A stretch of DNA of 64,000 bases. Origin: a virus. Both the position numbers and the translations under genes were made by a program. Of the stretch, positions 1-64,000 are shown piece after piece; position 1 is the stretch's first letter, and each line of letters begins with the position of its first letter. The stretch lies in IMG/VR virus record IMGVR_UViG_3300042337_000070, positions 43,943 through 107,942 of that record; one strand, 5' to 3'. The notes under the pieces are model-generated. The model made no database searches. It saw only the letters and a list, made by a program, of their open reading frames with translations, and was not told where the DNA came from.

Positions 1-205
1 CTCTGATGCTATTTAGTAGATAATGGTATTGCATGGTACCAGGTAGATTAGGAAACCTATTCATTTCATTAGCTTGCAAAATGCAATCATAGTGAAACGA
101 GATTGCCCGGTTCACTATGAAAGCATTATACTGTTTGTCCTCCTCCAGCACAGGAGTTTTGTGCTGGAGGATGCTTGGTATTATATCTTTAAAAAGATCA
201 ACCAT
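1..205 (-). CDS. 62: Clamp loader small subunit (T4 gp62-like), runs off window end
   Basis: Not in ORF track. Manual translation from ATG 205: MVDLFKDIIPSILQHK...YNAFIVNRAISFHYDCILQANEMNRFPNL...QYHYLLNSIR, typical gp62 motifs; follows gp44. Confidence 0.85.
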   Translation of the reverse strand, partial: MVDLFKDIIPSILQHKTPVLEEDKQYNAFIVNRAISFHYDCILQANEMNRFPNLPGTMQYHYLLNSIR

Positions 206-1739
206 TCACTACCTCTTTAGGATTAGGACGGGCACTTTGCATACGATTCTTTCCCGTCTCAATAACTTCATAGTTGCCCTTAATACGATGTCCGCCACGG
301 GCAACAGGGACGATTTCATTCACTTCATACTTGTGTGACTCTGAAAGTGGAACACCAGCTTCAACAAGAGCCTCATCCCTTGACACACCTGAGCGGCTAC
401 CAACTTTAGCAATGATAGCGGCATTCTCTAGATTCGTCAAGTCTTCCTTGAGGTCTGCAAGGATATAACGAACACGTGCCCAATCAGTGAATGTATAACG
501 TGAACCACCTTCACCTGTTACAGACTCCTTAGAAGAATGCTTCTGGTCACCGTTATGCTTATTGAATGACCATTCATGAGCAGACTTCTTTTGCTTCTTA
601 GAAGAGGGAGAAGTGAAGAAAGAGTAGGTACCCGTAGCATTCAGGCGAGCATGTTCTTTATCAAGGAACCACTTTGCAAATGCACTAGCATTCTTGATAG
701 TATATTGACCATCAATACCAATAGGCTTACTCCAGTTATTACCCTTCTGTAGCAAGAAGGAGATAGTATAGAACATGTTGTATAGGGAAGAACGACTAAA
801 CTTTTTTAGCTTGCTCTCGCCGTAGGCAACGCAACCATCTGCCATAATACGAAGAATCTTTGCGGTTAGTTCCTTATCTTTAGAAGAGATAACGATATTC
901 ATCTGAGGATCAGGATACGAACCCATGAACGCATTAAGATCACGTTCATTATATCCTTCGTAGGTGTTGCAGTTGATATAGCGAAGCATTTCGGCAACGA
1001 ACAGAGTATCACCCTTATGATCCAAACTATACTCTCCGGACATCTGCTTAACTTTTGATAGAGTCCAACGAAGGTTCATATCATCACGGCAAAGATCGAT
1101 GATCCATCGATTGATTGGATTGTAATTGAGAATACGGCGCTCATGATTGGTCATAGGCATCATGTCATTAGACGTAATGAACACCTGTGCCAACTCACGA
1201 AGATCACCAGTCCGATAGGTTGTAACAACCACAGGAATATCACGAAGATATTCCTGTGCCTCTTCTGGCATCTTAGAGAAAAGACCCTTAACGTAAATGC
1301 TACCGGACTCTTCTGGGTTCTTTAGTTCGATAAGGGAGAGAGGCTTGAAGTTAATACGGTCTTCAAAGTACCGAGCAATCGTATCAATACGATGCTGACC
1401 GTCAAGGACAAGATACTTAAAACCCTGATTTGAAATGTTCTCAAAGTATTCGAGATTGTCCTTGATAAACTCGTAGTTTGGTTCGTTACGAGTCAAACGA
1501 CTGCGGAGACTTTCAATGATAGGATCAATTTCTGCAATCTGAAATAGATCCTTACATGATCCGCCATTGAAAAGAAACGTCAAATAGGACGCCTTCTTCC
1601 AATCAATCCATTCAATTAGAAGTCGCTGAAGCTTTTCCCGATCATAGAAAAACTCCTTATTGTGGTGCATTGCATAGATTTCACCAACGGTGAAAGCACG
1701 AACATTAGACTCAATCTGTTGGGATACATTCTGTAGCAC
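198..1739 (-). CDS. DGQHR/DUF262 (ParB/Srx, GmrSD-like) protein with degenerate C-terminal HNH-like motif
   Basis: VLDGQHR motif; later F-x-x-x-N (VFITSN); C-terminus YEVNEIVPVARGG..GN....N. Likely GTG start at 1739 after GAGGA. Confidence 0.6.
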   Translation of the reverse strand: MLQNVSQQIESNVRAFTVGEIYAMHHNKEFFYDREKLQRLLIEWIDWKKASYLTFLFNGGSCKDLFQIAEIDPIIESLRSRLTRNEPNYEFIKDNLEYFENISNQGFKYLVLDGQHRIDTIARYFEDRINFKPLSLIELKNPEESGSIYVKGLFSKMPEEAQEYLRDIPVVVTTYRTGDLRELAQVFITSNDMMPMTNHERRILNYNPINRWIIDLCRDDMNLRWTLSKVKQMSGEYSLDHKGDTLFVAEMLRYINCNTYEGYNERDLNAFMGSYPDPQMNIVISSKDKELTAKILRIMADGCVAYGESKLKKFSRSSLYNMFYTISFLLQKGNNWSKPIGIDGQYTIKNASAFAKWFLDKEHARLNATGTYSFFTSPSSKKQKKSAHEWSFNKHNGDQKHSSKESVTGEGGSRYTFTDWARVRYILADLKEDLTNLENAAIIAKVGSRSGVSRDEALVEAGVPLSESHKYEVNEIVPVARGGHRIKGNYEVIETGKNRMQSARPNPKEVVNG

Positions 1740-1768
1740 GGTATTTCTTCCTCTTCGGTTACAAGAAA

Positions 1769-1813
1769 TGGGAAGGAAGCACTTCACTTCCTTCCCACTG
1801 TCGAAATCGACAG
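1769..1813 (-). promoter_or_regulatory. Two leader hairpins (possible attenuator) upstream of DUF262 gene
   Basis: IRs 1769-1779/1787-1797 (11 bp) and 1798-1804/1807-1813 (7 bp), between promoter and start codon. Confidence 0.45.
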
Positions 1814-1820
1814 TATGTAT

Positions 1821-1849
1821 ATACTACTATATTGACTTAGGAATGTCAA
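1821..1849 (-). promoter_or_regulatory. sigma70-type promoter for DUF262 gene
   Basis: TTGACA-17-TAGTAT on minus strand. Confidence 0.65.
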
Positions 1850-1852
1850 GCA

Positions 1853-2791
1853 TTATTTCACTTCACATTCGATCATAATCTCAGTGAGGCAAGCAACAAG
1901 ATTCAATTCTTGATCGGCAACAAATGCCGACTGATACTGATACTTTGCCAGTGTAACAACCGCAACAGGGATTGTCTCTGGTTTCAGATACTCATACAGG
2001 TTATCATAAACAGAACGATAGATGCGAGTAGGATCGATGTCAGAATTTAACACAACCCATTTACGCATGGCAGTGAAGTCTTTATCTTTGATAGACTTGA
2101 TTAGTTCATTGAGGCTGCGAACGCTATCAAGTTGAGAAACAAGACCAGAATCAATGCCTCCAGAAACAGAATACCGTTGTAACTCATTAAGAGTTCTGCG
2201 ATAATCCGGAAAATACTTTTCAACGACCTTTGCGAGGACTTGCTTGTCATATTCCACACCCTCTTTTGAAACGATCTGTTCCAGACGCTTGAACATTCTG
2301 CCAGCCATTTGAGGCTTCTCGTTGTTCTTGAGCGTAAAGTCCACAACAGAACAACGAGAATGAATAGCGTCTTTGATCTTCGCTTTGAAATTACAAGTGA
2401 AGATGAATGAACAGTTAGAAGAAAACTTTTCGATAACACCTCTTAAGGCATCTTGAGTGTCAGGTGTTAGACCGTCGGCCTCGTCTAGAATGATAACCTT
2501 ACGTCCGCCAGTCAGAGATACAGTTGACGCATATCCAACGACCTTCGTTCTTAGAACATCGATACCACGTTCCTCAGATGAATTGATAAAGAGGTAGTTA
2601 CAACCAATCTCGTCACACATGGCCATGGCTGCGGTCGTCTTACCGCAGCCAGCAGGACCTGACAATAGAAGATTTGGAATCTCACCATTGTTCACATACT
2701 CTTGAAACGCTTTCTTTATCCGATCGGGGAGAATACAGTCCTCAATCTTATGAGGTCTGTAGCGTTCGACCCAGAGGAAGTCTTCACTCAT
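1853..2791 (-). CDS. 44: Clamp loader large subunit gp44
   Basis: LWVERYRP, GPAGCGKT, IILDEAD, IHSRC, PDYRR; next to gp45. Confidence 0.97.
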   Translation of the reverse strand: MSEDFLWVERYRPHKIEDCILPDRIKKAFQEYVNNGEIPNLLLSGPAGCGKTTAAMAMCDEIGCNYLFINSSEERGIDVLRTKVVGYASTVSLTGGRKVIILDEADGLTPDTQDALRGVIEKFSSNCSFIFTCNFKAKIKDAIHSRCSVVDFTLKNNEKPQMAGRMFKRLEQIVSKEGVEYDKQVLAKVVEKYFPDYRRTLNELQRYSVSGGIDSGLVSQLDSVRSLNELIKSIKDKDFTAMRKWVVLNSDIDPTRIYRSVYDNLYEYLKPETIPVAVVTLAKYQYQSAFVADQELNLVACLTEIMIECEVK

Positions 2792-2948
2792 TGTCATCCT
2801 TTCCATAACGAATTGCATTCATATACATTATAACAGACACTAGCAGGAAAAACAACCAGTGCATAATGTCGTCATGGTCTAATGACCAGAAAACGAGAGC
2901 AGCCATAAGATTGGCTGCCCCTACAATTTCAAATGCTAGTTCAATCAT
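2784..2948 (-). CDS. Small 2-TM membrane protein (54 aa)
   Basis: Manual ORF MIELAFEIVGAANLMAALVFW...; overlaps both neighbours. Confidence 0.55.
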   Translation of the reverse strand: MIELAFEIVGAANLMAALVFWSLDHDDIMHWLFFLLVSVIMYMNAIRYGKDDNE

Positions 2949-3241
2949 GGTGCGGTCTTTCTTAGAACCTCATCATAGAAAGTTTCAAACTGATTGTTCT
3001 CTTCGACCTCATCATTGTAGTTTGCCTTGAAGTAAACCTTAGCGAGACGACGAATCATTCGCTTATCCACACCCAACTTATCGAATGTCTCACCGATAAT
3101 CTCTTTCTGTAAATCTCGCTCTGCACCAACACGAGTCATGGAGTCATTTAGTTCCATGATTGCCTTACGAAGAACCTTTTTATCTTCTGGTGATAGAGCC
3201 TCGACAGAAGTGGTTGCGCTATTGTGACCGATCATACCCAT
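2945..3241 (-). CDS. dsbA: dsDNA-binding protein (T4 DsbA-like)
   Basis: Helical 98 aa, MTRVGAERDLQKEII...LGVDKRMIRRLAKVYFKANY pattern. Confidence 0.7.
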   Translation of the reverse strand: MGMIGHNSATTSVEALSPEDKKVLRKAIMELNDSMTRVGAERDLQKEIIGETFDKLGVDKRMIRRLAKVYFKANYNDEVEENNQFETFYDEVLRKTAP

Positions 3242-3242
3242 T

Positions 3243-3512
3243 TCACTTTACTCCATCTTTTAGTTGAATGATTGCAGAAGGATTGATGCAAAGAAATCCA
3301 TCACCATGTCCTTTCACATAGTCGAAAGGTTCGACAGCATATCCACCAGCATCAATGCACGATTCTTTGAATGCTTTACGATGGGCCATCCATTCGTTTG
3401 AATCTGTGATAGCCCAGTAAAGAAACACTATCACAAAAAGTATAGTGCTGACAATGTAAGCGGCAAATGAGACTTCCGCCCACAGAATGTTTCCCTCATA
3501 ATCTCTAAACAT
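3243..3512 (-). CDS. Hypothetical single-TM protein
   Basis: Hydrophobic N-terminal helix, C..AGG...C pair; TGATG coupling to gp45. Confidence 0.6.
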   Translation of the reverse strand: MFRDYEGNILWAEVSFAAYIVSTILFVIVFLYWAITDSNEWMAHRKAFKESCIDAGGYAVEPFDYVKGHGDGFLCINPSAIIQLKDGVK

Positions 3513-4165
3513 CACTTCGACTCCAAAGCGATCCAATACTTTAGATTACCTGATGTGTTTTCAAACTTGGCAAATGCACCCGCCTGAACCTCTACGGTAT
3601 AATCATCAGGAAGAAGCTTGAGATTATCAGTCTTAAACGTGGCAGTGAAGTCCTTGCCAGCATAATCACCGATCTTCTGCACACCGTCATTAGACGTATC
3701 ATTAGACTTCTCATGAATCTTAAGAAGCAACTCGCCGTCCTTGCCAATGACAGATAGATTTGGTAGGTTAATCATTGATGCGACCTTGATTAGCTTTGCT
3801 GAGGTTGCATTAGGTAGAGAGAAACTTGTGGTGATATCCTTGAGAACAAGTTCCTTATCTGGAGGGGTGATGATAAGGTTTGGTGAACATGCACGATAAC
3901 TAATGACGAGTTCGCCGTCATTTAGTGTTACGGTCTCGCCATTGAATGAGATTTCTGGGTTCTTTAGAGTCGTCAGAATACCTAGAAACTGATTCAGATC
4001 ATAGATGCCGAACTGAGTTGGAATATCGTCACCCAGAGTTGCTTCGACCAGAATGGACTTTTCAGGAGAAATAGTTCGCTGTATTCTTCCTTTATTGAGG
4101 ACTGCGCCGCTGTTGATAGAGGCAAAATTCTTAAGTACCGATAGAGTTTTTTCACTAAGTTGCAT
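3512..4165 (-). CDS. 45: Sliding clamp gp45
   Basis: MQLSEKTLSVLKNFASIN, FGIYDLNQFL, LLPDDY, YWIALE. Confidence 0.96.
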   Translation of the reverse strand: MQLSEKTLSVLKNFASINSGAVLNKGRIQRTISPEKSILVEATLGDDIPTQFGIYDLNQFLGILTTLKNPEISFNGETVTLNDGELVISYRACSPNLIITPPDKELVLKDITTSFSLPNATSAKLIKVASMINLPNLSVIGKDGELLLKIHEKSNDTSNDGVQKIGDYAGKDFTATFKTDNLKLLPDDYTVEVQAGAFAKFENTSGNLKYWIALESK

Positions 4166-4178
4166 CCTATACTCCTTT

Positions 4179-4769
4179 TCAAGATTGTTTCATTATATGC
4201 GATTTATGTTCGACAGTCAAGAATATTTCGACTGACTTCTTTAGGTCCTCAATTGTTCCTTCGTTATGAATGATGAAGTCAACTGGCTCTTTCCTCCATG
4301 CAGTTTCCGACACATGCATCTTAGAAAGTTCTTCCTCAGTGGGTGAAGGGTCTCGACGCACCCAAACTATCTTACCGCCGACACTCCGGATAAACTCGAT
4401 CTCATTCGGGAATCTACAATCAGAGATAACAACATCTTCATATCCCATCATGCGTTTCTCTAATGCAGCAATCCAGATGTTATCTGCGATGCCATGGCGA
4501 CATGCCTCTGTTCCCATACGCTGTAGAATAAGACGAGGGGTTACCTCGTATCCCATCTTATTTGACCACCAAGGATCAACCTTCTCACGAAAGGTCCTTG
4601 AGGCATTCGAGTCACCTTCTAGAAGACCCCGAGGCCACATAAAGATTGTGGCAACGGCATCTTTCAAAGCATCGGCAAATGCAAACTTGTGATACTGATG
4701 TTCCCTTACGAGAACATCAGCCACGGTGCTTTTGCCGGACCCAATGTATCCGACAATCCCAATAATCAT
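4179..4769 (-). CDS. 1: Deoxynucleoside monophosphate kinase (gp1-like)
   Basis: IIGIVGYIGSGKST, FADALK, PRLILQRMGTE, SDCRFPNE, HVSET; ATGA overlap at 4766-4769. Confidence 0.9.
   Translation of the reverse strand: MIIGIVGYIGSGKSTVADVLVREHQYHKFAFADALKDAVATIFMWPRGLLEGDSNASRTFREKVDPWWSNKMGYEVTPRLILQRMGTEACRHGIADNIWIAALEKRMMGYEDVVISDCRFPNEIEFIRSVGGKIVWVRRDPSPTEEELSKMHVSETAWRKEPVDFIIHNEGTIEDLKKSVEIFLTVEHKSHIMKQS
4192..4220 (-). promoter_or_regulatory. sigma70-type promoter for gp45 operon (inside dNMP kinase 3' end)
   Basis: TTGACT-17-TATAAT. Confidence 0.65.
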
Positions 4770-5596
4770 CTTAAGTTTCCTGACAAACTTGCAACTGCGG
4801 GGAGGTCTCCTTGGAACCCGTAGGTTCCAACGTGAGTGGTTTTCATCCAAGGACACAACCAAACCTTAAGTCCAATTGCTCGTGCATTCTGACAGAACAT
4901 ATAATCTTCTGACAGATAACGATGTGACTGTGGGTCGATCACGGTATCAAAGTAAGCATGAATGTATCGTGAACCATCAAAGTTTGCCTGACCAACATGG
5001 TCTGGCTTATAATGAAGGTGTGGAAACTCTTCGGCATACTTATCAAACACTTCACGCTTGACCATCATGAAACCTGTGCCGATTTCCATAACCTCTACAG
5101 GTTCGCTGATCTTGAATGATGTTGTGCCTGGGACTGGGTTGAATACAAAGTCACCTGTTACTCCATCTAGTTCACCAGGATTAAAACCTTCCTTCAACTT
5201 GATACCTTCATTTGTCTTGATGGAGTTACGAGTAACTGCGTTACAGATGTTGCTCCAGTTAATAGACTTCTTTGGATATGGTCCACCAGCAATGTCAAGA
5301 TCAAGAGCTAGGAGAGCAAGGATGTCCTGAGGGTTGTATTGAATGTCTGAGTCAATGAATAGAAGATGTGTGCATCCCGAACGAAGAAACTCATCAACAA
5401 GGTAGTTTCTAGCACGGGTGATTAGAGATTCATTAAAGATAAATGAGAAGCGGCATTCGATACCATACTGAATACAGGTTGCCTGTAGATCGAGGCAAGC
5501 CTTTGCATAAAGGCCGAAGCACTGTCCACCGTAACATGGTGTAGCGACAAAGATTTTCTTTTGTCTCAATTCATCACTTGAAATTTTTATTTCCAT
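4766..5596 (-). CDS. GT-A fold glycosyltransferase-like protein
   Basis: IFVATPCY, ESLITRARN, LFIDSDI (DxD), GTGFMM, SEDYMFC, H.G motifs. Confidence 0.75.
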   Translation of the reverse strand: MEIKISSDELRQKKIFVATPCYGGQCFGLYAKACLDLQATCIQYGIECRFSFIFNESLITRARNYLVDEFLRSGCTHLLFIDSDIQYNPQDILALLALDLDIAGGPYPKKSINWSNICNAVTRNSIKTNEGIKLKEGFNPGELDGVTGDFVFNPVPGTTSFKISEPVEVMEIGTGFMMVKREVFDKYAEEFPHLHYKPDHVGQANFDGSRYIHAYFDTVIDPQSHRYLSEDYMFCQNARAIGLKVWLCPWMKTTHVGTYGFQGDLPAVASLSGNLR

Positions 5597-5666
5597 ATTG
5601 TTCTCCATAAGCGAATAGCGCAGGGACAAAAGTCCCCACGCTATTATATAGTAAAGTTTTTAGAAA

Positions 5667-5894
5667 TTATCCGTCAGCAAGGCGATAGAATGCGGTGCGC
5701 TTACCCTTTACATTGCGATAATTAGTGTAGATCGTATAACCCCACTCACGAAGGTCGTAAACTCGCTTTGCAACATTATCACGAGGAACACGGGCCATCG
5801 AAGCAATCTTGTCGGCGGTAACGCCGGCGCCAGTGTTATAACGGGCGAGAACAGTTTCAATCTTCTCAATCTGAGACTTGCGAGGTGTAGCCAT
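5667..5894 (-). CDS. Small winged-helix DNA/RNA-binding protein (75 aa)
   Basis: VTADKIA...NVAKRVYDLREWGYTI...FYRL; GGAGA RBS before ATG 5894. Confidence 0.7.
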   Translation of the reverse strand: MATPRKSQIEKIETVLARYNTGAGVTADKIASMARVPRDNVAKRVYDLREWGYTIYTNYRNVKGKRTAFYRLADG

Positions 5895-5919
5895 TATATA
5901 ATTCTCCATTCGTGTTTTA

Positions 5920-5987
5920 TTGATGCTGCTGGTCGTGAAAGGAAAGGCCCGTGTATAACCAGCAGCATCAAAGTTATTATACACGGG
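5920..5987 (-). ncRNA. Candidate pseudoknot/switch RNA with anti-RBS loop
   Basis: Interleaved perfect IRs: 5977-5987/5948-5958 (11 bp) and 5958-5971/5920-5933 (14 bp); loop CCUUUCCUUUCACG. Confidence 0.6.
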
Positions 5988-6015
5988 TATTCATTTAGAC
6001 TTTGGACCAATCGAT

Positions 6016-6059
6016 TAGAGGAAAGATTGGATACCCAAACTTATCGAGTATCCAATCTT
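6016..6059 (-). terminator. Hairpin after cobS-like gene (terminator-like)
   Basis: 12-bp IR 6023-6034/6048-6059 followed by pyrimidine tail on minus strand. Confidence 0.5.
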
Positions 6060-6093
6060 CACCGTTGATCCTTTTGACTGTATAATCTTTATT

Positions 6094-7353
6094 TCAGAAA
6101 GCGATCTCTTCTCCAACAACCTTCTGCTCTTCGGTAGCAGGAGCGACAGTCGGATCGATTGTTTCGTCAACCTTCTTATACAGTTCCATAAAAGCGTTCT
6201 TAGTATCGATATCAAAGCGATTCAGACACAGCTCAATCGACTTGGCACGATTCTGATTGAAAATGGCATATGCCTCGCAGATATGAACCAGACGACGAGT
6301 GGAGATGATTTCGGACAAAGCACCTTCATAAAAGGACTTGCGAATAACATCAGCCCAGGTCACCAGCTTATCAACAAAGTCACCAGCATCAATACCAGAA
6401 GCACCGAGAACATTCTTTAGAATCTTAGTCTCGGTCTTGACCGGCGGATACTCCTGCTCCATTGTAATAGAGAAACGCTCCAGAAAGGCTTCGTTCATAA
6501 CATTGGTGCCGATGAAGCGACCGTCGTCAGAACCCTTACCCTTAGTGTTAGCGGTCGCAATGACATTGAAACCAGACTCAGGAGTAACCAGTCGATTGAT
6601 CTTTTTGAGAAACACCGACTTGCCCTCAAGGACAGGCTGCAAACACATCAGCTTGTTAGAACCGAGGTCAACCTCGTCAAGCAGAAGAATTGCACCACGC
6701 TGCATAGCGATAATAACAGGACCGTCCTGCCAGACAGTATGACCATCAACAAGGCGGAAACCACCGATCAAATCGTCTTCGTCAGTCTCAATAGTAACAT
6801 TGACACGAACACACTCACGCTTTTCCGCAGCGCAAACCTGTTCAATCATCATCGTCTTACCGTTACCAGAAAGACCAGTGATATAAGCCGGATAAAACTT
6901 CTTGGACTTGATAATAGCACGAACGTCGGCAAAGTTACCGAACGGAACGTAGCCAGAAGCCTTAGAAGGAACCAGCGACACTTCACTTGAAGTAGAAGTG
7001 GAAGGAGCAGACATAGCAACGGTCGGAGCCATAGCCACTACGCTATCGACAACAGGAATATCCGACTGAATATTCGCAGGAGCGACCTTATTGGTAGCAG
7101 TCTTCTTAGGAGCCTTGACCTTAGTGACAGCGGGTGCCATAGCAACATTAACGGCAGCACCATGCTCGGGAATAGCATACAGACCACGACCCACACGGCG
7201 GGAAGCGTCGTTCAAGAACCAGTGAGGCCAGGACAAATTATATTTTTCGACAACACTCTTGATTTGGGCACGGGACACTTCACGGACAGCACCAAATTCA
7301 AAACGCACCTTGTCAAGGAACTCGGTGCGGTTAACGGAAGAAGACTTAGCCAT
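6094..7353 (-). CDS. cobS: CobS-like/MoxR AAA+ ATPase with N-terminal extension
   Basis: GLSGNGKT, LLLDEVD, ATANTKGKG, NEAFLERF, ISTRRL; typical of T4-like phage CobS. Confidence 0.88.
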   Translation of the reverse strand: MAKSSSVNRTEFLDKVRFEFGAVREVSRAQIKSVVEKYNLSWPHWFLNDASRRVGRGLYAIPEHGAAVNVAMAPAVTKVKAPKKTATNKVAPANIQSDIPVVDSVVAMAPTVAMSAPSTSTSSEVSLVPSKASGYVPFGNFADVRAIIKSKKFYPAYITGLSGNGKTMMIEQVCAAEKRECVRVNVTIETDEDDLIGGFRLVDGHTVWQDGPVIIAMQRGAILLLDEVDLGSNKLMCLQPVLEGKSVFLKKINRLVTPESGFNVIATANTKGKGSDDGRFIGTNVMNEAFLERFSITMEQEYPPVKTETKILKNVLGASGIDAGDFVDKLVTWADVIRKSFYEGALSEIISTRRLVHICEAYAIFNQNRAKSIELCLNRFDIDTKNAFMELYKKVDETIDPTVAPATEEQKVVGEEIAF

Positions 7354-7389
7354 ACGATGTTTTCCTTTCACGATTTCAAATTATGACAT

Positions 7390-7427
7390 ATTATAGCAGA
7401 GGAAACGGGGGTTGTCAAGACCCCCGT
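7390..7427 (-). promoter_or_regulatory. Perfect sigma70 promoter whose -35 sits in the loop of a terminator-like hairpin
   Basis: TTGACA (7413-7418)-17-TATAAT (7390-7395); IR acgggggt 7405-7412 / acccccgt 7420-7427. Confidence 0.75.
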
Positions 7428-7442
7428 AACCTATTGTTTTTT

Positions 7443-9674
7443 CTACGCTACCTTCTTTGCTTTCCCAGTGACGTGGTCAATGAAATTGCGAAGAAGGACA
7501 CGGTTGACAGCCTTTCTAGCGGCGAACTTGGAGAACGCTTTGGCCATATGCTTGGTAGACTTGTTGGTATCGATTTCCAGATTATTATCTTCGAATCTAA
7601 GAGCCCTAGAATCGATCACATAATAATCATCGTATCCTTCACTCTTGACAGGATAGAACTTGTTCTCCTTCCAGAACTTGGAGACCTTCTGGAGATAATC
7701 ATAGTTGCCTTCAACACCAAAACGACGGGTGAAAGTTCCCCAAGATTCAGCGAAAAGAAAGAAACCGATTAGATTACAGTTCGTCTTCTCCTTGAGCAAA
7801 CGAAGATACTGGACAGTGTTGGTAGCACGATTAGACGGACCCCAACCACGAGGATCGATCTCATAAGTTTTACCAGTCTCCTTGTCATTGTAATAAAACT
7901 GCTTTTTACGAAGCGAATTTTTCGTCGTATCATGCACAAGACCAGAACAAACATTCGACTCACCGTCAGTGAGAATAATGGTATTGACAACCTCCAGCTT
8001 ATACTTTGCACGGAAATCATTGATGATCTTAGGTGCAACATAAATTGCCTCATTCAAAGGCGTGCCAGAGAGACCTTCACAGTTGAGACGATGACCATTA
8101 CCCATAGCCCAGAGAAAAGCCATAGCGTCATTCAATTCAGTAAGATTCATCTTAGATGAAAGGAACTGACGCATAGTGAGATAACCAAATGCCATGCTAT
8201 TTTCGACACTGCTGTGATCCCACGGAGACTTAGGATCATAATCATCGTCGGAATCCTTGAACGCATACACTTCAAACGGCACTTGAATCTGCTTGCAGAA
8301 GAGAACCAGAGTAAAGAGCTGCGACATGGTGTGTCGAAGATTATAGTCCATTGATCCTGACCAATCAAGAAACATGACAAAGCCATGGTTCTTACCCTCA
8401 GGGATAACAGACAGACGACGGAAGATATCATCGCTGTGCTTATAAGCATGGAGTTTGTTGGTATCGATCATACCAGTCTTAGCAGTTTGAATGCGAGAAT
8501 AAATCTCGGCACTCTTACGCTGCTCAAACTCCTTGACGAGGAAAGAGATAGTCTCCTTTTCTTTCTGACGCCATTCGGTAAACTCACGACGGGCGTTTTC
8601 GAAAACCTCAACAGTCAGGCTGCGACTATAACGAGGATTAACATTCGTTATTTCTTTACGCCAGTCATTCAGGACTCTTTTATAATCATGGACATGCTTG
8701 GCATAATTGAACTGAGGCATATTGACATAAACATAATCAACATTGGCATTCTGCACCAGTTCTTCACGCTTTTCTTCCCAAGCACGATCGGTCTGTGACT
8801 CGGGAACATTGTCCGTTACCTTACCCTGGGCACCAGCGCCAGAGCCAGACGAATTACCATTTGAACCAAGATCACCCTGACCACGGGTTACACCACCCTC
8901 CGAATCGTCGTCGTTACCCTCGCCTTCACCCTCATCGGAGTCGGACTTGGAACCTTCATTAGAATCGAAATCATCGGCAGAGTCGCCATCGCTATCCCAA
9001 TCAAAACCATCATCACCTTCACCCTCCTCAGAATCACCGACACCAATATCGATATGCATATCATTTTCAATCTGAGACTTGCAGAAACGATAAATCTGTT
9101 CGACAACATCGACAGTTTCATCGAACTTTTCAAGATTCTCAACCTTTTTGAGAAAGGACCGCTCTTCGGGAGTAAACTCAATAGATAGATTGACATTACC
9201 GCCCTTGAAATAGATATTCAAGCGGTCGATGAAATTCATCGAATTGATATCACGACCCTTCGTGCCGAAAAAGTCACGTTCAATCAATTCCTGATAACCA
9301 AGAAGATAGTTTTTACGAAGACCAGGATAACGGCGCTTCTGGCGCTTATCGATACGGGCATCTTCGATAACATTCAAAAAGCCAGCGACGGTTCGCATAA
9401 GACGAGAATCAACATCGTCACCAAAGATACGCTTCGCAATACCCTGATAAGCAGTCTTATACTCTTCGGCAGAAGGAGTATCGATAGCATGACCAGTCTC
9501 ATGACCGATAAGCAAATGCTCCAGATCAGTAGAGATGTTCTGCCATACGGGAAGCATGAGAACACGATTCTTTAGGTCGAACATAGCGGTCTTGATACCA
9601 GACTGGTGCTGAACCGTAATGTTTTCAGTAGCAAGCAGTTTAGCAAGCAGAGAATTAGAGTTTACCGTTTGCAT
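7443..9674 (-). CDS. CobT-like protein: N-terminal HExxH metallopeptidase-like domain, acidic linker, VWA domain
   Basis: HETGH, NVIEDARI, D/E/G-rich linker, MIDAS DWSGSM...GTPL...LTDGE; adjacent to CobS-like ATPase. Confidence 0.85.
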   Translation of the reverse strand: MQTVNSNSLLAKLLATENITVQHQSGIKTAMFDLKNRVLMLPVWQNISTDLEHLLIGHETGHAIDTPSAEEYKTAYQGIAKRIFGDDVDSRLMRTVAGFLNVIEDARIDKRQKRRYPGLRKNYLLGYQELIERDFFGTKGRDINSMNFIDRLNIYFKGGNVNLSIEFTPEERSFLKKVENLEKFDETVDVVEQIYRFCKSQIENDMHIDIGVGDSEEGEGDDGFDWDSDGDSADDFDSNEGSKSDSDEGEGEGNDDDSEGGVTRGQGDLGSNGNSSGSGAGAQGKVTDNVPESQTDRAWEEKREELVQNANVDYVYVNMPQFNYAKHVHDYKRVLNDWRKEITNVNPRYSRSLTVEVFENARREFTEWRQKEKETISFLVKEFEQRKSAEIYSRIQTAKTGMIDTNKLHAYKHSDDIFRRLSVIPEGKNHGFVMFLDWSGSMDYNLRHTMSQLFTLVLFCKQIQVPFEVYAFKDSDDDYDPKSPWDHSSVENSMAFGYLTMRQFLSSKMNLTELNDAMAFLWAMGNGHRLNCEGLSGTPLNEAIYVAPKIINDFRAKYKLEVVNTIILTDGESNVCSGLVHDTTKNSLRKKQFYYNDKETGKTYEIDPRGWGPSNRATNTVQYLRLLKEKTNCNLIGFFLFAESWGTFTRRFGVEGNYDYLQKVSKFWKENKFYPVKSEGYDDYYVIDSRALRFEDNNLEIDTNKSTKHMAKAFSKFAARKAVNRVLLRNFIDHVTGKAKKVA

Positions 9675-9705
9675 ATGTTTACCTTTGTTTCACGAGTATG
9701 TAAAG

Positions 9706-9734
9706 ATTATAAGGGAAAGATTTAGGAATTGCAA
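9706..9734 (-). promoter_or_regulatory. sigma70-type promoter for CobT-like gene
   Basis: TTGCAA-17-TATAAT. Confidence 0.65.
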
Positions 9735-9736
9735 GC

Positions 9737-9764
9737 AAAAAAAGAGGGGTAGTTAACCCCTCTT
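9737..9764 (-). terminator. Rho-independent terminator
   Basis: AAGAGGGGT-5-ACCCCTCTT followed by a U run on minus strand. Confidence 0.8.
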
Positions 9765-9776
9765 GAAATCAAGAAG

Positions 9777-10019
9777 TTACTGTTTAGTAGCAAGGAGAGA
9801 CTTGTTCTTTTCAAGAAAAGACTTAATCTTTTCCGCTTCCGAGAGAATCTGTTCCCACTGGGAACCATAAAGAGTCACAGGAAAGCGACCCATACCATAG
9901 AGAGATACAGCACCCTTCTGGGAGACCTTAAGAGTAAGAGGCTTCTTGGACTTGGCCTTAGTGACTTCGGCCTCAAGCTCAGCAATACGGGCGAGGAGGG
10001 CAGCATTCGTATCCGACAT
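9777..10019 (-). CDS. Small protein, coiled-coil plus beta-rich basic domain
   Basis: LKVSQKGAVSLYGMGRFPVTLY..QW; strong AAGGA RBS, own terminator. Confidence 0.7.
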   Translation of the reverse strand: MSDTNAALLARIAELEAEVTKAKSKKPLTLKVSQKGAVSLYGMGRFPVTLYGSQWEQILSEAEKIKSFLEKNKSLLATKQ

Positions 10020-10085
10020 TTGAGTTCCTTTCGTTTCAGCGACTATGGAAAGAGTATAGCGCAGGTGGAACGAAATGTCTTTGAC

Positions 10086-10220
10086 TTAAATCAAATCCTT
10101 GTCGTTTTTTGGTGCGACAACATGTCGCAGCCTGAGATCCTTAGTAGTCCAATAGTATAGTGAAGCAAGTGTCCAGACTACACTGAAAACCGCAAGAGAA
10201 ATCCAAGTAGCCTCAAACAT
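10086..10220 (-). CDS. Small single-TM protein (44 aa)
   Basis: Manual ORF MFEATWISLAVFSVVWTLASLYYW... Confidence 0.45.
   Translation of the reverse strand: MFEATWISLAVFSVVWTLASLYYWTTKDLRLRHVVAPKNDKDLI
10113..10129. promoter_or_regulatory. Palindrome TGCGACA-N3-TGTCGCA (operator candidate)
   Basis: Perfect 7-3-7 inverted repeat ~95 bp upstream of the 80-aa gene. Confidence 0.4.
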
Positions 10221-10264
10221 ATAATAATAGTCCCAAAGTTTATTGAAATTGAAATACTGCACTT

Positions 10265-11887
10265 TTACTTAACCTTTCTGAAAACGAAAACCGGTTCATA
10301 TTTGAGCATGATCTTTTTACCATTATTCTCAATCTGACAAAAGTTTTTCATTTTACCTTCTAGGATTGTTTCTCTCTCTTCCTCACCGGTTAGTGGGTTG
10401 ATTGTAACTGTCTCGCCTGTTTCGACCATTCGATTACCACCAGGCATCTGAGCAAGTGCCATCTTTAGAGTTGTAACATACTCCATACCTAGTTCTTTTA
10501 AAATGTTACAAGAATCTTCTTCTAGAGGCAGAAGATTGTTATCAAATGCAGCATCAGCAATATTCCAGAGAAGATAACGATCCTTTCTCAAATATCTAAC
10601 GGCAGTCTCTAGAGTAGGTCTTAGAAATCCATCAACCCAATCTGCATACTGAGAAAACTTATGACAAGATTGTTCGGGATCATCAGAGTAAACTTCCTTA
10701 GCAAAATAAGGAGGTGAGGTAAACACTAGATCGAGTTTACCTTCATATTTCTGAAATCCTGGTTGAAACTGTGCCATTTCAGATCCACACTGAAAAATTT
10801 CATATGTGTGTGACTTCGGGAACAGACTTCCAGATTCTCTAACCTGTTCATTGAAGAAATCGGCCACTTCATGATATTTGGTTCGACCCGAATGGGTGTT
10901 ATGATCGGTGTTAGGATCTGTACCTATGTAATGTATGTTGCGTTTATCATCCACTGACATAGCACCAACGATGCGGCCTGCCCATCCTGAGGAAGGATCC
11001 CATATATTGATCTGGTCCTGATCCCTGATGTGATCGGTAAAACGCTCATAAAGATAACGAGCGGTGAGAGGTGGAAAGTTGACCGCATACTGACAGAAGG
11101 ACACACGGAATGATTTGAGACCCATAGGGAACACTTTCTGTCCACGCTTAAAGAGCCGAATGTTGTATTTCATCGATCTATTAGGATTGACATTTGTGAT
11201 GGTTCTTTCTGCTTGCTTGATAGCAAAGGTGTAGTCAACAATAACGTTCTGTTTTTTACCCAAGGTGGCAGAGTACCCAGTGTATTGCTTGTCCTCTTTG
11301 ACAGGACAAAACCAATAGTCCCACTCATCAGATTTCAATTCTTCCATTTTAGCAACAAACTGTTCGGATGATTCGACAGAGAATGTTGAGTTACCAATCT
11401 TAACAACATCTCCGAATGAGATTGGTGTTGAGTGATGATAGAATGAGTCTCTTTTGAAATGCCTTGAAGCATATGTAATAAAGGTTTCTAGATATGCGTC
11501 ATCGGCGAAATAGTCATAGATCGACTTAGACTTACCCTTTGTCGAATATGAAATGCCTGTCTTCATCATGGTCGGGAACCACTGATTGACAGCATTACCT
11601 ACTATAGAGGTATTACGAATAACATCTTTCTCACCCGTGCGAAGATCGACTGTCTCAAACTCATGCACAGGGAAGCCAACCATCTTTTGAAAGTTATCAA
11701 TGATACCTTCTTTATTAAATCCTACTCTTGGAGGAATGCCTTTGTTATCCCATAGATTGACTACGGTTTTTCGTAGGTCGATCACCCATTGACGAAATTC
11801 AACCTCATTCATCCATAACAGTTCCTCAAATGTCTTATTGACATGCGAGTTTAGGAGTTCATCGTTTCTTTCATAGAACCATTGCAT
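10265..11887 (-). CDS. Amino (N4C/N6A) DNA methyltransferase-like protein
   Basis: SAM motif I WDPSSGWAGR, YIGTDPN, catalytic motif IV FTSPPYF. Confidence 0.8.
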   Translation of the reverse strand: MQWFYERNDELLNSHVNKTFEELLWMNEVEFRQWVIDLRKTVVNLWDNKGIPPRVGFNKEGIIDNFQKMVGFPVHEFETVDLRTGEKDVIRNTSIVGNAVNQWFPTMMKTGISYSTKGKSKSIYDYFADDAYLETFITYASRHFKRDSFYHHSTPISFGDVVKIGNSTFSVESSEQFVAKMEELKSDEWDYWFCPVKEDKQYTGYSATLGKKQNVIVDYTFAIKQAERTITNVNPNRSMKYNIRLFKRGQKVFPMGLKSFRVSFCQYAVNFPPLTARYLYERFTDHIRDQDQINIWDPSSGWAGRIVGAMSVDDKRNIHYIGTDPNTDHNTHSGRTKYHEVADFFNEQVRESGSLFPKSHTYEIFQCGSEMAQFQPGFQKYEGKLDLVFTSPPYFAKEVYSDDPEQSCHKFSQYADWVDGFLRPTLETAVRYLRKDRYLLWNIADAAFDNNLLPLEEDSCNILKELGMEYVTTLKMALAQMPGGNRMVETGETVTINPLTGEEERETILEGKMKNFCQIENNGKKIMLKYEPVFVFRKVK

Positions 11888-12857
11888 TCAACATTCCTTC
11901 AAACTGTTCGTAATACTGATTAGGTGTTTTGATACGTTCAAACAATTTTTCTTTAACAGCATCAAACTTAGAGTTACTACTATCATACTTCAATTCATTA
12001 AATTTGTCAACATATTCTTGATACGATCCTATCCGTTGCCAATTACTGGCAACGAAGTTATCAGAAGAGTCATAATCTTGCCAGACAAACGGATAAACAC
12101 CACATGATACCGCTTCAATATACCTAGCCGTTGTTGCTTTGTTGTCCATCCAGTTAAAGCAAAGAGTCGATTTAGCGGATAGTAGATAAGGAATAAGATC
12201 AATCATCTTCATCCACTTCTCATCTCTCTTAAAACCGTGAAAGCGTCCAATGAAAATGGCATTCATATTATTCTTATAAATCTCTTTTAGAATAGTGTGT
12301 CGTTGGTCACCTGATAGTTTACCATCAACGGTCTTACGCTTGTCTGATCCCCAATAGATAAAGTCAACGAAACGGTCAGTCTCAAACAACCGTGTCTGAT
12401 CCTTGATAAAGTGATACTTCATACCGTGAATGTTGCCGTCAAAGTCACATTCATCAATCGTTTGATATGAGATATCGAGTCCAGGAAACACTTTTGTGCG
12501 ATACAGTTCCTCATCATCTCGTCTATCGGAACGTAGAATGATAACTTTTTTACCATTTATGAAAGGCTTGATCAGGTCTAAATGTTCATTTGATCTTTTA
12601 AGATCAAGTGTATGAATTGCCCCAGGGATCCAATATGTAAACTCTGCCTCAGAAGGAATGATGATAATGTCCGCATTCTTGATAGCATCTATATCACGCT
12701 TGGGTTTCATGTTAAAACCAAAGTTGTAGTAATACCATTCATGCTCAGAATGCCTATTAACATACATTCTAAGCAATTCGAAGAACGAATCCATAATGTG
12801 GTGTAAAGGTTCGACATAGTTTGCCGAACTTCGAAGTCGAGCTATACAAATCTTCAT
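11871..12857 (-). CDS. GT-B glycosyltransferase resembling T4 beta-glucosyltransferase
   Basis: MKICIA start, DFIYWGS...SGDQR (cf. BGT DVIYGGSFRSGQR), TARYIEAVSCG; ~330 aa. Confidence 0.55.
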   Translation of the reverse strand: MKICIARLRSSANYVEPLHHIMDSFFELLRMYVNRHSEHEWYYYNFGFNMKPKRDIDAIKNADIIIIPSEAEFTYWIPGAIHTLDLKRSNEHLDLIKPFINGKKVIILRSDRRDDEELYRTKVFPGLDISYQTIDECDFDGNIHGMKYHFIKDQTRLFETDRFVDFIYWGSDKRKTVDGKLSGDQRHTILKEIYKNNMNAIFIGRFHGFKRDEKWMKMIDLIPYLLSAKSTLCFNWMDNKATTARYIEAVSCGVYPFVWQDYDSSDNFVASNWQRIGSYQEYVDKFNELKYDSSNSKFDAVKEKLFERIKTPNQYYEQFEGMLNAMVL

Positions 12858-13660
12858 CCTGCTACATTCCATACTAAACACGGGTCTTTTCGGGAGTGTC
12901 CTCCGTGATATTCTTTCATCACATGCCACACTTTTGCGTCATAGGTAGGTGCAGAAGGGTATGGCGTCACATGTTCTTTCTTCACTGGCTTATCAAACTT
13001 GTAAGGCGAACGGTGATAGATTGCTCGCCCAATTTCTCTGGGTGTCATTGTATGACCTACAGAGACGACATGAACCTCTGCATCAGGCCAGGCTAGCTGC
13101 AATGCTCTTGTGAGAGTGCCGCTTGATCCTACGGACCATACTTCTCGGGGAGAAATGGGTAGAGAACGAGCAACACGAATGAGACAAGCAATAGAAGTAG
13201 GATGTTCAACACCAATCGGCAAGAGGGATCTTGTGTCAGGTGATTCTGCAACATAGTCTTTTGCACGCTTTTGGGTAACAGGAAGCATTCCATTAGGTAC
13301 CCAATGATAAGTTGCTCCAAGTTCAATGCCTCGTTGTTGGTATTCATGCAGTTTATCCATTGATCTTTCTGCCATGAAGATCACGGCTTTTTTGTTATAG
13401 CGATTACAAATAAAGGGGAGAGAGATTTGTGCATATCCGGTAGCAGGTGATGATCCATACACCCACTCTTGTATGTTTGCATACTCAGGTGCATGACCAA
13501 TCAGATAGTCACCTGCTCTTGCTTTAGACCCAACAGAAAGAAGGTCATCCCGAACAACGTGATAACCTTCATGCTCTGTTATTACTGGTGGGGGATTGGG
13601 GTCAACCCAATTGCCGATAAGGCTTAGATAGTCTTCTGCTGTTTCATTGAATAATGTCAT
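12854..13660 (-). CDS. PLP-dependent enzyme, fold type II
   Basis: VVRDDLLSVGSKAR (PLP Lys), SVGSSGT Gly loop, YDAK, LVWNV. Confidence 0.75.
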   Translation of the reverse strand: MTLFNETAEDYLSLIGNWVDPNPPPVITEHEGYHVVRDDLLSVGSKARAGDYLIGHAPEYANIQEWVYGSSPATGYAQISLPFICNRYNKKAVIFMAERSMDKLHEYQQRGIELGATYHWVPNGMLPVTQKRAKDYVAESPDTRSLLPIGVEHPTSIACLIRVARSLPISPREVWSVGSSGTLTRALQLAWPDAEVHVVSVGHTMTPREIGRAIYHRSPYKFDKPVKKEHVTPYPSAPTYDAKVWHVMKEYHGGHSRKDPCLVWNVAG

Positions 13661-13833
13661 TTCCACCGTTCTTTAATTTCATTAACACGATCAACCATAA
13701 AGGATTCTAGAATCTCACGGACGTTATCATATTTAGGATTCGTTTTAACGTTATGCAAATCTAGAGTGTATGCTGTCAGGATAATCTGTTCATGTGAATA
13801 ATGATGCGTCTTGTGTGGATTAGTTTTTTCCAT
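13657..13833 (-). CDS. Hypothetical protein (58 aa)
   Basis: Manual ORF MEKTNPHKTHHYSHEQII..., GGAGA RBS, ATGA overlap. Confidence 0.55.
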   Translation of the reverse strand: MEKTNPHKTHHYSHEQIILTAYTLDLHNVKTNPKYDNVREILESFMVDRVNEIKERWK

Positions 13834-13930
13834 ACTGCTTTCTCCAGAGATAATTGTTAAGGTATACGACTACTCCCACAATACCATCAACAAATCTACT
13901 ATTCCAAAACCAGTGGTTATATCTTGTCAT
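13820..13930 (-). CDS. Hypothetical peptide (36 aa)
   Basis: Manual ORF MTRYNHWFWNSRFVDG..., AGGAG RBS. Confidence 0.45.
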   Translation of the reverse strand: MTRYNHWFWNSRFVDGIVGVVVYLNNYLWRKQYGKN

Positions 13931-13931
13931 G

Positions 13932-14195
13932 TTACACTCCTGCTAATGTTTTGCTAATCATACCAACAAGGTATATCATAACAACAACAACCTGAACTGT
14001 GATGATTGACCACTTTCTCCACATAAGAGCAACGACCAACCATCCCAGATTACCGATTATAGACACATACACATTTAGTGGATGCACATTCCATGCGGTT
14101 AGTGCTACACCTACTATCAATACTGTGGTAGATGCCCATTCAATATAAAATTCAACTTGCTTCGTCACTTTCGTTTCCCATCTGATATAAACCAT
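13932..14195 (-). CDS. Small 3-TM membrane protein (start possibly GTG 14168)
   Basis: Hydrophobic helices, EWASTT...P.N.Y...GNLGW. Confidence 0.65.
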   Translation of the reverse strand: MVYIRWETKVTKQVEFYIEWASTTVLIVGVALTAWNVHPLNVYVSIIGNLGWLVVALMWRKWSIITVQVVVVMIYLVGMISKTLAGV

Positions 14196-14239
14196 TCCAA
14201 AGAATGTCTAGGTTATAGACGAAGTAACCAAAAGGAGTA

Positions 14240-14533
14240 TTAAGTATTGTCATCATCATTGTCCTCCATCATTTTTCTAAAGTCAAAGTTAGGATCGAGT
14301 CCAATATCTGATAGACGATCTAGCATGTTATTTATGTTGAAATCGATAATGGCTTCACGAATCATGGAGTTGACTCTCTGACCACTTACCAGATCAAACT
14401 CTACCATAATCTCGCTGGTGCAAGCCAAACGCTCCATAATTCCTTTTGCGCTCGGTGCCCAAACAAAAGGAATCTCACCACTATCCATCATTCGCTCCGC
14501 TCTAGCCATTGCTCGGATGATTTCTCTATTCAT
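14240..14533 (-). CDS. Hypothetical protein
   Basis: ORF with AGGAG RBS and own promoter. Confidence 0.7.
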   Translation of the reverse strand: MNREIIRAMARAERMMDSGEIPFVWAPSAKGIMERLACTSEIMVEFDLVSGQRVNSMIREAIIDFNINNMLDRLSDIGLDPNFDFRKMMEDNDDDNT

Positions 14534-14558
14534 TTGTTTTCTCCTATTAACGGTGACC

Positions 14559-14587
14559 AGTATAGAGCATCATTCATCTTTTGTCAA
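14559..14587 (-). promoter_or_regulatory. sigma70-type promoter driving the small-ORF/modification cluster
   Basis: TTGACA-17-TATACT. Confidence 0.7.
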
Positions 14588-16291
14588 GACAGAAAAGTTT
14601 TTTACCTTTTCAAACTTAAGGATTCTTTGAAAACGATCTAACATGGTATCCTTGTGAGAGATAACGAAGATATTGGTTCCTTTGTCTCCCATCTCCCACA
14701 TAATTTTAATGAACTCGTCAATACCAGTTGTATCCATTGCTCTATCCAAGATTTCATCAAACACTAAGATGTTGACGTTTACCGAGTTTTTAAGTTTAGC
14801 AATCTGACGCCATGTTAGGAGAATCGCAAGGTCAATTCGCAGTTTCTCGCCTTCACTGAAATTGTGGTAACTAAACTCGTCTCTGTAACGTGACTTGATA
14901 CTTTCCTCGAAAGATTCGTTGATATTGAAATTGACGAAGAAACCAAGTTTCGCCAGATACTTGTTAATGTGCTTGTTGATAATAGGAAGATACTGCTTGA
15001 TGATCTTCGTTTTAATGCCACCGTCTTTAAGGAGTGTGCTGGCCAGGTCGATGTATTGACGCTCATCTAAAAAGGTCTTCTTCTCTTCTTCGAGGGTGGA
15101 AAGATCATGTTCGACCTCGGAGAGTTGTCGTTCTGACTCTTGGATAGTTTTGTCTGATGTTGCGAAGTTTTCAATCTGCTCCACAACTTGTGAAAGATTA
15201 TGACGCAGATTGTTATAGGAAGACTTAGAAGACGAAACTTCCAACCGAAGTTTGTTGATTTGGACGACGATTTTTTCAATGGCATCAATCTCTAATAAGA
15301 CAGAATCAATTTGTTGTTCAACCTTATTTAGTCCTTCACTAAGTTCATGAATTTTAGCATGACCATCATCAACCATGCTCTTAGCAAACTCTGGGTTGAT
15401 TTCTTGACGACAGGTTGGACAATTACCACTTTCCGCAAAGAAGTCAATATCTTTAACATGCTTGTCACGATTGGCTTCCATCTTAGCACGAAAACCTAGT
15501 AGTTTTGAATGCTTGGACTTTAGAGGTGACAAATCGATGTTCTGATCTAACACAGTTTCGAGAGCGGATTCATGTTGTAGAACGATGCTCTTTTGTGTGT
15601 TTAGTTGATCTAATAAAGATGCTTCCTTACTTTTCAATTCAGCCAACTTCTCTTCGCTATTTGCTCTAAGAGAGGCAAGCGTTCTTTCAATGTAAGACTT
15701 ATTGTCAACCTTACTAGAAAGTTGAACACGATTACGTTCCAAGTTCTCACGATTGACCTGTAGTTTGTTTTTTACAACAGTTGACATAGCAGTGAAGATT
15801 TGAATGTCCAACAAATCTTCAATCACAGATCGTCTATCGTTTGCAGATAGCTGCATGAATGGAACAAACGATGCTGAACCAAGAATGACAACCTGCGTAA
15901 AAGATTTGTAGTTCATACGAAGAATGTTCTTCTCCAAATGCTCTTGATAATCTTTAGCCGCAGCATCTTGATTGATCATAACACCATCGATATAGATTTG
16001 AAAGACATTAGGCTTGACACCACGAATGACTTTATATCGATGGTTGTTAATGGTAAACTCTATTTCGGTCACACAGTTCTTACCGTTAATTGAGTTAACT
16101 ACGTTACCTTTGTTCACCTTACGAAATGGCTTACCAAAAAGCACAAAGCACAGGGCGTCAAGCACTGTTGACTTCCCTGCGCCGTTGTGACCCATAATCA
16201 ACGTGTTCTTATGGGAGTCTAGTTCAATTTCAGTAAACACATTTCCAGATGATAGGAAGTTTTTATATCTTATCACATGGAATGTAATCAT
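14570..16291 (-). CDS. 46: Recombination endonuclease ATPase subunit gp46 (Rad50/SbcC-like)
   Basis: GHNGAGKS, CPTC zinc hook, FSEGEK signature, VFDE, ISH. Confidence 0.97.
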   Translation of the reverse strand: MITFHVIRYKNFLSSGNVFTEIELDSHKNTLIMGHNGAGKSTVLDALCFVLFGKPFRKVNKGNVVNSINGKNCVTEIEFTINNHRYKVIRGVKPNVFQIYIDGVMINQDAAAKDYQEHLEKNILRMNYKSFTQVVILGSASFVPFMQLSANDRRSVIEDLLDIQIFTAMSTVVKNKLQVNRENLERNRVQLSSKVDNKSYIERTLASLRANSEEKLAELKSKEASLLDQLNTQKSIVLQHESALETVLDQNIDLSPLKSKHSKLLGFRAKMEANRDKHVKDIDFFAESGNCPTCRQEINPEFAKSMVDDGHAKIHELSEGLNKVEQQIDSVLLEIDAIEKIVVQINKLRLEVSSSKSSYNNLRHNLSQVVEQIENFATSDKTIQESERQLSEVEHDLSTLEEEKKTFLDERQYIDLASTLLKDGGIKTKIIKQYLPIINKHINKYLAKLGFFVNFNINESFEESIKSRYRDEFSYHNFSEGEKLRIDLAILLTWRQIAKLKNSVNVNILVFDEILDRAMDTTGIDEFIKIMWEMGDKGTNIFVISHKDTMLDRFQRILKFEKVKNFSVLTKDE

Positions 16292-16292
16292 A

Positions 16293-18080
16293 TCAATATT
16301 CTCTTGTTGGCTTCTTCCCTACTAATAGATCCTTGATTTCTTGACCTGTTAGAGTTTCATATTCTAGCAGACCTTGTGCTAGTGTGTCAAGGTCTTTTCT
16401 CTTTTCGGTTAGAATCTTCTTTGCCATGGTATATCCTTCCTCGACGAGGCGCTTGATTTCCATATCGACAATCTTTTGTGTCTCTTCGGCAATCTTAGCA
16501 GAATGAAATACATCAGCATTTGGTTCTGTATAAGCCATACGTCCTAGAAGTGGTGAGAAACCTAGCTGAGTAACCATTGCTCTTGCGAGTTTAGTTGCTT
16601 GCTGAATATCTCCTGCGGCGCCAGATGTAACTCTATGTTCACCAAAAATGATTTCTTCTGCTACACGTCCACCCATAGCCATAGCAAGTTGAGCAATCAT
16701 TTCTTCGTAAGACTGTGAGATTTGGTCACGATCTGGAATTGATTGAACCATACCCAATGCTCGTCCACGTGGTATGATAGTTGCCTTATGAATTGGGATC
16801 GAGCCAGTCATGTTGATAGAAACGAGAGCATGACCACCTTCATGATATGCTGTCATCTTCTTTTCATCATCAGTCATAAGAAGCGTTCTGTGTTCGGCGC
16901 CCATCATGATCTTATCACGGGCATCTTCAAATTCTTGAAGTGTAACAATCCGCTTTGAACGGCGAGCGGCAAGCAATGCTGCCTCATTAACAAGATTTGC
17001 TAGATCGGCGCCAGAAAAGCCAGGTGTTCCCTTTGCGACAGTTCTAATATCAACATCAGGTCCAATTGGAACTTTGCGTGTGTGAACTTTTAGAATCTTC
17101 TCACGACCAACAAAGTCTGGATTAGGAACTTGAACCTGTCTATCGAAACGACCTGGACGAGTTAGGGCTTTATCTAGAACATCTACACGATTGGTAGCAG
17201 CAATGACGATAACACCTTCGTTATCATTGAATCCGTCCATTTCTACTAGCATTGCGTTTAGAGTTTGATCACGTTCGTCATTACCACCCATACCTGTAGC
17301 TCTTGATCGACCAACGGCGTCAATCTCATCAATGAAGACAATGCAAGGTGCATTCTTCTTTGCTTGATCAAACATATCTCTAACTCTAGATGCACCAACA
17401 CCAACAAACATTTCTACGAAGTCTGATCCAGAAATACTAAAGAAAGGAACACCTGCTTCACCAGCAACTGCCCTAGCTAGAAGAGTTTTACCTGTGCCAG
17501 GAGGACCAACGAGCAATACACCCTTTGGAATTTTACCACCAAGACGTTCAAACTTTTGTGGATTTTGTAAAAACTCTACAACTTCCTGCAAGTCTTCTTT
17601 TGCTTGATCAACACCAGCAACATCTTCAAATGTCTTTAGTGTAGAAGACTCAGTAAGCAGTTTTGCTTTTGACTTACCCATACCCATCATTCCACCAGGA
17701 CCACCGGCCGAACGGCGAGATAGCCACACCCATAGACCAAAGAATAGAAATACTGGTAGAAGATTAATAAGTAGATTTGTCCAGAATGATGCTTCTGTGT
17801 TATCAGCCTTAACAGTAATATTAACCTTGTGTTCTTCTAACTTAGGTAGAAGAGAAGAAAGGCCAGCAACGGTAGTTCTAAACTCTCTGTTGTCTGCGTT
17901 AAAGTGTCCTGTTAGCTGATTTCCTGCTACATAAACATCATGAACGTTGTTGCGTTCAACCTGACCGAGAAAGTCGGAATAACTAATTTCATTTGTTAGT
18001 TTGTGTTCGCCTGGCATAGCCATCCAATACAGGGCTACGGCCACAGCGAAAAAGATTATAATAGGTAACGTTTTCTTCAT
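16293..18080 (-). CDS. ftsH: ATP-dependent zinc metalloprotease FtsH
   Basis: Two TM helices, [15 protein letters not shown] pore loop, IVFIDE, TNR..LD.AL.RPGRFDR, HEGGH, GRVAEE, GA..D. Confidence 0.97.
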
Positions 18081-18091
18081 AATACAGATCC

Positions 18092-19168
18092 TTATACTGT
18101 TTCAACTTGAAGGGCTTCATTATACACATCGATCATGAATTTTTTCATCTTAGCATTTTCTAATGGCAATGTCAACCCATCAATATACTTTTTAAGAATG
18201 GTAACGGTATCTTCCGCTTCATCAATTTCCGAATCTTCCTCATTGTCTATCATGATGGTCGGATCTTCGACTATCTGAATATCTAAAGGTCCTGTTTTGT
18301 AAATTGAATCGAAAAGAAGATCGAAAGCATAAGGGTTGCTTTTGTTTATGACAACAATTTTTACATAGCAATTTTTATACTTACTGAAATCCGTTTGTTG
18401 AATCTTCTCTACAATGTTAGGGTTAGCAACATCATCATACTTTGCTATCTTAAACATTTTAGATGGATTCTGAATAAACTCTAGTCTTCTATTTTCAGTA
18501 TCCAGGACACTAAACCCTCTAGGGTCTCCATAATCGTGCCAAGTATATTCACCAAGGGCGCCAATATAAGTGATATTACCAATTGTAGAACGATGGTGAT
18601 AGTGGCCAGAATAAACAGCCTCAAAATTTTCAAAAAGTTTACGATCAAGTCCATGGTCTGATATCAATCCTCTATGCATTGTAAAACCGTTCAATTCAAG
18701 ATGTCCCATGCAAATAGGTGCTTTAGGATTCTTGATTGCTTCATAGGCTTCCTGACGATTAGAGTCAGTGATCCAAGGCATTAGTTGGATATCAAGCCCA
18801 TCAATATTGATAAGAGTAGGTGTGCTATAAGTTCTAATGTGCTTATAACGCCCCACGATAATCTCGTCTAGGGCGTTGACCTCGTGGGTGTCTTTATAAT
18901 AAGAATCATGATTTCCTTGAATGATGTGAGTTTCAACACCTCGTCTCTCCAATGGTTCAAGGAAATCTTCCCGAAGTCGTTTGGCAGACATGAAGTTGAT
19001 ATACTTGCGGCGGTCATAGATATCACCAAGATGAATAACATTCTTGATATTGTTAGCATCAATGTAATCAATGAACCATTGCCAACACTTCTTTTGATAC
19101 TGCTGAAATGCAGGATTGTCATTCCTAACACCAGCATGTGTATCTGTAGGCATTGCGATCAGCGCCAT
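18092..19168 (-). CDS. 47: Recombination endonuclease nuclease subunit gp47 (Mre11/SbcD-like)
   Basis: [25 protein letters not shown]. Confidence 0.96.
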
Positions 19169-19206
19169 AACTTTTCCTTCATATCCATGTAAAGATTCAT
19201 ACTCAC

Positions 19207-19235
19207 AGTATATACTAGAAAAATGATCTCGTCAA
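19207..19235 (-). promoter_or_regulatory. sigma70-type promoter for gp47-ftsH-gp46
   Basis: TTGACG-17-TATACT. Confidence 0.65.
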
Positions 19236-19414
19236 TCTTTTTTGGTAGCCACTTTATAGGTTTCAAGTTCTGACTCTCTAAGCCATCCGAGACTAATCAT
19301 CCTTCTCATGATCTTCTCTTTATCATTAGGATTAATAGGAACTGGCTCTACAACTTTATCACAGAACCATTCTATATTTCTATCTACCTCAGCTACGAAA
19401 TCATCAATGTCCAT
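19232..19414 (-). CDS. Hypothetical protein
   Basis: 60 aa, TAATG coupling to upstream ORF. Confidence 0.6.
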   Translation of the reverse strand: MDIDDFVAEVDRNIEWFCDKVVEPVPINPNDKEKIMRRMISLGWLRESELETYKVATKKD

Positions 19415-19626
19415 TATCGTTTACCTTTTGGAAAGTGTAACCTTGGTGGAGCATCACCCATTTCTCTATCATAGTCGATAAGTGCTTCATCAATAACTTG
19501 CTTGATACTTGCTAGCCTCCTACGATAGTTACCACGAATATGAACTCTTTCTTGCTTGTTCTTCAATGTTTCAATCAATGTTTGAACCTGAAATGGTACC
19601 TCAAATTGATTCTGTTCCTTGCTCAT
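19414..19626 (-). CDS. Hypothetical protein
   Basis: Probable start MSKEQNQFEVP; overlaps gp55 end. Confidence 0.6.
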   Translation of the reverse strand: MSKEQNQFEVPFQVQTLIETLKNKQERVHIRGNYRRRLASIKQVIDEALIDYDREMGDAPPRLHFPKGKR

Positions 19627-20176
19627 CTTCATTCTCCACGAATTTTTCAAGTCCTTCTTTCGCCTGCTTACGCTTCTCTTTTTTAAGACGTTCTTTGTTC
19701 TCAAAGTTCTTAATGAACTCATTCAAGTTATCATACATAGTAGACGTAATCATATGATTGTCGTCACCATCTACCATAAGAGAAGCATCAGCGGTATCTA
19801 GAACAGACTCTTGAAACTTTTTATACATTATATAGCGATTCTTTTCTTCCTTAGCAATACGTCTATGGAAAGCAAAGTTTGTGATTTGAGTGAAGTATGC
19901 AAAGGGATTCTGACTGATGGCAGGGTTGAAATTATCAAAGTAAAGAAAACAGTTTTCTAGTGCATCCGACTTCATTTCGTCGATGAAAGAATAATTCATG
20001 AAGCGAGGCTTACGAGCGAGGTTCTCGGTGATAAGCCAAATACACTTACCACAATACTCGGAAACTCTAGGTTTCTCTCGTCCTTCAGAAGAAGCAATTT
20101 CAACTTTCTTTTTATATTCAACAATATCTTCTAAGAACTTCTTATTATCAACGTAGTGGTTTGCTTTCTTCGCCAT
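19601..20176 (-). CDS. 55: Late sigma factor gp55
   Basis: HYVDNKKF, KPRFMNY, EMKSDALENC, NPFAYFTQI..AF.RRI.KE. Confidence 0.96.
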   Translation of the reverse strand: MAKKANHYVDNKKFLEDIVEYKKKVEIASSEGREKPRVSEYCGKCIWLITENLARKPRFMNYSFIDEMKSDALENCFLYFDNFNPAISQNPFAYFTQITNFAFHRRIAKEEKNRYIMYKKFQESVLDTADASLMVDGDDNHMITSTMYDNLNEFIKNFENKERLKKEKRKQAKEGLEKFVENEDEQGTESI

Positions 20177-20203
20177 ACTGTAAGCCTTTTGTTAGTTTCA
20201 AGG

Positions 20204-20232
20204 AGTATATCATAATAAAAAAGTTTTGTCAA
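20204..20232 (-). promoter_or_regulatory. sigma70 promoter for gp55
   Basis: TTGACA-17-TATACT. Confidence 0.8.
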
Positions 20233-20247
20233 TCGGGTGGATTTTAC

Positions 20248-20276
20248 TTGACAAGATTTTTTGATGTTTGTATAAT
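20248..20276 (+). promoter_or_regulatory. Divergent perfect-consensus sigma70 promoter with no downstream gene
   Basis: TTGACA (20248-53)-17-TATAAT (20271-76). Confidence 0.8.
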
Positions 20277-20318
20277 GCCTATTGCAGCCAACCACCTAGA
20301 TAAACGAGCCAAGAAAAT

Positions 20319-20355
20319 GCAACCGTCGAGCGAAGCGAGACAGTTGCGAAGCAAC
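20319..20355 (+). other. Branched hairpin element with two GCGAAGC mini-hairpins
   Basis: gcaaccgtc-ga-GCGAAGC-ga-gacagttgc, overlapping gttGCGAAGCaac. Confidence 0.55.
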
Positions 20356-20655
20356 TCACTTAGCAGTAAACCCTGGATCGGTAAGCATCGTTAGTTTGTC
20401 TATCTGCTTCTTAAGCACAGGACCACGATCCGGCCATTTGATAATGGGCTGATCGGCATTCTTTGCTAGGTTCTGCAATAGAGGAAGATAAATCTTACGA
20501 ATGGCTTGTAGTCTATTCTTAAGATCGCTAATCTCATCAGATACCGGTGATAAAGCTTCTGCTACAATATCATCCTCATTTCCAAATGAAAACCCAAAGT
20601 CGTCTGTTAGGTCCTTATCTTCAAATGTAAGATACGGATTTGTTTCAGTTGCCAT
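20356..20655 (-). CDS. Hypothetical protein (T4-like phage type)
   Basis: DDFGFSF...IYLPLLQNL..N......IKWPDR. Confidence 0.75.
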   Translation of the reverse strand: MATETNPYLTFEDKDLTDDFGFSFGNEDDIVAEALSPVSDEISDLKNRLQAIRKIYLPLLQNLAKNADQPIIKWPDRGPVLKKQIDKLTMLTDPGFTAK

Positions 20656-21047
20656 TAGTGCAGAGTCCTTTTTCCTGGTGGTTCATAATCATCCTCTATC
20701 TCTTCATTCTGAATTTCTTCTTCAACATGAGGTTTATTAAGAGTGAGTTCAACATTATTCCAATAGTATATATTCATCTTCTCAGCAACGTCTGTATAGA
20801 TAAGAATATCTTCGTCATGAAGGATGAAAACTTGTTCATCTACAATCTTAGAAAACACCCAAGGTATGAAAGCCACGGATAACGATCCTTCGTTATCAAC
20901 AGGCATGTAAACAACCTTAAGAGGATGGAAGAGAGTGTATATTGTACCGTCCCCATCTTCTGTTTCACTCACATCGGCGATGATATCATCACCATTTTGT
21001 AATCTTATAAACTTTACTAATGGTTTATCTTCATGAGTCATAATCAA
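20655..21047 (-). CDS. Hypothetical protein, Sm-like beta fold suspected
   Basis: KFIRLQNGDDIIA...P......F.PW; follows uvsW as in related phages. Confidence 0.7.
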   Translation of the reverse strand: MIMTHEDKPLVKFIRLQNGDDIIADVSETEDGDGTIYTLFHPLKVVYMPVDNEGSLSVAFIPWVFSKIVDEQVFILHDEDILIYTDVAEKMNIYYWNNVELTLNKPHVEEEIQNEEIEDDYEPPGKRTLH

Positions 21048-22513
21048 TCTTTCATGCTTACTTTGTAGACCTTGAACTTGAATTTTTCTTCATTATAGGT
21101 TTTGACTCGTTCAAAGAAGTGTTTTAGTGTGAAGTTTTCTCTTGCTTTCCAGCTAAAGTCGTCGGCAATGTCATAGAGCGTGGCGGATTTCTTAGTGTCC
21201 GATACTCTAAGTCCACGCCCGATGGATTGTAAGTTCCTAATCTTACTCTTGCTTGGTGATGCAAAGATAACATTATTAAGGTTGACAATGTTAGTCCCAG
21301 TAGAAAGGACACCCACGCTACCAACAATGATTGCATTCCTTTCCACCTCCATAATGCGTCTAATCTCTTCTCTTTCATCAACATCAGTTCCTCCATGAAT
21401 AAAGAATATCTTTCTATCTTTAGCCTTCTTATTTAGCATGTCGTATAGAACCTGGCCATGAGACTCAACAAAGTTAAAGAGTAGTAGAGTGTTGCCTTCT
21501 AGAGACAATGCTAAGTTTACAACAAACTTATTTCTTTTAGGGTTTGATATGATATACTTAATCTCATCTTGATATGATGCATTTTTCATATACTGACATT
21601 CTTCATCAGAGTATTTGAGCAATAAACACTTGATCGTTAGTTCTGCCAATTGCTTCTTTTTCATTAGTTCGGCCGATGATGTTGCCTTATAGATAGCACC
21701 AAACAATCCAATAAGTTGCCATTCGTGGGCCTTAGCACCTGTCAAAGTTCCGGTTACACCTAGTCTATATGTGGCTTTGGTGCATTTAGAAACAATGTCG
21801 GTGAGTGCCTTTGCTTGTGCTTGGTGCACCTCGTCAACTACAATGTAATCAAATTTCTCAAAATACTCTTTAGGCATCTTATAGAGTGACTGCCATGTAG
21901 AAATGCAAATTGGCTTGTCAGTTTCTTTGTCACGACCAGAATAGACACGATGACAGTATTTCTCCATATCTTTACCATTCTTAACTGAATAGTCTTCGAA
22001 GTCGCTATACATTTGTTCTACGAGGGCAGAACGAGGAACAATTAATAGTCCTCTCTTACCTTGTCTTAGAAGAAAGTTGCATACCATATAAAGCAATAGA
22101 GACTTACCAGAACCAGTAGGGGATAGGACAATCCTGCGCTTAGAGCGTATAGCATGAATAAAAGCGTCAAGTTGATAATCCCTAGGTGGATGTTTGGGGT
22201 TAAGTTTTTCCACAAACTCTTTAGCTTCCTCAACGGAGAAAGAAGAATCGAAATCTTCATCAACATATTCGTATGTATATCCTCTATCTGTAGCCCACTT
22301 AATAACCTGTGACACCAAACCACGATATATCATTCTTGATGCAGGGTTGAACAACCTCAAATAACCGTCCCAGAGCTTTTGCTTGTAAGAAGGAACAAAC
22401 ATAAACCCTGGAGGACGGAACGAAAAAGCATCTCTCAATTCCCATGCAACGGATTCGTCACAGTGAACTTTGATATATGTTTCGTCGTGATTGAGAATTG
22501 TCAAATGAGTCAT
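21044..22513 (-). CDS. uvsW: UvsW SF2 helicase
   Basis: PRDYQ, SPTGSGKS, DEVH, TGT, QSIGRGLR. Confidence 0.96.
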   Translation of the reverse strand: MTHLTILNHDETYIKVHCDESVAWELRDAFSFRPPGFMFVPSYKQKLWDGYLRLFNPASRMIYRGLVSQVIKWATDRGYTYEYVDEDFDSSFSVEEAKEFVEKLNPKHPPRDYQLDAFIHAIRSKRRIVLSPTGSGKSLLLYMVCNFLLRQGKRGLLIVPRSALVEQMYSDFEDYSVKNGKDMEKYCHRVYSGRDKETDKPICISTWQSLYKMPKEYFEKFDYIVVDEVHQAQAKALTDIVSKCTKATYRLGVTGTLTGAKAHEWQLIGLFGAIYKATSSAELMKKKQLAELTIKCLLLKYSDEECQYMKNASYQDEIKYIISNPKRNKFVVNLALSLEGNTLLLFNFVESHGQVLYDMLNKKAKDRKIFFIHGGTDVDEREEIRRIMEVERNAIIVGSVGVLSTGTNIVNLNNVIFASPSKSKIRNLQSIGRGLRVSDTKKSATLYDIADDFSWKARENFTLKHFFERVKTYNEEKFKFKVYKVSMKD

Positions 22514-22965
22514 TATTTACCTGATGAAAGTTGAAGATATTTCACATAGTTTCCTAAGTCCCAGGTTCTATTGTGAAGTGATTTGAGGACAGTTTCACAG
22601 TAAGAGACAATCTCTTCATGAGCAACCTTCTTTAACAACAGTTTATTTAGTTCGGCGTCTGTATCAAGTTTGCGAGCAATTTGTGGATTTGAAAGAACAT
22701 GTTGACATGGTTCCCATCCACGTTCTTCTAATTCTTCTTTGGTTAGATGTCCCTGATAGTAATCTTCACGAAGACCTTTAAGCATTTTGTAATCAGATTC
22801 CATCTTACGGATAAGATGTCTATGATAGGACATTATGTTTAGATATTTGGAATGTAAAGAAGCAATTTTAAGCAACTCTTTTTCCATAGAGGTGGGATCG
22901 ATATATGTATCTTCCGACCACTCTTTCATCAAAATTTCGATAGATTTTACCGGTGCTTTCAACAT
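22513..22965 (-). CDS. uvsY: Recombination mediator UvsY
   Basis: W.ED..ID...E..KI..LHSKYL, YY.G; upstream of uvsW. Confidence 0.85.
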   Translation of the reverse strand: MLKAPVKSIEILMKEWSEDTYIDPTSMEKELLKIASLHSKYLNIMSYHRHLIRKMESDYKMLKGLREDYYQGHLTKEELEERGWEPCQHVLSNPQIARKLDTDAELNKLLLKKVAHEEIVSYCETVLKSLHNRTWDLGNYVKYLQLSSGK

Positions 22966-22990
22966 GATTCATTCCTTCCATAACAAAACT

Positions 22991-23019
22991 ATTATATCAC
23001 ATAAGGCGTTCGATTTCAA
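22991..23019 (-). promoter_or_regulatory. sigma70-type promoter for uvsY-uvsW
   Basis: TTGAAA-17-TATAAT. Confidence 0.6.
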
Positions 23020-23524
23020 ACCTATCGTATCGGAATGTAATGTCGCATGTAGGAATAGTATCAGCATCTACTTTAGTGTCGAAATTGATACCACTTAGAT
23101 TTGTGGGATGACAATTGAGGAACTTGATACGCATGTTAGGATTATTAGCATTTGTATTGATAGTTAGGTAACCGTCAAAGTAAAGGTTTGTGGCAGGCTT
23201 AATGATTGTCTTACGAAGATATTCTTCATATTCTTTAGGACGAGTGAGACCTTGCAACCACTTATATGTTTCTTCCCAAATTCGTAGGTCTTCATCAACT
23301 AATGCCGTGAGTGTTAGTGCTTCATATGCAAGTTTATCACCATGACGATATGTGGCAGAGAAAGGAGTAGGCACAGCAACCTCGGATGTTGATACACCAG
23401 GTAACACAACTGTCTGACAAAAATACTTCAAGAATGGCATGTCAGGAATAATGAACGTATATTTTGTAGTCTGTAATAGACTAGTATTCTCGGGTGTGTT
23501 TGCTGTATAAGGTTCTATGGCCAT
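22997..23524 (-). CDS. 3: Tail tube terminator/completion protein gp3
   Basis: YFCQTVVLPG, GDKL.YE.L....LVDEDL..W, FRY; position after gp23. Confidence 0.88.
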   Translation of the reverse strand: MAIEPYTANTPENTSLLQTTKYTFIIPDMPFLKYFCQTVVLPGVSTSEVAVPTPFSATYRHGDKLAYEALTLTALVDEDLRIWEETYKWLQGLTRPKEYEEYLRKTIIKPATNLYFDGYLTINTNANNPNMRIKFLNCHPTNLSGINFDTKVDADTIPTCDITFRYDRFEIERLM

Positions 23525-23542
23525 GTTAGTCCTCCGTAGAGG

Positions 23543-23550
23543 TATTTAGT
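23543..23550 (-). promoter_or_regulatory. Late promoter (ACTAAATA) for gp3
   Basis: Variant of gp55 TATAAATA box. Confidence 0.6.
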
Positions 23551-23552
23551 TA

Positions 23553-23581
23553 TTGTCAAAGTCCTTGTTTTACTATATACT
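23553..23581 (+). promoter_or_regulatory. sigma70-type promoter for endonuclease
   Basis: TTGTCA-17-TATACT, then GAGGAGG RBS. Confidence 0.6.
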
Positions 23582-23608
23582 ATGTTAGATTGCGAACGAG
23601 GAGGAACT

Positions 23609-24172
23609 ATGGGTATCATCTACTGCTATACAAACAAGAATACAGGCAAAAAGTATATTGGTCAAACAATTCATCCTGAGCAAAGAAAAGCTAATCATTT
23701 ACATGAGGCAACCGTAAAGGGATCAGATTACTACTTTCATCGCTCTATTAGAAAGCACGGATGGGATAACTTTGATTATGAGGTGTTGGAAGATAACGTT
23801 GAACAAAAGGACCTAAACGACCGAGAGAACCATTATATTGATATGTATGATACGTTATGGCCTAACGGATACAACCAGTGTCCTGCTAACTCATTAGACG
23901 AGACTGCTATTGAGAAAATGAGAAAAACTAAGAAGGCACGTTTTGCTGCTATGACTCCTGAGGAACGTAGAGCATCGGTTGAAAAGATGGTTCAAGCAAA
24001 CACGGGAAAAAAGGATAGCGAAGAAACACGTAGGAAGAAAAGCGAATCTGTGAAAAAATACCTTGCGAAGAATCCTAGAGTTATCTCCGAAGAAACCAAG
24101 AGAAAGACAAGCGAATCTATGAAGCGAGCTAGGCAAGAAAAGTTTTGGACAACGAAAAAGGGCGGGGAATAA
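23609..24172 (+). mobile_element. Free-standing GIY-YIG homing endonuclease (Seg-like) with NUMOD3-type repeats
   Basis: GIIYCYTN...KKYIGQT, E..YI.....NGYN, SEETRRKKSES / SEETKRKTSES. Confidence 0.9.
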
Positions 24173-24185
24173 CCCCGCCCTTAGT
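24155..24185. terminator. Terminator after gp23, probably bidirectional
   Basis: AAGGGCGGGG-5-CCCCGCCCTT with A-tract on the left. Confidence 0.85.
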
Positions 24186-24214
24186 TGGGTTAGTTGTTCT
24201 AACCTTCTGATATA

Positions 24215-25600
24215 TCAGGTCAAATTTCTGACACGGAAAATGCGGTAGTAGATGTTGGCCTTACCAGCAACTTCTCTACCAGCAACCATGCCGTCACCGT
24301 CAGCGGTAGCAAATGGGTTTGCAACCATGCCGTAACGTGTCTTGAATCCAATCTTTGGCTGGAAGGTATCCTGACCGATTGCACGAACCATCTGTAGTGG
24401 AACGTATGGGCAGTAGAATAGACCAGCATCGAATGGGGATGTTCCCTTATAACCAACGGTTACAAGTTCGTCACCATTTGCTGAACCACCGAAGTAAGGA
24501 TCGATGTAAACCTTGATACGACCATGTAGCATACCAACGAAGGTGTTGCCAGTGTCGTCAACGGTTAGATCAGCGGATAGCTGTGGGGTGTAAGATAGAA
24601 CACCAGCCATGGCCATAGCGGAAGCAACGTCAGAAGAAACGATTAGGACGTTACCCTTACCACGACGGGTTGCCTTGGAGATAGCATTACATTCACGCTC
24701 AATGTGGAAGATTAGACCCTTGAACTTTTCAACTGACCAACGACCGTTTGAGTCGGTGTCAAGATCGAATGTACCAGCGGTTGTAACACCATACTGAGCA
24801 CCGATTGTAGCAGAACGATAGATTGTTCTGATAACTTCACGGTTGATTTCTGCTAGAATCTCTGTTGAGAGAATGTTAGCAAGTTCTGTCTCTGCGTCAA
24901 GACCGTGGATTGCCTTTAGGTCCTGTGCAAGTTCAGTGGTGTATTCTGCCTTTAGCGCACGGCTACGAGCAGTAACAGTAACCTTGTCGATGTTGAATGC
25001 CATTTCAGCGAAAGCATTAGCAGCACTGTCACCAAGTGCTTCTGCCTGTGATGTAGTCATACCACGACCAACACCAAATGCAGTACCGTCACCTGAAAGG
25101 TCAGCAACTGGATTTGTGTTAGCAGCGTCACCGAATGAGGTGTTTGCCCATGAAGTGCCTGCTGCACCACCGGTGTTACCAGCAGCGTTCTTAGCAGAGA
25201 ATGAAGTATTGGCTTCGAAGAATAGTGCTTCGTCGGTTGAACCTGCACCCTGTGCCTGCTGTGCCTTATAACGTGAACGCATTGCGAAGATTAGGCCGGT
25301 TGGACCGGTCATTGGCTGAACGCCGCAAACGTCATAAGCGATTAGATTTGGAAGGGCACGACGAACTAGGGAGATAAGAATTGGGTCGTATGAACCAATT
25401 GCTGTACCGGTACCTAGACCACCACCAGCGTTAGTTGGGGCAGCTTCGTTTAGAGTGCGGGACTCTTCGGCCATTGCCTTTTCCTGGTTCTCTAGAACGA
25501 CGGCTGTAACAGCACGACGATATGAGTCCTTGATTTGATTGAGACCACCGTGGTCCAGAACAGGAGCCCACTTCTTCTCAAGATTTTCTGTAAGATACAT
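24215..25600 (-). CDS. 23: Major capsid protein gp23
   Basis: KWAPVL, GVQPMTGPTGLIFAMR, ELAQDLKAIHGLDAE, FQPKIGFKTRYG. Confidence 0.99.
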   Translation of the reverse strand: MYLTENLEKKWAPVLDHGGLNQIKDSYRRAVTAVVLENQEKAMAEESRTLNEAAPTNAGGGLGTGTAIGSYDPILISLVRRALPNLIAYDVCGVQPMTGPTGLIFAMRSRYKAQQAQGAGSTDEALFFEANTSFSAKNAAGNTGGAAGTSWANTSFGDAANTNPVADLSGDGTAFGVGRGMTTSQAEALGDSAANAFAEMAFNIDKVTVTARSRALKAEYTTELAQDLKAIHGLDAETELANILSTEILAEINREVIRTIYRSATIGAQYGVTTAGTFDLDTDSNGRWSVEKFKGLIFHIERECNAISKATRRGKGNVLIVSSDVASAMAMAGVLSYTPQLSADLTVDDTGNTFVGMLHGRIKVYIDPYFGGSANGDELVTVGYKGTSPFDAGLFYCPYVPLQMVRAIGQDTFQPKIGFKTRYGMVANPFATADGDGMVAGREVAGKANIYYRIFRVRNLT

Positions 25601-25634
25601 TTTAGTTTCCTTCTTTCTTTTTAACTAAAGTTAA

Positions 25635-27044
25635 TTAACGTGGAAGAGTTCTTCCAAGAGCTTGAACGTAGCGGCCCATTGGTCCTTCGATGCTCTCTGT
25701 TAGAGACTGTGGATCATTGGTTTCTACGCTGTCTAGAACTGAATCATTCTTGACGGCTGTTGGAAAATAGTTCTCTTTCAATGTCTCGATTTTCTCGACA
25801 AATTCTTCATCACTTGTATAAGCGACGTTTTCTAGTAGACCAGCAAGCTTGTCTGCCTGAACGTCTGTTAGACCCTCACAAACAGAATAAATAAGTTCTG
25901 TCTTGCGAGCCTCAGCAATAATGCCGGATAGTTCGACACTGCGCTGAATTTCTTCATTAAGTTTTGCCTCTAGTTCCTCAACTGTTGCTGATAGTTCTTC
26001 AACTACGTCAACTGAGTCTTCTGGAACGTCAATGTAATGTTCTGCGAATAGGGCACGAAGACCTGAAATGAAGTCTTCTGTTAGTTCAGAGCGAAGTGCA
26101 GATTCAACGGCAACCTCATTCTCCTCGATCCACTGTTCGACAACGTAGTTTAGATAATCGTCAACGTTGGAAGCAAGTTCTTCCATGATTTCGTTGACTC
26201 TTTCTTCTAGTGTCTCAGCATATGCTTGTTCTAGGAGAGCAACTTCTTCTTCTAGCTTTGCCTTTACAGCAGCTTCGAAAATTGTTGTAGCCTTAGCATG
26301 GAACTCTTCTGAAAGGTTCTCACCTTCTAGTAGAGCGTTGACATGCTCAGTCATGTCTACTTCGTAATTCTCTAGTTCCTCAGCAATCTCTTCTGATTCT
26401 GTTTCTTCTGAAACAAATTCGAAGTTTTCATCAATAGCAGCTAGAATTTCTTCTTCGTTTAGACCAGCTTCAATGGCTTCTGCAATGAAGTCTTCTAGTT
26501 CTTCTGAAAGTTCTAGTTCTTCGTCGCACTTTTCCATCTTACCTTCGTGCTTGTCTTCCTTCTTGTCTTCTTTCTCATTTTCGTCCTCGTCATCCTTCTT
26601 GGACTTACGGGCTTCCTTGAGTGCTTTTAGACGTTCTGCAAGTGACATTGTGGTTGTTTCTTCAACTACTTCACCATCTTGCTCCATCTCTTCGGCTGCA
26701 AGCTTCTTTGTTGGTTCTGTGTTTGAACCAGAACCCTTTACTGATGTGTCTCTCTTCTTACCACCAGATGCCTTAGCACCTAGATTTTCTTTTGCTGTAG
26801 AAGTTGGTGTTGCTCCTCCAAGATCCTCTGCATGACCTGTTGGGTCTGGTGCACCTGGATTTGGATGACGACCTTCAACTGCCTTAGAGCTAGGACGTAG
26901 TGTCTTAGCATTTGCTGTGGATGCTGTAGAAGGATCGACAGGATTTGGGTTAGAAATCTTACCTGGGGAAACCTCAGGATAAGCACCCTCCTGTAGAGTC
27001 TTACCTTCTAGAACAGCCTTAGCTGCTTCTGTTAGTGATGCCAT
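25635..27044 (-). CDS. 22: Prohead core scaffold gp22 with long N-terminal extension
   Basis: LSEEF..KA.TIFEAAV, VDDYLNYVVEQW..EN, TLKENYF. Confidence 0.92.
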   Translation of the reverse strand: MASLTEAAKAVLEGKTLQEGAYPEVSPGKISNPNPVDPSTASTANAKTLRPSSKAVEGRHPNPGAPDPTGHAEDLGGATPTSTAKENLGAKASGGKKRDTSVKGSGSNTEPTKKLAAEEMEQDGEVVEETTTMSLAERLKALKEARKSKKDDEDENEKEDKKEDKHEGKMEKCDEELELSEELEDFIAEAIEAGLNEEEILAAIDENFEFVSEETESEEIAEELENYEVDMTEHVNALLEGENLSEEFHAKATTIFEAAVKAKLEEEVALLEQAYAETLEERVNEIMEELASNVDDYLNYVVEQWIEENEVAVESALRSELTEDFISGLRALFAEHYIDVPEDSVDVVEELSATVEELEAKLNEEIQRSVELSGIIAEARKTELIYSVCEGLTDVQADKLAGLLENVAYTSDEEFVEKIETLKENYFPTAVKNDSVLDSVETNDPQSLTESIEGPMGRYVQALGRTLPR

Positions 27045-27065
27045 GTTTTAGATACTCCTTTTCCT

Positions 27066-27073
27066 TATTTAGT
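27066..27073 (-). promoter_or_regulatory. Late promoter for gp22-23
   Basis: ACTAAATA. Confidence 0.6.
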
Positions 27074-27077
27074 ATTT

Positions 27078-27725
27078 TCAAAGTTTTGAAATATAGTTTT
27101 CAAAAATCTTCAAGGCAACTTTTTCAATGTCATGTTTAGAAGATTCACTGATAAGTTTTTTAGCATGATAATACTCTTGCTCTTTCCACTTACCGTTTTC
27201 AAATATCCATTCTTTACCTTCCATGATGCCTTGCACGAATGCGTCAGGTGCGCTAGGGTCTGCAACAATGTCTGCCGCTGTTGCTAACTTATAGTCGTCT
27301 TGGACTTGCTGATAACCATTGTGTGGACGAAGAGACCCTACGCCTCTTGTTGACACACCAAGACTTGCACCACCATCTAGTAGACTCTTAACTATCTTTC
27401 CGTTAGGAGTATCTAAAATCTTTGCTTTACCAATAAAGTTTGTTCCATCTGCCTTTAATGAAGTAATCATATGAGACACACGGTCTAGGTTGATTTGAGG
27501 ATTCTCAGGATGACCTAGCTCACCAAAGGCTCTGTTCTTTTGAACGTATTCGTTATTGTATCTTGCTGCTTCTTTTGATAGAACAGACATAGGATATACA
27601 CGACCGTTTCTATTCTGCTTTTCTGCTTGCATGAAGATGCCGGTGATAAAGTGATTCTTACCACCCTTACCATCGGATTCAACAAGGTACTTAACGTTTT
27701 GAATTTCTTCTCTAATAAGTTTCAT
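27078..27725 (-). CDS. 21: Prohead protease gp21
   Basis: NRNGRVYP, GELGHP, GVSTRGVGS, DIVADPSAPDAFV. Confidence 0.97.
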   Translation of the reverse strand: MKLIREEIQNVKYLVESDGKGGKNHFITGIFMQAEKQNRNGRVYPMSVLSKEAARYNNEYVQKNRAFGELGHPENPQINLDRVSHMITSLKADGTNFIGKAKILDTPNGKIVKSLLDGGASLGVSTRGVGSLRPHNGYQQVQDDYKLATAADIVADPSAPDAFVQGIMEGKEWIFENGKWKEQEYYHAKKLISESSKHDIEKVALKIFENYISKL

Positions 27726-27741
27726 AGACTTATTTATCCTT

Positions 27742-28281
27742 TTATTCTTCTAAACTATTTAAACCGGATTCAAGACCTTTTAGTCCGCCTCTGATTGCTT
27801 TACCGGCAAGTCCTGCCAAACCTGGTCTCTTATTTCTTCTTTGTGTATCAGACATCTTAGGTTCTTTATGATCAATATCACGACCCATTAAAGCGTTACG
27901 AAACTTTTGTGCTGGTGTTACCACTCTTCGATTAACAACTCTCTTTTTTGGTTGCTCAGAACCTTCTGGATATTTTACAGATGCTCTTACTGCACCAAGC
28001 TTTGGTTCTTTCTCGGCAGTTCTAGTAGCAGCATATGCTCTTTCTGCTTTTCTTTGATCAATCTTTGTTTTCCAAAACTCTCTTTTTTCAGCATCAGTCT
28101 TGCCAACTAGCGGACCAGACTTAGCACCAGTAGCACGATAACCTTGTAGTTCGTCCAGCTGCATGGAACGCTTTACTTCATAAAGTTTTTGTTCCATGAT
28201 AGAATTTAGTCTATCATTAAAGTGTTCTTCCGCACGAACAAAATTTTTATCAATAATGTTTTCGATGAGTTCTTTAGACAT
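27742..28281 (-). CDS. Prohead core/internal protein (gp67-like N-terminus, basic tail)
   Basis: Helical N-terminus ELIENII...AEEHF..RL..IM.QKL; position between gp20 and gp21. Confidence 0.55.
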   Translation of the reverse strand: MSKELIENIIDKNFVRAEEHFNDRLNSIMEQKLYEVKRSMQLDELQGYRATGAKSGPLVGKTDAEKREFWKTKIDQRKAERAYAATRTAEKEPKLGAVRASVKYPEGSEQPKKRVVNRRVVTPAQKFRNALMGRDIDHKEPKMSDTQRRNKRPGLAGLAGKAIRGGLKGLESGLNSLEE

Positions 28282-28787
28282 TATGGAATTCTCGCTGGGT
28301 TGAATGCGTTAGGATCTCTTGTCTGTCCCTGATCATAATCTGTACCATCTTTCTTTAGATCGATGAATAGAGTGAAACCGTCACCAGATGCAACACCTGC
28401 GGCAGTATAAAGAATGTCACCTGTGCTGTTAGCAACATCTTTGATACCAATAGAGGCAGACAATCCTTCTGCATCAAAGTTATAATCAAACTGTCCATCG
28501 CCGATGCTAACGATACTATCAGTATTTGCACCAGCCCAAACTAGTGTGACGAAACCTTTAGACTTGAAATGTCCTTGTCCCCAAACACGCTTGATGGTTG
28601 TCTTATATACAGACTTTGGATGAGTATTGCTAGACATGATCTTACCATTAGCATTTAATGAATATGCTAGGTTAGAAACGTCTAAAAGAAGATTGTTGGC
28701 AGATGCAGTATCAACGGTTGCCACATACTTGACAACTGATCTTCTATTTGAGTCTACCAACTTTTGCTCTTGTATTACGTTTGCCAT
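28281..28787 (-). CDS. Hypothetical virion protein
   Basis: Beta-rich 168 aa, GDIL...FTLFIDLKK; head operon. Confidence 0.6.
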   Translation of the reverse strand: MANVIQEQKLVDSNRRSVVKYVATVDTASANNLLLDVSNLAYSLNANGKIMSSNTHPKSVYKTTIKRVWGQGHFKSKGFVTLVWAGANTDSIVSIGDGQFDYNFDAEGLSASIGIKDVANSTGDILYTAAGVASGDGFTLFIDLKKDGTDYDQGQTRDPNAFNPARIP

Positions 28788-28789
28788 TG

Positions 28790-30130
28790 TTATTTCCTAA
28801 TAGAGAAGTTTAACAGTTTCTTGAAGGACTCAAGGTCTTCGTTTAGCATACTTTCAACAATCTTTTTGTTTTTAGTATTAACCGAGTCATATACTTCAAG
28901 TATTCTTTTAGCCATACTTGTATTTAGGGTTACCGATCTTCCATTGATATTCATTTCATGTAATGTTTCACCGGAGTTAATCATGGAACGAATGTCAGAA
29001 ATTTTGTTTTCGGCAATAGATGCTATTTCTTTTTTTCTAGCAGCATCATATTCTTTACGCATAACGGTATTATGTCTAGACTTATCAATAGGAGAATCTC
29101 CACGGTTCATACCTGGTGTAGTTACTTTTGTCTTACTCTTTTTAATATCAGTGCTTAACATCTTTTCAGGTTGTTGATTAGATGCACTATTATCATTGCT
29201 TTTTTTCTGTTGCTTTGTCTGGTCTTGATCTTCATCAGATCCACCGCTTGTAAAGTTTTTTGTAAAGTTTTTGAAAGTTTTATAAGCACCATAAGCCTTG
29301 ATTGCTAAGTTAATCAAGTTCTCATTTTGTATTGTGCGCTTTTCTTCAAGTTTTGACTTAAACGATTCTTCGCAGTTCCAACGACGAAGCGCCTTGTTAA
29401 TGCGTGAATCAGGATCTCTTGCTGTCTTAGCAGAGGTAAGTCTCTTCTTCATTCCACCCATGCGAGAACAGAATGACTTACGGCGGGAGGCTCTCTTACC
29501 TGTAGGATTCTTCTCTGTAACTGCGGTCTTTAGTTTAGAACCCGGATTCTCACGACGATAAGCATTGACTGCCTTCTGTGACAAACCGTCTGTCTTATCT
29601 TTACGATTGACAGACTGCCAGTCTTCATGCATTTCATCTTTTGATTTATCATATGCTTTCTTAGCACCTTTATAGGCACCGTGAACCGCACCTACAACAC
29701 CACCAATTGCTGCACCAGGTTCGGCTGCAACGGCAGCGCCTCTATAGAATCCTTTAGCAGCACCATGAGCTGCGCCCTTAACGCCTCCCTTAACTGCTTC
29801 CCACTTAGCCCCTTCACACAAATCTAACTCTTCTATTGTGTCATAGATAGTTGCTTCATTGATGTTTAGATTGCCTGTAGGACCAAAAGGAATCGACAAA
29901 TACTTATCAACTGCCTTAGAGTAATATAGTGCTACCGTCTGATGATCAGGATACTTTCTATACGTTACACGCCTAAACATAAGCAACGTTGGCATGACTT
30001 GTGGAGAAGGTACATCAAATGATCTTGACTTTTGTTTAGAATCGCCTGTCGCTTCAAGCATAATCTCATCGGTACTAACCGATAAAAAGTTACTATTATA
30101 TTCTTCACGAATTTGCTTGAGCGTTTTCAT
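28790..30130 (-). CDS. Modular head/internal protein (glycine zipper plus RRKSFCSRM module)
   Basis: MKTLKQIREE start; GAAIGGVVGAVHG; RRKSFCSRMGGMKKRLTSAKTARDPDSRINKALRRWNC. Confidence 0.65.
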   Translation of the reverse strand: MKTLKQIREEYNSNFLSVSTDEIMLEATGDSKQKSRSFDVPSPQVMPTLLMFRRVTYRKYPDHQTVALYYSKAVDKYLSIPFGPTGNLNINEATIYDTIEELDLCEGAKWEAVKGGVKGAAHGAAKGFYRGAAVAAEPGAAIGGVVGAVHGAYKGAKKAYDKSKDEMHEDWQSVNRKDKTDGLSQKAVNAYRRENPGSKLKTAVTEKNPTGKRASRRKSFCSRMGGMKKRLTSAKTARDPDSRINKALRRWNCEESFKSKLEEKRTIQNENLINLAIKAYGAYKTFKNFTKNFTSGGSDEDQDQTKQQKKSNDNSASNQQPEKMLSTDIKKSKTKVTTPGMNRGDSPIDKSRHNTVMRKEYDAARKKEIASIAENKISDIRSMINSGETLHEMNINGRSVTLNTSMAKRILEVYDSVNTKNKKIVESMLNEDLESFKKLLNFSIRK

Positions 30131-30139
30131 TTTTGATCC

Positions 30140-30850
30140 TTACTGTGCGAAATAAGAAGAGGCGATTTCTTTACGCTTTTCTTCAAGTTTTTCCATAGCC
30201 TTTTCCTGTAGAGCGGCCATGAAATTTTCTTTCATATCGACAAGGTTATTCTCTAAAATATTGTCAAGGGCTTCATTGACAAGTTCTTTAGTATCCATTG
30301 TAGTTTCCTCTTTTATGTTTTCTTTAGTAGGTTTCTTTTTACCAGACTCGATAAACTTCTTTTTGATAGCATTCGATAGAGTCTTAGAGGCAGCTTCGCC
30401 TCTTCTCCAACGAGCATTAGAAACCTTGCCGACTAGTTCTGCGGAGATTTCGTCAATCTGTTCTTCCTTGACAGGAACGCAATTAGGAACCATACGGTTA
30501 CCCTTTTTCTTTAGTCCTTTTGCTGTATACCCTTTCCAGCAAGTACCTTTAAGATCATTTTTTTCTTCCACTTTAGCAACCTTTCTGCTACTGCCTGTAG
30601 GATCTCCAATTATATAATCGGACTCAGGACTTGTAGAGATACCTTCTTCAATCTTTTTTAACTTCTTATAGTAATCTGGTTTTTCGCCTATGTGATCTCT
30701 AGCAATCTCACGGGCCTCTTTGTCACTTTTTGTGTGTTCTTTTTCTACTTTAGCACCTTGATCGATAAGTCTTCTAATCTGATCTAGTGAAAGATTCCAC
30801 TTCTTTGCCAATTGTGCTGCTGTTAATGTATTAACACTTTTAAGAGACAA
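30140..30850 (-). CDS. Modular head protein with gp67-like C-terminal helix
   Basis: EKEHT....AREIARDHIGE.PDYY module; CWKGY...VPNCV module; possible internal start at 30298. Confidence 0.65.
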   Translation of the reverse strand: MSLKSVNTLTAAQLAKKWNLSLDQIRRLIDQGAKVEKEHTKSDKEAREIARDHIGEKPDYYKKLKKIEEGISTSPESDYIIGDPTGSSRKVAKVEEKNDLKGTCWKGYTAKGLKKKGNRMVPNCVPVKEEQIDEISAELVGKVSNARWRRGEAASKTLSNAIKKKFIESGKKKPTKENIKEETTMDTKELVNEALDNILENNLVDMKENFMAALQEKAMEKLEEKRKEIASSYFAQ

Positions 30851-30864
30851 AATAATTCCTTTTA

Positions 30865-32745
30865 CTATTTAGTTGGAGTTAGAATACCGTTTTCATTCAA
30901 ATGAGTAACAACTCCAGAAGGAGATGCATACTTGTTGTTTCCAACATATACTAAACCTAATTCTTTAGCTTCTTCGGCAACAGTCTTTTTCTTCTTCGCA
31001 GGCTCTTTCTTGGCAGGTGCCGCAGACTTTTTAGATTGAATTGTAGCAAGTTTGATTTTCTTATCCATCATTTTGGATTCATGATCTTGATTGTTCTTTT
31101 CACCCTTGCTTGGTCCCTGATCAGGTCCAACTATCTTATCAACCTCTTTTTGTGTCTGTGCCTGAGCAATTTGAGATTGGGCATTAAACGCAATTTGATT
31201 TTGCATATCTTGTTGCTGTTGTGCCGCCTGTGCTTGGGCATCAGCTTGCATCTGTGCTTGCTGTTGCTGTGCTAGAATAGCATTTTCTTGTTGCATCTGA
31301 GCATTGATCTCTTCAATGTCATCATCTGTTTGTTGTAGAATATTCTTTCTAATCCACATGATAGAGTAATACTTGCCAACAAATGGATCGACTTTGATTA
31401 GTGTATCGAGACGAACGTTTAATAGTTCTGCTTCTTTTAACTCATCAAAATTATTGTCTTTCTTATAGTCATACCAAATGTCTTCTTTGATTTCTTTCCA
31501 TTCTTCTTCGGTACAAACTTTCTTAAGAACAAGTTGAACCCTAAGTAAGTCATCAAATAGGGTTGAGAACTTGTTACGAAGACGGACAACAAACTTATTA
31601 AACTTTAGCTCGTCTCTTGTGATTTCTGTGGTGCGTCCTAGTGTGAATCCGGGACTCTGTTCCATACGAGAAACAGGAACACCAAGTGCTTTGTATAGTT
31701 TTGTTTGAAAATACTTGACATCTTCTAGTTCACCAAGATTTCTTGCACCTTCTAATGTTTCAATCTTTGTACCTTGTGAACCTTCACGGCGAGGTAGCCA
31801 GAAGTCTTCCAACATAGATAGATGCTTACGGTCGTCTTTGATTTCACCAGTATTAGAATCGTAAACTAACTTGTTACGATACTTGACCATGATATCACGA
31901 ATATACTGTTCCGCTTTAACTGTTGGCATGTTACCAACGTCAATATAGAATACTCTACGCTCAGGAGCACGACTTAGACGATATATAACTGTAGCGTCCT
32001 CTACCATGCGTAGGTTATTGAATGGTTTGATGGCCTTGTGTAGATAAGAAAGAACCATGGTCTTCTTAGGATCCATGATACCCGAGTTAACGTTTACAAC
32101 AGAGTCGGTTGCAATCTTTGCACCTAGATTAGTGCCAGAACCAATCATACCTCTTTCGTTGTAAAGATAATACTCGATTTGTCTCTTGATTAGTTCAACA
32201 CCTGTAGCAGGATCACGCATCTTTTGAATTTCACGGATCTTACGAATACGACGAGGGTCGATATACTTTACTTCCTGAATGCCGGCATTAGGCAATCCTT
32301 CATCAATAACAATTTGATAAAATAGTCTACCGTCTATATACCAACGACGAAAAACTTCATGACCCATGTTACCAAAGTTAAGCAGTTTAAGAATATAATT
32401 GAACTCTTCTTCAATACGTTTCTTTAATTGAGGATTAAGTTTAACATCATCAAGATTGATTTCTACAGATGTTCCGGAATCTTCGACAACGATGGCTTCA
32501 TTAACAATTTCATCAATAGCAGATTCCATTTCGGGTTGAATGGATAACTCACGATACTTTGTGATTAATTGTGTTTCATTACGAAATGTACCATCTAAAT
32601 CGACATATGTGCCATAGTAACCAGCACCAGAAACAGTTACAGCACCATCGTTATTTTCTGGTAAAGTAAATGTCTTCTGTCTTTGCTGATCCTCTAATCT
32701 TGGATCGATCTTATCAGCACCTATTTGAAATCCAAATAATTTCAC
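30865..32745 (-). CDS. 20: Portal protein gp20 with C-terminal extension
   Basis: KLFGF, WYIDGR, IYRLSRAPERRVFYIDVGN, MLEDFWLPRREG. Confidence 0.98.
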   Translation of the reverse strand: MKLFGFQIGADKIDPRLEDQQRQKTFTLPENNDGAVTVSGAGYYGTYVDLDGTFRNETQLITKYRELSIQPEMESAIDEIVNEAIVVEDSGTSVEINLDDVKLNPQLKKRIEEEFNYILKLLNFGNMGHEVFRRWYIDGRLFYQIVIDEGLPNAGIQEVKYIDPRRIRKIREIQKMRDPATGVELIKRQIEYYLYNERGMIGSGTNLGAKIATDSVVNVNSGIMDPKKTMVLSYLHKAIKPFNNLRMVEDATVIYRLSRAPERRVFYIDVGNMPTVKAEQYIRDIMVKYRNKLVYDSNTGEIKDDRKHLSMLEDFWLPRREGSQGTKIETLEGARNLGELEDVKYFQTKLYKALGVPVSRMEQSPGFTLGRTTEITRDELKFNKFVVRLRNKFSTLFDDLLRVQLVLKKVCTEEEWKEIKEDIWYDYKKDNNFDELKEAELLNVRLDTLIKVDPFVGKYYSIMWIRKNILQQTDDDIEEINAQMQQENAILAQQQQAQMQADAQAQAAQQQQDMQNQIAFNAQSQIAQAQTQKEVDKIVGPDQGPSKGEKNNQDHESKMMDKKIKLATIQSKKSAAPAKKEPAKKKKTVAEEAKELGLVYVGNNKYASPSGVVTHLNENGILTPTK

Positions 32746-32763
32746 TACATTATCCTTCTGCTA

Positions 32764-32790
32764 ATCCTACGGGGCAGAACCCCGTAGGAT
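32764..32790 (-). terminator. Hairpin after gp19
   Basis: 11-bp IR atcctacgggg/ccccgtaggat. Confidence 0.6.
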
Positions 32791-32797
32791 ATAGTTT

Positions 32798-32805
32798 TAT
32801 TTAGT
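32798..32805 (-). promoter_or_regulatory. Late promoter upstream of gp20
   Basis: ACTAAATA. Confidence 0.5.
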
Positions 32806-32811
32806 ATGTTA

Positions 32812-33390
32812 TTATGGAACGAATCCGCCGCCTTCGCCACCATCAGTAGTTGGGAATGGGAATAGCGATTCCCACCACTGATAGGCGAATGTAACGCCGT
32901 ATTCTTCGATCTGATCACCAGAAGCCCAGTCAAGATCAATAGCAGCAACGTCCACAGGGAACGCACCGTAAATCTTATACTGCTTGATGATTTCACCTGT
33001 CTTGGCATACTGGGTTACCATAGCCTGTGACTGGTAATTTACACCAGCACGGGCAGCAGGATTTCTAAGGTTACCAACGTGTGAGTTGATGTTGCTTAGC
33101 CAGATTTCAAGATTGTTACGAATGGTGAAGTTTTCATCATTGATAACAGTGAATGACCAGTCTGGGAATGTTCTAGTACCGGCTACCTTAATCTCACGAC
33201 CAAAGTATGGAATGCTGATAGAAGAAATCGAATCGCCAGGTAGAGATGTTGCTCTAGCCTTAAAGATAATATCAGGGCTTAGAGGTGCTGACCCCAAGAT
33301 TGGGGGCAGCGTCATCATTACTTCGAAGAGACTGGCACGTGCGCCGTCATCTACTAGTGATGCTCTGAATGTGTCAACATTAAATGGCAT
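32812..33390 (-). CDS. 19: Tail tube protein gp19
   Basis: GAR.SLFEV, SLPG, GR.IKVAG.RTF.DW, IEEYGVTFAYQWW. Confidence 0.96.
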   Translation of the reverse strand: MPFNVDTFRASLVDDGARASLFEVMMTLPPILGSAPLSPDIIFKARATSLPGDSISSISIPYFGREIKVAGTRTFPDWSFTVINDENFTIRNNLEIWLSNINSHVGNLRNPAARAGVNYQSQAMVTQYAKTGEIIKQYKIYGAFPVDVAAIDLDWASGDQIEEYGVTFAYQWWESLFPFPTTDGGEGGGFVP

Positions 33391-33417
33391 TTGTTTTAAC
33401 TCCTTTTCCTTTATTTA

Positions 33418-35169
33418 TTAGAACTTGCCAACAATTTCGGAGAAGGCGACACCGGTTCGAACAGCCACAAAGTTAAGATGAATATAGTTAATGCTGCGAG
33501 CAGGCTTGACGTAGATATCTCCTCTAAACTCGTTGCGGTCAATAACTTCTTGGGTGTTGTTTGATGTGTCACAAACTACCTTAAAGTCGTAGATACCACG
33601 ACGGCCCTTAACGTCACGAAGGAAAGGTTCTACTAGAGCAACGAACTGGGCTCTTGTGAACTCATCGTTGAACTCGAATAGAGAATACTTGGCAGCCTTC
33701 GTGATTGTCTTTTCTAGGACAATGAATAGACGACGAACATTGATACGATCAAAGGCAGATGGCTTGCGCTGCATTGTCTTATCGCCGTATAGAACAGTTC
33801 CTTCACCCTTGAATGAAACAACTGGGTTAATGTTTGCCTTGTATAGATCGTCTCTATTAGCCTTGGTTGGGTTCCAAGCAAGCTTGACAACGTTCTTAAT
33901 CTGACCACGATTGAAACCAGCAGGTGAGAACCATGGGTCACGATCAAAGTCTGTTCTAGCACATAGACCAGCAATATCTCCGTTTAGTGGTACCCAACGA
34001 TAGGTATTGTTATACTTATCGAACTGCTTCTTCCAGTTTCCGTCAAATACACCGTAAGATGTTGAGTTGTAAAGGTTGATCTTTGAAGTAATATCACCTA
34101 CTTCTGATCCTGCGTTATCCACGACGTTATTCATATCTGGAGAAACGAATCCAACGCAATCCTTACGAACACCAACAATGCTTTCTAGAACATGTTCAGA
34201 AACAATTTGAGAGTGGGCGCCAGTCATAACTAGTGAAATGTCAACTAGTTCCGGATCAAGGAATAGCTCATATGATTGTTGTAGTTGAGCATCTGTAGGA
34301 GCAGCAACGACACCACCTGAGAAGTTCATAGTATAAGAAGCATTTGACTGTCCGTATCCTGTTGATACTAGATGTCCGGTTCCATTCTGAGTTGCAGACT
34401 CCATACCCCATGAGGATGTTTCTGAAACCTCAGTAACTTCATCCTGAGCATGTCTAAGAGCCCAAATATAATTTGATCTATTATTAACAACGTCAACATA
34501 AAAGTTTGATGATCCGTCGTCATTAACGGCATCTGATGCCTTAGATACGAATGAGAATCTTTCTAGAACGGTGTTTGCGATACCATCAGATAGTTTACCT
34601 AGACGATCAACAACAATGATATGCATTTCGTCATTAGCACCACCCTTAGATGCGACATATGGAGATGTTCCTGTAACGCCTTCGAACTGTGACTTATATT
34701 CCCAAGTATCGTATGATACTGAATCTTCACTGGCCCAAATAGAAACTCTTAGTGAGTTACCTAGTTCACCTGGATACTTAGCAGCAAACATACCATTGGT
34801 ATTAGCAACAGTTGCAGATGTTCCGTTTAGAACATAGTTATTTTCGTAATCGTCTTCATTCTTGATTGTTAGAGCAGTTGAACCAGTAGTTGCATTCTTT
34901 GCTACAGTTGTGTTAGCAGAACGAACTAGTCTTAGGTTATTGCCATAAGCTAGGAAGTTTGCAGCGGTAAACCATGATGTGAAGTTATTCTGGCTTGGCT
35001 TACCAAACCAACGAACAAGTTCAAGTTCATTGCTAATTGTCATAATCTGGTCGACAGGACCCCAATCAAAGTTTCCGGCAAATGCCCCTTCTGTAGTAGA
35101 TGCGGCAGGAACAATGGTCGTAAGATCGATTTCAGACCAAGTCACGCCTGGGGAAAGTGAATATGCCAT
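33418..35169 (-). CDS. 18: Tail sheath protein gp18
   Basis: SPGV...EIDLT, WGPVD, PWFSPAGFNRG, FDRINVRRLF, KPARSINYI. Confidence 0.98.
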   Translation of the reverse strand: MAYSLSPGVTWSEIDLTTIVPAASTTEGAFAGNFDWGPVDQIMTISNELELVRWFGKPSQNNFTSWFTAANFLAYGNNLRLVRSANTTVAKNATTGSTALTIKNEDDYENNYVLNGTSATVANTNGMFAAKYPGELGNSLRVSIWASEDSVSYDTWEYKSQFEGVTGTSPYVASKGGANDEMHIIVVDRLGKLSDGIANTVLERFSFVSKASDAVNDDGSSNFYVDVVNNRSNYIWALRHAQDEVTEVSETSSWGMESATQNGTGHLVSTGYGQSNASYTMNFSGGVVAAPTDAQLQQSYELFLDPELVDISLVMTGAHSQIVSEHVLESIVGVRKDCVGFVSPDMNNVVDNAGSEVGDITSKINLYNSTSYGVFDGNWKKQFDKYNNTYRWVPLNGDIAGLCARTDFDRDPWFSPAGFNRGQIKNVVKLAWNPTKANRDDLYKANINPVVSFKGEGTVLYGDKTMQRKPSAFDRINVRRLFIVLEKTITKAAKYSLFEFNDEFTRAQFVALVEPFLRDVKGRRGIYDFKVVCDTSNNTQEVIDRNEFRGDIYVKPARSINYIHLNFVAVRTGVAFSEIVGKF

Positions 35170-35216
35170 CTTTTACTCCTTTTTATAGGTTAGAATGGTT
35201 GTTTTCCATCTAATCC

Positions 35217-35224
35217 TATTTATA
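35217..35224 (-). promoter_or_regulatory. Late promoter for gp18
   Basis: Exact TATAAATA. Confidence 0.75.
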
Positions 35225-35243
35225 GTTTTAAGTGTTTTCAGAT

Positions 35244-36920
35244 TTATAGCTTGCTGTTCCAGTCGTAACCTAAGTTATCAAAAGGATACATGCTTTCTCT
35301 CTCACGTTGCCATAAATCACCATTAGCATCCTGTTCCACATAATCATCTAAACCGTTGTCAATGAAACCAAATGGCACATTCTGAACATCTTGTAAGTAT
35401 GATTGCTCTTTCTGTAGAGTATATCTGATATCATTTGAAACTGTTTCTTTAAAGAGTTTCTGTGCAGTTAACCAACCAAAATGAACTAGCGTCATTGCAA
35501 GGTCATCATTTGATCCTTCTTCTGCTTTAAACGTTTTCTTATCAGCCGAAAACGAAAACAATTCTGTAATAGTATCTTCGTCGTTTAGTATGAGTTTATC
35601 ATTTTCTACTAAAGTTTTTAGATTGGAACAACCAATCATTTTAGACTGTGCCGTTATTTTTAGACCAAAAGCCAACTTGTTTTTACCGGCAGCAAAACCT
35701 CCTGATGCCTGCATTCCTTGTTTACCTTTAATCTGAAACTTCAACAGATTTTCATATTCAAGTTCGAAGTGTAGAATGTCTGCAACCTGCAAACCGATAG
35801 AATTGATTTCAACAAGGACAAATGCCTCATTGTATTTCTTTGCTACCGAATAAATAACAGCCGGTAAGAGCATAGGACTTATTTCATTATTACGGTATTT
35901 AGCTACTTGCCTGTAAGGTATTTGAGTTACATCAAAGACTGAAAATGCTGAGTAATCAAGTCCCTGACCTTCTGATACATCCACAGTAATAACATATGTA
36001 TGTTTATGCTCAGGTTCTTCAAACACATCCATACATTCCATACGACGAATAGGTTCTTTCCAATGTAGAGATGCTAACTTAGCACCATTAATAAGAGTAT
36101 TAGACGAACCAAGAAACTCACAACCAAACTCTTGGTCGAACTGACGCTGACTGGTGTTGCGAATAGTTTCTGCTGCCCACTCTGCATCTCTGCCAGGTAC
36201 CATGCTCCAGTGAATCTCGATTGGAACATACGTGCTAGTCTTATCGACGGCCTTTGTCCACATCTTATAGAACAAGTTCATACCGTTTGGTGTAGAAACG
36301 ATAACTACCTTAGAAGTCTTACCAGATGAAATGGTAGGATATGTTGAGTTGAAAAACTCTTCTGCGATATTGTTAGGAACGAACGCAAACTCGTCAAGAA
36401 AGATTAGATTGAACGAGAAACCACGAACAGATGATCCGCTAGTAGAGTCTGCCAATACTCTTGAACCATTGGCAAGATAGATAGAACCCTTGTTCCATTC
36501 CTTGATGCCTTGCTTCAAAAACATAGGCAGATACTCAAAGGCCAGTTTTAGTTTGCCTAGTAGTTCTCTAGCAGTTGGTGCACGGTTAGCAAGAATAGCA
36601 ACCACAAAGTTTTCATTGAACAATACCTGGTGTAGAATATATGCTACACTAGTAGTAGACTTACCGACCTGTCGTGGTAGTTTGCAGATAGAGAAACGAT
36701 TATCATGAAACGTTGAAAGCATACGTTCCTGAAAGTCCCACATTTCAAATGGGATTAGACCACGGTCCACGTTGATGATCTTGATATACTTACGAGCAAA
36801 ATAAACAGGATCCTCAGCACACTTGATATACTCGTCCAACTCATGTTGTGTGAATGAGTGGCGATATTGTTCATTAGGTAGATTTGGATTGTTCTGATAA
36901 CTATACGGTGTTCTAGCCAT
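35244..36920 (-). CDS. 17: Terminase large subunit gp17
   Basis: PRQVGKS, FLDEFAF, STPNG.N.FY, DVSEG...DYS, DDLAM. Confidence 0.98.
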   Translation of the reverse strand: MARTPYSYQNNPNLPNEQYRHSFTQHELDEYIKCAEDPVYFARKYIKIINVDRGLIPFEMWDFQERMLSTFHDNRFSICKLPRQVGKSTTSVAYILHQVLFNENFVVAILANRAPTARELLGKLKLAFEYLPMFLKQGIKEWNKGSIYLANGSRVLADSTSGSSVRGFSFNLIFLDEFAFVPNNIAEEFFNSTYPTISSGKTSKVVIVSTPNGMNLFYKMWTKAVDKTSTYVPIEIHWSMVPGRDAEWAAETIRNTSQRQFDQEFGCEFLGSSNTLINGAKLASLHWKEPIRRMECMDVFEEPEHKHTYVITVDVSEGQGLDYSAFSVFDVTQIPYRQVAKYRNNEISPMLLPAVIYSVAKKYNEAFVLVEINSIGLQVADILHFELEYENLLKFQIKGKQGMQASGGFAAGKNKLAFGLKITAQSKMIGCSNLKTLVENDKLILNDEDTITELFSFSADKKTFKAEEGSNDDLAMTLVHFGWLTAQKLFKETVSNDIRYTLQKEQSYLQDVQNVPFGFIDNGLDDYVEQDANGDLWQRERESMYPFDNLGYDWNSKL

Positions 36921-37374
36921 TATCTTCTTTTTGTTTCTTTATAGCAGACAATAGTTCTGCCGCTGAACCAACAAAGACGGCTTGCTCAACGTTAATGTTA
37001 CTCTCTGCATTCTTCTTACGAGGATCAGAGTCAGGGTTAGGATCTTTTAAGTCTTTTTTTGTCTTCTGGAGTGCGTATAGGTCTTTCGATGTTTCGCCAA
37101 CAGTTTTGATGAGATTAGAAACAACCTCAAAACCTCTTGCACTTTCGTTTTGTCTAGCAATTGCTGCGATTTCTTCAATGGCGTCGTTCCCTTTTACGAT
37201 AAGATTACGAAGGGTTTTTCTCACCAAAATGTAGTCTTCATCTTCATCTGTAAGATCAGGTGATGGATCGTAAGTAACGATCTCTTTACCTACTTCACCT
37301 GTAATCACTTCGACTTCCTTTGCGGGAACATATTCAATGCCTAGAGCATCGGACAAATTTTTTTCAACACCCAT
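36913..37374 (-). CDS. 16: Terminase small subunit gp16
   Basis: DY..VR..L..L...G, ARGFEV, AVFVGS.AELL. Confidence 0.9.
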   Translation of the reverse strand: MGVEKNLSDALGIEYVPAKEVEVITGEVGKEIVTYDPSPDLTDEDEDYILVRKTLRNLIVKGNDAIEEIAAIARQNESARGFEVVSNLIKTVGETSKDLYALQKTKKDLKDPNPDSDPRKKNAESNINVEQAVFVGSAAELLSAIKKQKEDNG

Positions 37375-37381
37375 AACTATA

Positions 37382-37702
37382 TTATCCTTGATCTTCCTCT
37401 GTTAAAGGTTCTGGAACAATTGCACCTGGTGGAGGAGGCACATCAGGCTTCAAAATATCAGGAAAAATCTTTCTAAAGTCTTCGGCCTTTTTAACCTTAT
37501 CTATATTAGGATCTTTTGTGATATCTCTAAGTGCTTGCTTCTTAGCAGCAATCTCGGCCTGTAATGTTGTGTCACCTGTCTCTACCGCTCTCATGAATTG
37601 TAGGTCTAAGTCTTCAAGCATAGGTGTTCTAGCACTTCTAAGAATATCTTTATAGATATCTTTAGCCTTGTTCATATCTACTTTAATTACACTTTTGGCC
37701 AT
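37382..37702 (-). CDS. Tail-fibre assembly/chaperone-like protein
   Basis: R.AR.P.L..LD..F.RA.E...KKQALRDIT. Confidence 0.6.
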   Translation of the reverse strand: MAKSVIKVDMNKAKDIYKDILRSARTPMLEDLDLQFMRAVETGDTTLQAEIAAKKQALRDITKDPNIDKVKKAEDFRKIFPDILKPDVPPPPGAIVPEPLTEEDQG

Positions 37703-37995
37703 GGTTTTTCCCCTTCTGGAATGTCCGGTCTTGGTGGAATTGCACCCTGTTTCTCTGCTACCATTTTATTGATAACATCAGAATATCCCTGCCCATATCC
37801 GTCTGGTTTTGAAAAATCAACAACCCACGCACTTCTAAATGCTTGATCTGCTGGAATTTCAGATGCATCTAGAATTAGATATGGTGTTCCGACAGGGACA
37901 TCTTTCTTTGCGACCTCCTCTGCCGGATATGGATCTGACGGCCATAATAGTGAAATTGATCCGTTTCTATCAAATACGATTACCTTACTAGACAT
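37687..37995 (-). CDS. Tail-fibre assembly-associated protein
   Basis: AKKDVP.G.PY.I.....IP.D..FR.AW. Confidence 0.6.
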   Translation of the reverse strand: MSSKVIVFDRNGSISLLWPSDPYPAEEVAKKDVPVGTPYLILDASEIPADQAFRSAWVVDFSKPDGYGQGYSDVINKMVAEKQGAIPPRPDIPEGEKPWPKV

Positions 37996-38004
37996 TTTTC
38001 ATCC

Positions 38005-39972
38005 TTATCTAAAGATTGCCACATGAATGTGCTTGGCAGGATATGTACCTGGACCGTTCCAGTAGTAGTAGAAATAACCCCACCACCAATACCACCACCA
38101 ATAGTTAGGTCCGCCCCAATGCCATGTGCATGATACTTCACAGAATGTAGTATGTAGCGTTCTGACAGTTAGCGATGTTCCTGATCCCCATCCAATTGTT
38201 CTAACTGGTGACTGAATACGGAAGAACTCTGGTGATGATGCTGTGCCTGTTACTGCATAGTTTGTATCAGGCATTTCAAAATCGAAGTTTAGTTGATAAC
38301 GGCCGTCACCAAGGTCTTCAACTGATGTGATGCCGCCGGCACCTCTGATTTGGGCTCGTTGAATATCACATGTACCGGTGAATGCCCAACCTGACGGGAC
38401 ATACCAACCATACACATAATACCACCACCACCACCAGAAGAACCAATACCAATAACCATAGTATCCGTATGTATTAGGATACTCACACTCAATATATCCT
38501 GATGCTTGATTTACTGTTGTAATCTTATATGTTCTAGGATATCCTAGACGACGATTGCCGATAGCGAGCCAACAGGCAAACTGGAAACTATATCCATCAG
38601 AATGACGACGAATAGTTCCATTGCCTGTACCCGCAATATAAATTGTTGATTGAACTTCTAGGTCATTGTTAGCAGGGTCGGTGACATCAACTCTGAGAAT
38701 GTTAGTGGTACCGTTTGCTGTGAATGTAAGACCTGTTAGTCCTGATGATGATGTTCCATCAAAGTTAACCCAGGCACGACATCCATAAACTGGTGATGGA
38801 TATCCATAACCAGAATCAAACTTAACGACACCGTTGGCATCAACAATAAGAGCATCTGCAATTTGATATGTTCCATCGTCTGCCTGTTTTAGAGTACCTG
38901 ATCCGAATGGAATACCATTAGCAGAATAGAAATATCCACCGTATCCCTTTTCAGAGAAACCTACAACACCGTTACCAGTATTAGCAGTACCAAATACACC
39001 ATTACCTTTTTGTGCTAGTGTAAAGATAGCGTCATTGTTTGCGGTTGCTTCTGCTTTTAGTGAGTGATTGTTTGCTGATCTAGCGTAAACACCATACCAG
39101 TTATTTGATGTTCCATAAACACCGTTTGCAGATAGATTTAGAGTTCCACCAAACATTGTATTAGATGTGAACAATCTACCGTTAAATATTGCTCCGTCTG
39201 TATTTGGAAGAGCATTGTTAGCCACATTAAATGCAGCATTAGCAACTCTAAAGGCACCGTTGCCTGTTGTATATCCAGAGTTTGCTACAATATAACCTGC
39301 ATTGATTGATGTATATGCCGAATTAACAACGGCGTAAGAGGTGTTGGTCTTAAAGGAAGCAGAGTTTAGATATCCATAAATTGCATTAGCTCTACTGAAA
39401 GATGCCTCTGCATTAGTTGCAACACCTAGAGCAAATGTATATGTACCTAGTGCAAGATCGTAGGCATCATTTGCTTTTGTATATGCTCTGTTGAGTTTTG
39501 CGGCTTGTTCTAATGCTGTAGCATTAACATCAGCGATAGTGTTTGCTAGATTAAAAGCTGCATTAGCAACGGTAAACGCTGCATTAGCTTTAGTATGAGC
39601 ATTAGCACTATTAAAGAAACTTCCATTAGCAAAATTGTATGCAGAATTGGCAATGATACCTGCATCATTGGCAGTGTTAGCGGCGCTGTTAGCAATTCTA
39701 ATGGCAGTCTGAGAAATGAGGATAAGATCATTTGCCTTATCAAAGGCTGCGTTTGCCGAATCAAATGCGGCCCCACCTAGTGTTAATAGATCGCCTGCAT
39801 ATGTTTCTAAATCTGTCTGTAGAGTTTCAACGTTAGCACTTAAGTTGGCCGCATGATCATATAGTTCGGTAAAGTTATTATTGGTCTTACGATAAGCCAC
39901 ACGAATTGTATCGCCTGTACCATCGTTTGGATTATTACCAGTGTTAATCGTTTCTTTTGAAAAATCTGCCAT
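38005..39972 (-). CDS. Fibre protein: gp9/gp10-type N-terminal motif, coiled-coil stalk, tip with Trp/Tyr-run loops
   Basis: INTG..PNDGTGD.IR.A..K.N.NF.ELY; AF..AN repeats; RAWVNFDG...GITSV.D.G.G.Y..NF...MPD.NYAV. Confidence 0.8.
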   Translation of the reverse strand: MADFSKETINTGNNPNDGTGDTIRVAYRKTNNNFTELYDHAANLSANVETLQTDLETYAGDLLTLGGAAFDSANAAFDKANDLILISQTAIRIANSAANTANDAGIIANSAYNFANGSFFNSANAHTKANAAFTVANAAFNLANTIADVNATALEQAAKLNRAYTKANDAYDLALGTYTFALGVATNAEASFSRANAIYGYLNSASFKTNTSYAVVNSAYTSINAGYIVANSGYTTGNGAFRVANAAFNVANNALPNTDGAIFNGRLFTSNTMFGGTLNLSANGVYGTSNNWYGVYARSANNHSLKAEATANNDAIFTLAQKGNGVFGTANTGNGVVGFSEKGYGGYFYSANGIPFGSGTLKQADDGTYQIADALIVDANGVVKFDSGYGYPSPVYGCRAWVNFDGTSSSGLTGLTFTANGTTNILRVDVTDPANNDLEVQSTIYIAGTGNGTIRRHSDGYSFQFACWLAIGNRRLGYPRTYKITTVNQASGYIECEYPNTYGYYGYWYWFFWWWWWYYVYGWYVPSGWAFTGTCDIQRAQIRGAGGITSVEDLGDGRYQLNFDFEMPDTNYAVTGTASSPEFFRIQSPVRTIGWGSGTSLTVRTLHTTFCEVSCTWHWGGPNYWWWYWWWGYFYYYWNGPGTYPAKHIHVAIFR

Positions 39973-40003
39973 TGATTTGCTATCCTGGAAAGTTCTATTC
40001 TAT

Positions 40004-41014
40004 TTATGTTTCGGTATCAGGTGACTCGGTTATAGTAACTGTATAGCCATAATCGTCTGTTGGTTGTGCATTAACTGGATCTGGTTCAATTTTAATTTCA
40101 GCCAATAGTAATGGGTTCAAATCAAATGAACTAATCTGACATACACCATTTGTCGATAGGGCCCTAATGGTATCGTTTGCCTTGAACTGTCCCTGTGTAG
40201 CACCTAGAACAAGTTTACCTGTATTAGCAGAGTAATTGACAACAATACCATAGGCATTTGCTGTATTATAACTTGTTCCTGTGAACACATAATCTTCTGC
40301 TTTAAAGTTACCATTTGCATTGATAACATTTAACTTAGTAATATATCCACCAGCATTAAGTGAAGGATCATTGTAAATGTTTGCATACACTGTGCGAATG
40401 ATCTTTGGATATGATATTGGACCATAGTAATGCATCTTCATGGTGAAGGTGAGAGTCCAATTAACATATCTTACCGAATCAAAGTTACCTTCATACTCGA
40501 TATCATTAGCGACTGAGTTTAGAATAATAGGAATGTCTTTGATCGCACCTAAATCTGGAATCATATTCGTTGTAACGGTGAAATCTGGATTGAAGAACGG
40601 AAGAATCTGTTCAACAATATGTGTGCCGTCGTCAATATTACGAGCAAAGATATTCAAAGCAAATGTAACATCATATGGCACGCCCATATATGAGGCTGTT
40701 ACATGAGTTGACGTATTTGATCTGGCTGCTCTGAGCATAGAATTTTGTTTACGAGTTGAATCGTAAGAGATGCCAGTAATTTCAAACGCCATGCGTGGCA
40801 AAATCTGTCCGACGCTTTTGAGCAAATCTGGATCAGAGAATAGACGAGTAACCATCTTTTCTTTAGGTGAATAGATGATAGGAACCAAAAAGCGTCCTGT
40901 CTCTTTACCTGTCTGATCGTTCTTACGAATGATTGTAATGTCGTCAAACAAACGTCCAAATAGAACAACTGCTTTTCTTGTTAGTTGGTGATAGAAATGA
41001 CTGTTATCTAACAT
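40004..41014 (-). CDS. 15: Tail sheath stabiliser gp15
   Basis: FYH...RK.V.LFG.LF, VPI.Y.PKEK, LPRM.FE, EQILPFF.P. Confidence 0.93.
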   Translation of the reverse strand: MLDNSHFYHQLTRKAVVLFGRLFDDITIIRKNDQTGKETGRFLVPIIYSPKEKMVTRLFSDPDLLKSVGQILPRMAFEITGISYDSTRKQNSMLRAARSNTSTHVTASYMGVPYDVTFALNIFARNIDDGTHIVEQILPFFNPDFTVTTNMIPDLGAIKDIPIILNSVANDIEYEGNFDSVRYVNWTLTFTMKMHYYGPISYPKIIRTVYANIYNDPSLNAGGYITKLNVINANGNFKAEDYVFTGTSYNTANAYGIVVNYSANTGKLVLGATQGQFKANDTIRALSTNGVCQISSFDLNPLLLAEIKIEPDPVNAQPTDDYGYTVTITESPDTET

Positions 41015-41913
41015 TATGGTGTTCCAAACGGATTGCTTTCAGACAAGTCAAGAATACCGTCTGCCTCAGTCTTGAGGATCTGATTATCATAATCATCATA
41101 TGGGTTGAAATCTGTCTTATCATCATAAGAGATAGAGCGGAAGTCTGCATGAGAAACATTACCATACACATTAGCGTTTGCTCTAAACTGACCTACAACG
41201 TTGTGAACGAATAGAGCACCGTTTGCTTTATAATACTCAGAAACGGTTGCATATGCAAAGTTGTTTGCCCAAGTGCCATCTGTTGACTGATATACAACTT
41301 CTCCATCAAAGTAGTTTTGTTGAGCAAGATTGTATGCTGTATTACCGAGCATAATACGAGTTTTATATTGCACTTCTTCCGCAACTTGATCAATTTCATC
41401 AATACCTGTATTGATTTCTTCTTGACTATAACGGAATGCTTCACAACGCATTTCATATACAAATGGAAGACGGTTGCCAAGTGAATGAAACATAAGTTCC
41501 TGTTCAATAAACTTTATCTCAACCAAACTTTGTAATACAGGAATATATAACAAATCGCCCTCTTGCGGGCGCTGTCTAATAGTTGTTGGAAGCACTTTCT
41601 TGAATGCTCTTAGTGAGATAACAAGATTAGATGTTTCTCTAATCTCTAGTCCAAATTTAGAGAAGAAATCGTTGTCGCCTTCAAATCCTTCAAAACTACC
41701 TAAGTAGGCTTCAATTAGGTAGGCTTTCTCAAATCTAGATTTACTGTATTCACCAAAGATCATATCACCTTCATCAAATGATTCTCTGGGAATGTAGTAG
41801 ACGTTATGTCCCATAATCTGAATAGACTCAACAATAACGTCTTCCATGAGACGATATTCATTATTGAATCTATTCTGATTAGGGAAGTTATTGAAGTATC
41901 CGGATACGGCCAT
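41014..41913 (-). CDS. 14: Neck protein gp14
   Basis: ESIQ..G....YIPR, FSKFGLEI, RPQEGDL.Y.P, E.NPFG. Confidence 0.93.
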   Translation of the reverse strand: MAVSGYFNNFPNQNRFNNEYRLMEDVIVESIQIMGHNVYYIPRESFDEGDMIFGEYSKSRFEKAYLIEAYLGSFEGFEGDNDFFSKFGLEIRETSNLVISLRAFKKVLPTTIRQRPQEGDLLYIPVLQSLVEIKFIEQELMFHSLGNRLPFVYEMRCEAFRYSQEEINTGIDEIDQVAEEVQYKTRIMLGNTAYNLAQQNYFDGEVVYQSTDGTWANNFAYATVSEYYKANGALFVHNVVGQFRANANVYGNVSHADFRSISYDDKTDFNPYDDYDNQILKTEADGILDLSESNPFGTP

Positions 41914-41914
41914 T

Positions 41915-42664
41915 TTATCCTACCAGAAAACCAGGAGGGGCTTCGTATGTATTTCTAATCTCTTGTTCTACGGCTGCAATCTCATTCATGGCTTCCGAAT
42001 AGATATCAGAGCCACGCATGGTGACACCACCGGGTAGTTGCATCTTATCAAACTTTGACATGTTAGCACCCCACTGTTTCTTTACGTAAGCAGTGGCTAA
42101 CCTTTTAAGCATACGATCATTCCAAACTTTTGTATATGTTGTTGGATCGGTAATAACAAACCCTTCAACAATAATAAACTCACCATCATCGACATCTGAA
42201 TCCCAATCCCAATCGATATAGAATTTGTTTGTTAGACGATTGAATCTAACAGGTGTTTCTCCTGTAAAGATTAGGTCTAGAGTTTGTAGGTGCTGCATGG
42301 TCAATGAATAGTTGACATAAGATGTAGAAGACAAATCCCATAGATCGTTTAGTCGTAGCTGATAGCGTAGATCAAACATATTCATCGCCGTTTTACCTAC
42401 ACCGACTTTGAATACTCTTGTTGCACCTATTAGACCATCGCTAACCGTAATGTAACGATTGATTTTGTCTTGTGCTGTTACTTGATGCTTAACGTATGTT
42501 CGTTCAGTTCCGTTAAAATGAAACTCATTCCAATATTCAAAAGCCATTTCAACAGCATCGTTTACCTGCTCATCATCAACATTAATCTGAATAACAGGAT
42601 GACCCAACTGTCTAAGACAGAAGTCCTTTAGTTCTTCACGATTTGCTGGTTGAGTTATTGACAT
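41915..42664 (-). CDS. 13: Neck protein gp13
   Basis: LKDFCLRQLGHPVIQINVD, KKQWG.N..KF...LPGGVT. Confidence 0.94.
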   Translation of the reverse strand: MSITQPANREELKDFCLRQLGHPVIQINVDDEQVNDAVEMAFEYWNEFHFNGTERTYVKHQVTAQDKINRYITVSDGLIGATRVFKVGVGKTAMNMFDLRYQLRLNDLWDLSSTSYVNYSLTMQHLQTLDLIFTGETPVRFNRLTNKFYIDWDWDSDVDDGEFIIVEGFVITDPTTYTKVWNDRMLKRLATAYVKKQWGANMSKFDKMQLPGGVTMRGSDIYSEAMNEIAAVEQEIRNTYEAPPGFLVG

Positions 42665-42685
42665 TGAATATCCTTATTCTTCTTA

Positions 42686-42693
42686 TATTTAGT
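42686..42693 (-). promoter_or_regulatory. Late promoter for gp13
   Basis: ACTAAATA. Confidence 0.55.
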
Positions 42694-42698
42694 TACCG

Positions 42699-43157
42699 TT
42701 AGATATAAACAGGCATAGAAACAGGTACCATGTTCTGAGCATTCACATCAAATTCAATAACAGCATTTGCAAACGATCTAAACTCGTTTATGCTATTGAA
42801 TGTGTGTGTCTGTAGATCGGCACCGACCCAATCAAACGTGGATGCCCCACCAGGAAACGTGCCATTCAAAGTATGATACATTAGAATAGAGTTAATTCTC
42901 TGTTGTGTATCCGGTCCATAAGCATATACACCTGTAATACTTGGATTTGTATTAGATACGATTTCCATGAACATAGGTGGAAAGTAAGGGATAGGTTCTG
43001 GGTCTAGTGGTGTATTTCCTTCTGCTCTCCATGCCATATACTCGGCCCATTCATCGATAAACTCTGGACCAATGATCATATTATCTGCTAGACGAACAAC
43101 AGCATCAGTATCAAATCTTGCCTGATATCCTGTCAATCCAGTTGGTGTATTCGCCAT
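42699..43157 (-). CDS. Tail-fibre assembly-like protein
   Basis: V.R..D...I......W.EY.AW.AEGNTP. Confidence 0.55.
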   Translation of the reverse strand: MANTPTGLTGYQARFDTDAVVRLADNMIIGPEFIDEWAEYMAWRAEGNTPLDPEPIPYFPPMFMEIVSNTNPSITGVYAYGPDTQQRINSILMYHTLNGTFPGGASTFDWVGADLQTHTFNSINEFRSFANAVIEFDVNAQNMVPVSMPVYI

Positions 43158-43171
43158 ATTTACACTTCCTT

Positions 43172-43762
43172 TTAGTTCCACCCGTAAAGGGATATTGTTC
43201 CTGATGATAAGTTACCTGCTGATGCGGCAATAACGATACCCTGAACTGTCAGAGTACCGTCGTTTGTAGAATCGTTATAGAATCCTCCGCCTATATTTAT
43301 TCCGTTGTATCCGGATGAATACATGTATCCGTGCATATTCAACTCATAGTTCTTTAGAAGAATGTTACGTCTACAATCATAAATTTTGAAACTTCCCGAA
43401 ATACCGCCACCAGCATAGTTTACAAAATGACCCGGATAGGTCAGAGGAATATAGTTATAGTTTCCACCGTAGTTGATACCACTATTGTTACTCAATAGAG
43501 AATATAAAGAATTGTAATAATAGTTATCCGTCTGAGTTACATTGTTTGTAACTAGAAATGCTTGTAAAGTTACTGATTGAGAAACAGGCACAACATTCCG
43601 AAAGACAACCTCATAATGTATAAAAGAACTGCTTGTGTTTAGACTAACGGAAGCAGAATTGTTTAAAACGGTGTCGGATATAAACTGTCTGTTACCATCT
43701 GCCGTTGTCTGAATAGATGAATCGGGGAATAAGATTCCACTGTCATTTAGTGTTATTGGCAT
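43172..43762 (-). CDS. Small tail-tip/adhesin paralog 3
   Basis: GILFPDSSIQTTA ... GNLSSGTISLYGWN. Confidence 0.7.
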   Translation of the reverse strand: MPITLNDSGILFPDSSIQTTADGNRQFISDTVLNNSASVSLNTSSSFIHYEVVFRNVVPVSQSVTLQAFLVTNNVTQTDNYYYNSLYSLLSNNSGINYGGNYNYIPLTYPGHFVNYAGGGISGSFKIYDCRRNILLKNYELNMHGYMYSSGYNGINIGGGFYNDSTNDGTLTVQGIVIAASAGNLSSGTISLYGWN

Positions 43763-44343
43763 TAGTTATATCCATATACTTTGATTGTGCCTGATGAAAT
43801 GTTACCGCTACTCATGTAATACTGAAATCCTTGAACAACTCCTGTTGATCCGATGTAAGTGCTACCAAATGTGTCCCTTACATTGATGGCCGCCGCATAT
43901 TGCTGCCCATTTTGTGTACCTGTCAATCTTTTATAGTTTGAACTATTGGCATTCCAAATGGTAACAACACCATCAATATTACCTTGATTGTAAACATATC
44001 CTGTGTTTGACAATGGTATATAAGATAAGTTACCACCATAATAACGAGATGCGGCACCAGCAATAGTAAAACTATAAGTCTGCCAGTGAGAGTTGTAATA
44101 TGTACCTGTTGCCCAGGCATCAGCAATTCTGAATTGCATTCTAGCAGATACAGAATTGGTAACAGGAATGATTGTCGTCATAACTATCTCATAGTTATTG
44201 TAACTTGAACTGAAACCTGTATATGATAATGCTGCTGAGTTTGATGCTGTCAGGGTTGCTAAAAGAACTCTTGTTCCTCTGGCTTTTGTTTGTGTCGTGT
44301 TATCAGGATATGTTATACCTGTGCTTATTAATGAGGTTGCCAT
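43762..44343 (-). CDS. Small tail-tip/adhesin paralog 2
   Basis: GITYPDNTTQTKA ... GNISSGTIKVYGYN. Confidence 0.7.
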   Translation of the reverse strand: MATSLISTGITYPDNTTQTKARGTRVLLATLTASNSAALSYTGFSSSYNNYEIVMTTIIPVTNSVSARMQFRIADAWATGTYYNSHWQTYSFTIAGAASRYYGGNLSYIPLSNTGYVYNQGNIDGVVTIWNANSSNYKRLTGTQNGQQYAAAINVRDTFGSTYIGSTGVVQGFQYYMSSGNISSGTIKVYGYN

Positions 44344-44913
44344 TTAGTTCCATCCGTAGATATCAAGTGAACCAGAAATAATACTGCCACCTGTAGGAAC
44401 AAGTTGAAATCCGTCTAGTGCAGATTGATTAGTGAGCCAAGAATTTCCTAGTATTAGCGTTACGTTATATCCTGAGGTAAAATAAAACCCTGTGACATGA
44501 ACAAAAGAATGCTTGTAAGTATTGGTTGTTCTACAATTAGTAAACTGAATAGTTCCGCTTATACCACTGTTTGTGGCATTGTATGTGTATGGATCAATGA
44601 TGCCATATGAAGTCTGTCCACCAATGGTGGCACCATTGAGAACATTGTGCCAATACAATCCTGCATTAACGTATCCTGAGGATTGATACACGCTTCCGAT
44701 ATAGTAACGAAGACATGTATAGTATCCGCTTGTTACCATGATGTTGTTCAACACCACATCATAGTGATTATATGTGTCGCTAAAATCTGTAAAGTTAAGA
44801 GAAGCAGAATTTGACGCTGTTAAAGACGATATGTATTGTCTCTTGCCTCGGGCGGAACTTTGCCAGCTGTTATCTGGAAAAATTAAACCCGAGTCATTTA
44901 TTGTAGTTGCCAA
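44344..44913 (-). CDS. Small tail-tip/adhesin paralog 1 (TTG start)
   Basis: GLIFPDNSWQSSA ... SGSLDIYGWN; AGGAG RBS. Confidence 0.7.
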   Translation of the reverse strand: MATTINDSGLIFPDNSWQSSARGKRQYISSLTASNSASLNFTDFSDTYNHYDVVLNNIMVTSGYYTCLRYYIGSVYQSSGYVNAGLYWHNVLNGATIGGQTSYGIIDPYTYNATNSGISGTIQFTNCRTTNTYKHSFVHVTGFYFTSGYNVTLILGNSWLTNQSALDGFQLVPTGGSIISGSLDIYGWN

Positions 44914-44928
44914 ATTCTGCTCCTAAAC

Positions 44929-45105
44929 TTAATTGATTATTTTATCAGATAGAGGACCTTGAGGTGCTTGCTGAACCTGACGGTCTGCCTGCTGACGAAC
45001 AACATTAAAAGTCTCTAAACTAATTTCTAGAGGTAGCTTAGCAAGACCTGCTAGAACTGTGTTTAGCTGATTCAAAGTCACTTCAATCTTAATAGTATTT
45101 TCCAT
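44929..45105 (-). CDS. Hypothetical protein (58 aa)
   Basis: Manual ORF MENTIKIEVTLNQLNTVLAGLAKLP...; AAGGAG RBS. Confidence 0.65.
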   Translation of the reverse strand: MENTIKIEVTLNQLNTVLAGLAKLPLEISLETFNVVRQQADRQVQQAPQGPLSDKIIN

Positions 45106-45118
45106 GATTATTCACTCC

Positions 45119-45517
45119 TTAGGTATTAGCAGTGTTGGCTGCTACATTTGCTGTTTCGGTTACTGGTTCGGATACAGTTTCAACCGGTGCCCATGGTAGA
45201 GGGGCATCTATAATAGGATTCTTAGCATCATTGATCTGCTTTAGAATCTGTCCGTTAACATGTTCTTCATACGAATCGACAACAATTGCCTTGATCCATG
45301 AAAGAACATCTGCCTCAGTTAGTTGTTCAAATGGAATAAAAGTTACCCCTGCTGGCATTGATTCTGCCGAGAAAGGTGTGGCACCGTTGAATGTACCTAC
45401 GTTCCCATTCTCGTCTTCACCAATTTTTCTCCAGTAAGTCTGAACAACTACGTTTGGTGTATTATTTAGGGTAGTGGTTCTGATACCAAATACTTCCCAT
45501 GTGTATGTGATAGCCAT
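45119..45517 (-). CDS. Tail-associated hypothetical protein
   Basis: ITYTW, FIPFEQLTE..V..W, LPW motifs. Confidence 0.7.
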   Translation of the reverse strand: MAITYTWEVFGIRTTTLNNTPNVVVQTYWRKIGEDENGNVGTFNGATPFSAESMPAGVTFIPFEQLTEADVLSWIKAIVVDSYEEHVNGQILKQINDAKNPIIDAPLPWAPVETVSEPVTETANVAANTANT

Positions 45518-45542
45518 AATATATCTCCTTTATATGACTTTC

Positions 45543-45550
45543 TATTTAGT
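45543..45550 (-). promoter_or_regulatory. Late promoter
   Basis: ACTAAATA. Confidence 0.55.
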
Positions 45551-45560
45551 GTATCCATAG

Positions 45561-48500
45561 TTATGGATGAGAACTCTTGTATTGATCAAACTCATTCTTC
45601 AAACTATCTAGTTTAGCAGAAAGTTCTTGGACTGCTTTTGTTAATGCGGCTGTTAGTTTTGGATAATCAACCGATAGTGTATCGTCGGAATTAATGCCGA
45701 TAACTTCTGGTATAACTTGCTGAACTTCCTGAGCGCCAAAACCAATTTCTCTCTGAGCACCAAATCGCACATGATCTTTCCATTTATACGAAATAGGATT
45801 TAGTTGAAGTATTGCAGCCAAACCATAAGTTATTGGTTCAATATTAGTTTTTAAAGTCAAATCTGAAGCCGTGTTTACTAGCTGTCCGCCGGAATCTGAG
45901 TAAACAAGTCTATTACCTGTACCAGTCAAAGCAGTGCCAACAGTCATTAGTGCGGTACCAGCAAAGTTTCTGAAATAGTGGCCGCCAGCATCATAGAAAT
46001 GTCCGCCGCCGGCGTTAAAGTCTAGCGTTAAATTGCCGGCAATACCTTGTATGGCTGCGGATGTTAATCCAGCAGTGCCGTTAACAACAGCAATTTTTGC
46101 ACCAGGAGCTCCAGCATTGACGCCAACTCTTCCATTTGTTGTCACACGCATAACTTCTGCGTTATTAGCAGAAAGCAATAAAGGAGCATCTCTGGTACTA
46201 TTTACAGTTGTTGATGAAGTTGTCGTCTGTATTCTGAAATATTCTGTATTGTTCACTGCTATAGAATAAATGCCACCCGTTGATCCGTTTGTGGTAACCC
46301 ATCCATATCCAGAAGAAGAGAATGGTGAAGATGTACCAATACCTAGATTATTAACAATATACAATGAACCATTGAGAGTGCTAAGATTTCCAGGTGTTGC
46401 TAGTTGAAGTCTATAGGTGTTAACACCATCTGACCAACCACCAATCTTGAATATGTTATCTGTATCAAGACCCATGTTGATAGCATAGGCGCCTGCTCTA
46501 TGAAATGTCATGACAGCAGGAGCAGTTGTAGAACCTCTTGCAGAATATGAACCAGAATCATTTGAAACAGATACGTTAGCAACGGATGCAGTTCTACCAA
46601 TTATAAGTCCAGTTGCAGTTAGTCCAGCAAATGTTGGTGCTGCTGTAGTAGCAACATCTTGACCAATAGCAATAGTCCATGATCTATTAGCAGTAAGATC
46701 AAGAGAACCAGAAGATGTTACAGTAACACCGGTACCTTGAACAATACCAATTGTTCTTCCTGTAGGCACAGCACCAATAGAGTTATGTGAAATAGTTACA
46801 GCAGCAGAACCATTGTAAGTTGTTCCTGATGCAGAACCTGATCCACCATTGTTGATAGTCAAAGCATTGGTCACTGATGATGCAGAACCAACGATGTTCA
46901 TTGTCTGTCCGCTAATGAAAGATGCTACTTTTGCAGCACTAGCAGAGCGGTGATAGTTATCACCAAACTTGGCTACGATGTTAGAAATCGTTCCCGCATT
47001 AACATCGTCTGTAGTATTGATATAATTTGAGAAAATGTAACCATTAGCATCTCTGGCAACAATAGTAGATGCACCAGCAGCACTAGATGCATTTAGACCG
47101 TCAAGTAAGTCAGCATCTAGGCCTGATCCCGATCCATCACTTAGTTCTGTCCAAATCTTATATTCGGTTACATCAATATAAGTTCCTGTTGGTGCTGTAG
47201 CGCCATTGTTTGTGCCGCTGTGTGTCCAACTAGTACCATTGTGTGAAATCTCATAAAACGATGTACCAGAATTTGTTCCAAAATTGGCATGAACAACATA
47301 ACTTGTGGTGCTGGATTGAACAATTCTAATTGTTGTAGGTGCGTTAGTATTAGGACCAAACGTAAAGGCATAAGCATCGCCATAGAATCCACCAACATTA
47401 CTAATTCCATTTGATGTTTTAAAGTATAGTTCTGTAATCTGATTCTGACTGTTAAGTGCGTTATAACCATTGAGAGCATTAATTTTGATCTTGAGAACGT
47501 CACCGTCTTGGGTACAAGCAAAGGTGCCTAGATTGACCCATCCTGTTGCTCCAGCTGTATTAGGTATTGGATAGCGTTGAATATAAGAAGATGCGGATAA
47601 TCCGTTAAGATACGTTGCGTTATTTGCTGATCCGGTAACACTAATACCCCATGTTCCAGATGCACCCGTACCAGTTAGAGTTGGTGCATAAGAGTTATAA
47701 TTAGCTGTATGAAGTAATATAGAAGATGCGCCAGTGGCGCATGATGCAAGATCAAGATATCCTCCACGAGCGGTGCCGCCACCTTCGAAAATACGAATTA
47801 TAGAACCGATTGTATCAATAGTAACATTACCAGAAAGAGTTGAGTTGTTTGCTTTTTCTAGAGAAAATTCTCCACCTTCGGTAGTATCATTTTGTCTACG
47901 AAAAGATAATCCGGCAGCAACGCTATGTAACACTGACATGGATTGCGGATTGAGATAATAACCGGTATCATTACTATCATAATAATATGGAGAATACATA
48001 TTGCCAGCCGCAGTTAAATTACCACCAAAAACAGCATCATTATTTGTTAGATTGATATATAATGGCCACTGACTATTTACTTGAGTCATCGTCTCAGTGT
48101 CGCCAGTACCTCTCAGAATATAAAAGAAGTTGGAGTTACAATGTAGCGCCGCTGTTGTTCCATCAGTATCACGTAAGAAAATTGATGGCGAGGCGCCTCT
48201 CAACACAAATACGTTATTGTCCCAACGAACATTAGCATCATCAGAATCATAAAAGATAGGAGCTCTAACAGAAGCATTAGAATAAATTATGCCTGCCGCA
48301 GAGATACCTTGTTGTGCAGCAACGAAACCAATTGAAGATGCGTTTATACTATGTGGATTATATGTGAGAGGTGAATCTCCAGCAAACAAAGATCCGTCTG
48401 CTTGAACAGACATTTGTCCTGGTCCAGAAGCAAATGTGAATAGTTGTGATCCTGCACCGCCTGAATATAGCATACCTGTTACTGAGTTAGCACCAGATAT

Positions 48501-49235
48501 ATTACCACCCCACGCACTGGTTCCAAAATACCATAAACCACCTCCAGTATTGTTAACTGTCGATGGTTGAATATTACCCTGCATTGAAATAGTATTCAAT
48601 ACTGATGTGCTAAGTGGATCAATATAGTAAGCAGTATTGTTTGAGTCTTTAAAGATAGGAGCACGGACTTCGTGGCTTACAATCCAAATACCAGCATTAT
48701 CTAATACAGCATAAAAATCTGTCTGATTAGCAGTTGTGCTATTAAAGTATCCATAGAAACCCATAGTAGCGTCGGCCAAACGACCTAATGTAAATGTATT
48801 GTTGGCGTTTGTTGATCTAATGAATGCTTTATAGGTATTATACTGAGCCTGTGTATTGTATTCTTGAATAGGAACATCTTTAGCAGTTTTTTGAGAAATG
48901 AATGAACTACCTGATGTAGTAATGATACCACTACCAATAGACACATTTCCATAAAATGGAACAAGTGTAACTAACTGTGAAGTAACATTGACATCAATAA
49001 GAGGAATACCAGAAACATCATTGACTGAGAAGATTGAACCAGTCAAGTCGTTTGTAATAGAGAACAACTGACCAGCCGAACCCTCAAACGACAATGTTCC
49101 ATTTGCCTCGGGATATGCTCTGAGAGTAATATCGGTATTGACGCTAGTATTAGCGCCTGAGAATACAATCTTAGGATCGTCTGTTGATGATCCTCTATTA
49201 GGAGTGATTACAATGTCTTTATAAGAATTGGCCAT
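45561..49235 (-). CDS. Long tail fibre with C-terminal S74 intramolecular chaperone
   Basis: RAPIFYDS repeats, GSGLDADLLDG, SD..LK.NI...IGF.AQEV....PE...SVDY. Confidence 0.88.
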   Translation of the reverse strand: MANSYKDIVITPNRGSSTDDPKIVFSGANTSVNTDITLRAYPEANGTLSFEGSAGQLFSITNDLTGSIFSVNDVSGIPLIDVNVTSQLVTLVPFYGNVSIGSGIITTSGSSFISQKTAKDVPIQEYNTQAQYNTYKAFIRSTNANNTFTLGRLADATMGFYGYFNSTTANQTDFYAVLDNAGIWIVSHEVRAPIFKDSNNTAYYIDPLSTSVLNTISMQGNIQPSTVNNTGGGLWYFGTSAWGGNISGANSVTGMLYSGGAGSQLFTFASGPGQMSVQADGSLFAGDSPLTYNPHSINASSIGFVAAQQGISAAGIIYSNASVRAPIFYDSDDANVRWDNNVFVLRGASPSIFLRDTDGTTAALHCNSNFFYILRGTGDTETMTQVNSQWPLYINLTNNDAVFGGNLTAAGNMYSPYYYDSNDTGYYLNPQSMSVLHSVAAGLSFRRQNDTTEGGEFSLEKANNSTLSGNVTIDTIGSIIRIFEGGGTARGGYLDLASCATGASSILLHTANYNSYAPTLTGTGASGTWGISVTGSANNATYLNGLSASSYIQRYPIPNTAGATGWVNLGTFACTQDGDVLKIKINALNGYNALNSQNQITELYFKTSNGISNVGGFYGDAYAFTFGPNTNAPTTIRIVQSSTTSYVVHANFGTNSGTSFYEISHNGTSWTHSGTNNGATAPTGTYIDVTEYKIWTELSDGSGSGLDADLLDGLNASSAAGASTIVARDANGYIFSNYINTTDDVNAGTISNIVAKFGDNYHRSASAAKVASFISGQTMNIVGSASSVTNALTINNGGSGSASGTTYNGSAAVTISHNSIGAVPTGRTIGIVQGTGVTVTSSGSLDLTANRSWTIAIGQDVATTAAPTFAGLTATGLIIGRTASVANVSVSNDSGSYSARGSTTAPAVMTFHRAGAYAINMGLDTDNIFKIGGWSDGVNTYRLQLATPGNLSTLNGSLYIVNNLGIGTSSPFSSSGYGWVTTNGSTGGIYSIAVNNTEYFRIQTTTSSTTVNSTRDAPLLLSANNAEVMRVTTNGRVGVNAGAPGAKIAVVNGTAGLTSAAIQGIAGNLTLDFNAGGGHFYDAGGHYFRNFAGTALMTVGTALTGTGNRLVYSDSGGQLVNTASDLTLKTNIEPITYGLAAILQLNPISYKWKDHVRFGAQREIGFGAQEVQQVIPEVIGINSDDTLSVDYPKLTAALTKAVQELSAKLDSLKNEFDQYKSSHP

Positions 49236-49253
49236 AGTTCTCTCTTTTTAATC

Positions 49254-49261
49254 TATTTATA
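49254..49261 (-). promoter_or_regulatory. Late promoter
   Basis: Exact TATAAATA. Confidence 0.7.
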
Positions 49262-50963
49262 TACCGAATCTTCCACGCAATGAATAATAATTTTGCTTGA
49301 TTTCAGATGGACTCAGAACTCTATTGTATATGCGTCCTAGAGCAATCTTACCGTTAAAGAACTCATCACCACCGGGATGATTGACGCCTAGAGTTAGATA
49401 TGAACTTGCCACTGTAGGAAATACAGATATAGCAAATGTGCCACTATTGTTCAATGCACCGTTGATATAAATTCTCCAAGCACCACTGGCAAAAGTTGCT
49501 ACGATATGATACCAAGTATTGGTTGATAATGCTGTAGAGGTACCTTGATACCAAGTTCCTGGCCAGTTAGTTGAAAAGTAAAACTTAGAATCTGTTGCCG
49601 TCCATAGAGAATATTGCTCTCCTCCGTCAGCACCGTAAGTAAAGATAGCGCCTGCTCCAACAAACACATTGACATTTACCAATGCTTCAAGTGTTATATT
49701 GTTTGTAATGTTCAATGATGATGAGGTAACAGTCGCATTCGTAGTTGATCCGTCAAACACCATACTGTCTGTGTAGCGATCAAAATAAATACCGTTCCAA
49801 AGTGTGAGATCGTTAGAATTACCGCTTAAGTCTTTCAGTGTATTGGTTGAAGCCGGTATTCTATTATTCATCCAACCAAGCATCGCAAACTCATCGTCAG
49901 CACTGTCATTGATACAAATGAAAAATGGAGCAGTTCCTTCCCACTTCCATAGTGTAGCACCTGATGCCATATTTGTGGCACCACCACTGACAATCGTTGC
50001 TGTTACACCAGGTCCATTGGTTCCGTCTCTCTGAACCTGTCCTGGAGAAGTTTGTGTTCCTGTAAGTGTATGTGTATCCCATACTACCCAAGATGACCCA
50101 TTCCAATAAGATGTGACAATGTAGCAATTATTAGGTGCTACAATAGCATAATCAGAAAGAACATTGCCCCACGAATAACGATCTGAAAGATACTCATAAC
50201 CCAATCCTTGTGCAGCGTCGCCACCGCCACCGTCAGCAATATTCATTGCCATAACATTGTAAGTATTATCATAAGTTACATATGGACCGTAAACTGTCGG
50301 AGTGATATTATTTGTTGTATTGAAACTAGCCTGATATCGTTGATAGACATATCTTGTCATAGGACTTAGAATAGTCTTATCTGCACCTGTCTGAGTTGCT
50401 GTTGCTATCACTGGAATATTCGAAGATATCCACATATTTTGTAGATTGTTTGATGTGAATGTATTACTTGCACCCTGAGTAATAGTCAATGTTGATGTTG
50501 GTGTACCAGCAAGACCTGTTGCAACACCATCGTAAAAGTTTACTACAGCGGATCCAAATGGTGAATATACATATAGAGTTGCTGGATTGTTACGAGCAGC
50601 ATAATACCAAAACTGCTTGCCTGCCATAGTTAGAGGTGCTAGATTTTGATGCCCATCCTCTACAACAAGATTCATTGGGCCACCTCTACTATAATAGGTA
50701 TTTCCTGCTGTTACTGAGAAAGATCCTCTAGTAGGTCCTGTTGATGTTGAAACAACAGTAGATATAACGCCTGCACTAGTTCTTTCATAGATGGTAACAC
50801 CAGAACTCACGATAGAGTAAGTTGCTGTTCCTGATACGAAGCAATACCAGTCAGCATAACCATGGTCACCTTGTCCTGGTAAAGTCAGACTATTGATGTT
50901 CTTAGCATCTATAGCAAGAACCAGTCCGCTATTGTTTATCTCAGGTCCTGCGTAAGCACTCAT
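49257..50963 (-). CDS. LamG/concanavalin-like virion protein with large inserted domain
   Basis: GLVLAIDA.N ... DLSGN ... WYHIVAT, YING, IYNRVLS..EI.QNY...RGRFGI. Confidence 0.8.
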   Translation of the reverse strand: MSAYAGPEINNSGLVLAIDAKNINSLTLPGQGDHGYADWYCFVSGTATYSIVSSGVTIYERTSAGVISTVVSTSTGPTRGSFSVTAGNTYYSRGGPMNLVVEDGHQNLAPLTMAGKQFWYYAARNNPATLYVYSPFGSAVVNFYDGVATGLAGTPTSTLTITQGASNTFTSNNLQNMWISSNIPVIATATQTGADKTILSPMTRYVYQRYQASFNTTNNITPTVYGPYVTYDNTYNVMAMNIADGGGGDAAQGLGYEYLSDRYSWGNVLSDYAIVAPNNCYIVTSYWNGSSWVVWDTHTLTGTQTSPGQVQRDGTNGPGVTATIVSGGATNMASGATLWKWEGTAPFFICINDSADDEFAMLGWMNNRIPASTNTLKDLSGNSNDLTLWNGIYFDRYTDSMVFDGSTTNATVTSSSLNITNNITLEALVNVNVFVGAGAIFTYGADGGEQYSLWTATDSKFYFSTNWPGTWYQGTSTALSTNTWYHIVATFASGAWRIYINGALNNSGTFAISVFPTVASSYLTLGVNHPGGDEFFNGKIALGRIYNRVLSPSEIKQNYYSLRGRFGI

Positions 50964-51745
50964 AGTCCGAATCTTCCTCTAAGAGCATCGAAGTTCTGTG
51001 CAATCTCGGCCGCTGTCAATGCTCTATTATACATTTTCATATTACTGAAATCCATCTTAGACCACCAACAATAATCGGCAGTGCCACCAGTCCATTTAGC
51101 ACCACCTATTGATATGTCATTAGAAGTATATGCACCTTCCGAAACTGGTGTGGGTGTATATGTAGCAGTTCCTCTAGAAACACTATTGAAATACATCGTA
51201 TATAGATTGTTTTTTCTAGTTACTACTACTTGATGCCAATTTCCTTGAACTAATGTGTTCGATCCGTTTGAAACTATAAACTCATAGAAAGTTGGTCCTG
51301 TAGCACTTAGAATACCAAAACGCATATCTGATGCTGTATAGTAGAAACCTTGGTGCCATCCTCTAAAAACAGAAACTACACTTACACCTTCAGTAGCATC
51401 ATAAGACGATGGATTCAAATCATTTGGTTTAAACCAAACTTCCCAAGTAAAATCGCTGTATAGAAAGATATGAGGCTTTGCAGCGGCAGTCGTCATTGTT
51501 GTTAGATACTGATCACCAGCCGTTTGTTTGACTGCCTGAGTTGCCGAACCTGCTAAACGGCTGAATGTAATATATCCTGCACTATTATAGGTAGCATAAC
51601 TTGTCGATGGATTAGTTCTACTGAATGTTGAAGTTGTTACAACTGAATTTGCTGAGTTGCCACTTGTATAGTTTACAGGATTACGGAAATCTATACTTAG
51701 CAATAGATTATTTGTAACAATATTAGGAGAATGATTTAGTGCCAT
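50960..51745 (-). CDS. LamG-like virion protein
   Basis: FTWEVWFK, WHQVVVT, YNRALTAAEIAQNF.A.RGRFGL. Confidence 0.8.
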   Translation of the reverse strand: MALNHSPNIVTNNLLLSIDFRNPVNYTSGNSANSVVTTSTFSRTNPSTSYATYNSAGYITFSRLAGSATQAVKQTAGDQYLTTMTTAAAKPHIFLYSDFTWEVWFKPNDLNPSSYDATEGVSVVSVFRGWHQGFYYTASDMRFGILSATGPTFYEFIVSNGSNTLVQGNWHQVVVTRKNNLYTMYFNSVSRGTATYTPTPVSEGAYTSNDISIGGAKWTGGTADYCWWSKMDFSNMKMYNRALTAAEIAQNFDALRGRFGL

Positions 51746-52434
51746 TAGATACCGTATCTTCCTCTAATAGCAAAAAAGTTTTCTTTAATTTCTTCATCGG
51801 TCAATACACGATTATAAATGTGTAGAGGGCCCATTGTCATCAATCCGGCTATAGCACCATTAAATATGTAGATAGCAGAGGATCCGGATGTTTTGGGATT
51901 TGCTAAAGTGGCGCTGGTATTGAAAGCACCATTAATATATGATCTACCAGCAGCGCCGTTTTTAGATACTCCGACATAATACCAAGTATCAATTAGAAAG
52001 TCGGTTGTATCGCTATTAAGACAAATACCCGAAAATCCCGTATTGCCTGGATCGTATCTCCAATGAATCATTCTATTAGACGGATTTCTCCAAATACCGG
52101 GGGTTCTATCTGATCCACCAGCAGGATAACCAATAATTTGTTCCCAGTTACCTGAATATCCATTACTACCGTAAGTGGCCGTCGTATTAAATTTAATCAT
52201 GAATAGAATAGTGTGAGAGTCATTATTCAAAATAGATGTCGAGGATGACGATGCTATAGCACCCGAGTTTAAACCTGGTGTTGTCATGTTTGCTGCTGTC
52301 ACAGAAAAGTTAAGTTGTGACGAACTAAGATCAAACCAAGTTGTTCCTGATCCTGGGTAAGATACTCTATTCCCAGGATCCAAACACAATACTAATCCAG
52401 ATGTTTGTATTTTTGTGTTATAAGCAACACCCAT
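51745..52434 (-). CDS. LamG-like virion protein
   Basis: GLVLCLD.GN..SYPGSGTTW.DLS, IYNRVLT.EEI..NF.A.RGRYGI. Confidence 0.8.
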   Translation of the reverse strand: MGVAYNTKIQTSGLVLCLDPGNRVSYPGSGTTWFDLSSSQLNFSVTAANMTTPGLNSGAIASSSSTSILNNDSHTILFMIKFNTTATYGSNGYSGNWEQIIGYPAGGSDRTPGIWRNPSNRMIHWRYDPGNTGFSGICLNSDTTDFLIDTWYYVGVSKNGAAGRSYINGAFNTSATLANPKTSGSSAIYIFNGAIAGLMTMGPLHIYNRVLTDEEIKENFFAIRGRYGI

Positions 52435-55400
52435 TACTCATCAAACTCCACTACCAGTTTATCAACATCATTACGTTCCGCATAGATGTGATAGAAGCAA
52501 TAAGGTTGAGTATGGTTTTCAGTATCAATATGAACTCTATTATTTTTTATTTCGACCACATATGGTTTTTGAGAATGACCAATAGCAGTTAGTTGAACTG
52601 TGATAGAGTCTTCATCTACCAATCCTGTCCAGTAGTCTGGTAGATCAATAACTTTACCATCAATCTTACCACGAATATAGACACCGTTTTCCGGACCTTC
52701 GAGCGATCCATAGCGTAGTTTCTTACCAGGCTTTGTAGGATGATCGATAACGAATGACTTGGTGGTTGCAGCGAATGAACCATTGACTTGTAGTTTGTAA
52801 GTTGTTGTATTCAATCCAATTGCAACATTACCACCACCATAACAGAGTGTAACATCTTGTCCTGAGGTGTAATTGATATGGATAGGTGTATTATTACCTT
52901 CCATCTGGTTACTGTCAAAACCGATACCTGTTGTTGTAGTTCCGATAACAAGGGCAGCCTGAGACATGTCAAGCACACCAACTCCAGCATTTAGGTTACC
53001 GATAGGATTGAGTTGTAATCTAGCACCTGGTGTTGTGGTTCCAATACCAACTCTTCCAGTTCCGGTAATACGCATTGCTTCTGTCGTATTATTGACAGCA
53101 AAACTAATAGCATCGCCTGACGTTCCAGCAGATACCACGTTTCTAATAGTAACGCCACCGAATGTTCCTGCGTTATCATATCCAAATAGAGCACCATAAC
53201 CACCTGCTCTATTAGCACCGAAATACGCAAATCCTGATGTAGAAGCAGTGCTAATTTGAACAGGAACCGCTGAATCTACTAGAGATCCTCCGCCAACAGA
53301 AAGTAATGCTAGTGGTGCTGTATTACCAATACCAACATTACCGCTCGATAGCATAGTCATTACTGTGGTATTTGCAGCAATGAATGAACCATGTGCTAGT
53401 GTGAAGTCTAAACGGGTTCTGGAGTTTACGCTGTCGTTTTCATATCTTGAAAGATTAAATTGTGCAGCCGCACCAAACGCTTGACCACCAGTACCTTGTC
53501 TTCCAAGCATCATAACAGTCTTAGGATCATTCAATACGCTTGTGCCGGTTGCTGTCTGATGCACAACCATAAGTGTATTAGTATCGTAAGTATATGATGC
53601 ATCATCAGTTACTTTTGCACCAACATGTAGTCGTGTTACTGGAGATGCTGTTGCAATACCAACCTTTTCACTTCCGTCAAATGTCATGACAGGAACAGAA
53701 GCGTTATATCTCTGGAAGTAGAATCTATTGGTATTACCGTCTGCTACAATGTCCCAGAATGCAGAATTATTGTCAGCATTTCTTAGTGTAACGATTACAG
53801 GTCTGGTAGATCCTTTGGTAATAAACGATGTATTTCTAAGTGAATCGCCTGGATCCGATCCAGCGGTAAAGTTCGATCCAACTGTGTGAGAGAATGTGGC
53901 AACATTTGCTCTAATTTGAACATCGCCGGAGTTATTGTTGAACCATGATGCTCCGCCGGCTACATGAAGTCTATAAGAAGGAGCGGTACCAACACCAAAG
54001 TTGCCACCATTATTGACATAGTTGTCGCCGCCGCCGGCACTAAAGAGTATTTTTGTTACTCCGCCTGATAGCAACTCGAATGATCCGCCGTCATTTGCTG
54101 CTGTCTGACCGTATATCTTAGCGACAACATTGGTAGCATTTTCTAATGAATAACCATTATATTGTGTAGCAGTTTTAGAACGAATACCTCCCGCAACGTC
54201 TAGTTTTGTTGCTGGCGATGAAGTTCCGATACCTACGTTACCACCATTAGTAATCCACATGGTGCTTAATTGAGTGCCAGCATTTAGTGTGCCCAGAACA
54301 AGTCCTGATCCAACACCTTGTGTGATATATCCTCCAATCGTTCCGCCGTATCCACTACCCTTTTCAATACGAATAAGAGTATTAGATGTGCCTGAAACCG
54401 CAGCAGCAGACCAGAAGCGGCTGATATAATAATCTACATCAGAAGAACTATTGAAAACTTGAAACGTATATGCTGATGAAGTAACACCGATGGCAACGTT
54501 TCCGCCATAAGGTTGTAGTAGGAGATTGCCTTTGACATTACTTTCATCACCGGATTCAATCATCATGTTATTTCTTGTTATTTGTGAGAACAAGATTCTA
54601 CTATGAAGTGAACCGCTTGGATTGTTACCTTGTCTAAACGAAACAATATCATTATATGTGTTTGAATTTGTATTTCTTAATACAACTAATTTAGTATCTG
54701 GATTTGAATCACCAATACCAACATAATTACTCGCAGTAAATCTAACAATTTCAGAAGCAGCAGTGCTGAATACTATATTAGCACTTTCCCATGTGTATAA
54801 GTTAAGATCACCTCTACCTCTATGCTGAATCCAAGAAGCAGCATTAGCACCTGTATTATCTCTGATAATTCTTAGTGAATAGTCTGTATAAGTATCGTCA
54901 CCACGAAAATCAATATAAGCATAACGATTGCCAGTACCAAAGTTATTAATTTCCATTGAGGATGATTGAAATAAATGATTGGCAATACGTGTATCACCAC
55001 GAACATCAAAATCAAATGATGTTGATGCTACACCAATAGAAACATTACCATTATGATCCATACGTAGACCAGATGTGGTATTTGACCATGGAACAATAGA
55101 GAGACCGCAAACAGTATCAGAGTTACCATTGTTGAACATGATAATTTTATCATTGTTCTGAACAAGTCCATTCCAAGAACCTACGGCAACATTAGCAGCA
55201 AATTTTAGATTTCCACCAGTGGTTGATGATAGAAGCATACCATCGGTGCCTCTACCAGTTGTTTGAACATGTAATTTATCAAGAGGTGTTGCACCACCAA
55301 CAGATACTTGTCCAGTAACATAGAAATCAACAGTATTGGCACCACCATTAGCATTGAACAAACTAACAGAGCGTGATCCTACTCCGCCAGTGAAGATTCT

Positions 55401-58376
55401 CATAACTGTAGAATAACTATCAATTGTCCAGTTAGGATTTGATCCTGCTCCAATAAGATTAATCTGTCCACCTTCATTAGAACCATCAAATGGTGTCAAT
55501 GTTAGCAAATTATTAGCAGTAATACTACCTGTAGTTGTTAGAGCGCCTGCTAATGTGACTGTTGTATTAGCAAGTTTAGTATCAGCATAAGCATTTGCTG
55601 CCAATACAGATGTATTAGTATAGGCTCTCGCTATAATAAGATTAGCAGCAACTATAGTGCTGGCAAATGCATTACCGGCATTAGCCATAAATCCAGAGTA
55701 GTTATTAGCAGCGGTTGTTGATGTATTAGTGTATGCTGTAGCAGTTACTAAGTTAGCAGCCACAATGGTAGAGGCAAATGCATTACCAGCATTAGCCATA
55801 AATCCAGAGTAGTTGTTTGCCGCAGTTGCTACAGAAGAAACGTCAGTGTTTGTGGCAATGCTATACCATGTTGTACCATCATTCGTTATAGTCCAGTTAT
55901 CGTTTCCTTCTCTCCATAGAATAGAAACGTTTGCTGATGATCCACGTTTTACTTCGATGCCCGCATCTTCTGATGGAGCGACGGCCGCCGGAATGTCATT
56001 GTTAAGAGTAATGATAGCATCGCCAATTAGCAATGTCTGAGTATTAGCGTAAGTAACAACACCGGATGTTGTTAAATTACCTTGAACTACTAGATCACCA
56101 GTAATGGTATCTCCGGCCTTCTTTACATATGTTGAGTTTGCATATGTATTAGCATTGTTAGCAACTAAACCTGCTTGGTTAGCAGCACCAAAAGCAGCAT
56201 TGGCAATAACACCTGCTTGGTTAGCATTCAGACCCGCAGTATTAGCAGAAGCACCAGCGGTATTTGCTGACGTAAATGCAGCATTTACAGAAACATAAGC
56301 AGCCGACAAACGAACGTTGTCAGTGTTAGACTGTGTAAAGACTGCATTTGTTAGAACATAGTCAGCATTAGAAGATGTATAAGCAGCATTGATAACTGCA
56401 AATGCAGAGTTAACAGCATTATAAGTTAGATTAGAATGATTGAATGCGGCTGTTGTGTTTGTTGATACACCGTTTGCAAAAGCAAAAGCAGCGGCGCCGT
56501 TTGTGGCAGTATAGGCATTGTTAGCAACACCGAATGCAGCATTGATTACACCGAATGCTGAGTTGACGGCTGTATAGGCAACATTACCTTCGTTGAATGC
56601 AGCATTGGCAATGACACCTGCTTGGTTAGCGGCAGCAAATGCACCGTTAGCAATAGTTCCTGCACCATTAGCCATGACACCAGCATAGTTGTTTGCTGAT
56701 GTGGCATTTGTTGCTACTGTTGTTTGTGTAGCGTAAGTAGAGTTAGCATAGACATTGGCTGAGTTAGCCATGGCACCAGCATAATTATTGGATGAACTAA
56801 CCGATGTATTGACATAAAGTCTTACACCTGAATCAGCGGTAGCAAATGCACCGTTGACGCTATTGGCCATAGCACCTGCATAGTTGTTTGCTGCAACCGC
56901 AGTATTTGCTAAATCAGATGCGACAGTATTTGCTTTATTGAATCCAGAGTTAGCAACACCAAATGCAGATACTAGAACACCAGAGTTTTCAAATCTTCCT
57001 TTAGAGGAAATGTAAGTGATAATATCACCGTTAGCAAGACCATTTAACTCAACCAGTTCGTCTTCGTTTAGTTTAGAACCAAGTGTTAGACGAATTTCTA
57101 GAGCGCCTTGGATATTATGACTATTGACAACCGCAGCAATGGTAATCTTATTGTTTGGTGCAGTTGGCATAGTATTTTGAAATGCACCAGGAGTAGTAGA
57201 TGAGACATACAAAATGTCCCCTTGACTAAACATACTAGTGTTGATACCTCTAAGTTTTCCTTGAGATATAACAAAACCATCTGCTCCATCAGCAATATTG
57301 GCGGCCGCCACACCTACAACATACTTTGATGGATATTGATTGTTTGCTGTAGCAGGGGCCACAAGAAGACGACTAGATGCACCTAATGTGCCAGCAAATC
57401 TTACTACTGTTCCTTTTGTGATTGTAGAACCAGTCTGATTCTTAACATAGTAAAATAAATCTTGTCCAATATGTCCAATGACATTGCTTGGTGTATCCAT
57501 ATCAAAATGAAGTGTGGAATCATCTTGTGACCAAGTAAGAGCACCAGGAACTGTTGGTGTTATGTTTGTGCTGGTATTGAACATAAGTTGTGTTACATTG
57601 GTGATCGATCCACCAATAAACACGTTGTTAGTAACTCTTAAATTGTTAACATTACCACTGATATTGGCAATCATTGAATTGGCAATGACTACATCATAGG
57701 CATACAATGTATTCTTGACGTTTAGCGAACCATTGAATAGTGCACCGTCTGTATTAGAAAGTTTAGTATTTGCCCAAGCATTGGCAGCATTGACCATCAA
57801 TCCTGCATAGTTATTGGAAGCACCTACAGAAGTATTGGTATAATCTCTAGCCGCATTCAAAACAGTGCCATTAGCATACCCATAAGCATCTGTTAGAATT
57901 TGTAATCCATAGGCATTGGTATAGTTGTTAGCACCAATACCTGTATTGAATGCTAGAACGTTTGCTGCATTCGCCTTATCATAAGCGGCATTTGCAACAG
58001 TGAAACTTGTGTTAGATTTACCAAAAGCAGAATTAGATATAACACCTGCTTGATTGGCAGCGTCAAAAGCAGACTTTAGATTAGCAGTAATAGTGAAAGA
58101 ATCAGAGAAGATGTTTGCGCTTAGATCAATATTATCACCGTTGATAATGGTGAGATAATCACCTTGAGTATCAGCAATTAGAAGTTGACCTGCAACATTG
58201 ACAGCACCGAAGTTGAAAGGTATATCTCCACCTGAAACATATGCAATTTGTCCAGCTGTATTTTTATAATAAATTCTGCCATCAGCATAGTTGATGGCAA
58301 TTTCACCATATTCGAGACTAGTAGGAGCCTTATTAACTTCGGATGATTTTTTAAGTTTGATTACTGTGTTAGCCAT
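52434..58376 (-). CDS. Very long tail fibre (1980 aa)
   Basis: N-terminal IKLKKS..P..L..GE.AINY.DG; Ala/Asn coiled coils; GNVGIGT..P repeats; C-terminal KSFVIDHP...L.Y..LEGPE. Confidence 0.88.
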   Translation of the reverse strand: MANTVIKLKKSSEVNKAPTSLEYGEIAINYADGRIYYKNTAGQIAYVSGGDIPFNFGAVNVAGQLLIADTQGDYLTIINGDNIDLSANIFSDSFTITANLKSAFDAANQAGVISNSAFGKSNTSFTVANAAYDKANAANVLAFNTGIGANNYTNAYGLQILTDAYGYANGTVLNAARDYTNTSVGASNNYAGLMVNAANAWANTKLSNTDGALFNGSLNVKNTLYAYDVVIANSMIANISGNVNNLRVTNNVFIGGSITNVTQLMFNTSTNITPTVPGALTWSQDDSTLHFDMDTPSNVIGHIGQDLFYYVKNQTGSTITKGTVVRFAGTLGASSRLLVAPATANNQYPSKYVVGVAAANIADGADGFVISQGKLRGINTSMFSQGDILYVSSTTPGAFQNTMPTAPNNKITIAAVVNSHNIQGALEIRLTLGSKLNEDELVELNGLANGDIITYISSKGRFENSGVLVSAFGVANSGFNKANTVASDLANTAVAANNYAGAMANSVNGAFATADSGVRLYVNTSVSSSNNYAGAMANSANVYANSTYATQTTVATNATSANNYAGVMANGAGTIANGAFAAANQAGVIANAAFNEGNVAYTAVNSAFGVINAAFGVANNAYTATNGAAAFAFANGVSTNTTAAFNHSNLTYNAVNSAFAVINAAYTSSNADYVLTNAVFTQSNTDNVRLSAAYVSVNAAFTSANTAGASANTAGLNANQAGVIANAAFGAANQAGLVANNANTYANSTYVKKAGDTITGDLVVQGNLTTSGVVTYANTQTLLIGDAIITLNNDIPAAVAPSEDAGIEVKRGSSANVSILWREGNDNWTITNDGTTWYSIATNTDVSSVATAANNYSGFMANAGNAFASTIVAANLVTATAYTNTSTTAANNYSGFMANAGNAFASTIVAANLIIARAYTNTSVLAANAYADTKLANTTVTLAGALTTTGSITANNLLTLTPFDGSNEGGQINLIGAGSNPNWTIDSYSTVMRIFTGGVGSRSVSLFNANGGANTVDFYVTGQVSVGGATPLDKLHVQTTGRGTDGMLLSSTTGGNLKFAANVAVGSWNGLVQNNDKIIMFNNGNSDTVCGLSIVPWSNTTSGLRMDHNGNVSIGVASTSFDFDVRGDTRIANHLFQSSSMEINNFGTGNRYAYIDFRGDDTYTDYSLRIIRDNTGANAASWIQHRGRGDLNLYTWESANIVFSTAASEIVRFTASNYVGIGDSNPDTKLVVLRNTNSNTYNDIVSFRQGNNPSGSLHSRILFSQITRNNMMIESGDESNVKGNLLLQPYGGNVAIGVTSSAYTFQVFNSSSDVDYYISRFWSAAAVSGTSNTLIRIEKGSGYGGTIGGYITQGVGSGLVLGTLNAGTQLSTMWITNGGNVGIGTSSPATKLDVAGGIRSKTATQYNGYSLENATNVVAKIYGQTAANDGGSFELLSGGVTKILFSAGGGDNYVNNGGNFGVGTAPSYRLHVAGGASWFNNNSGDVQIRANVATFSHTVGSNFTAGSDPGDSLRNTSFITKGSTRPVIVTLRNADNNSAFWDIVADGNTNRFYFQRYNASVPVMTFDGSEKVGIATASPVTRLHVGAKVTDDASYTYDTNTLMVVHQTATGTSVLNDPKTVMMLGRQGTGGQAFGAAAQFNLSRYENDSVNSRTRLDFTLAHGSFIAANTTVMTMLSSGNVGIGNTAPLALLSVGGGSLVDSAVPVQISTASTSGFAYFGANRAGGYGALFGYDNAGTFGGVTIRNVVSAGTSGDAISFAVNNTTEAMRITGTGRVGIGTTTPGARLQLNPIGNLNAGVGVLDMSQAALVIGTTTTGIGFDSNQMEGNNTPIHINYTSGQDVTLCYGGGNVAIGLNTTTYKLQVNGSFAATTKSFVIDHPTKPGKKLRYGSLEGPENGVYIRGKIDGKVIDLPDYWTGLVDEDSITVQLTAIGHSQKPYVVEIKNNRVHIDTENHTQPYCFYHIYAERNDVDKLVVEFDE

Positions 58377-58906
58377 TAAAAGTCGTCATTCTCGTCTTTC
58401 GGCTGGGCTTCAACTAGTTTGAGATCCTCTATAGGAGTTACTTCCATAAGAGGTACTACTGGAGCGACTGCAACCTCGGTTACCTTTTTCTTATTTATAG
58501 TCTTTTTGGAAGGCGATTTAGGATCTTTGAGACTGTCAATTTCATCTTGCTTTTCGGCAAGAAGAACAGTTAAATTTTCAATTTCAACATTTTTATTCAA
58601 TAAAGAATGTTTGATGTCATTCAACTGAGTTGTTAAAGCATCCATATGCGAAACTTTATTCTTAAGTGCCTCATAAGATGCTTTGAGTGCGTTTGAATCT
58701 TCTACACTTTTTGTTAGTCCCGAAGCCGTCTTCTTAGTTTCTTCTAGTTGTTCTTCTAGAGATGAGATTAGAGCATCTTTTTCCGAAACAACTTCTGTGG
58801 CAATTCTTAGTTGGGATTTTAACTGTAATATCGTAGATGTTTGTTCATGTATCATACCTAAAGCATTATCAACATAGGCATTCACATACTTTTGATGGTC
58901 ACTCAT
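58376..58906 (-). CDS. Coiled-coil protein
   Basis: Long heptad helix. Confidence 0.7.
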   Translation of the reverse strand: MSDHQKYVNAYVDNALGMIHEQTSTILQLKSQLRIATEVVSEKDALISSLEEQLEETKKTASGLTKSVEDSNALKASYEALKNKVSHMDALTTQLNDIKHSLLNKNVEIENLTVLLAEKQDEIDSLKDPKSPSKKTINKKKVTEVAVAPVVPLMEVTPIEDLKLVEAQPKDENDDF

Positions 58907-58926
58907 TATTTTTCTCCAATATTACG

Positions 58927-60066
58927 TTAGAAGTTACCTCCGTCGAGCATTCCGAACTGTGGAACACCAGAAGCATTTACTTGTAGAACATTACCTTCGG
59001 TGCCTGCTGATGTGACAAGTAGACCATCAGTTCCATTACCGAATAGAACACCGTTTGTGGTAAATGTATTGCGTCCGGTACCACCATAGTTGACTAACAA
59101 TGTACCAGTATTTACATAAGAAGCATTAGCGGCATGTTGATCAGCAACATTTGCTGTACCGAATGCTGCATTAGCAACCGTGAAGCTTGCATTGGTTAGT
59201 GTGTAAGCAGCATTTACAGAAGTATATGCGGCATTTGAAACGTCAAAGTTAGCATTTGCGAGAGTATATGCGGCATTAGTTGTATCAAATGCAGACTTGA
59301 TCCAGGTATAAGCATTTGCTCCATTGAGTCTTAGATTGCTAGTAACAATATCAGCATTAAGAACAGCAAGAGTAAAGTTGTTTCCTGTAGTATCAATATA
59401 GTTCTGACCAGGCTCTAGATTGTAATTCTGAAATAGAAAGAACTCTTTGTTACCGGCAGAACGAAAGATACCAGTATAGAGATTAGCAGTTCCATTTGAA
59501 TAGTTACCGACGAATCCAATATCAACTGCGTCTGATGAATTATTTGCAGCAAGGAAGATAAGTGGATCTTGAACAAGTAGAGTCTCTGTATCAACGTAAG
59601 TTGTGGTTCCTTGAATAGCAAGGTTACCTGTAATAGTAACATCACCACCGATTGTTCCACCTGATGCAGCAAACTTAGTATTAGCCAAGTTAAATGCAGC
59701 ATTAGCAACTGTAAACCCTGCATTTGTTGCAACGTATGCTGCATTGGTAACAACGTAATTAGAGTTAGCGAGTGTATATGCTGAGTTTGTTGTATTGAAC
59801 GCAAGATTTAAAAGAGAATAGATCGAATTTGAACTTGTAAATCCAGTGTTTGTAACATTGAATGCTGCATTAGCAAGGTTGTAAATAGTGTTCTGTTGAT
59901 CGACAAAAAACTTACCACCAATTACAATTGGGTTTGTTTCGTCGGCCGAACCAATGAATAGTTTTTGAGATACATATGAATACGCTGGTTCTGCCGCAAG
60001 AAGTGAATTGTCTGCGGGTGTTGTCGTAACACTTGATCTTTTAATCTGGATTCTTGTATTGGACAT
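58927..60066 (-). CDS. Short tail-fibre-like protein
   Basis: IQIKRS....P...L...E.AYS, AF..AN stalk, GGTG, DGGNF end. Confidence 0.75.
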   Translation of the reverse strand: MSNTRIQIKRSSVTTTPADNSLLAAEPAYSYVSQKLFIGSADETNPIVIGGKFFVDQQNTIYNLANAAFNVTNTGFTSSNSIYSLLNLAFNTTNSAYTLANSNYVVTNAAYVATNAGFTVANAAFNLANTKFAASGGTIGGDVTITGNLAIQGTTTYVDTETLLVQDPLIFLAANNSSDAVDIGFVGNYSNGTANLYTGIFRSAGNKEFFLFQNYNLEPGQNYIDTTGNNFTLAVLNADIVTSNLRLNGANAYTWIKSAFDTTNAAYTLANANFDVSNAAYTSVNAAYTLTNASFTVANAAFGTANVADQHAANASYVNTGTLLVNYGGTGRNTFTTNGVLFGNGTDGLLVTSAGTEGNVLQVNASGVPQFGMLDGGNF

Positions 60067-60069
60067 TTC

Positions 60070-60318
60070 TTAAAATTCTCCTCCGTTTATGATGGGTATG
60101 ATCTTTACAACAAACTTACCACTTACCTCATCATAAACTAATGTCTCGTTATTGTCCACATCAGAAGCGTCAACATCTTTCAATTCTACTACAGTATCGA
60201 TATTTGTTGATCCGCCTCCTCCAATACCACCTCCAGTATTTATTGCGATACGGTTCTTAGCAGGAGCATTGACAGTTATGTTTTGTTTTCTTGGCTTAAT
60301 TGTGATTCTGGTATTCAT
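60070..60318 (-). CDS. Small virion protein
   Basis: L.DVD......ETLVYD..SGKF...INGGEF. Confidence 0.65.
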   Translation of the reverse strand: MNTRITIKPRKQNITVNAPAKNRIAINTGGGIGGGGSTNIDTVVELKDVDASDVDNNETLVYDEVSGKFVVKIIPIINGGEF

Positions 60319-60324
60319 ATTACC

Positions 60325-60666
60325 TTACTTTGTGATGGCTGGAGTTACAATAACAATACCCTCAATCAAACGAGTGTGTGTATTAGAATCAGCATCCTTC
60401 ACAAAAATATCATAAAAATAATTTCCTGGTCTAAGATTTGATGTATTGGCGGCATCCAGTGAGATAGAAATCTCACCGTTTGCTGCATCTGTTATTTCAC
60501 ACTTAAAACTTCCTGATACGTTAGCGGAAATCAATGATCTTCTCAACTTACCGGAAACAACATATGCAGATACATTCTGTGCCAGATTAGTATCATCATC
60601 ATTGATATTGATGACAGTGCTAAAGTCTGTTCCTTGATCGATATAAAACTCTACATATTCCGCCAT
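60325..60666 (-). CDS. Baseplate/fibre-attachment protein (BppU-like)
   Basis: IDQGTDF, G.ISISL....T..L..G.YFYD, RLIEG...V.P. Confidence 0.7.
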   Translation of the reverse strand: MAEYVEFYIDQGTDFSTVININDDDTNLAQNVSAYVVSGKLRRSLISANVSGSFKCEITDAANGEISISLDAANTSNLRPGNYFYDIFVKDADSNTHTRLIEGIVIVTPAITK

Positions 60667-63600
60667 TAGTTTTTACCTTTGAGTTCGTCAATCTCAGATT
60701 TAAGTTCTTTGATTGCTTCGATCAATAGAGGAATGATCTTCTCGTATTGAACAGTTAGATAGTTCTCACCAGACTTAGAGTATTCGACTCCATGTTTAAC
60801 ATCAATATCGAATGGTGCCGGTTTGACGGCCATTGGCAGAACTTTCTCAATCTCTTGTGCTAGAACACCAACTTGGGTAGATGTATCAGTGTATCCAAAT
60901 GATGCAGCAAGTTCATTACTGTTATAGGTGACACCTGAGATTTGTTCTATCTTAGCAAGAGCATTGTCGATGGTCTTAATATTTGTCTTAAGACGCTCAT
61001 CGGAATAGTAAGCTGTGATAGCATTCGTGGCACGAATCTCACCGGATGTTCCAGAAGCGTCAGTTCCGATACCAATTGAGTTGAACTGAGAGTTCTGAGT
61101 GGTAGAAGTAAATGTGCTAGCAGAACCGGTGATTGATCCTGATGATGTGACATAGTTAGCACCACCTGTAACTGATCTTACACGACCGTATTCGTCAACA
61201 GTAATAGAAGAGATACCACTAGATACAGCAACATTAGAACTAGATCCATAAGTTGCTAGGGAAACTGTGCCAGTTGTTGTAATTGTTCCACCTGTTAGTC
61301 CTACGCCTGTAGCAACAGAAGTAACACCAGAAGATGTAACATAATTAGCACCACCAGAAATAGCAGTTACACGTCCATAAGCATCAACTGTGACAGATGA
61401 AATGCCAGATGTATATGAACCGCCTGTACCACCTGGTCCAGATGTTGGAAGCGAAATTGTTCCAGTTGTGGTGATGGTGCCACCATTCAATCCGTTGCCG
61501 GCGATGACTTGTGTAACGCCAGAAGATGTAACGTAACCGGCAGATCCGGTTACCGAGGTCACACGACCGTAAGTATCAACTGTAATAGCAGAGATACCTC
61601 CTGTTCTAGCGGTCGTATCAGCGAGGATACCGGAAGCTAGATCAATAACAGGCGTTGTTCCACCAGTTGATGTAACACGACCTCCTGTACCTGTGACAGA
61701 TGTAACTTTTCCTGTTGCAACAGTATTTGCCCATGCATTAGCAGCATTAGCCATAAAGCCAGCGTAGTTGTTTGCTGATGATCCAACAGTGATAGCGTAT
61801 CCGTTTGCTCCCTGTGATACACCGTTCGCTTTTCCAAATGCTGCGGTTGTATTTTGAGTTACAGAGTCAACATTAGCAGTTGAAGCAAATCTTAGATAGT
61901 TTGTTCCATCTGTTGTGAATGTCCAAGCATCTGTTCCTTCATTCCATAGGATGGCAACATTAGCAGAAGATCCACGCTTGACTTCAATACCAGCATTCTC
62001 AGAAGGTGCTACGACAGAAGGAATATCATTATTAAGAGTAATGATGGCGTCGCCGACGAGTAATGTCTGAGTATTAGCATAAGTCATAACGCCTGATGTT
62101 GTAAGGTTACCTTGAATAACTAGATCGCCAGTAATAGTATCGCCGGCTTTCTTTACATAGGTTGCTGCTGCATAGTTGTTAGCATTATTAGCAACAAGAC
62201 CGGCACCATTTGCCATAGATCCAGCGTAATTATTAGCCGCTATGACAGATGTATTGGTATATGCTCTAGCAACTATTAGATTAGCATCTACAACGGTACT
62301 AGTATATCCGTTACTGCTATTGGCCATTACTCCAGCATAGTTGTTAGCTGCACCGGTAGAAGTATTGGTATATGCTCTTGAAACAACAAGATTAGCATCT
62401 ACAACGGTACTAGTATATCCATTAGCTGAGTTAGCCATTGCTCCAGCATAGTTATTGGCAGCGGCAGTAGAGGTATTAGTGTAAGCTCTGGAGGTCACAA
62501 GGTTAGCAGCAACAATTGTGTTGGTGATACCGTTAGCACTATTGGCCATTACACCAGCATAGTTATTAGCTGCCGCAGTAGATGTATCAGTATATGATCT
62601 AGCTGTAGTCAAATTGGCAGCAACGATTGTGCTGGCAATTGCGTTAGCAGCATTAGCCATAAAGCCAGCGTAGTTGTTTGCCGCAGCGGTAGATGTGTTC
62701 GTGTAGCCTCTAGAGGTTACTAGATTGGCCGCTACAATGGTTTCACTATAACTATTACCGCTGTTAGCCATGAATCCAGCATAGTTATTTCCGCTGTTAG
62801 CCATAGCACCAGCGTAGTTATTACCAGATGTTAGAGCATTTGTAACGCTAATAGAACCGATGAACAACGAAGTTGTATTAACTCCACCGTTAACATCAAG
62901 ACTAGTTGTTGGTGTAGATGTATTGATACCGAGGCGAGTATTCTGCTGATCAATAAACAATACGATTGATGTATTACCTACTGTTAGATTGTTTGCTGTA
63001 AATAGAGATCCGCCATACAGTTGAATGTAGTCACTACTTACATCACCTAAAAGAATGTTACCTGTTGCTCTCATATCACCTGCAACATCAAGTCTAAGCG
63101 AACTTGCTGATGTGCCGATACCTACGTTACCATTTACAGTAAGTTCTCCTGCAAAGGTTCCTGTCGCATTAGCAAGAGCATTATTTGCTTTATCAAAAGC
63201 ACCATTTGCAGTATTGAAAGATACTTGATTTGTGACAATAGAGTTTGCTGCGTTTCCGCCTAGCTCTTGTGCTAGTCCGTAAGCATCGTTTGCTCTATTT
63301 CTTGCTGTGTTTGCTTGATCAAATGCGGCTGTTGTATTAGCAATAGTTGACAAAGTTGCTATTGCCCAGTTGTTAACCGAGTTTGCTAAAAAGCCTGCAA
63401 AGTTATTGGCTGCTGTGGTAGATATTCTGATATTAGAATAGGCTGCTGTATTGGATGCAGAGTCGATACTTAGAGCATAAGCATTTGCTGCAATAGATGA
63501 CGCTAGAATATTGGCATAAGCAGCGGTATTAGATGCTGAATCAATGCTCAAAGCATAGGCATTTGCTGCTACTGTAGAAGTTCTAATATTAGCATAAGCA

Positions 63601-64000
63601 GCGGTATTAGATGTTGAGTCGATACTTAGAGCATAGGCATTTGCCGCAACGGTTGATGCCAAGATGTTAGCATAAGCTGCCGTGTTAGATGCTGAATCGA
63701 TACTTAGAGCATAGGCATTTGCAGCGGTTGTAGATGCTAGAATGTTTCCGTATGCGGCAGCATTTGCTGCTGTAACGATTGATAGAGCGTAAGTATTTGC
63801 TGCAACGGTTGATGCCAAGATGTTGGCATAAGCAGCGGTATTAGATGCTGAATCAATGCTCAAAGCATAGGCATTTGCTGCCAATGTTGATGTTCTAATG
63901 TTAGCATAAGCAGCGGTATTAGATGCTGAATCAATGCTCAAAGCATAGGCATTTGCTGCTACTGTAGAAGTTCTGATGTTTGCGTAGGCTGCTGTATTAG
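60666..64000 (-). CDS. Long tail fibre with repeat stalk and S74 chaperone; start lies beyond window
   Basis: Frame open to window edge; SDERLKTNI...VGVLAQE....LP..V...TVQYEK..PLL.EAIKEL. Confidence 0.88.
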   Translation of the reverse strand, partial: NTAAYANIRTSTVAANAYALSIDSASNTAAYANIRTSTLAANAYALSIDSASNTAAYANILASTVAANTYALSIVTAANAAAYGNILASTTAANAYALSIDSASNTAAYANILASTVAANAYALSIDSTSNTAAYANIRTSTVAANAYALSIDSASNTAAYANILASSIAANAYALSIDSASNTAAYSNIRISTTAANNFAGFLANSVNNWAIATLSTIANTTAAFDQANTARNRANDAYGLAQELGGNAANSIVTNQVSFNTANGAFDKANNALANATGTFAGELTVNGNVGIGTSASSLRLDVAGDMRATGNILLGDVSSDYIQLYGGSLFTANNLTVGNTSIVLFIDQQNTRLGINTSTPTTSLDVNGGVNTTSLFIGSISVTNALTSGNNYAGAMANSGNNYAGFMANSGNSYSETIVAANLVTSRGYTNTSTAAANNYAGFMANAANAIASTIVAANLTTARSYTDTSTAAANNYAGVMANSANGITNTIVAANLVTSRAYTNTSTAAANNYAGAMANSANGYTSTVVDANLVVSRAYTNTSTGAANNYAGVMANSSNGYTSTVVDANLIVARAYTNTSVIAANNYAGSMANGAGLVANNANNYAAATYVKKAGDTITGDLVIQGNLTTSGVMTYANTQTLLVGDAIITLNNDIPSVVAPSENAGIEVKRGSSANVAILWNEGTDAWTFTTDGTNYLRFASTANVDSVTQNTTAAFGKANGVSQGANGYAITVGSSANNYAGFMANAANAWANTVATGKVTSVTGTGGRVTSTGGTTPVIDLASGILADTTARTGGISAITVDTYGRVTSVTGSAGYVTSSGVTQVIAGNGLNGGTITTTGTISLPTSGPGGTGGSYTSGISSVTVDAYGRVTAISGGANYVTSSGVTSVATGVGLTGGTITTTGTVSLATYGSSSNVAVSSGISSITVDEYGRVRSVTGGANYVTSSGSITGSASTFTSTTQNSQFNSIGIGTDASGTSGEIRATNAITAYYSDERLKTNIKTIDNALAKIEQISGVTYNSNELAASFGYTDTSTQVGVLAQEIEKVLPMAVKPAPFDIDVKHGVEYSKSGENYLTVQYEKIIPLLIEAIKELKSEIDELKGKN
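62200..62790 (-). repeat. 111-bp (37-aa) coding tandem repeat, ~5 copies
   Basis: YTNTS..AANNYAG.MANS.N.....IV.ANL...R; identical 29-mer at 62281 and 62392. Confidence 0.85.
63400..64000 (-). repeat. 78-bp (26-aa) coding tandem repeat, at least 7 copies
   Basis: SIDSASNTAAYANI(L/R)(A/T)ST(V/L)AANAYAL; gcataggcatttgctgc recurs at 63865 and 63943. Confidence 0.9.

Follow-up and report, generated by a model that had tools for sequence, protein, structure and literature searches.

An interleaved, covarying RNA structure with an embedded promoter and a candidate anti-RBS loop at the cobS-wHTH junction of freshwater T4-like phages

The junction between a cobS-like gene and a winged-helix (wHTH) gene in IMGVR_UViG_3300042337_000070, an uncultured freshwater T4-like phage, raises the question of what two interleaved stems and a loop complementary to early-gene leaders are doing between adjacent transcription units. 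The window analysed is a stretch of 64,000 nucleotides from this 107.9-kb record, and all features described here lie on its minus strand unless stated otherwise. The first-pass annotation had described two perfect interleaved stems, and a direct reading of 5987-5920 bears this out (S1, 11 bp; S2, 14 bp). The 5′ arm of S1 (S1a, CCCGTGTATAA, 5977-5987) is separated by L1 (TAACT, 5976-5972) from the 5′ arm of S2 (S2a, TTGATGCTGCTGGT, 5958-5971). The 3′ arm of S1 (S1b, TTATACACGGG, 5948-5958) lies inside the S2 loop and has T5958 in common with S2a. It is followed by L3 (CCTTTCCTTTCACG, 5947-5934; with the next A, 5933-5947), a pyrimidine-rich 'anti-leader' linker that is also the tail behind S1, and then by the 3′ arm of S2 (S2b, ACCAGCAGCATCAA, 5920-5933). 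The S2 loop is 24-25 nt and the S1 loop 18 nt. Downstream are the wHTH Shine-Dalgarno sequence (SD; GGAG, 5907-5904) and ATG (5894); together with the 75-aa winged-helix gene and its stop they occupy 5667-5907. The S1, S2 and L3 sequences are present once per genome, so this is not a dispersed repeated cassette flanking variable ORFs. A further terminator-like hairpin 3′ of the cobS stop (AAGATTGGATAC...GTATCCAATCTT, then TCCTCT; 6023-6059) is confined to this genome.

The predicted fold of the intergenic RNA stands well apart from those of shuffled sequences (z = -6.3; equalled by 0 of 200 shuffles). The minimum-free-energy structure (RNAfold, which cannot model pseudoknots) takes S2, at -26 kcal/mol compared to approximately -15 kcal/mol for S1, and L3 is single-stranded in predicted folds. 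An Rfam covariance-model search of the element gave chance-level matches only (E >= 0.078, far under gathering scores). Covariation of both stems among relatives had been put forward as a check on the structure, and both helices do covary, with 99.2% of cells pairing across 22 distinct relatives. Among these S1 is 99.6% paired, one of its 11 pairs being compensatory (C-G to U-A) and two positions G-U, while compensatory changes occur at 5 of the 12 pairs of S2; shifting the register of the stem alignment abolishes pairing. Most asymmetric changes in the stems are G-U on the wHTH-sense strand and not random mismatches. The helices are ordered a-b-a′-b′, an H-type topology, and each covaries, distant clades included. 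The element is a real, conserved structure at the RNA level. A scan of viral contigs with the S1-core pattern recovered mainly chance AT-rich palindromes and, after filtering, added few new variants.

More distant phages have the same interleaved topology built from different covarying sequences. In clades whose wHTH proteins are 44-57% identical, a hairpin of 12-15 bp begins 0-2 nt past the -10 box, often followed by a U-tract, and pairing joins the 3′ portion of its loop (X) to a segment (X′) approximately 10 nt downstream. The covarying X/X′ pairs are GUCAC/GUGAC, GCCAC/GUGGC, GGCAC/GUGCC, GAACCG/CGGUUC, AACCGC/GCGGUU and AGACUG/CAGUCU.

The element had been proposed to be a structured antisense RNA, but a free-standing one it is not: it forms the junction ahead of the wHTH gene and the 5′ UTR of that gene, whose -10 box (TATAAT, 5976-5981) lies within S1a. 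The -35 is poor in this genome, while a perfect TTGACA stands exactly 17 nt upstream of TATAAT in L002, L006, L012, L025, L032-L035, L055, L063 and L068; in some relatives the hexamer is TGTAAT or TATAGT instead. Promoter geometry and the alignments predict a transcription start at 5968-5969, 6-7 nt past the -10 box, at the basal G of S2, which is invariant. The layout is thus of the PeSL (promoter-early stem-loop) type, an intergenic sigma70-type promoter overlapping a stem-loop and followed by SD and ATG. Because S1a overlaps the -10 box of the wHTH promoter, S1 would exist only in read-through RNA from cobS. S1 is not a clear-cut intrinsic terminator: its base is GC-rich, but it has an 18-nt loop and CCUUUCCUUUC as a tail, and a terminator scan did not flag it. 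Several relatives have the cobS stop codon approximately 14-15 nt ahead of S1 and no other hairpin in between.

Coupling of the structure to wHTH translation had also been suggested, and we found nothing that ties it to the ribosome-binding site of the wHTH gene. The SD of this gene lies outside both stems, and therefore no translational switch of the gene's own is evident. Pairing of L3 in cis with this SD was rejected: at -10.8 kcal/mol it is no better than pairing with the unrelated gp45 leader, and G-to-A variants upstream in L032-L034 are uncompensated. Three other candidates were also discarded. The TATAAT that overlies the wHTH start codon on the plus strand, considered as an antisense promoter, has no usable -35, and the G-U variants favour the sense strand. 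A small plus-strand ORF (GTG at approximately 5951, 15 codons, behind an SD-like sequence) changes peptide frame and length among relatives. An N-terminal extension of the wHTH protein from an upstream in-frame ATG (MENYIM...) meets an in-frame stop in L012, and in distant clades the ATG is out of frame.

The interleaved topology, with covariation in both helices across the whole family, might be taken to indicate a static H-type pseudoknot, both stems being formed in the RNA as a protein operator (for example for autoregulation by the wHTH protein, as with gp32) or as a nuclease-resistant block. The helix and loop sizes of the distant clades suit a classical H-type fold, and the gene 32 leader of T4 is a precedent (PMC3014915). 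In the linker-bearing clade, however, an L1 of only 4-6 nt must span an S2 of 12-14 bp, which is borderline for simultaneous helices, and transcripts from the embedded promoter would not carry S1a. The wHTH SD, approximately 13 nt past S2, lies in neither helix, and the winged helix is not a known binder of single-stranded RNA or pseudoknots. We regard a static pseudoknot as very improbable.

The genes around the element have promoters much as first annotated: TTGACA-17-TATAAT for cobS (12 of 12 matches), TTGCAA-17-TATAAT for the CobT-like gene and AAGACA-17-TATACT for an 80-aa gene. The cobS-like gene, encoding an AAA_5/CbbQ ATPase, occupies 6094-7418 with its promoter (ATG 7353; TTGACA 7418-7413; TATAAT 7395-7390), and its -35 is located in the loop of an upstream hairpin. 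The wHTH protein gave only a sub-threshold HTH_39 match and a phrog of unknown function in comparisons with Pfam and PHROGs, and no significant match in a PDB sequence search; its AlphaFold2 model (pLDDT 86) is a generic winged helix resembling Stf76, ArsR and MarR-like proteins.

The first-pass annotation described the loop as a perfect 13-nt complement of the cobS leader, SD included, and this is correct. The leader motif (TCGTGAAAGGAAA, 7361-7373) occurs exactly twice in the window, there and at 5933-5945 on the plus strand. Likeness between the element and the cobS leader is confined to this 13-mer, and an inverted duplication of the whole promoter-leader cassette was rejected. Across the complete 107.9-kb record no non-self site forms a better duplex with the loop than the cobS leader (-19.1 kcal/mol; next, -16.9). 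In a rough call of 114 leaders (mean -7.2, sd 2.8) cobS ranks first and a HAD-phosphatase-like gene third. Two further targets had been proposed, and although all three leaders exist as written, only the pairing with cobS is strong. The CobT-like leader (TCGTGAAACAAAGG, 9682-9695), degenerate in this genome, ranks 5 of 114 at -12.9, and the leader of the 80-aa gene (TCGCTGAAACGAAAGG, approximately 10027-10042) is a weak partner at -14.6 kcal/mol. In this genome cobS alone clearly exceeds other SD-rich leaders as a partner of the loop.

Comparison with relatives broadens this picture. The CobT-like leader of most of them is TCGTGAAAGGA, a perfect 11-nt match to the loop, extended to 12-13 nt in many. 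L3 complements the cobS leader, the CobT-like leader or both by 9-14 nt in every relative with a readable leader; in 13 distinct element-bearing relatives the best match to a cobS or CobT-like leader of their own is 9-14 nt, and at least 11 nt in 12 of the 13, while in clades without this linker the match is mostly 4-7 nt. In two complete relatives (G001, G002), a search for the 12-mer with up to one mismatch found the cobS or CobT-like leader, the leader of a UvsY-like early gene, the element itself and one further site not adjoining a start codon. Every phage locus that carries the L3 sequence has it upstream of the same wHTH gene, and it is nearly invariant while its flanks diverge (seven variant forms among approximately 100 loci); the loop is under strong purifying selection. 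Clades L117, L124 and L157 have a second sequence solution, in which a loop GGUCACUU complements AAGUGACC of the cobS leader over 8-10 nt.

Compensatory change between loop and leaders had been suggested as a test, and no clear case was found among the variants of the nearly invariant loop. L027 (C to U), the one variant that changes the core of the loop, keeps the pairing through G-U; L104 (CACG to CAUC) loses it, and L106 (G to U) pairs with cobS over 1 nt more and with the CobT-like leader over 2 nt less. In cobS leaders the first two bases (TC of TCGTG) are free to vary, whereas the loop is constant. Since pyrimidine tails inherently complement purine-rich SD regions, the specificity of the match rests on CACGA/TCGTG only. 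The lack of covariation between loop and leaders suits another account, in which the element is a PeSL-type terminator/promoter cassette with a 5′ stabiliser and its complementarity to leaders has no regulatory consequence: S1 would attenuate read-through from cobS, S2 would protect the wHTH mRNA, and the linker would be kept as a terminator tail, as a ribosomal-protein-S1 or standby site, or as a pseudoknot linker. PeSLs are an established kind of element, most clades have a pyrimidine-rich tail behind helix 1, a sister clade (L094/L110) retains the leader family with a linker that is not complementary to it, and the CobT-like and 80-aa matches are modest in this genome. However, the sequence of the tail varies freely outside the linker-bearing clade, whereas within it a run of 14-15 nt hardly varies, and this run takes in the non-pyrimidine CACGA. 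The specific match of 12-14 nt also ranks first genome-wide and is kept in relatives with approximately 50% CobT-like identity; by a rough estimate the probability of the extra specific bases arising by chance is < 1e-2. We consider a cassette of this kind, and nothing more, rather unlikely.

The same motif could instead act in the DNA. In that case TCGTGAAAGGAA would be a site for a protein, lying a short way past several early promoters and, in inverted orientation, past the wHTH promoter. The S1 arms would be symmetric operator half-sites flanking the start, and the winged-helix protein would bind these sites and so repress its own gene and the early genes. The confident fold of the product resembles those of DNA-binding repressors, and the S1 arms are conserved in sequence, changing symmetrically in L032-L035, where the wHTH protein is most diverged; in one relative the motif begins just 2 nt past the -10 box, so that part of it may go untranscribed. 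Against this, S2 covaries freely, which is a signature of RNA, and the prevalence of G-U among the asymmetric changes is of the same kind. The half-sites are 29-30 bp apart with a spacing that differs by 1 bp among relatives, the distance from X to X′ ranges from 22 to 28 bp in distant clades, and the motif is rare, with 2-4 sites per complete genome. Its coincidence with the SD in at least three genes also points to RNA. The DNA-motif alternative is disfavoured, and we judge it improbable.

The reading that we prefer, with a confidence that stops slightly short of even, is a PeSL-like composite terminator/promoter/5′-UTR module at the cobS-wHTH junction that carries an anti-RBS loop. In RNA arriving from cobS, S1 and its pyrimidine tail would most likely attenuate the transcript or cap its 3′ end. 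Transcripts from the wHTH promoter would begin inside the S1 loop, without the 5′ arm, and so escape. They would begin exactly at the base of S2, making it a 5′-terminal hairpin of 12-14 bp (approximately -26 kcal/mol), which should stabilise the wHTH mRNA and whose loop would display the almost invariant pyrimidine stretch of 14-15 nt. This stretch is the exact complement of the common leader TCGTGAAAGGAA(A), found in cobS and/or the CobT-like gene and, in a relative, in one or more other early genes. The wHTH mRNA could pair with these leaders in trans, or cobS read-through RNA could do so in cis, and by covering the SD the pairing would limit translation of early genes as transcription proceeds. 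We hold an antisense function of the loop to be nearly as probable as its absence, and silencing of the early genes would be its expected effect. A 13-bp pairing within a closed loop faces topological limits.

A stronger version, which we entertain tentatively, is that the wHTH mRNA is itself a protein-free riboregulator: its 5′-terminal hairpin, also the 3′ end of the preceding mRNA, would use the anti-RBS loop to time or limit expression of cobS, the CobT-like gene and a few others. The sister clade has a tRNA-like insert at the same loop position (inserts under the Rfam gathering score), and for this reason the hairpin of such a riboregulator could be regarded as a modular display scaffold.

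Post-transcriptional control in T4-type phages is known through the proteins RegA, RegB, gp32 and gp43 and through cis hairpins, and a review of T4 (PMC3014915) names neither an antisense regulator nor one acting between mRNAs, and asks for candidates from related genomes. The element described here is a covariation-supported RNA family absent from Rfam, found at a single junction between genes across well over 100 loci of uncultured, mostly freshwater, T4-like phages, and it shows one architecture retained while its sequence has been replaced several times. If the riboregulator reading is true, it would give T4-type phages their first described RNA-RNA circuit for translational control, and a functional anti-RBS loop would provide a compact, testable case in which one mRNA tunes its neighbours. 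Should the loop have no function, the design of interleaved helices with an embedded promoter still shows how adjacent early transcription units can be insulated.

The closest known relatives are the PeSL cassettes of T4-type phages (Arbiol et al. 2010, PMC2839356; Comeau et al. 2014, PMC4122927), whose stem-loops have been described as overlapping or lying just downstream of the -10 box (PMC2839356). Like them, the element is intergenic and combines a strong sigma70-type early promoter with a stem-loop that would attenuate upstream transcription and an SD at its 3′ end, and the cobS and CobT-like promoters here are likewise hairpin-plus-promoter composites. In contrast to PeSLs, it has in addition another helix, which is interleaved and covaries, and a linker of invariant sequence, and it is bound to one gene junction across a wide family, whereas the PeSL is a dispersed repeat that drives shuffling. 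What is new here is the overlap of S1a with the -10 box, the same topology in divergent sequence in distant phages, and the almost invariant linker complementary to leaders.

The leader hairpins of T4 genes e, soc, 49 and I-TevI (PMC3014915) also have a promoter in the hairpin, such that transcripts from the internal promoter are without the 5′ arm and long upstream ones form the helix; the T4 helix hides the SD or AUG of its own gene, unlike either stem here. The pseudoknot in the gene 32 leader of T4, T2 and RB69 is comparable as a 5′-leader pseudoknot topology at an early or middle gene of T4-type phages, but it is small, lies approximately 67 nt ahead of the start codon and is the nucleation site for a protein that binds single-stranded nucleic acid (PMC3014915). 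The present element has stems of 11 and 12-14 bp and an embedded promoter, its gene product is a winged helix, and an A+U-rich track for cooperative binding was not seen. The analogy drawn in the first-pass annotation extends to topology and to nothing beyond it. In IS10, RNA-OUT and RNA-IN pair between a loop and a 5′ end. Anti-SD pairing borne by mRNAs is known between the 3′UTR and 5′UTR of icaR in S. aureus (PMC3868564), between the 5′- and 3′-UTRs of hbs in B. subtilis (PMC5737220) and between the hly 5′UTR and prsA2 mRNA in Listeria (PMC8722363). As in these systems, a pyrimidine-rich, anti-SD-like untranslated segment complements the SD of the same or another mRNA, and the targets are near a free 5′ end. 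The present case differs in that it belongs to a phage, that its candidate anti-SD stretch lies in the loop of a predicted 5′-terminal hairpin and is also the tail of an upstream one, and that its target motif is common to two or three early genes.

The window comes from an IMG/VR virus record of 107,942 bases whose completeness is estimated at ~65%, and the region is T4-like. Its minus strand encodes, in order, a DNA methylase-like protein, an 80-aa protein, a 743-aa CobT-like protein, a cobS-like AAA_5/CbbQ ATPase, a 75-aa winged-helix protein (wHTH), a phrog_1574 protein, a dNMP kinase and the gp45 clamp, an order shared by most of the ~100 metagenomic relatives retrieved. CTAAATA(G/A)-like sequences recur in the window upstream of probable late genes, ~10–25 nt 5' of the AAAGGAG ribosome-binding site (e.g. 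~45550, 33420, 30880, 27080); they may be the late-promoter consensus of this phage.

At the junction of cobS and the wHTH gene, the sequence reported in the first-pass annotation for minus-strand positions 5987–5920 agrees exactly with the window. It contains two stems, S1 (CCCGTGTATAA / TTATACACGGG) and S2 (TTGATGCTGCTGGT / ACCAGCAGCATCAA), which are interleaved as described, with T5958 common to both, and an unpaired 14-nt linker (CCTTTCCTTTCACG) between their 3' arms. Against shuffled sequences, the fold of the intergenic RNA has z = -6.3, folding energies being ~-26 kcal/mol for the S2 hairpin and ~-15 kcal/mol for S1. No Rfam family matched the element, nor did we find it described in the literature searched. 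Loci encoding homologues of the wHTH protein (65–95% identical) carry the same element 5' of the same gene; 99.2% of stem cells are paired across 22 distinct sequences, a figure that falls to 28–45% with any register shift. The proposal of a structured RNA was borne out by covariation in these sequences: compensatory changes occur at 5 of the 12 pairs of S2 (A-U/G-C; C-G/U-A via U-G; G-C/C-G; U-A/C-G; U-A/A-U/C-G), and S1 has one such pair (C-G/U-A) together with G-U at two further pairs. Single-sided changes are mostly to G-U on the wHTH-sense strand, which argues for an RNA transcribed in the same sense as the genes. The linker is near-invariant, with only seven forms at ~100 loci when the adjacent base is counted, and the adjoining unpaired positions diverge. 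There is good support for a genuine and conserved RNA structure at this terminator/promoter junction. In one relative (L002, 1862–2050) the wHTH homologue has a premature stop (62/75 codons) below an intact element; L008 has the same element and an intact gene.

Two features are new and go beyond the first-pass annotation, namely the overlap of the element with a promoter and the interleaved topology across the family. TATAAT (5981–5976) comprises the last five bases of the S1 5' arm and the next T, and in many relatives (L002, L006, L012, L025, L032–L035, L055, L063, L068) it is preceded at a distance of exactly 17 nt by a perfect TTGACA; TATAAT is therefore the -10 of the wHTH promoter. The -35 is poor in the source genome and some others, and the -10 reads TGTAAT or TATAGT in a few relatives.

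The wider family was sampled through 80 more loci, with the CobT-like protein as bait (37–76% identity). In distant clades (wHTH 44–57% identical) the sequences are unrelated and the design is the same: a promoter is followed by a 12–15 bp hairpin beginning 0–2 nt past the -10, often with a U-tract after it, and a 6–9 nt segment (X) in the 3' part of the hairpin loop pairs with a segment (X') ~10 nt 3' of the hairpin and ~10 nt 5' of the SD. X and X' covary, with at least seven different sequence pairs. S1 is the counterpart of this hairpin and S2 an enlarged X:X' helix, and the interleaved topology is therefore the conserved feature of the junction; that it serves as a static pseudoknot bound by a protein seems to us very improbable. 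AUGGAG (SD GGAG after AU; window 5904–5908) precedes the wHTH start in nearly all clades examined, including the most distant; in T4, GGAG within early SDs is the motif that RegB cleaves (PMC3014915). In a sister clade (L094, L110), S1 (ACCCTGCTATAAT / ATTATAGCAGGGT) lies over the -10, S2 is 6 bp and the linker has no match to any leader. A tRNA-like insert of ~75 nt also occurs in the sister clade, exactly at the linker position between the 3' arms (L093 ~6880–6955; L095 6575–6646; L155 ~3425–3500), with a 7-bp acceptor stem then UCCA, a T-arm (loop UUCGACU) and a long stem resembling an anticodon arm (loop UUCCCAU). ARAGORN called the L095 copy only, as tRNA-??? with an abnormal anticodon, and the Rfam tRNA model scored the inserts under its gathering threshold.

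In the window, TCGTGAAAGGAAA occurs twice, in the element (inverted) and in the cobS leader (7373–7361). Of the three leaders originally put forward as targets of the loop, cobS stands out, being the best duplex partner in the whole record (-19.1 kcal/mol; next -16.9) and first among 114 roughly called leaders; the CobT-like (fifth, -12.9) and 80-aa (-14.6) leaders are modest, so there is one outstanding target. Third is an HAD-phosphatase-like early gene (158 aa, DIDNT motif; L257 279–755, G000:C1:7678–8154, outside the window), in which TTGACA-17-TATAAT is followed by the leader ATCGAGAAAGGAAAC, with one mismatch to the cobS leader motif. In relatives, a consensus promoter precedes both cobS and the CobT-like gene and is followed by a leader of the form GAAAA-TCGTGAAAGGAA; the CobT-like leader TCGTGAAAGGA is kept in most, the source genome being an exception, and the cobS leader keeps GTGAAAGGAA with its two preceding bases variable. 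The best match of the loop to its own cobS or CobT-like leader spans 9–14 nt in the 13 distinct relatives that carry the element and reaches 11 nt or more in 12 of these, compared to mostly 4–7 nt in clades without the linker. In two complete relatives, 12-mer sites (at most one mismatch) fall in the cobS or CobT-like leader, a UvsY-like early gene, the element and one site that is not start-adjacent. The UvsY-like gene (148 aa; L039 ~1440–1520, G002:C1:21318, in a complete relative) has TTGACT-17-TATAAT with TCGTGAAAGGAA only 2 nt later, and part of the motif would therefore lie 5' of the transcription start. Clades L117, L124 and L157 offer an independent case, their hairpin loop GGUCACUU being complementary over 8–10 nt to AAGUGACC, which lies between the SD and AUG of cobS.

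These complementarities make it plausible, if tentatively so, that cobS and the CobT-like gene are subject to anti-RBS regulation by the invariant linker. Against a functional link, any purine-rich SD will match a pyrimidine tail in part, and the anticipated covariation of loop with leaders failed to appear, with no clean compensatory change among variants: a C-to-U change in L027 retains a G-U pair, a G-to-U change in L106 gains one pair with the cobS leader and loses two with the CobT-like leader, and pairing is lost with the two changes in L104. What makes the match specific are the additional CACGA/TCGTG bases and the constancy of the linker. We consider it rather unlikely that the complementarity has no regulatory consequence.

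A DNA operator is kept in consideration by the confident model of the 75-aa product (pLDDT 86), a plain winged-helix fold resembling Stf76, ArsR and MarR-type DNA binders. However, we regard this reading as improbable because S2 covaries freely, one-sided changes are biased towards G-U, spacings are variable and the common motif coincides with the SD.

To return to the structured RNA, the base of S2 has an invariant G 6–7 nt past the -10, so transcripts would be expected to start at S2. Transcripts from the wHTH promoter would lack the S1 5' arm and carry S2 as a 5'-terminal hairpin with an open loop of 24–25 nt; S1 can form only in RNA arriving from cobS. Several relatives have the cobS stop ~14–15 nt before S1 and no other hairpin, so that S1 with its pyrimidine tail probably serves cobS as a 3' hairpin or attenuator. 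The promoters of cobS and the CobT-like gene, too, are hairpin-plus-promoter composites (window 7390–7440, 9706–9770): the cobS -35 TTGACA lies inside the loop of hairpin ACGGGGGT/ACCCCCGT, a canonical terminator (AAGAGGGGT..ACCCCTCTT plus T-run) abuts the CobT-like -35, and the layout recurs in relatives, where the stem sequences differ. The junction element follows the same logic as the promoter-early stem-loop (PeSL) cassettes of T4-type phages, in which stem-loops can overlap or follow the -10 (PMC2839356), and as T4 genes e, soc, 49 and I-TevI, in which a promoter lies within a hairpin (PMC3014915).
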